Shown here: piece after piece, positions 1 to 7,233 of the stretch
Position numbering within the stretch: position 1 is the stretch's first letter
Layout of the letters: the number at the start of each line of letters is the position of its first letter
Virus record (IMG/VR): IMGVR_UViG_2531839030_000007
Reading direction: 5' to 3' (one strand)
From: a virus
Lineage: Duplodnaviria; Heunggongvirae; Uroviricota; Caudoviricetes
Length of the DNA stretch: 7,233 bases
Translations under genes and position numbers: made by a program
Notes under the pieces: model-generated
What the model saw: only the letters and a program-made list of their open reading frames with translations
Told to the model about the DNA's origin: nothing
Databases searched by the model: none

Positions 1-73
1 AACGTGTATTTTTAGTCATCCTGTTTACCTCTTTCTCAGGGAGTTTAGTCTCCAGGATTCCCGGGGCGGTTCA
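1..73 (-). mobile_element. Left end of an IS3-family insertion sequence (IS629/IS1203-like): terminal inverted repeat plus first codons of orfA; the element continues beyond the window start
   Basis: Read on the minus strand from position 73 the sequence is TGAACCGCCCCGGGAATCCTGGAGACTAAAC..., a TG-initiated terminal repeat I recognise as IS629-group. It is followed by an AGAGG Shine-Dalgarno and ATG at 19..17 opening ATG ACT AAA AAT ACA CGT (MTKNTR...), which matches the orfA N-terminus as I recall it. Tfa homology on the plus strand begins abruptly at about 74. Confidence 0.65.
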
Positions 74-189
74 ATCTGCTGGCCGGAACTAATGAATTTA
101 TTGGTGAAGGTGACGCATACATTCCGCCTCATACAGGTCTGCCAGCAAACAGTACCGATATTGCACCGCCAGATATTCCGGCTGGCTTC

Positions 190-606
190 GTGGCTGTTTT
201 CAACAGTAATGAGGCATCGTGGCATCTCGTTGAAGATCATCGGGGTAAAACGGTTTATGACGTGGCTTCCGGCGACGCGTTATTTATTTCTGAACTCGGT
301 CCGTTACCGGAAAATGTTACCTGGTTGTCGCCGGATGGAGAGTGTCAGAAGTGGAACGGCACATCCTGGGCGAAAGATGCAGAAGCAGAAAAACTGTTTC
401 GGGTACGGGAGGCAGAAGAAACAAAAAACAGCCTGATGCAGGTAGCCAGTGAGCATATTGCGCCACTTCAGGATGCCGTAGATTTGGATATTGCGACGGA
501 GGAAGAGGCATCGTTACTGGCTGCATGGAAGACATATCGGGTATTGTTGAATCGTGTTGATACAACAGTAGCAGCGGATGTTGAGTGGCCAGTCGCCCCA
601 CAATAA
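190..606 (+). CDS. tfa: Tail fibre assembly protein (Tfa family), 5'-truncated remnant; probably a pseudogene
   Basis: The translation (…[81 protein letters not shown]…VLLNRVD…) is near-identical to enterobacterial lambdoid/P2-type Tfa proteins as I recall them. The frame is open from 49 but has no ATG/GTG/TTG before the GTG at 190. The canonical Tfa N-terminus (about 16 residues, MAFRMSEQPRTIKIY in E. coli homologues) is not encoded; IS sequence takes its place. Stop is TAA at 604..606. Confidence 0.85.
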
Positions 607-613
607 AAAGAAA

Positions 614-641
614 AAGCCATCGACAGAAATATCGATGGCTT
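614..641. terminator. Bidirectional rho-independent terminator between the convergent tfa and acetyltransferase genes
   Basis: Perfect 10-bp inverted repeat AAGCCATCGA (614..623) / TCGATGGCTT (632..641) with an 8-nt loop. On the minus strand it is followed by TTTTTCTTTTTA, on the plus strand by TTATGTACTCTATTT. It lies 8 nt after the tfa stop and 9 nt after the minus-strand gene stop (650..652). Confidence 0.6.
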
Positions 642-649
642 TATGTACT

Positions 650-1222
650 CTATTTATACAATACAACACCACTCTTTTTAGTTATATATGTGCAGTTTGA
701 TGGTATATCTTTATTTATAAAAGACATTGCACCTATTTTTACATTATCCCCAATTTTACGTGATAATCCAATGATGCAACAATTAGCTCCGATATCAACG
801 TTACTACCAATTTTTACTCTTGAACTAGGCATATCACCATCTATCTGTCCAATGGTAGTATTCTGTCGTAATACCAGATTTTCACCCGCATCAACAGCAA
901 AATGAACAACAATTCCAGCATGATGGGGAATTGTCAACCCTTTTCCAATATTTGCGCCCAATCCTATTTCACAACCAAACTTGTTAATTATTTTACTGTT
1001 TAACTTTTTGGCTGCTTTCTTATGTAATTTATTACCATTAATATACATTTCGTTAGCCAACCGCCACCAGAAAAGGAAATTCCGGTTACGCTGCTTTTTC
1101 TCTCTTAAAAGCCTCCAGATATCCATACGTTTCCGCCGAATTACTTCATGTTTCCAGAAGTTTTTTAAATTAGTAGAGTTTCCAAATAAAACAAAGTGAA
1201 TTGCCATTAAGTAAGATAGCAC
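650..1222 (-). CDS. Hexapeptide-repeat (left-handed beta-helix) acetyltransferase, WcaB/CysE-like; AT-rich cargo gene
   Basis: The ORF is open 650..1255. Its translation carries the serine/sugar O-acetyltransferase signature FGCEIGLGANIGKGLTIPHHAGIVVH…GENLVLRQNTTIG…VKIGSNVDIGANCCIIG…IGDNVKIGAMSFINKDIP, preceded by an FWWRLA helical segment. Start is uncertain: GTG at 1222..1220 has AAGGAG 6 nt upstream (preferred); alternatives are GTG at 1255 and ATG at 1207. Hand counts of 60-nt blocks give about 25-32% G+C here against about 53% in a tail-gene block. Confidence 0.8.
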   Translation of the reverse strand: MLSYLMAIHFVLFGNSTNLKNFWKHEVIRRKRMDIWRLLREKKQRNRNFLFWWRLANEMYINGNKLHKKAAKKLNSKIINKFGCEIGLGANIGKGLTIPHHAGIVVHFAVDAGENLVLRQNTTIGQIDGDMPSSRVKIGSNVDIGANCCIIGLSRKIGDNVKIGAMSFINKDIPSNCTYITKKSGVVLYK

Positions 1223-1273
1223 GATAATCTCCTTAATTATTATTTCAGACCACACATGTTATAAGGTTAAGAG

Positions 1274-1302
1274 ATTATAAAATCCTGTTATTTGTTATTC
1301 AA
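1274..1302 (-). promoter_or_regulatory. Sigma70-type promoter for the acetyltransferase gene
   Basis: On the minus strand: -35 TTGAAT (1302..1297), a 17-bp spacer, and a perfect -10 TATAAT (1279..1274). There is an A/T-rich tract upstream of the -35. The predicted transcription start near 1267 lies upstream of the AAGGAG Shine-Dalgarno at 1234..1229. Confidence 0.45.
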
Positions 1303-1378
1303 AAACAATTTTCTGAGAAGGACATACAACAGCAAGTCGCCAGTCACCTTCATCAGGAAATTGGCGACATACGTTAAA

Positions 1379-1873
1379 TCAGAGCAGCCCCTTAACTGAG
1401 CTGGCCGCGCTATTAAGGGATGATGTCACCTTATCTTTGAAGCCGGACAGCATATCGCTGAACGATGAGGATTGCAGGCGCTCCCGCAAATCCTCATCAC
1501 AGCGTTCAAGAGTCAGTGAAAATTCTATCTTTTTCGCCTTACCGTAGCGATCAAACTCGGAGCGGGTCGTATTCGTTCCGGTCAGGACATACATGCCGTA
1601 AATCTGCCCGACGCCATCAATCAAAGGCCAAGGACGTCCTGTATATGCCTGCGTGGTCAACAACGACAGCGACACTTCGCCACCAGTAATCTCAGGATAA
1701 AGAACACCAGAAAGAACGATGCGATCATCACCTGCACCGATATACTGCCAGCTTGCTGAACGGTTAACGCGTTCATTTTTCACATGTCGCCAGCTTTTGT
1801 TTTGCTGTAACTGCTGATGCGGCAACGTGCGCAGCTCAAAAACAAACATGCCGTAGATCATCATCATGGCCAT
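1379..1873 (-). CDS. U: P2 gpU-like tail protein
   Basis: The translation shares blocks with P2 gpU as recalled (LSGVLYPEITGG, WPLIDGVGQIYGMYV, KIEFSLTLERCDE). GAGGAG lies just upstream of the ATG cluster at 1873..1861, and the upstream tape-measure fragment ends at 1880..1882. Stop is TGA at 1379..1381. Confidence 0.88.
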   Translation of the reverse strand: MAMMMIYGMFVFELRTLPHQQLQQNKSWRHVKNERVNRSASWQYIGAGDDRIVLSGVLYPEITGGEVSLSLLTTQAYTGRPWPLIDGVGQIYGMYVLTGTNTTRSEFDRYGKAKKIEFSLTLERCDEDLRERLQSSSFSDMLSGFKDKVTSSLNSAASSVKGLL

Positions 1874-1879
1874 GACTCC

Positions 1880-2716
1880 TCAATCTTTATCGTAAAAACT
1901 GCCACGCCTGGCACGGGCGCGCCGTTCCATTTCTGCCCTGACCATTTCGCCGACCAGTTTCGCCAGTTCGCGGGGATTCTGCGTAACAACGTTATGCAGA
2001 TGAACATGAATTTCACCGCCAAATCCGGAGGCAACAGGCTCCCGGTTACGGGAAGTTGCAGGAACTGATGCCACTGGCGATCGTATGGCCTCCACCACCG
2101 GGCGGGAGCTGGCCGCAACAACAGGGACCAGCGCCGGAGGCAGCGGAGCCGGGACCACGGGTGTGATATTAATTGCGGGGGCAGGCTTACTGACCTGCGC
2201 AATCTTCCGCTCCTGCCACTCCCCACGAACAGCAAGTGCGCGGGGCAGGTTCTTAAAGACAATATCGCCGGGGCCAATGCGTTTTTTTGTCTCATCAACC
2301 AGCTTACCTGTGTTATCAGCAATTTTGCTGAGTCTGCGTAGCGTGCCGGTATTGCTGTCTGTGAGAGGTTTGTTGTCTTTGGGTTTATCATCTCCGGTGC
2401 CATTGCTATTTCCCGCAGACTTCGGCGGATTGATTTTCGCAATGTCTCCCTGAAACAGAGCAACCTTGTCCTGAAGAATGGCCGCACGTTGTGCGTCTTC
2501 GATTTTCTTGCGCGCCCTTTCCGCTTCATCCGGAAGCACACCGAGTTTTTCAAGTATCCACGCCAGCGTATCCAGCAACATTTTTGCAGGCGTCAGAACA
2601 AGCTGTAACGCACCACCAAGAACGTTACCGAATACCTCGCCAGCACTGGTACATTTATCCAGCGTTTCCTTGCTGGACTCCATCGGTGACAGCAGCGATT
2701 TAAACCAGTTAAACAC
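1880..2716 (-). CDS. T: Tail tape measure protein, C-terminal portion, out of frame with the N-terminal portion (frameshifted gene or pseudogene)
   Basis: A 278-codon ORF that overlaps the 3' end of the 708-codon tape-measure ORF in a different frame. It sits directly between the tape measure and gpU, as the tape-measure C-terminus does in P2. Its frame opens just after a TGA within the overlap. Confidence 0.75.
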   Translation of the reverse strand: MFNWFKSLLSPMESSKETLDKCTSAGEVFGNVLGGALQLVLTPAKMLLDTLAWILEKLGVLPDEAERARKKIEDAQRAAILQDKVALFQGDIAKINPPKSAGNSNGTGDDKPKDNKPLTDSNTGTLRRLSKIADNTGKLVDETKKRIGPGDIVFKNLPRALAVRGEWQERKIAQVSKPAPAINITPVVPAPLPPALVPVVAASSRPVVEAIRSPVASVPATSRNREPVASGFGGEIHVHLHNVVTQNPRELAKLVGEMVRAEMERRARARRGSFYDKD

Positions 2717-4719
2717 CTGGCTGAACCGCTTCCGATTACGTCAAAAACAGGGCCAAACCGTTCAAAGGTGTCGCGCAACGGGGTCAGCCTTTCCATAATC
2801 CCGCTGAACACCCCGGCAAAGAAAGCCCTGATAGGATCCCAGTATTTCCAGATAAGAACGGCAGCTCCGGCAAGCGCAGCCACGATAAGACCAACCGGAC
2901 TGAACAACGCCCCGATAACGCCTCCCAGTAAAGAAACGGAACCCGTCACCATTCCCCATAGCGCAGGTAACACCCTGACGACATTCATTGACCGGGTAAG
3001 AATGTCAAAACCAAGACGCAGGGTGGCCAGCTTCCCGTAAAGCACCCCAATAACCAGCGACAACGAGCCAATCGTTGCAGTCATTGCCAGCAACGCACCG
3101 CCTGCTATCAGTAGCTGGCGCGTCAGTACCGGATGGGCCTGCGCCAGCGAGGTGATTTTTTCAAGCACCCGCGTGAGCCACTGCGTGACAGAACGCAGCG
3201 GACCGTCAACCAGATCACTGATGCGAATACGAAGACCTTCCCATGCGCTGTCGAGATTTTTCAGGTCCCCATCAAGATTATCAGCCATTACTTTTGCGAC
3301 GCGATCGGCCTCTCCCCTTGCCCCCTGCAATTCTCTGGTCAGTTTTTGCAGCTCTCCTGAACCAGCCGCCGCAACAAGCGTCTGCAAACCAACGAACGCC
3401 TCTTCTCCGGCGATGTCCTTGAAGAAGGAGACCTGGTCCACCTGTCCGTATTTTTGTGTCGCCTTATAGAGATCAAGCAGCACATCCTCCATCGGGCGCA
3501 TTTTGCCTCTGGCGTCAGCAACTGACACCCCCAGCTCTTTCAGTGCATCAGCCGCAGCTTTTGGCGGTGATGCAAGGCGGGACAGACTTGCGCGCATGGC
3601 CGTGCCAGCATCGCTTCCGCGAAGACCATTATTGGCAAGCATCCCGGCCATGGCCGCCGCTTCTTCAAGACTGATACCAAGTTTTGCGGCAACCGGACCG
3701 GTATACTTCATGGTTTCGCCCAGCGCGCGTAAATCAGTATTGGTCCGGGTAAATGCTGCTGTCAGCGTATCGCCCACCCGGTCCATTTGATCGGCTGTCA
3801 GGTTGAACTGTGTGAGGATATTGGAGCCTATATCAGCCGTCTCGCCGAGTTCGACGCCACCTGCCAGCGCCATATTAAGAACACCGGGCAATGCGGCCTG
3901 AATGGCCTGCGGAGTAAAACCAGCCATTGCCAGAAAGCTCTGCCCACTGGCGGCATCACTCGCAGTAAACTGTGTTTCAGCAAGTTTTAACGCCTGCTCA
4001 CGCAGCGCCTTAAACTGCGGGCTGTTTTTGTCGATTCGCGTCAGTGCCTGAACGCGGGACATCTCTTTGCCGAACCCGATCGCAGGCTGCAAAAAACGCC
4101 CGGCAGCATAGCCGCCCGCCGCTGCCGCACCAATTGCCAGCGCACCACCTGTTTTCAGTTTTCCCGCGGTTTCCTGCGCGTGCGAATACCGCTCACGCGC
4201 CTGCGTTACACGCGCAAGCGCCTGCCGTTCGCGTTCAAGCTGGTTGTTGTATTGTTCGGTGCGTCTGATGGCCTGCTGAATGGTGTTATCGCTGCCTGTC
4301 AGGGAAATGCCGTGGCGTTTCAGCTCTCCGCCAAGTTCCCTCATTTTCTGAATTTCCCGTGTGCGCGATTCATTCAGGCGTTCAAGCCGGGTGCTTAACT
4401 GCTGCATCAGCTTTTGTTGTTTTTCGCTGAGCACTGTACCCGTGCGTTGTAACTGATTAAGGGCGTTAAGCTGGCGTCGTGCTTTCACGATGCCAGCATC
4501 CGCTTTACTGACAGCGTCGCGGGCGCGCTCAAATGATCGCGCCTGACGCTCGAGATTTTTGATCGCCCCCTGCGTTCGCTGGATGGAGTCACCAAACTGC
4601 CCCATCAGGCGGCGTGCGTTTTCGGCAGGTCGGGTCAGCCTGTCAACGGCGCTGAAAGCGACCCGGATATCAAGAGTCTTCATTGTCTGCATTCCCGCTG
4701 CGAAGTGCCGCCCGCTCAC
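2593..4719 (-). CDS. T: Tail tape measure protein, N-terminal portion (P2 gpT-like)
   Basis: A 708-codon ORF with coiled-coil-like Ala/Gln/Arg/Leu-rich segments and C-terminal hydrophobic Gly/Ala-rich stretches typical of tape measures, located between E/E' and gpU. The last roughly 45 residues (…GSGSARCLTGLNRCCHRWSP…) look out of frame. The true start is probably ATG at 4692 or 4683, overlapping the E' stop at 4670..4672, rather than GTG at 4719. Confidence 0.88.
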   Translation of the reverse strand: MSGRHFAAGMQTMKTLDIRVAFSAVDRLTRPAENARRLMGQFGDSIQRTQGAIKNLERQARSFERARDAVSKADAGIVKARRQLNALNQLQRTGTVLSEKQQKLMQQLSTRLERLNESRTREIQKMRELGGELKRHGISLTGSDNTIQQAIRRTEQYNNQLERERQALARVTQARERYSHAQETAGKLKTGGALAIGAAAAGGYAAGRFLQPAIGFGKEMSRVQALTRIDKNSPQFKALREQALKLAETQFTASDAASGQSFLAMAGFTPQAIQAALPGVLNMALAGGVELGETADIGSNILTQFNLTADQMDRVGDTLTAAFTRTNTDLRALGETMKYTGPVAAKLGISLEEAAAMAGMLANNGLRGSDAGTAMRASLSRLASPPKAAADALKELGVSVADARGKMRPMEDVLLDLYKATQKYGQVDQVSFFKDIAGEEAFVGLQTLVAAAGSGELQKLTRELQGARGEADRVAKVMADNLDGDLKNLDSAWEGLRIRISDLVDGPLRSVTQWLTRVLEKITSLAQAHPVLTRQLLIAGGALLAMTATIGSLSLVIGVLYGKLATLRLGFDILTRSMNVVRVLPALWGMVTGSVSLLGGVIGALFSPVGLIVAALAGAAVLIWKYWDPIRAFFAGVFSGIMERLTPLRDTFERFGPVFDVIGSGSARCLTGLNRCCHRWSPARKRWINVPVLARYSVTFLVVRYSLF

Positions 4720-5199
4720 GCCAGCTAACCACTTCGCCGGGCGTCATCATGAAGATTTCGGCGGGCGACCAGTTAAAAATAACGGCAATATCTGCCACAA
4801 AGTCTTCTATGTGCTCAAAGCACACAACCGTGATCAGGCTTCCGTCGCCTGTTCGTTCTTCCCGCCAGAGTCCGCACCGCTCAAAAAATTTACGGCAACC
4901 ACACATAACTGAATAAAGTCACGGGATGCCATTTTTTTGATCGTCACTTCATCCAGTCGCGGTGATGTCACGCGTGACAGCAGCGTAAACATGGATTCCG
5001 CTTTCAGATTCAGCACATCAGACAGCGACAAATCTCGCAGAGATCCAGCCTGCTCAATAGCCCCGGTGATCTCCACATACGTGATTTTTTCGCCGCCTCG
5101 CTCAATTGGTTGGGTAAGTTTTACACCACGCTCACTGGTTTCTTTCACAGTGTCAGTAACTACCGTGTTTTCGGTATCGATGTTTTTCGTCTCTTTCAT
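4670..5199 (-). CDS. Tail assembly chaperone E+E' fusion, made by programmed -1 ribosomal frameshift (P2 gpE+E'-like)
   Basis: The E frame (5199..4882) joins the -1 frame (4882..4670) at the slippery heptamer T_TTT_TTG. The -1 frame encodes …SPAEIFMMTPGEVVSWRER…, and the predicted fusion is about 176 aa. The arrangement of E, E' and T matches the P2 FETUD operon. Confidence 0.7.
4834..5199 (-). CDS. E: Tail assembly chaperone E (P2 gpE-like)
   Basis: A 121-codon ORF containing PIERGGEKITYVEI. AGGAG lies 8 nt upstream of the ATG at 5199..5197. It sits between the tube and tape-measure genes. Confidence 0.85.
   Translation of the reverse strand: MKETKNIDTENTVVTDTVKETSERGVKLTQPIERGGEKITYVEITGAIEQAGSLRDLSLSDVLNLKAESMFTLLSRVTSPRLDEVTIKKMASRDFIQLCVVAVNFLSGADSGGKNEQATEA
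4882..4888 (-). other. Programmed -1 frameshift slippery heptamer T_TTT_TTG for E/E'
   Basis: The minus strand reads AAT TTT TTG in the E frame (codons N104-F105-L106). The -1 frame is open from this point to 4670, and the E frame terminates 15 codons later at 4834..4836. Confidence 0.7.
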
Positions 5200-5253
5200 C
5201 AGGAAACTCCTTTCAGTCAGAGGCGACGCACTGCGCCGCCTGCATATTACTTA

Positions 5254-5766
5254 TCAGCCAAGCCCAAGCGCGGAACGGATGCGATCGGGCACAATGTCCT
5301 TGCCGTCCTTCCGGTAAATGAAGTTCAGCAGGTCAATCTCCCACAACGGGCGATCGTTAACACTCAGCTTGTAGTAGGTGTTTTTAATGGCGTAAGTGTG
5401 TGATGTGGCTTCGCCCTGTTTGGCTTCCCCCATATCAATTTCCGTCACACGTCCGCGCATTTCGACTTCATACAGGTCGCTTTCATCATCGGTGTAGTAT
5501 TCCCCCGCAAAACGCAGTAGCGTGCCGTCAATCGTGCCGCCATACTTCAGGAACAGCTCACGAACTGCGCCCCCCATGACAAAGCTCGCATCAAGCGCGG
5601 AGTCGTCCAGGCCGAGGTCAATACTTACCGCACCCATCATGCCACCACCCCGGTAGCTGTCGGTTTTGCGCGTCAGTTTAGGCAGGGTGACGGACGTCAC
5701 CTTACCCACTTCGTTTTCACCATCCACAAACAGCGTAAAAAAGCGAAGATGTTTTGGTACAGCCAT
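5254..5766 (-). CDS. FII: Tail tube protein (P2 gpFII-like)
   Basis: The translation contains VTLPKLTRK…YRGGGM…DLGLDD…LRFAGEY…EVEMRGR, matching P2 FII blocks as recalled. GGGAGG lies upstream of the ATG at 5766..5764, which overlaps the FI stop as TGATG. Confidence 0.93.
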   Translation of the reverse strand: MAVPKHLRFFTLFVDGENEVGKVTSVTLPKLTRKTDSYRGGGMMGAVSIDLGLDDSALDASFVMGGAVRELFLKYGGTIDGTLLRFAGEYYTDDESDLYEVEMRGRVTEIDMGEAKQGEATSHTYAIKNTYYKLSVNDRPLWEIDLLNFIYRKDGKDIVPDRIRSALGLG

Positions 5767-6950
5767 CAGGCACCTCCCAGCACCGCAAATGCGGGACCAA
5801 AGAATTCATCAGTAAACGACTGGTAAAGCTCCATGTCTTCCAGCGGAGGAACGGGCGTATATTTGTAGCGAATACGCACACGCCCCTGACGTAAATTCGT
5901 GGTGCTGTTATCCTCGATGTCATACCAGCACTCCGCGCCAATCAGTTTCCCGGCAGTAACCAGTGAATCCAGTTTTGCCCTGATGGCACTGATAACATCC
6001 TTCACGTTCGCAGGTGTCAGTGGACTGTCGATGGTTTCAAACTGCGCTTCCGCAATTGAATCAGCCAGCACCTGTGCGGTTCGGGTATACACCTCAAAGA
6101 TGTAGGCGTTCGTTTCCGGTGTGCGGTTGCCCCAGAAGCGGAACCCGTTGCGACGAATAATGGTCGTGATTTCTTTGTTGTTGAGGCTGTTGGCATCACT
6201 GTCTTCGGCCTGCAACGACCAGAACACATGCCTCGACATCCCAAGCACATTTTTAACCGGAACGTTGGACAGCGATTTGTGCCAGCCCTGCTCATGGTCA
6301 ATGTACGCACGAAGGCCGCACGCATAAGCAGGCGCGGGGAACGTTTCGTTTTTGCCACTTTTCAGGTTGTAGGCGATGAAGTCAGGCCATAAGAGCATCA
6401 CCTCACGTTCGTTGAATTTCTGGCGGTAGGTAATCGCCTCAGCCATCGTGTTACAACCATGACATGTGGCATACACAAACGCGCGCAGTTTACCCGCAAT
6501 CACGCACAGGGATTTTGTTACCGCCTCCGTGTCCAGCTCCGGCGCGGCCAGAATACGCGGACGGTATCCGATGCTTTCATCCTGCTCTGCAACAAGCAGC
6601 GCATACATCCCCGTATAGCTGCCGTCAGATTCAGAACCACCGATAACCAGTTGATCCTGCGTCTTACCGCCTTCTTCTTTGTGTTCAGCCACGCGAACGA
6701 CGATCACTTTTGTGCTCACCTGGTCTGCGATAGCCTTAAGCGCACGATAAAGCGTCCCCGTAGTCCCGCATTTTCCCAGCACGTCATTGACGCGGGTCAG
6801 CAGTGTGGGCTTGTTCAGCGGGAACAGCTCCGCGTCCGCATCATCTGCCGTTGCCACGATACCGATAACACTGGAATCAACATCATTAATCGCTGTTACC
6901 AGGTCGGTACTTTCCGTAACACGGGCACCATGAAAACGAGTTTCACTCAT
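5766..6950 (-). CDS. FI: Contractile tail sheath protein (P2 gpFI-like)
   Basis: The 394-aa translation carries P2 FI blocks (ADDADAELFPLNKP, KLRAFVYA, WPDF, EQGWHKSLSNV, RRNGFRFWGNRT, YKYTPVPPLE). AAGGGG lies 9 nt upstream of the ATG at 6950..6948. Confidence 0.95.
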   Translation of the reverse strand: MSETRFHGARVTESTDLVTAINDVDSSVIGIVATADDADAELFPLNKPTLLTRVNDVLGKCGTTGTLYRALKAIADQVSTKVIVVRVAEHKEEGGKTQDQLVIGGSESDGSYTGMYALLVAEQDESIGYRPRILAAPELDTEAVTKSLCVIAGKLRAFVYATCHGCNTMAEAITYRQKFNEREVMLLWPDFIAYNLKSGKNETFPAPAYACGLRAYIDHEQGWHKSLSNVPVKNVLGMSRHVFWSLQAEDSDANSLNNKEITTIIRRNGFRFWGNRTPETNAYIFEVYTRTAQVLADSIAEAQFETIDSPLTPANVKDVISAIRAKLDSLVTAGKLIGAECWYDIEDNSTTNLRQGRVRIRYKYTPVPPLEDMELYQSFTDEFFGPAFAVLGGA

Positions 6951-7161
6951 AGCTTCAGCCCCTTGTATCCGTTAAATGATTCGGCAACAATCATCACCCA
7001 CCACGCGCGTAATCTCACCCCTGCGCCGTTCTCCCGCCACGGCGACAACAAAAAGCAGTAACCCCCTCCGCACGCACATGCGACCATGCCGCACAGGGAG
7101 GGAACAGATGACCGACACCACCATGCAATTGCTCAGTCAGGGCACAGACCACGTGAAAGTT

Positions 7162-7233
7162 TGTTCGCCTTAACCATCCTGATATTTGCTCTGGAGACCA
7201 TTTCATCTCCAGCTTTTCCAGAACAAGCTTTCG
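7162..7233 (-). mobile_element. Internal fragment of an IS30-family transposase gene, truncated at about 7161; continues beyond the window end
   Basis: The minus-strand frame running through 7233..7162 encodes RKLVLEKLEMKWSPEQISGWLRRT, which matches the IS30 transposase segment (…LRKLVLEKLEMKWSPEQISGWLRRTKPRQK…) as I recall it, including the WSPEQISG hallmark. Below 7162 the frame continues as NFHVVCALTEQ…, which is unrelated, and no other frame continues the IS30 sequence. Confidence 0.6.

Follow-up and report, generated by a model that had tools for sequence, protein, structure and literature searches.

IS629, together with IS1203 and IS3411, belongs to the IS51 subgroup of the IS3 family (PMC10758439). 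One copy of this element, IS.14, is a PCR typing marker (primers Sak 11 FW/REV) present in most A6 strains of E. coli O157:H7 (Rump et al. 2011, BMC Microbiol 11:133). Table S2 of that study places IS.14 in Sp 13, at positions 2603612-2604668 of strain Sakai, describes it as ‘truncated’, gives its right flank as ATCTGCTGGC, and lists equivalents in EDL933, EC4115, and TW14359. IS629 is also a known partner of the IS-excision enhancer (IEE): as summarised in PMC9943667 from Kusumoto et al. 2011, the two together produce IS-adjacent deletions, some of only a few nucleotides and others longer than 40 kb. Neither PMC10758439 nor PMC7430833 contained anything specific to the site at which an IS adjoins the tail-fibre assembly gene tfa of Sp13.

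The DNA analysed here (the window; 7,233 nucleotides) comes from this prophage and begins inside IS.14. Window position 1 corresponds to position 2604733 of the Sakai chromosome (NC_002695.2), or position 9001 of our Sakai locus, L001. Window 1-7160 is identical base for base to Sakai and EDL933, and window 1-1300 recurs at 100% identity in hundreds of chromosomes of E. coli O157:H7, those of Sakai, EDL933, EC4115, and TW14359 among them. In Sakai, the locus lies within a region annotated as ‘prophage Sp13, P2-like phage’, adjoining the leuZ-cysT-glyW tRNA genes, and the chromosome record carries an ‘IS1203 Family: IS3 partial’ repeat_region with an ‘IS629 transposase OrfB’ at 2603749-2604805. 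The published right flank ATCTGCTGGC is window 74-83. IS.14 and the element at the start of the window are the same object, 1,057 bp long, with no difference at the IS end; the only departure of the window from Sakai is at its opposite end, from 7161 onward. The IS/tfa site is thus already annotated and published. We consider it very probable (roughly 90%) that the window starts with the IRL and orfA end of an immobile IS629 stump, IS.14, in a defective Sp13 prophage beside leuZ, when this reading is taken as a whole together with the history proposed for it below.

The first 73 bases of the window are confirmed by their sequence as the orfA-proximal (IRL) end of an IS629/IS1203 element of the IS3 family. 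They form the minus-strand terminus of a truncated copy (window 1-73, IS coordinates 73 to 1), of which the other 984 bp lie upstream of the window. All 73 positions match IS3-family/IS629 transposase loci of complete E. coli genomes (73/73, E = 1e-29), and the initial annotation was right to place an IS629-like element here. Our family assignment is based on RefSeq and GenBank annotation and on the literature. Among 5,426 complete genomes of E. coli, 3,575 contain a match to the 73-bp end, and in 818 records the best match is at least 99% identical. At an identity of at least 90%, it occurs in 66% of complete E. coli genomes, in a median of three places and a maximum of 50. The suggestion that IS629-type elements are characteristic of some pathotypes therefore needs softening: with IS629-like ends in two thirds of the complete genomes, they are not very pathotype-specific.

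Multicopy elements of this kind, which here reach up to 50 places per genome, are a classic cause of mis-assembly, and the joint between IS and tfa could in principle be a mis-join at a repeat or an artefact of the window. This reading has practically no probability left and is already refuted, because the junction recurs at 100% identity in hundreds of independently finished genomes, the four named above among them, and because PCR typing across the site has been reported with the IS.14 primers.

The element ends at window 73. We took four IS copies and used the three distinct insertion sites among them, and found that their flanks are unrelated past the shared ...CCCGGGGCGGTTCA (CAGT.., GACT.., and GAAT.., against ATCT.. 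in the window). Since copies at different sites diverge past that base, it marks the terminus. The element has TG...CA termini, and the left terminal inverted repeat (IRL; window 49-73, minus strand) ends in ...GGTTCA, the reverse complement of TGAACC...; its minus-strand reading starts with TGAACCGCCCCGGGAATCCTGGAGA, and 22 of its 25 nucleotides equal the right terminal repeat (IRR) of a full copy. The reverse complement of window 1-19 begins ATGACTAAAAATACACGT and translates as MTKNTR, the first residues of the 108-aa OrfA of the Sakai copy (MTKNTRFSPEV...), which carries the Pfam domain HTH_Tnp_1 (E = 1.3e-12). The proposed leftward orientation of the element and its orfA start codon at window 19..17 are therefore correct: the ATG at IS coordinate 55 (window 19) is followed by the TKNTR codons, and only these first six codons of orfA (window 1-19, minus strand) fall inside the window.

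Upstream of the window, the IS is a stump. The DNA there encodes OrfA and OrfB, and no tail-fibre gene. The expectation that the rest of the element would be found leftward thus holds for its coding part, as orfA and orfB do continue in that direction, but in Sakai the element extends for only 1,057 of 1,310 bp and has no IRR. The stump is identical to a full copy at 1,049 of 1,057 nucleotides, and past IS position 1057 the identity collapses. Compared with full IS629 copies, it has lost the final 253 bp, which hold the IRR and the C-terminus of OrfB with its rve_3/rve_2 segment. The gene order is that of orfA (HTH) followed by orfB (rve) across an A6 run; orfB is in the -1 frame relative to orfA and overlaps it at GGAAAAAATAA. 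RefSeq annotates both a pseudoknot and a programmed frameshift in full copies. In the stump, OrfB is truncated to ...GDSYDN|VFY, with three foreign codons after GDSYDN. It retains HTH_21 and rve, and its DDE catalytic core is incomplete. The catalytic glutamate of IS3-family transposases is carried by an NAxxES motif, and the segment lost from the stump begins with what we take to be this motif (NAMAES), presumably with the catalytic glutamate. The element is therefore a remnant of an IS629 family member rather than a functional one. It is unable to transpose by itself, given that the IRR is missing and that OrfB is without the rve_3/rve_2 part of the integrase core. Even so, the dead stump still offers 1 kb of homology for rearrangement with some 20 other IS629 copies.

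A target duplication of 3-4 bp had been anticipated, and none is present. The stump is flanked on the left by DNA from downstream of a parR-like gene and on the right by tfa. After a simple, complete insertion of IS629 into tfa, one would find just upstream the remainder of the element, a duplicated target of 3-4 bp, and the 5’ end of tfa together with the tail-fibre gene. Full IS629 copies elsewhere fit such an event, for example that of strain TR01, which is 1,310 bp long, is flanked by a GAC duplication of 3 bp, and ends in repeats that match at 22 of 25 nucleotides. The window copy is not of this form. Sakai, EDL933, and 254 other genomes hold just the 1,057 bp of IS, without an IRR and with parR-downstream DNA directly after it, and Sp13 contains neither the tfa 5’ part nor a tail-fibre gene according to the Sakai annotation. 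A simple insertion is thus already refuted, and we give it almost no weight.

The tfa gene has been beheaded at the IS terminus. Base 73 (A) is common to the IS end and to tfa codon 16 (AAT), and so the junction, placed by alignment with intact tfa genes and by blastn, is at 72/73 or 73/74; the blastn alignment of Sakai with an O26 prophage starts at L001 9073. The loss of tfa homology where the terminal repeat ends, which had been put at about 73/74, is accordingly right within one base. What follows is a 5’-truncated, lambda-type tfa on the plus strand (window 74-606), comprising codons 16-192 and a TAA stop at 604-606. In intact tfa genes (lambda, JL22, Ro157c2YLVW, and the O26:H11 prophage), 46 nucleotides precede the equivalent of window 74, made up of codons 1-15 and one base of codon 16. 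The missing codons encode M(A/T)FRMSEQ(P/S)RTIKIY, which precedes NLLAGTNEF in the intact homologues of 192-194 aa. The IS does account for the absent Tfa N-terminus, as had been proposed, since tfa lacks codons 1-15 at the junction; the loss amounts to just 15 of 192 codons.

Most of the Tfa sequence is retained. The Caudo_TAP domain (PF02413) of the remnant is complete, with residues 57-177 covering profile positions 1-131 of 131 (E = 5.5e-40), and its 533 bp are approximately 90-93% identical in nucleotide sequence to the tfa genes of lambda and P1-like phages. Pfam was needed for these assignments, as the tfa remnant, gpU, and the D fragment were all without a match in NCBIfam. Lambda Tfa and the tfa genes of JL22 and vB_EcoM-Ro157c2YLVW have a start codon, the first 15 codons, and a preceding tail-fibre gene, whereas the remnant has none of these, and is not a complete open reading frame with its own start directly 3’ of a tail-fibre gene, to whose translation its own could be coupled. 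No stop codon interrupts its frame from window 49 onward across the IS end, and the first ATG, GTG, or TTG is a GTG at 190. PGAP calls the remnant as a 176-aa CDS (WP_001310336.1) with a CTG start at window 76, just past the IS end, while the Sakai annotation begins tfaQ at the GTG at 190 (190-606). Neither marks the beheaded gene as a pseudogene. We infer that it is one, and suggest that it should be treated as such despite the CDS calls from 76 and 190. A pattern scan of the window found no sigma-70-like promoter site on the plus strand in the 73 bases before the remnant. The early genes of Sp13 are induced by mitomycin C, and read-through transcription of the remnant is therefore possible.

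The remnant converges with an acetyltransferase gene. Between the two lies a terminator-like hairpin with a T-run (window 613-642), detected as a pattern-scan match. The second gene (window 650-1222, minus strand) is a hexapeptide-repeat, serine O-acetyltransferase-like cargo gene according to RefSeq, with NCBIfam and Pfam hexapeptide hits that all fall below the family cut-offs, and it travels with this tfa allele. The P1-like phages JL22 and vB_EcoM-Ro157c2YLVW share this downstream gene with the window. The convergent pair (window 74-1222) behaves as a mobile module, being 91-93% identical to the pair in these two phages; in JL22, it sits between two alternative fibre-gene sets beside the cin invertase. 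P2-like prophages of strains including O26 and O103 also carry the pair intact.

The stump marks the edge of a large deletion. At the left junction, the stump stops at IS position 1057, and the adjoining DNA, with one nucleotide (T) of overlap, comes from immediately downstream of the parR-like gene of the prophage. By alignment, the left flank in Sakai is the parR-downstream sequence of the intact CEA212U prophage up to L001 8016/8017. The right flank is tfa from nucleotide 46 of the intact O26:H11 prophage, which occupies the same leuZ site. The block missing between them in Sp13 measures 15,993 bp (about 16 kb) in CEA212U coordinates. It holds cargo genes, the genes for the portal, terminase, capsid, lysis, baseplate, and tail fibre, and the initial 45-46 nucleotides of tfa. 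The missing 5’ part of tfa had been expected on the far side of the IS; parR-downstream DNA is found there instead, with some 16 kb of late genes deleted. IS.14, a conserved IS629 marker for O157:H7 typing, in this way also borders the deletion through which Sp13 lost its entire virion-assembly module.

Intact relatives show what Sp13 has lost. The O26:H11 11368 prophage has the order A, parM, parR, cargo, Q, P, O, N, M, L, X, holin, endolysin, LysB/C, R, S, V, W, J, I, H, and tfa (579 bp). After tfa, the opposite strand carries the acetyltransferase gene, U, T, E’, E, FII, and FI, beyond which lie D, cargo, ogr, hok, and tRNA-Leu. Sp13 is colinear with this prophage from tfa nucleotide 46 (L001 9073-16375 against 20400-27706 of the O26:H11 locus, L012) and again near the tRNA. 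Deleted blocks aside, it is syntenic with and 94-98% identical to two P2-like prophages, that of CEA212U and that of O26:H11 11368 at the same leuZ site. Sp13 has no ogr, the homologue of the P2 late-gene activator; the segment that holds this gene in O26 is one that Sp13 is without. A P2-like prophage of strain DEC5A (O55:H7) was considered as the undeleted ancestor and rejected, as it lies next to pdxB rather than leuZ and has a different, invertase-linked fibre module.

The FI-FII-E-T-U genes of the tail operon (window 1379-6950, minus strand) are antiparallel to tfa (74-606, plus strand) and to D (from 7108, plus strand), an arrangement that differs from the P2 gene order. We rejected an in-situ inversion of the operon, as the CEA212U prophage (for the tfa-U-T end) and the O26:H11 11368 prophage (for the whole FI-to-D segment) show the same arrangement. 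Judging from these relatives, the antiparallel arrangement is native to this phage group.

Further damage is visible elsewhere in the window. The tape-measure gene T (window 1880-4719, minus strand) is split into open reading frames at 2593-4719 and 1880-2716. Compared with the intact homologue in O26, one nucleotide is deleted near window 2724, which causes the split, and there is also an in-frame 3-nt indel near 3980. RefSeq reports a frameshift in T for EDL933, 4276, and 93_161312, and T is listed as a pseudogene for Sakai. At the far end, gene D (start at 7108, plus strand) is cut after approximately codon 18 and fused to the interior of an IS30, with the junction at 7160/7161 and a 1-nt overlap. 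This joint corresponds to a 904-bp deletion relative to Sakai (L001 16161-17064). A minus-strand open reading frame at 7015-7206 begins MKWSPEQISGWLRRT, which we take to be an IS30 transposase motif. The D/IS30 junction was found in one of the 5,426 complete genomes, that of strain 93_161312 from Japan (AP026101.1; 99.2% identity, one indel).

Two junction forms exist at the IS/tfa site of O157:H7. The left junction of the Sakai type is present in 256 complete genomes and the right junction in 265, probably including eight genomes with a variant IS. These eight, all O157:H7, are strains 4276, 9234, 2159, 2149, 1130, Gim1-1, NE92, and NCCP 13918. The sequence of the variant IS was examined in strain 4276, and the other seven gave identical coverage and identity (100% and 96.3%). 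The 265 right junctions exceed the 256 left junctions and eight variant genomes by one genome, which may hold a further rearrangement at the site. A match in an O39:NM genome, with 100% coverage of the full IS plus tfa, proved spurious, as it combined a separate tfa with a separate IS.

The variant IS is a full-length element of another subtype. In strain 4276 (CP017442.1; positions 9001-10310 of its locus, L013), a complete 1,310-bp IS, which RefSeq assigns to the ‘IS1203 family’, lies between parR and tfa. It differs from the common O157 copy at 60 of 1,310 positions spread over the whole element (95.4% identical), and from the Sakai stump at 49 sites across the shared 1,057 bp. It has no target duplication, with ACA on one side and GCT on the other. 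Its left flank keeps eight more authentic phage bases than Sakai (...AATACA-TACCAACA|TGAACC), and its right junction, GGTTCA|GCTGGCC, is missing four nucleotides (ATCT) that Sakai retains. Measured against the Sakai-type junctions, the IRR of the variant thus lies 8 bp beyond the left one and its IRL 4 bp beyond the right one. Each form keeps authentic flank bases that the other lacks, and so neither can be derived from the other by deletion. The backgrounds of the two forms are nearly the same, with three SNPs (two in the right part and one in the left) in approximately 10.8 kb of Sp13, and the tape-measure frameshift is common to both. Strain 4276 also carries a second IS629 copy (L013 17259-18568), which replaces the D fragment and the IS30. 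No genome among the 5,426 had both IS copies at the site, or a full-length IS629 at the Sakai-type right junction. This pair of mutually non-derivable junction variants is the sole mildly new element of our analysis. The locus does have a history of IS activity, as had been proposed, and the pair of variants offers a small, testable view of how IS events succeeded one another in early O157:H7 evolution.

The two forms constrain how the deletion may have arisen. IS629 would have inserted into tfa between codons 15 and 16, pointing away from the 3’ part of the gene, and DNA on its IRR side would then have been lost through an IS-associated deletion. This could have happened in one step, by a single deletion of about 16.3 kb from IS position 1057/1058 to downstream of parR, with no second IS involved. 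Such a path needs the fewest events for the Sakai-type structure taken alone, and the 1-nt overlap at both junctions is as expected of illegitimate end joining, although single-nucleotide overlaps are too short to indicate a repair pathway. It leaves unexplained, however, why eight close O157:H7 genomes have a variant IRR and IRL only 8 bp and 4 bp away. We estimate that independent events would fall so close within about 16 kb with a chance of approximately 1 in 1,000 per side, and we therefore regard one-step decay as unlikely.

A second path would begin with homologous recombination. Two IS copies in direct repeat, one downstream of parR and one in tfa, would have recombined with the loss of 16 kb, and a later 261-bp deletion (8 bp of flank and 253 bp of IS) would have produced the stump in the Sakai-type lineage. 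The IS of strain 4276, with its full length, its lack of a target duplication, and its eight extra phage bases, has the look of the intermediate that preceded truncation. Yet it differs from the stump at sites throughout the 1,057 bp, and so is not a hybrid of the two subtypes, and it lacks the ATCT kept in Sakai; neither form can therefore be the direct ancestor of the other. On balance, recombination between direct repeats seems doubtful.

We hypothesize instead that the common ancestor carried two IS copies. An IS1203-type element would probably have been located downstream of parR and an IS629-type element in tfa, and, in the order of events that we infer, each lineage would have kept one copy after imprecise excision or adjacent deletion, with neighbouring DNA lost. 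A two-IS ancestor is the most economical, since the forms are mutually non-derivable and yet their junction pairs are only 8 and 4 bp apart. The stump and the variant IS could then be alternative resolutions of an ancestral Sp13 in which two IS629 subtypes lay close together or in tandem, with one lost per lineage, either through an imprecise excision of the IEE type or through an adjacent deletion targeted to an IR. We put this forward tentatively, as a possibility with somewhat less than even odds. If true, the site would be a natural record of paired IS3-family elements dismantling a prophage.

Deletions of this kind have a described counterpart in the same organism. In the part of PMC9943667 that summarises IEE-dependent excision, deletions next to IS629 are reported from O157:H7, which makes imprecise-excision events plausible for Sp13. 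The resemblance extends to the host, the element, a kilobase-range deletion at or near the IS, and minimal homology at the junctions. As reported in that summary, IEE events usually remove the IS itself, whereas Sp13 keeps part of an IS. Under the two-IS history, the retained part may be explained by the loss of a neighbouring second IS, in which IEE may have played a role.

Follow-up and report, generated by a model that had tools for sequence, protein, structure and literature searches.

A low-G+C block between two tail genes

The window, that is, the whole stretch of 7,233 nt that was analysed, is CP-933T, the remnant in E. coli O157:H7 of a P88-like prophage of the P2 family. A block of low G+C content lies between a tail fibre assembly gene and a tail gene. 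The features of the window that are used below are as follows.

76–606, plus strand: tfa, tail fibre assembly gene (Pfam Caudo_TAP, 2.6e-40), convergent with the acetyltransferase gene
607–1378, no strand: low-G+C block, edged by the stop codons of tfa (606) and gpU (1379)
613–642, minus strand: intrinsic terminator-like hairpin, a 13-bp stem followed by a T-run (consensus match)
650–1222, minus strand: acetyltransferase gene, 190 aa, GTG start (RefSeq WP_000954203.1, 'serine O-acetyltransferase'; PHROG 2154)
1229–1234, minus strand: AAGGAG as a Shine-Dalgarno sequence, 6 nt upstream of the GTG at 1222 (read from the sequence)
1274–1302, minus strand: sigma-70 promoter-like site, TTGAAT, 17-nt spacer, TATAAT (consensus match)
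1343–1362, no strand: 20-nt stretch, complementary at 17/20 positions to the tfa codons 'NEFIGEGD' (95–114)
1379–1873, minus strand: gpU tail gene (Pfam Phage_P2_GpU, 1.5e-38), the upstream boundary of the slot
7108–7160, strand not given: 5' stub of gpD, cut by IS30

The G+C content of the block is 33.8%, against 53.5% in the rest of the window. The contrast with the tail genes that the preliminary description had pointed out is thus sharp, although its hand-counted value of 25–32% was slightly low. Every 200-nt window inside the block has 30.5–36.5% G+C, and none wholly outside it falls below 45.5%; blocks of 100 nt within 607–1378 have between 26 and 45%, and both flanking genes, tfa and gpU, have 49.9%. 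Similarity to P88-like phages without the acetyltransferase gene ends at window 1372–1374.

The sole ORF of the block is on the minus strand at 650–1255 and encodes 201 aa when counted from the first GTG. Translation likely starts at the GTG at 1222, giving 190 aa, because AAGGAG is located 6 nt upstream, P1-like homologues have ATG at the same codon and the RefSeq start is identical. The promoter-like site at 1302–1274 matches the consensus at 10/12 positions, including a perfect TATAAT, although such sites are not more frequent in this region than expected from shuffled sequences. The terminator-like hairpin lies 8 nt past the acetyltransferase stop, between the two convergent genes. With a promoter-like site, a ribosome-binding site, one ORF, a terminator-like hairpin and foreign base composition, the block has the makeup of an autonomous moron as judged from its sequence, which agrees with the architecture proposed earlier. 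The gene is under purifying selection (dN/dS 0.03–0.19). A literature search by the presumed old locus numbers Z2983–Z2988 found no transcript data for it.

No tandem repeat was found in 560–1420 (scan with a minimum score of 30), and so there is no phase-variation repeat of the NeuO kind. An Rfam scan found no leader RNA in 1223–1378, the only strong match being IS009, inside tfa. The 156-nt region upstream of the gene has no BLAST match among phages, and in an alignment with the P1-like homologue the upstream regions are unrelated beyond the start codon. The complementary match between 1343–1362 and 95–114 has a chance expectation of about 0.03 by rough arithmetic. The stretch may have been left by a recombination joint or by a second tfa in inverted orientation, and the inverted repeat is possibly a recombination scar. 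As an invertase crossover site it was rejected, being by eye unlike gix, hix and cix.

The slot between tfa and gpU holds variable cargo

In the P88-like lineage, the operon from the sheath gene to U is inverted relative to P2, and gpU is the last gene of this inverted sheath-tube-E-T-U operon. gpD and ogr of this lineage lie beyond the sheath gene, away from this slot, and are transcribed divergently; the window contains the gpD stub at 7108–7160. The order tfa, acetyltransferase gene, gpU is kept in apparently complete relatives. The earlier placement of the gene where P2 carries gpD and ogr therefore fails; by synteny with these relatives, neither D nor ogr was replaced.

The tfa–gpU slot is occupied by the acetyltransferase gene or else by a DNA invertase together with an alternative fibre tip. 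P88, 500465-2 and UTI89 have the DNA invertase and the alternative fibre segment. Among 1343 E. coli genomes carrying the same gpU, the acetyltransferase gene adjoins gpU in 495, and genomes without it break at window 1372–1374 and carry the invertase module, which indicates one fixed joint. The acetyltransferase gene is cargo, not core, as the preliminary description had supposed and as the proposed survey of the neighbours of gpU in related prophages bears out.

The P2 counterpart of this slot is fun(Z). fun(Z) is a non-essential lysogenic-conversion gene that is variable among relatives; it lies directly downstream of and convergent with G (tfa), on the opposite strand, past the late-operon terminator, between G/tfa and FI. 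Fun(Z) has about 528 aa and is annotated as blocking T5, whereas the acetyltransferase has 190 aa, and the slot of P88-like phages is bounded by gpU and not by FI because the F operon is inverted. The invertible fibre segments with Gin, Cin or Pin (Mu, P1, e14, P88) are also comparable, since they occupy the same post-tfa slot in sister phages and are accessories of host-range modules. However, invertases switch fibre specificity, whereas the acetyltransferase gene comes without a recombinase, and no crossover site could be recognised.

The gene is present in 530 of 5426 complete E. coli genomes (about 1 in 10). Carriers include the Shiga-toxin-producing O157:H7, O26, O103, O111 and O104:H4 lineages and P1-like phage-plasmids, and nearly the same gene is found in O157, O26, O103, O111 and O104 strains, with 97.0–97.7% nucleotide identity over the block in those alignment rows that were checked. 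At 73 of 80 homologous loci, the homologue has a lower G+C content than its flanks. The papers found to mention CP-933T do not discuss the gene, and its role is called unknown in PMC9603915 and PMC6456863.

The O157 remnant is decayed. The first approximately 15 codons of tfa were lost to an IS3-family remnant (window 1–72), and homology begins at window 73; a full-length tfa, as in one related locus (L089), has 579 bp. The tape measure gene is frameshifted, gpD is truncated like tfa, and the head and fibre genes are gone, while the acetyltransferase gene is intact. This is consistent with selection on the host, with the caveat that O157 genomes are clonal.

A host-range cassette with the fibre tip and tfa

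The P1-like phage-plasmid JL22 shares a cassette of 2.25 kb at 93% identity, which begins at the C-terminus of the fibre and ends 9 nt short of the start codon of the acetyltransferase gene. In JL22, the acetyltransferase gene is located inside the invertible C segment, between two convergent tfa genes. Furthermore, a convergent tfa lies within about 50 bp in 66 of the 74 IMG/VR loci that have room downstream, and this linkage holds on four backbones or more and for homologues with as little as 45% protein identity. In P2-like prophages of classical gene order (Buttiauxella L022, Pectobacterium L044, IMG/VR L151-154 and L166), the homologue is found between the fibre genes and the sheath gene; its fibre-side neighbour is tfa, except in the Pectobacterium prophage, in which it is the fibre gene itself. 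Thus, fibre tip, tfa and acetyltransferase are exchanged as one host-range cassette among P2-like prophages, P1-like phage-plasmids and other myovirus-type prophages. The linkage to tfa could also arise solely because insertion is favoured where the late operon ends.

The protein belongs to the CysE/WcaB superfamily

The Pfam Hexapep model gave 24.1 bits on the single sequence, below its cut-off of 27. A profile built from 106 homologues matched solved serine acetyltransferases (SATs) in the PDB at E = 3e-25 and beta-helix acetyltransferases at E = 3e-25 to 1e-7. The AlphaFold (AF2) monomer model (pLDDT 91) has a five-helix N-domain followed, from about residue 85, by a short-strand region that aligns with the beta-helix domain of SATs, and the top fold matches of this model in the PDB are all SATs. 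The profile, the model and the fold matches together make the assignment as a left-handed beta-helix acetyltransferase of the CysE/WcaB superfamily secure at the level of sequence and predicted structure, despite the weak Hexapep score. One ORF and this family match uphold the earlier description of the block as a single-gene cassette for a CysE/WcaB-like hexapeptide acetyltransferase, and the profile search and, for the monomer, the structure prediction that it had proposed came out in its favour. The protein is predicted to be soluble and acetyl-CoA-dependent, and it presumably forms a trimer like its relatives. It also matches the phage family PHROG 2154 (E = 2.9e-87, residues 13–190 on profile positions 3–181 of 185).

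Comparison with E. coli CysE revealed both kept and replaced residues. The catalytic acid-His pair is kept (D143 corresponds to E85 and H158 to H100), and His100 is nearly invariant among the 106 homologues. We take Asp92, Asp157, Arg192 and His193 (E. coli numbering) to be the serine-binding residues of CysE, following the literature on 1T3D. Three of them are not kept (D157 corresponds to P99, R192 to S134 and H193 to R135), and Asp92 has no aligned counterpart. The loop holding the aligned P99, S134 and R135 positions varies in length and sequence across the family. The C-terminal tail of CysE binds CysK and mediates cysteine feedback. The prophage protein ends at about CysE residue 247 of 273, approximately 26 residues short, and this tail is absent. 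Its N-terminal domain has 82 aa versus about 140 in CysE, a difference of about 60 residues.

Scores against named families lead to the same picture. EpsC (NF041874) is the best-scoring NCBIfam family, with 76.2 bits versus a cut-off of 150, so the protein is not a member, and it is followed by CysE (TIGR01172, 62.4 bits versus 210.65; NF008349, 36.6 bits versus 397) and WcaB (TIGR04016 and NF007564, 54–56 bits versus 195–196). EpsC and WcaB resemble the protein in size, being short SAT-like enzymes with a function in polysaccharide synthesis, but the scores are well under the cut-offs (150 and 196), and the gene is in a prophage, outside the wca cluster and any EPS or colanic acid cluster. 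The helical N-domain, the beta-helix, the Asp/Glu-His pair and the best solved-structure match are shared with CysE. Because the serine-binding residues Asp157, Arg192 and His193 and the CysK-binding tail are missing, the database name 'serine O-acetyltransferase' is probably wrong. A true SAT was rejected on residues and family cut-offs, and the replaced residues together with the absent tail argue against an enzyme of the cysteine pathway.

Homologues in LPS and other contexts

Some distant homologues are found next to LPS genes. Those of Orbaceae (L016) and Gilliamella (L058), with 43–48% identity, form same-strand pairs with genes of the GT9 heptosyltransferase family. In two Pseudomonas loci (L065, L076), a GT2-acetyltransferase pair is located in an LPS-core cluster among WaaP-family kinases and a carbamoyltransferase, and the cluster of L076 contains MsbA and Mig-14 as well. 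Another homologue adjoins an MsbA-related gene (L081), two are in a GT2 pair beside lpxP (L037, L047) and one is near inaA (L020). This LPS association amounts to about 8 of 80 loci, all of them with distant homologues. Most chromosomal homologues (40–50% identity) are solitary and in unrelated contexts, e.g., in Rahnella, with a POT transporter on one side and a GGDEF protein on the other. Homologues in ESSI2 phages adjoin the integrase and in one case lie beside an Abi-family gene, and that of phiNP follows a hicAB pair. In a rough NJ tree without support values, tfa-linked and LPS-linked members are interleaved.

Possible roles of the acetyltransferase

As a whole, the explanation that we prefer has about an even chance of being correct: the enzyme may O-acetylate an envelope glycan, perhaps the LPS core, and thereby mask a receptor. 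The gene would be transcribed in lysogens from its own promoter, and the enzyme would act on a sugar of the envelope glycan at the cytoplasmic face of the membrane, with the LPS core as the leading candidate acceptor. The altered receptor surface would then restrict superinfection, or re-adsorption, by phages whose fibres bind LPS. We infer a glycan or LPS acceptor from context, because homologues neighbour LPS genes, the protein is similar to EpsC, WcaB and CysE, and the tree is interleaved. Acetylation of a surface polysaccharide, as suggested earlier, is therefore still the best guess, but an O-antigen-specific acceptor is disfavoured because nearly the same gene is found in O157, O26, O103, O111 and O104. 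We know of no precedent for an O-acetylated E. coli LPS core.

Known phage-borne enzymes provide partial models. NeuO of the CUS-3 prophage is a soluble, acetyl-CoA-dependent, left-handed beta-helix polysialic acid O-acetyltransferase that modifies the capsule of the lysogen (PMC3046976). As a prophage-borne beta-helix O-acetyltransferase, it sets the best precedent for how the enzyme is proposed to act. However, NeuO belongs to another beta-helix subfamily and is missing among the listed PDB sequence matches, it has a phase-variable 5' heptanucleotide VNTR that the prophage gene is without, and its acceptor is limited to K1 strains, whereas the prophage gene spans many serotypes. Oac of Sf6, OafA and GtrC (acyltransferase-3) are the classic cases of phage-borne O-acetylation of the LPS of a lysogen, but they are polytopic membrane proteins acting on the periplasmic side, whereas the prophage protein, with 190 aa, is predicted to be soluble and has no Pfam match to Acyl_transf_3.

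Other targets of the enzyme were weighed against an envelope glycan. It is unlikely that the enzyme has a small-molecule substrate (a sugar, metabolite or xenobiotic, as for the maltose and galactoside acetyltransferases) and provides a metabolic or detoxification benefit apart from phage receptors. There is weaker similarity to LacA and Maa-type enzymes, and solitary chromosomal homologues without glycan genes are sometimes beside POT or MFS transporters, but the fold and N-domain resemble those of SATs and WcaB, not those of Maa and LacA, and the near-universal tail-fibre linkage in viral contigs would be left unexplained. A genuine serine O-acetyltransferase, which would raise the supply of O-acetylserine and cysteine or perturb CysB or CysK signalling, is very unlikely: the RefSeq name, the conserved acid-His pair and the closest solved structures, all CysE, are outweighed by the low CysE scores, the P, S and R in a variable loop, the short N-domain and the early end of the protein. 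Most improbable of all is a target in the virion: the substrate would be the tail fibre, its chaperone or a glycan bound to the fibre, and the co-transferred fibre tip would need the enzyme to function. Inheritance in one cassette with the fibre tip and tfa would fit such a target, but the gene and the late operon are convergent, the gene having a promoter-like site and a terminator-like hairpin of its own, the cassette homology ends at the start codon, so that upstream regulation differs between hosts, homologues occur outside phages, and the gene is intact in the O157 remnant despite the loss of the fibre genes.

The preliminary description had also offered an unrecognised defence or toxin-like activity, for which we found no positive support. 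Such an effector would acetylate a component of an invading phage or a host target, and we regard it as quite improbable. The slot is equivalent to that of fun(Z), with its annotated block of T5, the neighbourhoods in ESSI2 and phiNP point in the same direction, and defence genes are abundant in the variable hotspots of the P2 family (PMC9122126). On the other hand, a scan of the protein against PADLOC-DB 2.0 matched 0 families at E <= 1, two P2/P4 hotspot studies do not mention acetyltransferases, and the gene is without a partner gene. Moreover, many homologues are stable solitary chromosomal genes or members of LPS clusters, which is hard to square with a toxin. The known acetyltransferase toxins are GNAT and not beta-helix enzymes.

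Returning to glycan acetylation, a broader generalisation can be proposed, although we consider it rather doubtful: host-range cassettes of LPS-binding myoviruses (P2-like, P1-like and relatives) might carry, beside the fibre tip and its chaperone, a matched LPS-core O-acetyltransferase that masks the receptor of the co-transferred fibre. Adsorption specificity and superinfection exclusion would then be swapped as one 'key plus lock-changer', and the enzyme would pass repeatedly between LPS loci on chromosomes and fibre loci of phages.

Significance

A widespread E. coli gene, present in the 530 complete genomes counted above, is probably mis-named as an enzyme of the cysteine pathway. Its tight linkage to a receptor-binding cassette provides a concrete and cheaply testable hypothesis. 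If the LPS core or another envelope glycan is acetylated, the gene would be a widespread, unrecognised lysogenic-conversion factor affecting phage susceptibility. If this is true, it would be relevant to phage therapy and phage typing of STEC, and possibly to interactions with serum or antimicrobial peptides.

Source prophage and its decay

The window is identical (100%) to chromosomes of E. coli O157:H7, e.g., EDL933. It lies in a prophage remnant, with yecA on one side and the leuZ-cysT-glyW tRNA genes on the other, that is named CP-933T or O-island 76 in the literature. Its tail genes show 92-97% identity to those of phages 500465-2, P88 and other Peduoviridae (Gemsvirus/Xuanwuvirus type).

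Layout of the window (RefSeq annotation with ORF and Pfam checks; signals are consensus matches only)
1-72: IS3-family remnant (IS1203/IS629-like end), abutting tfa
76-606, plus: tfa (tail fibre assembly gene), 5'-truncated (RefSeq, ORF, Pfam)
613-642: terminator-like 13-bp hairpin and T-run, downstream of the acetyltransferase gene
650-1222, minus: acetyltransferase gene (RefSeq, ORF, Pfam)
1302-1274: promoter-like site TTGAAT-17-TATAAT, upstream of the acetyltransferase gene
1379-1873, minus: gpU (RefSeq, ORF, Pfam)
1880-4719, minus: tape-measure pseudogene, frameshifted (RefSeq)
After the tape measure, all minus: gpE', gpE, tube, sheath (RefSeq, ORF, Pfam)
7108-7160, plus: gpD, first 53 nt only, cut by IS30 (RefSeq, ORF, Pfam)

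Two overlapping ORFs (2593-4719 and 1880-2716) now make up the tape-measure gene, a pseudogene in RefSeq; tfa and gpD are truncated, and head, lysis and baseplate genes are missing. Therefore, the prophage is defective. The IS3-family end removed about 15 codons of tfa, which RefSeq rescues with a non-canonical start, and the deletion in O157:H7 took the fibre gene and everything upstream up to parM-like genes. Collinearity with EDL933 holds up to 7160, where the window skips 903 bp ahead within IS30 (7160-7233 corresponds to 23064-23137 of the EDL933 locus). Because of this jump, and because the best matches among complete genomes came in at least two pieces in all 20 listed, IS30 seems to be internally shortened or collapsed in the source assembly. 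Rfam RF02111 ('IS009') matched 371-569 on the plus strand (191 bits; gathering score 117), wholly within the tfa coding sequence. This family may simply pick up the conserved 3' portion of tfa genes in prophages and not a distinct sRNA.

An intact gene in a low-G+C block

The much lower G+C content noticed in the preliminary description is real: 33.8% in 607-1378 vs 53.5% in the rest of the window, with 49.9% in each of the flanking tfa and gpU genes. All 200-nt windows within the block had 30.5-36.5% G+C, and none wholly outside it fell below 45.5%. The block is filled by one ORF. Its likely start is the GTG at 1222, because AAGGAG lies 6 nt upstream, the codon corresponds to the ATG of P1-like homologues and RefSeq uses the same start. 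Comparisons with four homologues gave dN/dS values of 0.03-0.19, which means that its protein product is functional. The conserved 'NEFIGEGD' stretch of tfa (95-114) and a site at 1343-1362 form a 20-nt inverted repeat (17/20). The second arm is in the region upstream of the acetyltransferase gene, 17 nt away from the stop codon of gpU. The repeat may be left over from a second tfa since lost, or from the recombination by which the cassette arrived.

The slot between tfa and gpU

In P2, G (tfa) is followed by a terminator, by fun(Z) on the opposite strand, and then by FI-FII-E-T-U-D-ogr. Members of the P88-like lineage have the FI-to-U block in inverted orientation, which brings gpU to face tfa; gpD, a variable gene and ogr are on the other strand, past the sheath gene. 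Prophages of E. coli A1 and of an O104:H4 strain, which are apparently complete and carry the acetyltransferase gene, have fibre H and tfa; on the opposite strand the acetyltransferase gene, gpU, T, E, tube and sheath; and then gpD, cargo and ogr. This gene order rules out the earlier placement of the cassette where P2 carries gpD/ogr, since nothing replaces either gene. Relatives without the acetyltransferase gene (P88, 500465-2 and UTI89) have, in the same slot, a DNA invertase together with a second tfa and an alternative fibre C-terminus. The acetyltransferase gene lies in the slot on the distal side of tfa, and in P2 the corresponding position is taken by fun(Z). A homologue sits precisely between the fibre genes and the sheath gene in classical-order P2-like prophages of Buttiauxella and Pectobacterium, as well as in several IMG/VR contigs.

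The gpD-ogr interval is a second variable slot in the apparently complete relatives. It holds, on the opposite strand, a DUF2971 gene in E. coli A1 (locus L089, 16748-17533) and a DUF3800 gene in the O104:H4 strain (locus L090, 16708-17877), both candidates for further cargo or defence genes.

Cargo linked to the host-range cassette

The 3' end of gpU was present in 1343 of 5426 complete E. coli genomes. It was joined to the acetyltransferase block in 495 of them (37%), a number that includes many clonal O157:H7 genomes and overstates independent occurrences; elsewhere, homology ended at window 1372-1374. The gene is cargo and not core, as the preliminary description had proposed. The block itself occurred in 530 of the 5426 genomes, including O26, O103, O111 and O104:H4 (97.0-97.7% identity in the rows checked), and at 66 plasmid sites, those listed being on 95-102 kb plasmids.

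A single uninterrupted 2.25-kb segment (93% identity) is common to the P88-like prophage of E. coli A1 and the P1-like phage-plasmid JL22. It contains the final ~1 kb of the fibre gene together with tfa and the acetyltransferase gene. The similarity ends 9 nt before the start codon of the latter is reached, and the regions upstream are unrelated. In JL22 the gene lies within the invertible C segment, flanked by the two convergent tfa genes. Among IMG/VR loci with downstream sequence, 66 of 74 had a convergent tfa ~50 bp or less from the acetyltransferase stop codon, and most of the others had fibre genes nearby. This linkage covers at least four backbones and extends down to 45% protein identity; phiNP of Citrobacter rodentium has the same arrangement. 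Databases already annotate the gene, probably under a wrong name, and it has been mentioned in passing: the JL22 authors remarked on it and described its presence as unexplained (PMC9603915), and the phiNP authors listed it only as a putative fitness factor (PMC6456863).

A minority of homologues adjoin an integrase in Quadragintavirus phages, which gives the family a cargo site of a second type. In ESSI2_ev040 and ev015, homologues of 36-44% identity lie just past the integrase at the record end (L004, 3416-5471; L005, 4983-5609), and one also adjoins an 'abortive infection family' gene.

Taken together, these data show that the gene is intact, selected, autonomous-looking and accessory and travels with a receptor-binding module. 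It is almost certainly an accessory beta-helix acetyltransferase moron in a fun(Z)-type slot.

Protein family and comparison with CysE

With the single sequence, Pfam gave hexapeptide repeats below threshold only. PHROG 2154, labelled function unknown, matched at full length (2.9e-87). The closest NCBIfam models were EpsC, CysE and WcaB, each far under its cut-off, and a profile of 106 homologues matched serine acetyltransferases (SATs) among solved structures at 3e-25. In the AlphaFold model (pLDDT 91, pTM 0.87), residues 2-82 form five N-terminal helices, and the C-terminal region after them consists of short strands. The top fold matches of the model in the PDB were all SATs (TM 0.6-0.7 on the query). 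The short-strand region aligned to the SAT beta-helix, which bears out the earlier hexapeptide-type assignment.

Roles of the CysE residues follow the structural literature on this enzyme. We mapped the protein on the E. coli CysE sequence, confirmed beforehand as identical to 1T3D. The catalytic pair is kept (Asp143 to Glu85, His158 to His100), and His100 is nearly invariant across the family. Substrate-binding residues are not kept: Asp157, Arg192 and His193 correspond to Pro99, Ser134 and Arg135, which lie within a loop of varying length across the family, and Asp92, the fourth, has no aligned counterpart. The CysK-binding C-terminal tail is missing. A true SAT is therefore rejected, as residues, tail and cut-offs all argue against it, and the database name is probably wrong. 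We conclude from these comparisons that the protein is a predicted active acetyltransferase of the CysE/WcaB branch with an acceptor other than serine.

Chromosomal homologues

A survey in which each species was represented by a single genome yielded 168 loci. In the best 80 of these, homologues had 40-70% identity to the window protein, most were solitary in unrelated chromosomal contexts, and G+C was below that of the flanks in 73. The downstream neighbour was tfa in only 5 of 72 survey loci. In Rahnella, a solitary homologue occupies one fixed site between genes for a POT-family transporter and a PAS-GAF-GGDEF protein (eight loci, seven of them confirmed as belonging to Rahnella species; L024, L029, L030, L032, L038, L040, L054). 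This implies stable vertical inheritance outside any phage.

Where neighbours in the best 80 loci suggested a function, they were LPS-related. Homologues form same-strand pairs with GT9 heptosyltransferase-family genes in Orbaceae and in Gilliamella, GT2 pairs beside lpxP in Pseudocitrobacter, and a GT2-acetyltransferase pair in a Pseudomonas LPS-core cluster amid WaaP-family kinases and a carbamoyltransferase (L065 and L076, the latter also with MsbA and Mig-14). An MsbA-related transporter adjoins the homologue in P. mosselii, and inaA is near it in Mixta. LPS-linked and tfa-linked members were interleaved in a rough neighbor-joining tree without support values.

Possible function

Only the position of the gene supports anti-phage defence or a toxin; there is no PADLOC match, the gene has no partner gene, and many homologues are stable in chromosomes. 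Modification of the virion is unlikely, given the orientation of the gene, its separate signals and its persistence in a remnant that has lost the fibre gene. Acetylation of a small molecule may apply to the solitary homologues in chromosomes, but it would not account for the linkage to fibre genes.

As a type of enzyme, the nearest precedent is NeuO, which is encoded by prophage CUS-3; it is a soluble beta-helix O-acetyltransferase, and its substrate is the K1 capsule (PMC3046976). The two belong to different subfamilies, and the phase-variable repeat of NeuO is absent from the gene studied here.

We somewhat favor a glycan as the acceptor. LPS core specifically is the leading candidate, if a tentative one, because homologues have LPS neighbours, because fibres of the P1, P2 and Mu types attach to LPS core, and because the gene spans O serotypes that are unrelated, a distribution that speaks against an O-unit acceptor. 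To our knowledge, neither the systematic linkage to a host-range cassette nor the LPS context of relatives has been described before. The acetyltransferase would be expressed in lysogens and would O-acetylate an envelope glycan on the cytoplasmic side, so that the receptor might be masked against superinfection or re-adsorption.

Follow-up and report, generated by a model that had tools for sequence, protein, structure and literature searches.

Prophages can encode O-acetyltransferases of surface glycans beside their tail fibre or spike genes, as seen for NeuO of CUS-3 and for Oac of Sf6 and phiV10. The Oac proteins are membrane acyltransferases, with a fold different from that of hexapeptide enzymes such as ECs_2638, the protein studied here. 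Another known system to which this locus can be compared is the phage moron, a concept linked to HK97 and HK022, the definition of which is reviewed in "The moron comes of age" (PMC3594210). In strain Sakai, Asadulghani et al. (2009) chose ECs2638 as a dispensable "moron" of prophage Sp13 and replaced it by cat, with a forward primer arm that begins at AAGGAG (PMC2669165); Sakai AH20 is an existing ECs2638::cat mutant. The place of ECs2638 as a moron of Sp13 is already known, as is its start codon in RefSeq, GTG1222. What is new here is an explicit promoter prediction with comparative support, a confirmation of the start codon by sequence comparison, and the finding, from the same comparisons, that the cassette is mostly encountered beside tail-fibre assembly genes, with conserved flanks around a variable core.

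The DNA analyzed (7233 nt, hereafter the window) is 100% identical to Escherichia coli O157:H7 chromosomes and is part of a defective P2-like prophage, Sp13 in Sakai and CP-933T in EDL933, located between yecA and leuZ. Sp13 is induced both spontaneously and by mitomycin C, and it lacks ogr, a homologue of which is found on Sp2. The gene order is as follows: an IS629 end, a truncated tail-fibre assembly gene tfa (190–606, plus strand; Pfam Caudo_TAP, E = 2.6e-40, and annotation), the cargo gene encoding the 190-aa acetyltransferase ECs_2638/WP_000954203.1 (650–1222, minus strand), the tail gene gpU (1379–1873, minus strand; Pfam Phage_P2_GpU), a frameshifted tape-measure gene, E′/E, the tube and sheath genes, and an IS30 fragment. 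All the genes from gpU to the sheath gene lie on the minus strand, gpU being upstream of the cargo gene on the same strand at a distance of 156 nt. The tfa gene is convergent with the cargo gene, and its N-terminus is truncated by IS629 in O157, while it is full length in O104:H4. The acetyltransferase ORF stays intact while the neighbouring prophage genes decay, and, among 5426 complete E. coli genomes, ~500 carry the cassette at 95–100% identity, with O26, O111, and O104:H4 represented.

The closest free phages are of the P88 type (Xuanwuvirus, Peduoviridae), and their match covers only positions 1373–7158 of the window. In P88, the FI–U block is natively opposite in strand to the fibre genes; an O157-specific inversion of this block was hence rejected, the orientation being the native P88/Xuanwuvirus layout. 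In P88, an alternative fibre gene, a tfa, and a DNA invertase gene, with no cargo gene, fill the space between tfa and gpU, and the gene of the window is therefore an insertion or a replacement at this place. The term cargo gene, used in the sequence-only reading, is well chosen, as the gene sits in a low-GC insert that the related P88 does not carry. This cassette (613–1322, minus strand) has 30–36% GC versus 48–52% in its flanks and spans the interval from the promoter to the terminator.

The left border of the cassette was placed by three comparisons: the homology to P88 ends at 1373, high identity to the L007 locus begins at ~1322, and the L002 type is no longer homologous beyond ~1304. 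In all three, the −35 hexamer described below falls within the cassette. Downstream of the gene, the cassette ends in a putative intrinsic terminator (603–642, minus strand), a 13-bp stem followed by UUUUUCUUUUUAUU, which is the best terminator-like site of the window (−21.3 kcal/mol, z = −6.6). As the hairpin also forms on the plus strand (−16.1 kcal/mol, z = −5.9), it would be common to the acetyltransferase gene and the convergent tfa. The layout of a separate transcription unit, as proposed for this gene from the sequence, is present insofar as a promoter-like site and the anatomy of a terminator can be recognized.

The L007 locus carries an allele in the same slot that is 71% identical to the window gene, and this identity is unevenly distributed. 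The promoter, the leader, and the first ~27 codons are 93–97% identical, and the last ~30 codons, the terminator, and tfa are 87–100% identical. The core of the ORF falls to ~60%, and the adjacent gpU region to 57% or less. With high identity at the promoter and leader and low identity at gpU, the promoter therefore travels with the cassette and not with the tail operon.

All the elements claimed upstream of the gene (TTGAAT, 17 nt, TATAAT, AAGGAG, 6 nt, and GTG) were recovered at their places on the minus strand. The −35 hexamer TTGAAT (1297–1302, minus strand) and the −10 hexamer TATAAT (1274–1279, minus strand) were read directly and are separated by a spacer of 17 nt (1296–1280). The site had been called a near-consensus sigma-70 promoter, which is right for the −10, with six matches out of six, and for the optimal 17-nt spacing, but not for the −35, which matches TTGACA at four positions out of six (TTGA). 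The site nonetheless combines a −10, a −35, and a spacer of 17 ± 1 nt, as housekeeping sigma-70 promoters do. We infer that the promoter would fire in vivo and, from the usual distance between the −10 and +1, that transcription would start at A1268/A1267 (1267–1268, minus strand), 6–7 nt after the −10. This predicted start corresponds to ~2700324–2700325 (minus strand) in EDL933 (NZ_CP008957.1) and to ~2605999–2606000 (minus strand) in Sakai (NC_002695.2), and the predicted leader up to GTG1222 would measure ~45 nt. No known RNA element was found in this leader, the only Rfam match being IS009, inside tfa. The spacer contains AATAACA twice, a repetition that is not conserved.

A loose consensus scan lists the candidate, yet it returned 6 sites in the window versus 5.7 expected, and a match at this threshold is therefore uninformative. 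A weighted score was also computed from position weights for the hexamers plus a spacer term, with frequencies of classical E. coli promoter compilations. On this scale, the candidate reached 15.2 bits and was the top site on both strands of the 7233-nt window (runner-up, 11.0). When the 200-nt stretch preceding the gene was dinucleotide-shuffled 500 times, ~3 of the shuffled sequences attained the same value (P ~0.006). The promoter-like site is thus real and better than chance, with a modest statistical support. Both hexamers are invariant in the 36 copies of the window type (10 haplotypes); a test for constraint on them, underpowered with 36 near-identical copies, gave P = 0.14 (12 of the 84 free positions polymorphic, none in the hexamers). 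The L002-type relatives carry TTAAAT and TACACT at the homologous positions, and no outstanding promoter site was found in them (P ~0.2, local shuffles). From the sequence evidence as a whole, we find it reasonably likely that the candidate promoter works and accounts for most of the transcription of the gene. The annotation of this promoter is by itself routine, that of a real but ordinary feature.

The start codon is more firmly placed. The Shine-Dalgarno sequence AAGGAG (1229–1234, minus strand) precedes the GTG start codon (1220–1222, minus strand; the RefSeq start) with a 6-nt spacer, ATTATC. Two other in-frame candidates were considered, a GTG at 1255–1253, 11 codons upstream, and an ATG at 1207. 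The predicted pairing with the 3′ end of 16S rRNA is −9.2 kcal/mol for GTG1222, +1.9 kcal/mol for GTG1255, and +0.6 kcal/mol for ATG1207, in line with the earlier remark that GTG1255 has no ribosome-binding site. The Shine-Dalgarno sequence is contained in a 23-nt block, TAATAATTAAGGAGATTATCGTG, that is identical in seven of the seven aligned loci, including the L002 type, in which the upstream DNA outside this block is ~25% diverged. The codon at 1255 varies by haplotype (GTG, TTG, ATA, or GTA), and the ATG at 1207 is ATA in the L002 type. Lacking both a ribosome-binding site and conservation, GTG1255 and ATG1207 were rejected as starts. The homologues in JL22, L010, L013, L019, and L024, whose upstream DNA is unrelated, share this first residue and have in-frame stops 3–42 nt ahead of it, and 30 of 48 homologues have an LFG motif at residue 11–12. 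When GTDB genomes were scanned with the Shine-Dalgarno block, only chance matches in unrelated taxa were returned. GTG1222 is hence very probably the start codon, as had been proposed: no other candidate has a strong ribosome-binding site, the codon at 1255 is variable, and the starts of the homologues agree. It had also been thought likely that the annotation begins 11 codons too early, which does not apply, since RefSeq already annotates 650–1222 (190 aa); the original Sakai annotation, an ORF of 477 nt, was too short.

We then compared the family across its genomic contexts. Its hosts are P2-like phages, P1-like phages (including a copy inside the invertible C segment), and phage-plasmids with a Mu-type baseplate. 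In JL22, a P1-like phage-plasmid, the homology to the window stops exactly at the start codon, and a different strong site, TTGACA-18-TAAAAT, is located 126 nt upstream (15.9 bits, P = 0.006); the authors of JL22 gave no explanation for the acetyltransferase gene either. Promoter-like sites were also detected in L010, at a prophage end beside hok (P ~0.05), and in the phage-plasmid L024 (P ~0.04). The sites of L021, L019, and the L002 type were unremarkable, and none was found in L013. Combined by Fisher's test, the eight contexts gave P = 2e-4, and the seven contexts without the window P = 2.4e-3. In L019, tfa and the sheath gene flank the homologue (67% identical), which is encoded on the other strand; being opposite to both flanking late operons, this copy is therefore not expressible by read-through. 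The gene is convergent with tfa in six of nine contexts, and in each of these the two stop codons are separated by a strong hairpin, which is unrelated from one context to the next.

The protein encoded by the gene belongs to PHROG 2154, annotated as of unknown function. Pfam gave a weak Hexapep match and no N-terminal SATase_N (PF06426). The best NCBIfam matches were to EpsC (76.2 bits versus a cutoff of 150), CysE (TIGR01172, 62.4 versus 210.65), and WcaB (54–56 versus ~195). The AF2 model (pLDDT 93) consists of five helices followed by a left-handed beta-helix, and the solved folds nearest to this model are CysE enzymes (TM ~0.72, 20–25% identity). The catalytic His aligns with that of CysE and is nearly invariant in the family (H100). 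In place of the serine-binding residues Asp161, Arg196, and His197 of Neisseria gonorrhoeae CysE, the alignment shows Pro, Ser, and Arg. A true CysE was rejected on these grounds, as the protein has 190 aa instead of ~270 and a shorter N-terminal region of five helices, scores below the TIGR01172 cutoff, lacks SATase_N, and has its serine-binding residues replaced. EpsC and WcaB, though among the best-scoring families, remain far below their curated equivalog cutoffs, so that these scores do not make the protein a member of either. The name given in RefSeq, "serine O-acetyltransferase", probably claims too much. With a dN/dS of 0.09–0.17, the gene is under purifying selection. Two other assignments were tried and rejected: no PADLOC family matched at E ≤ 0.01, which speaks against a known anti-phage defence system, and TRF found no tandem repeats in 600–1400, which speaks against a repeat switch of the NeuO kind.

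These observations can be assembled into a working scheme. Positions 613–1322 of the window would form a self-contained moron cassette in the P88-like prophage Sp13/CP-933T, in which the host sigma-70 RNA polymerase would initiate at about A1268/A1267 from TTGAAT-17-TATAAT. The ~45-nt leader would supply the strong Shine-Dalgarno sequence, translation from GTG1222 would yield the 190-aa hexapeptide acetyltransferase of CysE fold, and transcription would end at the strong hairpin common to the convergent tail-fibre assembly gene. With a promoter, a Shine-Dalgarno sequence, and a terminator of its own, such a cassette could be expressed without recourse to the activator-dependent tail operon. 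Of this scheme, the motifs, the start codon, the borders of the cassette, the purifying selection, and the recurrence in other phages are directly supported.

The hexamers could also be chance matches in AT-rich DNA and the gene be transcribed from upstream, by polymerases that run on from the tail operon after induction or that start in gpU. The tail genes had been expected to be under an activator-dependent late promoter. Upstream of the sheath gene lies a candidate site, TTGT-N13-GAAC (7048–7028, minus strand), 88 nt from the ATG, similar to the annotated P2 pF activator site TTGT-N13-CAAC, which is centred 82 nt upstream of FI; the exact P2 late-promoter pattern TGT-N12-ACA is absent from the window. 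This pF-like site makes the expectation plausible. Transcripts of this operon would have a short way to go, the acetyltransferase gene being on the gpU strand 156 nt downstream. Between the gpU stop codon and the promoter, an inverted repeat (1336–1368, minus strand) can form a hairpin (−24.1 kcal/mol for an 81-nt segment, z = −3.8), possibly a partial barrier to read-through; as it has no canonical U-tract, upstream transcripts may still reach the acetyltransferase gene. Among the starts that Cappable-seq of EDL933 lists downstream of annotated start codons, one at 2700792 (minus strand), present in five of eight conditions, corresponds to position 1735 of the window, inside gpU (PMC10469882). 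The listed part of the proteome of strain 86-24 includes sheath and tape-measure peptides, and the tail operon is thus not fully silent (PMC3210124). The loose scan, with no more sites than expected by chance, and the hexamers, not conserved in the L002 type, are likewise compatible with transcription from upstream. Against this, the weighted score stands clearly apart from the other sites of the window and from the locally shuffled sequences, and the promoter lies within the borders of the cassette. Homologues elsewhere are enriched for promoter-like sites, and one of them is antisense to its neighbours. The ribosome-binding site is also predicted to be somewhat less accessible in read-through RNAs (0.24–0.28 unpaired versus 0.47), a weak result. 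All in all, we regard transcription from upstream as unlikely.

Transcription from the promoter of the cassette could still be conditional. In E. coli, H-NS commonly silences foreign DNA that is rich in AT, and constitutive expression therefore does not follow from a good promoter. The promoter could be intrinsically active but silenced or made conditional via H-NS and Hha/StpA, and the gene would then be cryptic or condition-specific. The cassette, with its 30–36% GC in a background of ~50%, has the composition typical of targets of xenogeneic silencing, which is the theme of one report (PMC13502914). From gene order, the acetyltransferase gene presumably carries one of the tags Z2982–Z2986, and its newer EDL933 tag, to judge by those of its neighbours, is probably EDL933_RS14210; the listed rows of the 86-24 proteome tables include Z2991 and Z2987 and none of Z2982–Z2986 (PMC3210124), in keeping with silencing. 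None of the queried CP-933T tags appears in the listed rows of the tables of Landstorfer 2014, and the full-text literature on the ECs and Z locus tags of the gene returned a gene-loss table only. On the other side, a search of the cassette for the nucleation motif of H-NS, a weak test, gave nothing close, and the purifying selection and the intact ORF amid decaying neighbours suggest that the gene is in use. A silenced or conditional promoter seems to us a little less probable even than transcription from upstream. Constitutive expression in the lysogen, as put forward in the sequence-only reading, is an assumption, and at best a doubtful one.

If the promoter at 1274–1302 is active, ECs_2638 would be among the few Sp13/CP-933T genes expressed in the O157:H7 lysogen independently of induction. 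An exclusion or conversion function, as suggested in the sequence-only reading, would be plausible from the context. More speculatively, the enzyme might O-acetylate a surface glycan related to the receptor of the linked tail fibre, with conversion or exclusion as the outcome. The cassette might then be a receptor-modification module linked to the tail fibre, in which glycan acetylation would exclude related phages and the conserved promoter-leader and terminator-tfa flanks would serve as recombination handles to swap divergent catalytic cores across phage families. This reading, which we put forward as a tentative and rather improbable one, stems from the convergence with tfa in six of nine contexts, the mosaic between the window and L007 (flanks 93–100%, core ~60%), and the purifying selection. 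If autonomous expression and the linkage to tail-fibre genes are both true, the hypothesis that the enzyme acetylates a surface glycan or the receptor of a phage becomes concrete and testable.

The likeness to CysE, EpsC, and WcaB lies in the modelled architecture, N-terminal helices plus a left-handed beta-helix, and in the conserved catalytic His. Unlike CysE (~273 aa), the 190-aa window protein has no SATase_N and lacks the serine-binding Asp, Arg, and His. ECs_2638 resembles NeuO and Oac in being a prophage acetyltransferase encoded beside a receptor-binding module and, like NeuO, it is a hexapeptide-repeat enzyme; unlike neuO, its gene carries no tandem heptanucleotide repeats. As for the phage morons, their hallmarks are found at the sequence level, namely extra DNA compared to related phages, a deviant base composition, and a terminator of its own. 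The promoter of the Sp13 cassette, in contrast to that of the described morons, is a sequence prediction. With its extra DNA relative to P88, its deviant GC, its promoter-like site, its strong terminator, and its position among tail genes, the window cassette has the predicted anatomy of a textbook moron. The comparison with fun(Z), the lysogenic-conversion gene of P2, concerns position rather than the proteins, which are unrelated. The window gene occupies the slot between tfa and gpU, because the FI–U block is inverted in P88-type phages, and is there co-directional with the tail operon, unlike fun(Z). Both are non-essential cargo genes adjoining a tail-fibre assembly gene, and the L019 homologue shares with P2 fun(Z) the exact G–FI slot as well as the reversed orientation.

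Comparison of window positions 450-1322 with positions 3700-4773 of L007, a locus carrying a 71%-identical allele of the acetyltransferase gene in the same slot, revealed mosaic conservation. The promoter, the leader and the N-terminal codons are 93-97% identical between the two, and the C-terminal codons, the terminator and the tail-fibre assembly gene tfa are 87-100% identical. The centre of the acetyltransferase ORF shows only ~60% identity, with saturated dS, and on the gpU side the window and L007 are unrelated. This pattern, drawn from sequence comparison, suggests that alleles have been swapped inside a conserved cassette frame.

The same acetyltransferase gene was found in the P1-like phage-plasmid JL22 (L003, 4428-8775), within the invertible C segment, where it is flanked by two convergent tail-fibre assembly genes, adjoins cin and is preceded by a 590-nt AT-rich gap. 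The tfa-acetyltransferase pair recurs in a second prophage type, integrated at yfhH (L002, L016 and L017), where a remnant of an HTH/invertase gene, its C-terminal part, comes next. The remnant suggests that the cassette of the yfhH type formerly lay inside an invertible fibre segment that has since been deleted.

Published Cappable-seq of strain EDL933 reports a transcription start at position 2700792 (minus strand) of NZ_CP008957.1 in five of eight conditions (PMC10469882). It corresponds to window position 1735 on the minus strand, 132 nt within the gpU ORF (1379-1873, locus tag RS14215), and is preceded by a weak TTAACC-17-TATATC. RNAs begun there could reach the acetyltransferase gene. 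The -10 region of the cassette promoter (1271-1278) is perfectly complementary over 8 nt to the Shine-Dalgarno spacer (1224-1231), a pairing possible only in RNAs begun upstream of that promoter, in which the ribosome-binding site is predicted to be less accessible (~0.25 against 0.47). As the complementarity is not kept in the diverged relatives of the L002 type, it probably arose by chance. The promoter-like TTGCCA-16-GATAAT at 1201-1228 on the plus strand (10.8 bits) runs antisense to where the acetyltransferase gene begins and is directed at gpU; in this AT-rich DNA the match is likewise probably due to chance.

Rfam IS009 (RF02111) matched positions 371-569 of the plus strand, inside the 3′ half of tfa, with 191 bits, far exceeding its gathering score of 117. 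The tape-measure gene (1880-4719, minus strand) is split into overlapping ORFs (2593-4719 and 1880-2716) and is a frameshifted pseudogene in RefSeq; it is unbroken in the O104:H4 and O111 prophage copies. On the left, the window begins in an IS629/IS1203 terminus (1-75), which cuts short the fibre and tfa genes; on the right, it ends in the interior of IS30 (7161-7233). Through position 7160 the window matches Sakai and 86-24 without differences, after which it omits 903 bp found in both strains, comprising the rest of a gpD fragment and part of IS30.

Near this right end, a TTGT-N13-GAAC element lies at 7028-7048 on the minus strand, around which no prominent sigma-70-like site was found. The sheath ATG follows 88 nt downstream. 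The element is similar to the activator-binding site annotated for pF, a late promoter of P2, which reads TTGT-N13-CAAC and is centred 82 nt upstream of FI.

Follow-up and report, generated by a model that had tools for sequence, protein, structure and literature searches.

The interval after gpU in the defective prophage Sp13/CP-933T of Escherichia coli O157:H7 is very probably an ordinary spacer of the P88-like lineage

INTRODUCTION

In phage P2, the genes G (+) and fun(Z) (−) are followed by FI-FII-E-T-U-D-ogr as a co-oriented run on the (+) strand, in which U overlaps the start of D. The P88-like lineage (Xuanwuvirus/Gemsvirus-type Peduoviridae) is arranged differently. In P88 (Xuanwuvirus) and 500465-2 (Gemsvirus), one strand carries the baseplate genes, H, tfa, and D, and the other carries FI-U; D begins 157 bp from FI and is divergent from it. 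P88 is a plaque-forming phage with a contractile tail (PMC5285337).

Sp13 is the sole P2-like, morphogenesis-defective prophage of E. coli O157 Sakai, and most of its morphogenetic genes are missing (PMC2669165). Despite these defects, it excises, replicates after mitomycin C treatment, and is packaged with the help of other prophages; an ogr homologue has been reported in the P4-like prophage Sp2 (PMC2669165).

Here, we examine a 7,233-nucleotide stretch of tailed-phage DNA (the window). An earlier reading, based on the P2 gene order (the original prediction), placed a synteny break at positions 1256 to 1378, directly after gpU, and proposed that D and ogr had been replaced there by cargo DNA and a tfa remnant.

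RESULTS

Identity of the element

A megablast search of complete E. coli genomes found window positions 1 to 7160 to be 100% identical to CP-933T of strain EDL933, and many O157:H7 chromosomes matched the window at 100% identity. In EDL933, the matching region is flanked by yecA on one side and the leuZ-cysT-glyW tRNA genes on the other, and the prophage around it carries a P2-type integrase, a repressor, a replication endonuclease, and ParM-type partition genes. By both sequence identity and chromosomal position, the element is the known defective P2-like prophage of E. coli O157:H7, named Sp13 in Sakai and CP-933T in EDL933. As a remnant, Sp13 is without about half of its genome. The features of the window are as follows.

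1-73 (−): end of an IS3-family element, annotated as a transposase pseudogene, IS629/IS1203-like (RefSeq, identical EDL933 sequence)
19-17 (−): start codon of the IS3-family transposase (element end at 73)
76-606 (+): tail-fiber assembly gene tfa (lambda Tfa/gpK type), 5′-truncated (Pfam Caudo_TAP, E = 2.6e-40; PHROG 105)
613-642 (no strand): hairpin with a 13-bp stem and T runs flanking it on both strands (terminator scan)
650-1222 (−): low-GC cargo acetyltransferase gene, 190 aa from GTG 1222 (GC content; profile matches)
1223-1312 (−): upstream region of the cargo gene, with a promoter-like site and a Shine-Dalgarno sequence (promoter scan)
1336-1368 (−): hairpin after the gpU stop, followed by UUGCUGUUGU (RNA fold)
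1373 (no strand): left limit of homology with P88, 500465-2, and PhiSM (alignment)
1379-1873 (−): tail gene gpU, intact (Pfam Phage_P2_GpU, E = 1.5e-38; 46% identity to P2 U by tblastn)
1880-4719 (−): tape measure gene T, pseudogene (ORFs, RefSeq, alignment to relatives)
4670-5199 (−): tail chaperones E and E+E′ in overlapping frames (Pfam Phage_P2_GpE, E = 1.7e-12; weak Phage_TAC_7; RefSeq)
5254-5766 (−): tail tube gene FII, intact (Pfam Phage_tube, E = 1.3e-47)
5766-6950 (−): tail sheath gene FI, intact (three Pfam sheath domains; 45% identity to P2 FI by tblastn)
6951-7107 (no strand): divergent FI/D regulatory spacer (about 99% conserved in five P88-like genomes)
7108-7160 (+): first 17 to 18 codons of gpD (baseplate hub) (tblastn with the O103 D protein)
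7161-7233 (−): internal fragment of an IS30 transposase gene (EDL933 comparison)

The contiguous genes FI, FII, E/E′, T, and gpU on one strand constitute a P2-family (Peduoviridae) contractile-tail module (Pfam; tblastn). Their order is not of the P2 (Peduovirus) type: the D gene, which begins at 7108 (+), diverges from FI, and tfa and U are convergent. DNA identity, the orientation of FI-U, and the conserved FI/D spacer place the element in the P88-like lineage.

Much of what the original prediction had described was found as stated. The stop of gpU is at 1379 on the (−) strand, neither D nor ogr lies downstream of U, and the cargo that follows is AT rich (GC content of 0.30 to 0.37 versus about 0.50) and holds a hexapeptide acetyltransferase ORF. 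A tfa remnant, its 5′ end cut by the IS3-family end, lies on the opposite strand, the tape measure gene is split, and the sheath, tube, and U ORFs (FI, FII, and U) are intact by Pfam. The cargo had also been called convergent; this is true with respect to tfa, but the cargo gene shares the (−) strand with gpU.

Colinearity with complete-looking prophages

The original prediction had proposed aligning the window to P2-like relatives to find the exact breakpoint. Positions 73 to 7158 of the window aligned as one colinear block to the prophages of O103 strain RM8385 (94.1% identity) and CP66-6 (91.9%), with XH989 colinear too, and no breakpoint fell in the interval. The alignments to RM8385 and CP66-6 are gap-free from 73 to 2723. 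The proposed synteny break at 1256 to 1378 is contradicted by the interval itself, which is gap-free and 98.4 to 99.2% identical to the complete-looking prophages. The order in all three is H, tfa (+), acetyltransferase (−), U-T-E′-E-FII-FI (−), D (+), a cargo position, ogr (+), and hok. The RM8385 prophage occupies the chromosomal site of Sp13, and its gene set includes integrase, repressor, replication/early, portal, terminase, capsid, lysis, baseplate, and fiber genes. Among 5,426 complete E. coli genomes, tfa, the acetyltransferase gene, and U were colinear in 495.

According to the original prediction, a functional relative with the same U-cargo-tfa order would point to an alternative gene arrangement rather than a deletion. 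P88 has this architecture, and the complete-looking prophages have the exact junction; their completeness was judged from annotation only, and no phage of demonstrated function carries the exact tfa-acetyltransferase-U junction. The D gene is full length in RM8385 (1,101 bp). In CP66-6 (locus positions 26157 to 27010) and XH989 (locus positions 18157 to 19010), D is annotated as a shortened 801-bp ORF after a pseudogene fragment, and these two prophages may be tail defective too.

Orientation of the FI-U block

Phages P88, 500465-2, PhiR44_2, and P884B11 and Citrobacter phage PhiSM matched window positions 1373 to 7158 as one piece, at 91 to 97% identity. In P88, 500465-2, and PhiSM, the matched piece comprises U-T-E-FII-FI, the FI/D spacer, and the divergent start of D. 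Comparing the P2 map with the P88-like maps, the difference is a clean inversion of FI-U, and by gene order the P88-like lineage reads as the P2 order with this block inverted in place. As a consequence of the inversion, D is divergent from FI, and the 3′ end of U faces the tail-fiber/tfa region across a slot. A search of the window found no inverted repeat at the end points of the block. P2 is the wrong reference for gene order in this element.

The claim that gpD and ogr are absent held in part: ogr and a functional D are missing, but the start of D is present. The O103 D protein (Pfam Phage_GPD, 8.2e-18), used as a tblastn query, found the D start codon and the first 17 to 18 codons at 7108 to 7160. 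The 157-bp FI/D spacer upstream of it (6951 to 7107) is about 99% identical in five genomes, whereas the flanking genes differ by 2 to 8%. No exact match to the Ogr-type motif TGT-N12-ACA was found, including in this spacer, and copies with one mismatch occurred at chance frequency (34 found versus 35 expected). For one such copy, at 7030 to 7047, the distance upstream of the FI start codon is 88 nt, compared with 83 nt in P2; as a candidate activator site, it is only suggestive.

The spacer between gpU and the cargo gene

The spacer proper is 1223 to 1378 rather than 1256 to 1378, as the cargo gene more probably starts at GTG 1222 than at 1255. The GTG is favored because an AAGGAG Shine-Dalgarno sequence (1234 to 1229) precedes it. 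GC content falls sharply at about 1370, at the edge of the AT-rich stretch.

A hairpin at 1336 to 1368 (−) lies 10 nt downstream of the gpU stop. The surrounding 96 nt fold at −25.4 kcal/mol (z = −3.66), and none of 200 shuffled sequences folded equally well. The U tract after the stem is poor, the hairpin is without variation by which to test it, and P88 has a different hairpin in the same position after U. The hairpin is probably a (weak) intrinsic terminator of the FI-U tail operon, as predicted from the fold. A sigma-70-like promoter follows on the same strand, with −35 TTGAAT at 1302 to 1297, a 17-nt gap, and −10 TATAAT at 1279 to 1274 (10 of 12 consensus positions). We infer that this promoter, the AAGGAG, and GTG 1222 form a predicted expression unit for the cargo gene; the step is an inferential one because the number of promoter-like sites in the AT-rich stretch is at chance level (4 found versus 3.2 expected). 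At the other end of the cargo gene, the hairpin at 613 to 642 is likely a strong bidirectional terminator, again by prediction, that closes the convergent tfa and acetyltransferase genes.

An Rfam scan gave no match in 1223 to 1378. The only match in the window above its gathering score was IS009, full length at 371 to 569 (+) with 191 bits (gathering score, 117), and here this model appears to describe conserved tfa coding DNA and not a separate RNA gene. A 20-nt inverted match (17 of 20 positions) links tfa positions 95 to 114 with the loop of the post-U hairpin (1343 to 1362) and does not extend further. We rejected it as an inversion repeat, since it is at chance level, with an estimated ∼0.8 such pairs expected in 7.2 kb; several inverted pairs equal to or better than this one were found elsewhere in the window.

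Lesions in the prophage

The lesions of the prophage are located away from the spacer. On the left, alignment with the intact O103 tfa gene breaks at 73/74, where the IS3-family end cuts tfa at about codon 15. By tblastn, the window Tfa aligns to residues 15 to 193 of O103 Tfa at 94% identity; the IS3-family end at 1 to 73 has cost the gene about 15 N-terminal codons. The region from the partition gene to tfa is missing as well. In RM8385 it spans about 16.4 kb, from portal through H (head, lysis, baseplate, and fiber genes). T has lost 1 nt at 2724/2725 and, in frame, 3 nt near 3980 compared with intact relatives.

D and ogr were not replaced after U, as had been proposed; an IS30 insertion together with a 3.3-kb deletion eliminated them on the right, on the far side of the block. 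The EDL933 sequence shows IS30 simply inserted at D codon 90: tblastn finds D residues 1 to 90, then IS30, and then residues 89 to 115. The 89-codon D fragment is named "late control D family" in RefSeq. Besides the remaining part of D, the separate 3.3-kb deletion took out ogr, hok, and a YecA-family cargo gene. A comparison of positions 22375 to 23621 of the EDL933 locus (L001) with positions 26154 to 29549 of locus L005 shows that the insertion and the deletion are two independent events. The original prediction had called for a search of the rest of the genome for the missing genes. Within the 38 kb of the EDL933 locus, tblastn recovered the D fragments and found no homologues of ogr, hok, H, portal, V, or J.

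The window has a further deletion of 903 bp at 7160/7161, where EDL933 locus position 22160 is joined to 23064 and D codon 18 runs into the interior of IS30. As this joint lies inside IS30, the window contains no IS30 terminal repeat. Elsewhere, the joint was found only in strain 93_161312 (Japan) among the 5,426 complete E. coli genomes. A check for an artifact thus found the joint in an independent complete genome, and it could act as a sublineage marker.

The view that the element is a defective remnant unable to build a tail by itself holds, as ogr and a functional D are missing and T is broken; this had already been described for Sp13 (PMC2669165).

The cargo gene and its slot

Homology to P88 and 500465-2 ends at 1373, 6 nt past the gpU stop. 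This position is the edge of the lineage's variable cargo slot, which has alternative contents, and is not a scar. The slot holds an alternative fiber-tip/tfa pair and a serine DNA invertase in P88-type phages and the acetyltransferase gene in the O157/O103 type. The acetyltransferase gene is absent from P88 and present in O103-type prophages and in P1-like and lambdoid phages. P1-like phages carry the tfa-acetyltransferase pair at 90 to 93% identity; the copy in phage JL22 (locus positions 4956 to 6054) sits inside the cin-invertible fiber segment. A more diverged copy follows stf-tfa in a lambdoid prophage of O111:H21 (locus positions 5807 to 7001). Only positions 1223 to about 1312 travel with the acetyltransferase gene, and the lambdoid copy of this upstream region keeps the Shine-Dalgarno sequence and key −10 positions; positions 1313 to 1372 are specific to the junction in the window. 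That tfa and the convergent acetyltransferase gene (window positions 76 to 1222) travel as one cassette in three phage families suggests that the enzyme and this fiber type are functionally linked.

The cargo protein belongs to PHROG 2154 (2.9e-87), and solved serine acetyltransferases match its residues 54 to 180 at 1.5e-12. Its Pfam Hexapep score of 24.1 bits is just under the cutoff of 27. The RefSeq name, serine O-acetyltransferase, is not to be read literally. The score is under every NCBIfam equivalog cutoff: 62.4 bits versus 210.65 for CysE (TIGR01172), 76.2 versus 150 for EpsC, and 54 to 56 versus about 195 for WcaB. Judged from its sequence, the product is best called a CysE/WcaB-like hexapeptide acyltransferase. 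The gene has the hallmarks of a phage moron, with deviant GC content, a predicted promoter and terminator of its own, and presence or absence among similar phages.

DISCUSSION

We conclude that 1256 to 1378, in a P88-like member of the Peduoviridae, is very probably a normal, conserved spacer, which separates the end of the tail operon from a cargo acetyltransferase gene in the same orientation, and that the defects of Sp13/CP-933T lie elsewhere. In this lineage, FI-U is inverted in place relative to P2, with the 3′ end of U meeting the tfa region across a variable cargo slot that corresponds to the fun(Z) slot; D and ogr lie beyond FI, and D is divergent from it. A weak tail-operon terminator (1336 to 1368) and the sigma-70 promoter and ribosome-binding site of the cargo gene (1302 to 1229) most likely occupy the spacer, functions that are predicted. 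On the left, an IS3-family insertion, accompanied by the loss of ∼16 kb next to it, took the portal-to-tail-fiber genes and the first ∼15 codons of tfa. T was broken by the 1-nt deletion, and the IS30 insertion in D, along with deletions, took what was left of D as well as ogr and hok.

The deletion originally proposed, which would have removed D and ogr after gpU and brought unrelated cargo and an inverted tfa fragment beside U, draws on three observations: the order departs from that of P2 after U, the GC content drops sharply at about 1370, and homology to P88 and 500465-2 stops at 1373. However, the same junction is present base for base in complete-looking prophages that retain D and ogr past FI, the window contains the beginning of D (at 7108), and the stop at 1373 is the edge of a variable slot, so we regard such a deletion as very improbable. 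An inversion specific to O157, in which flanking IS elements flipped FI-U between tfa and D, is scarcely credible. The block does lie between an IS3-family end (1 to 73) and IS30 (7161 onward), and its order is that of P2 with FI-U inverted. Nevertheless, the two IS elements come from separate families and are located beyond tfa and D rather than at the end points of the inversion, and no inverted repeat flanks the block. We rejected this inversion because IS-free prophages and phage P88 have the same orientation.

A third explanation is compatible with the conserved spacer and not opposed to it: the spacer may also be a past recombination joint, at which a fiber-tip/tfa/acetyltransferase cassette from another phage family replaced the invertase/invertible-segment cassette of a P88-type ancestor before the prophage decayed. 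The cassette occurs in P1-like phages, including JL22, and in a more distant form in a lambdoid prophage; only 1223 to ∼1312 is mobile with it, 1313 to 1372 is unique to the junction, and the P88 backbone begins at 1373. We give this exchange an even chance; it may have run in either direction, with either cassette ancestral.

The element is ordinary and already known, with nothing new or surprising for a specialist: a defective prophage described before, whose junction shows the arrangement that is native to a known lineage and widespread in it. One speculative possibility, which we hold with little confidence, is that the fiber-linked acetyltransferase is a fixed partner of a single tail-fiber-tip/tfa cassette that moves among lambdoid, P1-like, and P2-like phages, where it might acetylate the surface polysaccharide recognized by the fiber, shielding lysogens from superinfection, or the fiber itself. 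A fixed partnership of this kind would account for an intact acetyltransferase gene with its own promoter in an otherwise decayed O157 prophage.

When the gene order of P2 serves as the yardstick for P2-family prophages, the P88-like ones, a common lineage with a natively inverted tail operon, are wrongly called rearranged or decayed. In O157:H7, the comparison fixes the true sites of damage in Sp13/CP-933T as the IS3-family-associated 16-kb deletion, the T frameshift, and, in D/ogr, the IS30 insertion and the deletion. It also indicates that the tfa-U slot of the P88-like lineage takes exchangeable cassettes, either an invertase-driven fiber switch or a fiber-linked acetyltransferase.

Among the known systems, Sp13/CP-933T is the element itself, and the window differs from it by a further 903-bp deletion, which brings D codon 18 up against the interior of IS30. 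The prophages of O103 RM8385, CP66-6, and XH989 share the junction, but unlike the window they keep the head, lysis, baseplate, and fiber genes, ogr, an unbroken T, and D, which looks disrupted in CP66-6 and XH989. P88, 500465-2, and PhiSM are complete and without the acetyltransferase gene, whereas the window is a remnant that carries it. P2 is more distant: it shares homologous FI, FII, E/E′, T, U, D, and ogr, with a protein identity of only about 45%, and its cargo slot lies after G and holds fun(Z), convergent with G, whereas in the P88-like lineage the slot lies after tfa and abuts the 3′ end of U.

Follow-up and report, generated by a model that had tools for sequence, protein, structure and literature searches.

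The window analyzed here is the whole stretch of 7,233 nucleotides, and its positions 1..7160 are 100% identical to the corresponding DNA of E. coli O157:H7 Sakai (prophage Sp13) and EDL933. The region of the tail tape measure protein (TMP) gene is also 100% identical to many E. coli O157:H7 chromosomes. Sp13 is presumably the prophage that is also called CP-933T. In Sakai, the TMP gene is the annotated pseudogene ECs_2640 (2804 nt, NC_002695.2 2606612..2609415), located within "prophage Sp13, P2-like phage". The equivalent gene of EDL933, EDL933_RS14220, is named by PGAP as "phage tail tape measure protein, frameshifted". The pseudogene status of this TMP gene is already known from these RefSeq annotations of Sakai and EDL933. 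The features of the locus are listed below in the direction of the minus strand.

5766..6950, minus strand: sheath gene, in annotated order
5254..5766, minus strand: tube gene, in annotated order
4834..5199, minus strand: E homologue, in annotated order
4670..4825 as annotated, minus strand: E' gene (GpE-family), in annotated order
2593..4719, minus strand: upstream ORF of 708 codons from the program-made ORF list
1880..4683, minus strand: whole TMP pseudogene (gene T), 2804 nt, against 2808 nt in intact orthologues
2725..4683, minus strand: native-frame part of the TMP, codons 1-653, ending in ...VIGSG and carrying PF10145 PhageMin_Tail
3979..3982, minus strand: second derived indel in the TMP gene, an in-frame 3-nt deletion near plus 3981
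2723..2727, minus strand: lesion, GGTTC against GGGATC in intact relatives
2593..2724, minus strand: out-of-frame end of the upstream ORF, with 43 missense codons (SARCLTGLNRCC...SLF) and the TGA stop at 2593..2595
1880..2722, minus strand: last 280 TMP codons, now in the -1 frame (SQVFNWFKSLL...FYDKD and then a stop); PHROG 17114 positions 108-388
1880..2716, minus strand: downstream ORF of 278 codons from the same ORF list
2698..2704, minus strand: heptamer T TTA AAT, whose X XXY YYZ register in the shifted frame is set by the lesion
1379..1867, minus strand: U (tail protein) gene, in annotated order after T

Beyond U lies a low-GC acetyltransferase gene, followed on the plus strand by a gene for tail fibre assembly. 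Lying between the frameshifting chaperone pair E/E' and gpU, the TMP gene has a position that fits a contractile-tail operon.

The 708- and 278-codon ORFs lie in different frames of the minus strand and have 124 nt in common (2593..2716), as the initial annotation had described and as the ORF list confirms. The minus-strand letters around the frame break are ...TTTGACGTAATCGGAAGCGGTTCAGCCAGGTGTTTAAC..., and the same site is also given as ...TTTGACGTAATCGGAAGCGGTTCAGCCAGGTGTTTAACTGG.... In a three-frame translation, the homologous protein runs as ...FERFGPVFDVIGSG in one frame and continues as SQVFNWFKSLLSPMESS... in the -1 frame. The profile search divided PHROG 17114 at the junction, with positions 1-111 on the upstream piece and positions 108-388 on the downstream piece. 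PHROG 28 (tail length tape measure protein) matched the upstream ORF over positions 107-701 (E=1.2e-206) and the downstream ORF over positions 684-772. The Pfam domain PF10145 PhageMin_Tail was found in the upstream piece at residues 228-426 (E=7.6e-55, 186 bits against a cut-off of 33.2). Because both ORFs match tape measure profiles colinearly, a chance pair is ruled out, and the two ORFs are colinear pieces of one TMP.

The start of the TMP was taken as ATG 4683, which is used by all annotated homologues at the equivalent position. GTG 4719, which opens the 708-codon ORF and would give a repaired protein of ~946 aa, was rejected as the start, since the annotated homologues all begin at the equivalent of ATG 4683. 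One continuous full-length ORF, which is about 935 aa in this subfamily, is absent from the window, and the frame breaks after codon 653. With this break, and with a length of 2804 nt against 2808 nt, the Sp13 gene reads as a pseudogene of the TMP family rather than a functional member.

The lesion was defined by alignment with intact 2808-nt single-ORF homologues, including those of phages 500465-2 and P88, O103:H2 FWSEC0007, and FDAARGOS_1370. The ancestral minus strand reads AGC GGG ATC AGC CAG GTG (S G I S Q V), and the window reads AGC GGT TCA GCC AGG TG. One G is gone from GGG, beside plus 2727/2728, and an A-to-T substitution is present at plus 2725. GGGATC was found in 5/5 of the intact homologues aligned base by base, and also in the 3 earlier-branching relatives of O157:H7. 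The site at plus 2723..2727 named in the initial annotation was therefore right according to this alignment. The change proposed there was a different one, the loss of one T from GGTTTC; no homologue has GGTTTC, all have GGGATC (Gly-Ile), and the actual change is from GGGATC to GGTTC. The base loss and the A-to-T change lie three alignment columns apart and could be a single complex event, in which GA was replaced by T, or two separate steps. The alignment shows exactly two indels between the TMP gene of the window and the intact homologues. The other one, the 3-nt deletion, changed AAA CTT GGC TCT GAA into AAA CTT GCT GAA and replaced Gly-Ser with Ala.

When one base is inserted at the lesion, a protein of 934 aa with zero internal stops is obtained, and it is 97.3% identical to the O103:H2 TMP over the full length. 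The identity to this O103 protein is 98.2% before the lesion (residues 1-653) and 95.4% after it. The colinear profile matches and this one-base repair bear out the initial reading that a frameshift divides a single tape measure gene. A single base does restore a continuous protein, as had been anticipated; its length from ATG 4683 is 934 aa and not the expected 945 or so. Translation of the unrepaired gene from ATG 4683 gives 653 native codons followed by 43 wrong codons. The resulting product of 696 aa ends at the stop at 2593..2595, and the C-terminal 281 residues are missing.

The distribution of the frameshift allele was determined by searching 5,426 complete E. coli genomes with a 151-nt query that spans the lesion. 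The allele was matched at 99% identity or more by 264 records. All 12 records sampled from these were 100% identical over a span of 151 nt, and they came from O157:H7 or unlabelled strains. More than 1100 E. coli records carry a homologous segment, and every one of the other records sampled from them (48/48) has one extra base at this site; 43 of these 48 non-O157-type records cover the whole query with a span of 152 nt. A two-gene arrangement with the identical boundary, which by the initial annotation would have spoken against a frameshift, was found in no homologue. A second query of 202 nt, in which GGGATC was restored in the O157 background, was matched at 100% in LSU61, 493/89, PV15-279, and F3113, all labelled O157:H7, and at 99.5% in O55:H7 DEC5B. 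By these genome records, the frameshift is a real mutation that is carried by the typical O157:H7 genomes sampled.

The same prophage with an intact 2808-nt TMP gene is found in LSU61, 493/89, and O55:H7 DEC5B, where it also keeps the tail fibre, gpI, and baseplate J genes. LSU-61 has been described as presumably intermediate, standing between O55:H7 and two diverging branches (NSF O157:H7 and SF O157:NM), and 493-89 as an SF O157:NM strain (PMC7175801). The window shares 99.9% identity with LSU61 and 493/89 over 7.09 kb, against 99.5% with DEC5B. Just 2 substitutions and 2 indels separate it from 493/89 over this length. The changes that set the window apart from LSU61, 493/89, and DEC5B jointly amount to four events in 7.09 kb: a substitution in the sheath gene, the 3-nt deletion, the one-base deletion, and the neighbouring A-to-T. 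The sheath substitution is at plus 5914, where codon 346 is GAG in the window and the relatives have T at the middle position. Three of the four derived changes are in the TMP gene, a share that is not statistically significant. Since the near-identical ancestral prophage has an intact TMP gene in O55:H7 DEC5B, 493/89, and LSU61, the frameshift arose on the branch to typical non-sorbitol-fermenting O157:H7.

Other breaks of the same gene were also found. In PV15-279 and F3113, the lesion site is ancestral, but the 5' part of the TMP gene is missing, as are sheath, tube, E, and E'. This truncation adjoins IS1203 and a partial IS30, and the two strains inactivated the TMP gene independently by IS1203/IS30 truncation. 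The typical O157:H7 strain 1613 has an extra IS1203 within the TMP gene. The phage record 520873 has two annotated TMP genes, which result from an unrelated 1-nt gap at alignment column 1135. None of the breaks in PV15-279, F3113, 1613, and phage 520873 is at the boundary seen in the window.

Sp13 is the sole P2-like prophage of Sakai (Asadulghani et al. 2009, PMC2669165). Most of its morphogenetic genes are missing, and its minor tail function was scored as defective (PMC2669165, Table 1). The element is ~21 kb in length and is located between yecA and the leuZ-cysT-glyW tRNA genes. An integrase, regulators, a gene for replication, and a partition pair of the ParM type are retained. The tail genes that flank T (sheath, tube, E, and U) are intact. 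No head, portal, terminase, lysis, baseplate, or fibre genes are present in the Sp13 annotation. The element is bounded on one side by an IS629/IS1203 fragment and on the other by a gpD fragment that IS30 truncates. This degraded P2-like prophage supports the initial proposal that a cryptic prophage carries a genuine inactivating mutation.

The right end of the window, at 7160/7161, runs into the interior of IS30 by a junction that is nearly absent from complete genomes. Compared with Sakai and EDL933, the strain of the window has a further ~0.9-kb deletion at the gpD fragment/IS30 end, and no difference in the TMP gene. This odd right end was considered as a sign of misassembly and rejected as such, as the complete genome of strain 93_161312 has the same deletion with one base different. 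Strain 93_161312 also carries the same frameshifted TMP gene.

An alternative that had been put forward for the frame break from the start is a sequencing or assembly error, in which case the true genome would be one base longer and the TMP gene would be intact. Single-base indels are a frequent assembly artefact, and the rare junction into IS30 casts a general doubt on the assembly. However, that junction recurs in the complete 93_161312 genome, the lesion is not in a long homopolymer, and the deletion is accompanied by a substitution. The allele is also present in Sakai, in two separate EDL933 assemblies, and in many independent isolates. Because 264 complete records match the allele and the allele follows the phylogeny, being present in typical O157:H7 and absent from the earlier-branching lineages, an error was rejected; its probability is close to nil. 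A functional split gene, in which a 696-aa N-terminal protein and a separate 278-aa C-terminal protein cooperate or have new roles, would agree with two long and undegraded ORFs, with the intact sheath, tube, E, and U genes adjoining them, and with the two annotated TMP genes of phage 520873. The break in phage 520873 is elsewhere, however, so the boundary is not conserved, and the undegraded look is due to a recent lesion, as seen from the few changes relative to 493/89. Inspection of the sequence upstream of GTG 2716 revealed no convincing ribosome binding site, that is, no good Shine-Dalgarno sequence at a suitable spacing. Separate expression of the C-terminal part is therefore unlikely, and a functional split is very improbable overall.

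The two-frame layout could also be a programmed or tolerated -1 frameshift, in which ribosomes slipping within the 124-nt overlap, for instance at T TTA AAT, would still produce the full-length TMP. This canonical X XXY YYZ heptamer is in register, and it is the only slippery-type heptamer that a scan detected in the overlap, 21 nt downstream of the lesion. A -1 slip there would re-enter the native frame at ...FKSLLSPMES and leave ~10 altered residues, and a programmed -1 frameshift is already in use upstream in this operon, at E/E'. Against this, the two-frame layout is not conserved, as the sampled homologues outside typical O157:H7 have one continuous ORF. No slippery sequence was found at the lesion itself, and the 85 nt downstream of the heptamer fold no better than shuffled sequences (z = -1.2, with 20/200 shuffles as stable). 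We consider the heptamer coincidental because it is in register via the lesion alone, the fold is ordinary, and there are no baseplate, fibre, or head genes in the prophage with which a full-length TMP would be useful. A programmed frameshift is accordingly given very little probability. An equally slight chance is given to a leaky lesion, in which an occasional -1 slip at T TTA AAT would yield a little near-native TMP. An incoming P2-like phage, or some other element with a contractile tail, might then use this TMP in trans along with the products of the intact Sp13 genes sheath, tube, E/E', and U.

The frame break is almost certainly a pseudogenising mutation in gene T of the cryptic P2-like prophage Sp13, fixed in typical E. 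coli O157:H7. In the proposed sequence of events, a prophage with an intact T was inherited vertically through O55:H7, SF O157:NM, and LSU61. The codons AGC GGG ATC AGC (Ser-Gly-Ile-Ser) then became AGC GGT TCA GCC by the loss of one base and the adjacent A-to-T change. Ribosomes would leave the native frame after Gly653 and make the 696-aa product, and the C-terminal ORF would be stranded without a good start signal. In the lineage leading to typical O157:H7, the genes for baseplate, tail fibre, head, packaging, and lysis, beside the IS629 fragment, also disappeared. The truncated TMP is probably non-functional, and the mutation was probably fixed owing to relaxed selection on the TMP gene.

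Only three points are new relative to the existing annotation: the ancestral sequence was exactly GGGATC, the gene has a second, in-frame deletion, and the lesion belongs on the typical O157:H7 branch. The Sp13 TMP should be treated as one pseudogene and not as two genes, and the finding has little importance beyond annotation. The lesion separates typical non-sorbitol-fermenting O157:H7 from LSU61, SF O157:NM, the PV15-279/F3113 group, and O55:H7, and it could act as a minor marker in the stepwise-evolution model. The locus is also a case of one prophage gene inactivated by different routes in sister sublineages.

Compared with known systems, ECs_2640 and EDL933_RS14220 are the same 2804-nt frameshifted TMP gene as that of the window, with no difference within the gene. 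The intact Peduoviridae TMPs WP_000853406/07/09 (LSU61, 493/89, and O55:H7 DEC5B), WP_000853415 (O103:H2), YP_009949284 (phage 500465-2), and YP_009113088 (phage P88) share with the window the PF10145 domain and the operon position in the order sheath, tube, E, E', T, U. After the one-base repair, the TMP of the window has 93-97% protein identity to the intact P2-like TMPs. The window differs from these in that they are single 2808-nt ORFs of 935 aa with GGGATC and with the extra Gly-Ser codon pair. In P2, gene T lies in the FETUD tail operon, where E and E+E' are reported to be produced by a programmed -1 frameshift (Christie et al. 2002, J Bacteriol). The gene order of this operon is common to P2 and the window. 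A slippery heptamer, T TTT TTG, occurs in the window at 4882..4888, close to where the E homologue ends; it is in register and leads into the E' frame. The programmed frameshift of P2 is in the chaperone gene upstream, whereas the frame change of the window is inside T, is unconserved, and lacks a slippery site, which makes it a mutation and not part of the E/E' mechanism.

Two changes besides the frameshift set the window allele apart from its relatives. One lies in the tape measure gene, where 3 nt were deleted in frame at about 3979..3982 (minus strand), turning Gly-Ser into Ala. This deletion was not found in LSU61, 493/89, O55:H7 DEC5B, or any intact homologue examined. The other is a non-synonymous substitution at window position 5914, codon 346 of the sheath gene, where the window reads GAG (Glu) and the relatives carry T at the middle position. 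It is the sole change unique to the window allele outside the tape measure gene in the 7.09 kb compared, and it is consistent with the differing protein accessions WP_000005444 and WP_000005445.

The tape measure gene is also disrupted elsewhere. The O157:H7 strains PV15-279 and F3113 (L011 and L012, locus 3637..7938) carry the same prophage, but it no longer has sheath, tube, E, or E' genes, and its tape measure gene is missing the 5' end. This loss adjoins IS1203 and a partial IS30. Both strains still have the ancestral sequence at the lesion site, and their tape measure gene is inactivated by an independent route; an internal stop is also annotated in F3113. A one-base gap also divides the tape measure gene into two annotated CDS in the deposited record of phage 520873 (L004, 1568..4374). 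It lies at another site (alignment column 1135) and reflects either a frameshift of independent origin or an error in sequencing that record.

At the right end of the window, the final 74 bases (7160/7161 to 7233) are IS30 interior fused directly to the gpD fragment, a junction that corresponds to a deletion of about 903 bp compared with EDL933 and Sakai. Among 5,426 complete genomes, only that of strain 93_161312 from Japan shows a nearly identical junction, and the source strain therefore has a further rare deletion within Sp13. The IS30 insertion in gpD itself is present in the SF O157 strain 493/89 (L009, 1281..2706) and in typical O157:H7, and is absent in LSU61 and O55:H7 DEC5B. This distribution either helps to order the events of the stepwise model or indicates recurrent insertion.

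The features at the left end and upstream of the tape measure gene are as follows.
76..606, plus strand: tail fibre assembly gene, 5' part missing
650..1222, minus strand: annotated serine O-acetyltransferase gene, flanked by gpU and the tail fibre assembly gene
4670..5199, minus strand: E/E' region, containing the slippery heptamer at 4882..4888

LSU61 and 493/89 have a fuller prophage, and the homology between it and the window ends at window position 73, within 1..75 (plus strand); the tail fibre assembly gene therefore lacks its first 45 nt or so. The loss resulted from a deletion adjoining an IS629/IS1203 fragment. The internal starts chosen by the annotators differ, giving 531 nt in EDL933 and 417 nt in Sakai, while the intact gene is 579 nt.

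Close to its end, the E homologue contains a slippery heptamer of the P2 type, T TTT TTG (4882..4888, minus strand), in register. A -1 slip at this site would lead into the E' frame, whose end is at 4670, and would produce the E+E' tail chaperone fusion, as expected. PGAP instead gives E' as a separate 51-aa 'GpE family' CDS (4670..4825) rather than the fusion, and the Sakai record has no annotation for E' at all.

The GC content of the serine O-acetyltransferase gene is 34%, compared with 50-56% in the adjacent tail genes, and the gene resembles a moron. Where the window has the acetyltransferase, phages P88 and 500465-2 carry a DNA invertase, whereas the O103 and O55:H7 prophages carry the acetyltransferase at that position, as the window does.

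Follow-up and report, generated by a model that had tools for sequence, protein, structure and literature searches.

At one end of the viral DNA analysed here (7,233 nucleotides, referred to in its entirety as the window), an IS30-family transposase gene breaks off abruptly and is continued by phage DNA. This raises the question of what made the break, that is, whether the element was cut short by its own transposition activity, by an ordinary deletion or by another agent, and whether the junction has any bearing on the phage genes next to it.

The window is part of a decayed P2-like prophage

Over positions 1–7160, the window is 100% identical to a locus of EDL933 (L002 2052–9211; coordinates preceded by L002, L001 and L005 refer to the loci of EDL933, 93_161312 and FHI_NMBU_03, respectively), and the tail-gene remnant of the P2-family prophage adjoins leuZ-cysT-glyW, pgsA and uvrC. 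Genes for a contractile tail of the P2 type are present in the order found in P88, as judged from Pfam matches, the gene order of L005 and the identity of the sheath gene and gene D, and on these grounds the window is a decayed P88/P2-like prophage of E. coli O157:H7. The prophage is most likely Sp13/CP-933T, as inferred from the published account in which it is the sole P2-like defective prophage of O157:H7 Sakai/EDL933 (PMC2669165). The window carries the following features:

1..73, minus strand: divergent copy of an IS629/IS1203-like element (IS3 family), represented by its left inverted repeat and initial codons
76..606, plus strand: tail-fibre assembly gene, its 5' end cut by the IS629-like element (Pfam Caudo_TAP, annotation)
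650..1255, minus strand: hexapeptide acetyltransferase ‘cargo’ gene (low GC of 0.33–0.35, Pfam)
1379..1873, minus strand: gpU-like tail protein (Pfam Phage_P2_GpU, E=1.5e-38)
1880..5199, minus strand: tail chaperone E/E' and tape-measure gene (Pfam PhageMin_Tail; weak Phage_TAC_7)
5254..5766, minus strand: tail tube gene, FII-like, 170 aa (Pfam Phage_tube, E=1e-47)
5766..6950, minus strand: tail sheath gene, FI-like, 394 aa (Pfam Phage_sheath_1, Gp18_domIII_N, Phage_sheath_1C)
6951..7107, no strand: intergenic region from which the sheath gene (minus) and gene D (plus) diverge, a natural arrangement
7108..7160, plus strand: first 53 nt of the phage late-control gene D, MTDTTMQLLSQGTDHVK... (RefSeq EDL933, L005 open reading frame, translation)
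7161..7233, minus strand: internal IS30 fragment, InsI codons 132–155 (74/74 nt identity, canonical nt 456–528/529)

The first-pass annotation had placed the end of an IS3-family element at the side of the window opposite to the IS30 fragment, and an IS629-like left inverted repeat is indeed found there, positions 1–73 being 95% identical to IS1203. In closed genomes, this left copy comprises 1057 of the 1310 bp of the element, its far (outer) end being missing. Both ends of the window thus reach 73–74 nt into repeated IS sequence, as would be expected of a contig that was assembled from short reads on a de Bruijn graph and ended where repeats began; the window may thus represent one complete contig of a draft genome.

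The acetyltransferase gene (650–1255, minus strand), annotated as serine O-acetyltransferase, lies in an island of low GC content (0.33–0.36 at positions 600–1400 versus about 0.55), and a hairpin at about 605–640 is located just past its 3' end, beside the stop codon at which the convergent tail-fibre assembly gene ends. The acetyltransferase gene had been referred to as cargo, but it is found at the same position in the intact relative in FHI_NMBU_03, where no IS is present, and hence belongs to the phage and was not brought in by an IS. It is conserved in that relative and looks like a phage moron.

Among the tail genes, the tape-measure gene is frameshifted and split into two overlapping open reading frames (2593–4719 and 1880–2716); RefSeq labels it frameshifted in O157:H7 genomes, whereas the intact relative carries a single gene of 2808 nt. 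The match of the E-type tail chaperone to Phage_TAC_7 is weak and falls under the Pfam cut-off. In the intact prophage and in deposited genomes of P88/Xuanwuvirus phages, the tail operon from the sheath gene to U is encoded on the strand opposite to the baseplate and fibre genes, D and ogr, an orientation inverted relative to that in P2. The intergenic region in front of the sheath gene (6951–7107) is 100% identical to that of the intact prophage of FHI_NMBU_03 and was left untouched by the deletion discussed below; a promoter and terminator scan of positions 6900–7233 found neither a sigma-70 consensus nor a terminator.

Both ends of the prophage segment are also matched, at 99.7–100%, by about 352.8–362.4 kb of NZ_CP114132.1, a 438-kb ‘plasmid’ record from pig gut, in which an IS30 copy (1169 bp) and an IS629 stub with a partition gene lie about 7.3 kb apart. 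This record may represent a misassigned or chimeric replicon.

An IS30 fragment fused to phage gene D

The assignment of the terminal fragment to the IS30 family holds at both the nucleotide and the protein level. Positions 7160–7233, read on the minus strand, match the IS30 copy at the EDL933 locus at 74 of 74 nucleotides (E=4e-38) and correspond to nt 456–529 of canonical, 1221-bp IS30, for which the copy of pSFO157 was taken as the reference (the 279–281 kb region of K-12 holds only an IS30B fragment). The minus-strand translation of 7162–7233, RKLVLEKLEMKWSPEQISGWLRRT, is identical at all 24 residues to amino acids 132–155 of the 383-residue transposase InsI. In the full-length protein, Pfam recognizes an HTH_38 domain (aa 58–98) and an rve/DDE catalytic core (aa 229–320), and the window fragment falls between the two. 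The fused open reading frame reconstructed from the window and L001 retains HTH_38 only, rve having been deleted. As for the ends of the element, the right inverted repeat (L002 9426–9451) lies within the deleted segment, whereas the left one is located beyond the window end and is present in 93_161312, in which the remaining left part of IS30 continues past that point. Lacking a catalytic domain, a right end and a start codon, the stub is, to judge from its sequence, an inert relic.

The abrupt stop in mid-gene, previously placed at about 7162, is real, and comparison with parental sequences moves it by just 1–2 nt, to 7160/7161, with the T at 7160 being compatible with both flanks. No further IS30 sequence was detected below the junction in any frame, shifted frames included: the next tblastn match has an E value of 0.23, and blastn-short returned chance 10–11-mers only. 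In the first-pass annotation, the neighbour of the fragment was given as the region upstream of the sheath gene. The DNA in question does lie upstream of, and divergent to, that gene, but it is itself coding and corresponds to nt 1–53 (17 2/3 codons) of gene D, which begins with the ATG at 7108, 157 bp upstream of the sheath gene and in the divergent orientation. The partner of IS30 at the junction is thus codon 18 of gene D, a gene that is complete in intact relatives (full open reading frame in L005).

The ancestral arrangement and a 904-bp deletion

Comparison of strains, which the first-pass annotation had proposed as a way to recover the ancestral junction, allowed us to reconstruct it as the EDL933-type arrangement. 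The gene D fragment of EDL933 stops after 267 nt, at the right inverted repeat of an IS30 that still has both of its ends (L002 9426–10597) and whose repeats match at 23 of 26 positions. The dinucleotide CT is found on both sides of this IS30, whereas the intact gene D of FHI_NMBU_03 (L005) carries a single CT across the site. The parent IS30 is thus shown to be a simple insertion into gene D with a 2-bp target duplication, one copy of which is deleted in the window. Relative to the canonical element, 46 bp are missing from the EDL933 copy, and with them its ribosome-binding site, start codon and initial codons; the same 46-bp deletion is common to 08-3914/CEC13004 and 93_161312, which are 100% identical across it.

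Other peculiarities of this copy and its surroundings were noted along the way. The EDL933 IS30 has a 3-bp deletion that changes HELDLV to HEDLV, and the clade 8 copies of 57_142493 (L009) and CEC13002 (L011) differ from EDL933 by a 3-bp indel, perhaps this very HELDLV/HEDLV change. To the right of IS30, gene D persists for only about 77 bp (L002 10598–10672 versus L005 12422–12504), with 92.8% identity to L005 and a 6-bp gap, as compared with 100% identity in the left part; past this stretch and before the tRNA genes, gene D is truncated a second time.

Set against this arrangement, window positions 7160–7233 correspond to L002 10115–10188 (100% identity), and the 904 bp of L002 9212–10115 are missing. 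Of the lost DNA, 214 bp belonged to gene D and 690 bp to IS30, which was thereby deprived of its right inverted repeat and of its complete rve/DDE core; the earlier suggestion of an IS30 truncated by deletion is borne out. The intact junction between gene D and the right end of IS30 was found in 263 of 5426 complete E. coli genomes, EDL933 among them, whereas the window-type junction occurs in a single one, 93_161312 (AP026101). Even these two sequences differ at the junction, where a run of three T in the window (7161–7163) corresponds to four in AP026101 (L001 9212–9215). The one-base difference shifts the frame past the junction, the fused open reading frame measuring 198 aa with the TTT of the window and 159 aa with the TTTT of AP026101; it could stem from a distinct excision event, from slippage at a later time or from an error in sequencing. 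Searches of genome_contigs and metagenome_contigs yielded no match to the exact junction with either TTT or TTTT, and the 63-aa in-window junction open reading frame had no record in the assembly collection.

IS1203 occupies the junction in related strains

The origin of the deletion is illuminated by three complete genomes, 08-3914, 06-3462 and CEC13004, in which the match to the prophage side is one base longer than in the others. Two of the loci, those of 08-3914 and CEC13004, were read and do not differ from each other; both contain a full-length, 1310-bp IS1203/IS629 exactly at the junction (for 06-3462, the left junction only was seen, from search hits). The arrangement is ...GAAAGT / TGAACCGCC...GGCGGTTCA / GGTTTTGTTCGCC..., where the slashes mark the ends of IS1203. 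Its left flank ends at L002 9211, the same base as at the window junction, and its right flank begins at L002 10112, inside IS30 and three bases before the junction of 93_161312; in other words, related genomes carry an IS at the precise position of the presumed scar, between L002 9211 and 10112. All four strains, that is, 93_161312, 08-3914, 06-3462 and CEC13004, belong to the O157:H7 clade 8 subgroup SG8_31A (PMC9997748).

Two details of these loci constrain the order of events. First, the bases flanking IS1203 in 08-3914 and CEC13004 are AGT and GGT, so that a target duplication is absent, which points to a deletion of about 900 bp adjacent to IS1203. Second, the IS1203-bearing strains keep the IS30 bases GG, which are absent from both the window and 93_161312; accordingly, the IS1203 state cannot have come from the scar by insertion.

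The joint left in 93_161312 is exactly what removal of IS1203 at a short repeat would leave. One copy of the trinucleotide GTT is formed by the last GT of the left flank and the first T of IS1203, and the other resides in the GGTTTT on the right; joining at GTT yields AAAGTTTTGTTCG, the junction of 93_161312. The joint of the window, AAAGTTTGTTCG, would call instead for joining at TT, for slippage by one T afterwards or for a discrepancy in base calling.

IS1203 has also entered the same IS30 copy elsewhere. In 57_142493, it is a simple insertion flanked by ACC as a clean 3-bp duplication; in strain 472, TCT borders it left and right, and the right side has two additional bases. CEC13002, a fifth member of SG8_31A, carries an independent IS1203 insertion accompanied by a 291-bp adjacent deletion, in which the other end of IS30 was lost. 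A simple insertion at L002 9209–9211 or 10112–14, free of a deletion, which would be the first intermediate if insertion preceded the deletion, was encountered in no genome. The IS1203 copies are mutually identical and, consequently, their sequences cannot be used to trace descent. We also considered derivation of the IS1203 state from an insertion of the 57_142493 type, at the right repeat of IS30, and set it aside as less parsimonious, two deletions being required; the 57_142493-type junction is found in one piece in 57_142493 only, with a near-identical one in UTME-4.

A proposed history of the junction

Taken together, these observations make it likely that the junction is the scar of an IS1203 insertion followed by an adjacent deletion of approximately 900 bp and imprecise excision of the element. 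The order of events proposed here rests on the logic of the junctions and on shared subgroup membership. The first two steps can be read from the parental locus: IS30 entered phage gene D at codon 89, as shown by the CT target duplication, and this copy decayed through the loss of 46 bp, as shown by its missing ribosome-binding site and start codon. The following steps are suggested by other members of the subgroup. Within SG8_31A, one sublineage would have acquired a 1310-bp IS1203/IS629 at or next to the future junction, and a deletion adjacent to it would have taken about 900 bp, namely, 214 bp of D, the right repeat of IS30 and the DDE core, leaving the arrangement ...GAAAGT / IS1203 / GGTTTTGTTCGCC..., devoid of a target duplication. 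IS1203 would subsequently have been excised imprecisely at a short repeat, GTT in 93_161312 and, in the window, TT (or a later slip of one T), with the loss of 3–4 further bases and the fusion of nt 53 of gene D to nt 529 of IS30. Imprecision would be expected at this step because the matching copy of the target duplication had already been deleted. The residual IS30 stub would have remained inert, with no evident functional consequence.

Each of these processes has precedents. Insertion of IS629, adjacent deletion and IEE-promoted excision in O157 are attributed to Ooka 2009 and Kusumoto 2011, as cited in PMC9943667 and bioRxiv 10.1101/2023.06.07.543989. Excision of IS629 is transposase-dependent and promoted by IEE, and deletions adjacent to IS629 range from a few nucleotides to >40 kb and involve microhomology joining (PMC9943667; bioRxiv 10.1101/2023.06.07.543989); furthermore, IEE and IS629 co-occur in almost all STEC of seropathotype A (PMC9943667). 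The excision of IS1203 at the present locus was probably of this transposase-dependent, IEE-promoted type described for O157. If this model is true, IEE- and transposase-dependent excision would yield AAAGTTTTG and, possibly, AAAGTTTG joints.

Alternative explanations

The strongest competitor, although in our estimation an unlikely one, is a spontaneous deletion in a single step, by slippage or illegitimate recombination at microhomology, in which IS1203 took no part and the IS1203-bearing strains represent an unrelated or later event. A microhomology of 1–2 bp (GT/T) at the junction speaks for such a deletion, as does the interrupted match shared by the parental sites, ACGTGAAAGT versus ACGTG-GT. 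However, IS1203 of the same subgroup has the identical left breakpoint and a right breakpoint that is just 3 bp off, and it is very unlikely that two independent events would fall so close to each other within about 1 kb; in addition, the retention of GG and the lack of a target duplication in the IS1203 state exclude a later insertion into the scar. A one-step deletion guided by ACGTG...GT was in fact our first idea, which lost weight once members of the subgroup proved to carry IS1203 at the very position of the junction.

A less probable possibility, to which we give little credence, is an assembly artefact, in which the source genome does carry IS1203 and the element was lost when the assembly collapsed it. 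The window ends do resemble those of a short-read contig, and the 93_161312 chromosome was subject to manual curation (PMC9997748). Nevertheless, a short-read contig of an IS1203-bearing genome would run into the end of IS1203 rather than into IS30, a clean collapse would give AAAGT/GGTTTTG with no loss of 3–4 further bases, and the IS-free junction is present in two different sequences, the window and AP026101.

Still more improbable is the notion, raised by the first-pass annotation, that IS30 brought about its own truncation, either by a transposase-mediated adjacent deletion or by an (IS30)2-type rearrangement. Adjacent deletions mediated by a transposase begin at the end of the IS, and the element itself stays whole. 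At the present locus, IS30 is broken internally and has lost its right inverted repeat together with 690 bp of its interior, the local copy has no start codon and, in strains of the same subgroup, it is IS1203 that is found at the break. It is true that deletions and microhomology losses are known for the IS30 family, for instance, for ISApl1 in Tn6330 (bioRxiv review), but the ISApl1-type losses span approximately one IS length, whereas here 214 bp of flanking DNA disappeared together with part of the IS.

Finally, although the tail module is, as had been pointed out, bracketed by IS-derived sequence at both of its ends, its interpretation as a composite mobile unit in which the IS629-like and IS30 stubs carry the tail genes and the acetyltransferase gene is scarcely tenable: the flanking elements are not the same IS and come from different families (IS3 and IS30), the left copy is devoid of its outer end and the IS30 stub of its inner end and DDE core, all of the loci that were read have the block at one and the same chromosomal position, with no sign of movement, and the acetyltransferase ‘cargo’ is native to the phage. 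The junction counts, 264 on the left versus 263 + 1 on the right, reveal no partial loss and fit a stable block.

Repeated IS1203 insertion into a dead IS30 copy

Beyond the junction itself, the defective IS30 (L002 9426–10597) has apparently been hit repeatedly by IS1203/IS629, as judged from the spans of joined search hits. Insertion points were located near L002 9452/3, 9483, 9495, 9532, 9543, 9576, about 9838, 9903 and 10040, to which two deletion-associated copies have to be added, and the IS30 copy is hit in about 22–23 of roughly 264 genomes. Sites at four loci (L006, L008, L009 and L011) were checked at the sequence level. With at least nine IS1203 positions within about 1.2 kb across roughly 264 genomes, it is conceivable, if doubtful, that the dead IS30 copy serves as a preferred landing site, or ‘trap’, for IS1203/IS629 in O157:H7. 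Should this be the case, natural isolates would hold every stage of a cycle of insertion, adjacent deletion and excision, and the TTT and TTTT joints would represent two independent products of excision from one intermediate.

The biological weight of the junction itself is small. The deletion removed only DNA of a pseudogene and a dead IS, the tail genes and the region upstream of them are unaffected and no consequential gene was hit. All of the components and processes involved are already known and, in this respect, what we describe is ordinary IS biology. The locus nonetheless provides a natural example, with the intermediates kept in strains of the same subgroup, of how one IS erodes another and leaves behind nothing but a microhomology joint. 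The junction could also serve as a marker of a lineage within O157:H7 clade 8 subgroup SG8_31A. More generally, it calls for caution in that an abrupt junction inside an IS need not be the work of that IS.

Comparison with known systems

With respect to its prophage background, the window resembles Sp13/CP-933T in being a tail-gene remnant of a P2-family prophage that lacks most of the morphogenetic genes, but its lineage is short of a further 904 bp, comprising the gene D fragment and the right part of IS30. The adjacent and divergent sheath gene and gene D, with 96–98% nucleotide identity, are shared with P88/Xuanwuvirus, of which the window keeps only the tail-fibre assembly fragment, the acetyltransferase gene, U, T, E, FII, FI and 53 nt of D. 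The same gene order, the acetyltransferase gene included, is seen in FHI_NMBU_03, whose prophage is intact.

The parent copy of IS30 conforms to the prototype of the family (1221 bp, InsI of 383 aa) in possessing inverted repeats and a 2-bp target duplication. By contrast, the present locus keeps only nt 1–529 (nt 456–529 within the window), has neither the right repeat nor the rve/DDE core, and is also devoid of the 46 bp that carry the start codon. The loss of ISApl1, another member of the IS30 family, from Tn6330/mcr-1 parallels this case as an instance of IS30-family decay with joints at microhomologies of 2–4 bp. However, there the whole length of the IS is lost, whereas here part of the IS disappeared along with its flank, and a second IS, IS1203, appears to have been the agent. 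A further parallel is offered by the IS629/IEE system of O157 itself, with which the locus shares the presence, in strains of the same subgroup, of IS1203 at the exact site and without a target duplication, as well as an IS-free derivative joined at a microhomology of 2–3 bp. It departs from that system in the apparent imprecision of excision, at the cost of 3–4 extra bases, and in that the dependence on IEE is here presumed from the O157 precedent.
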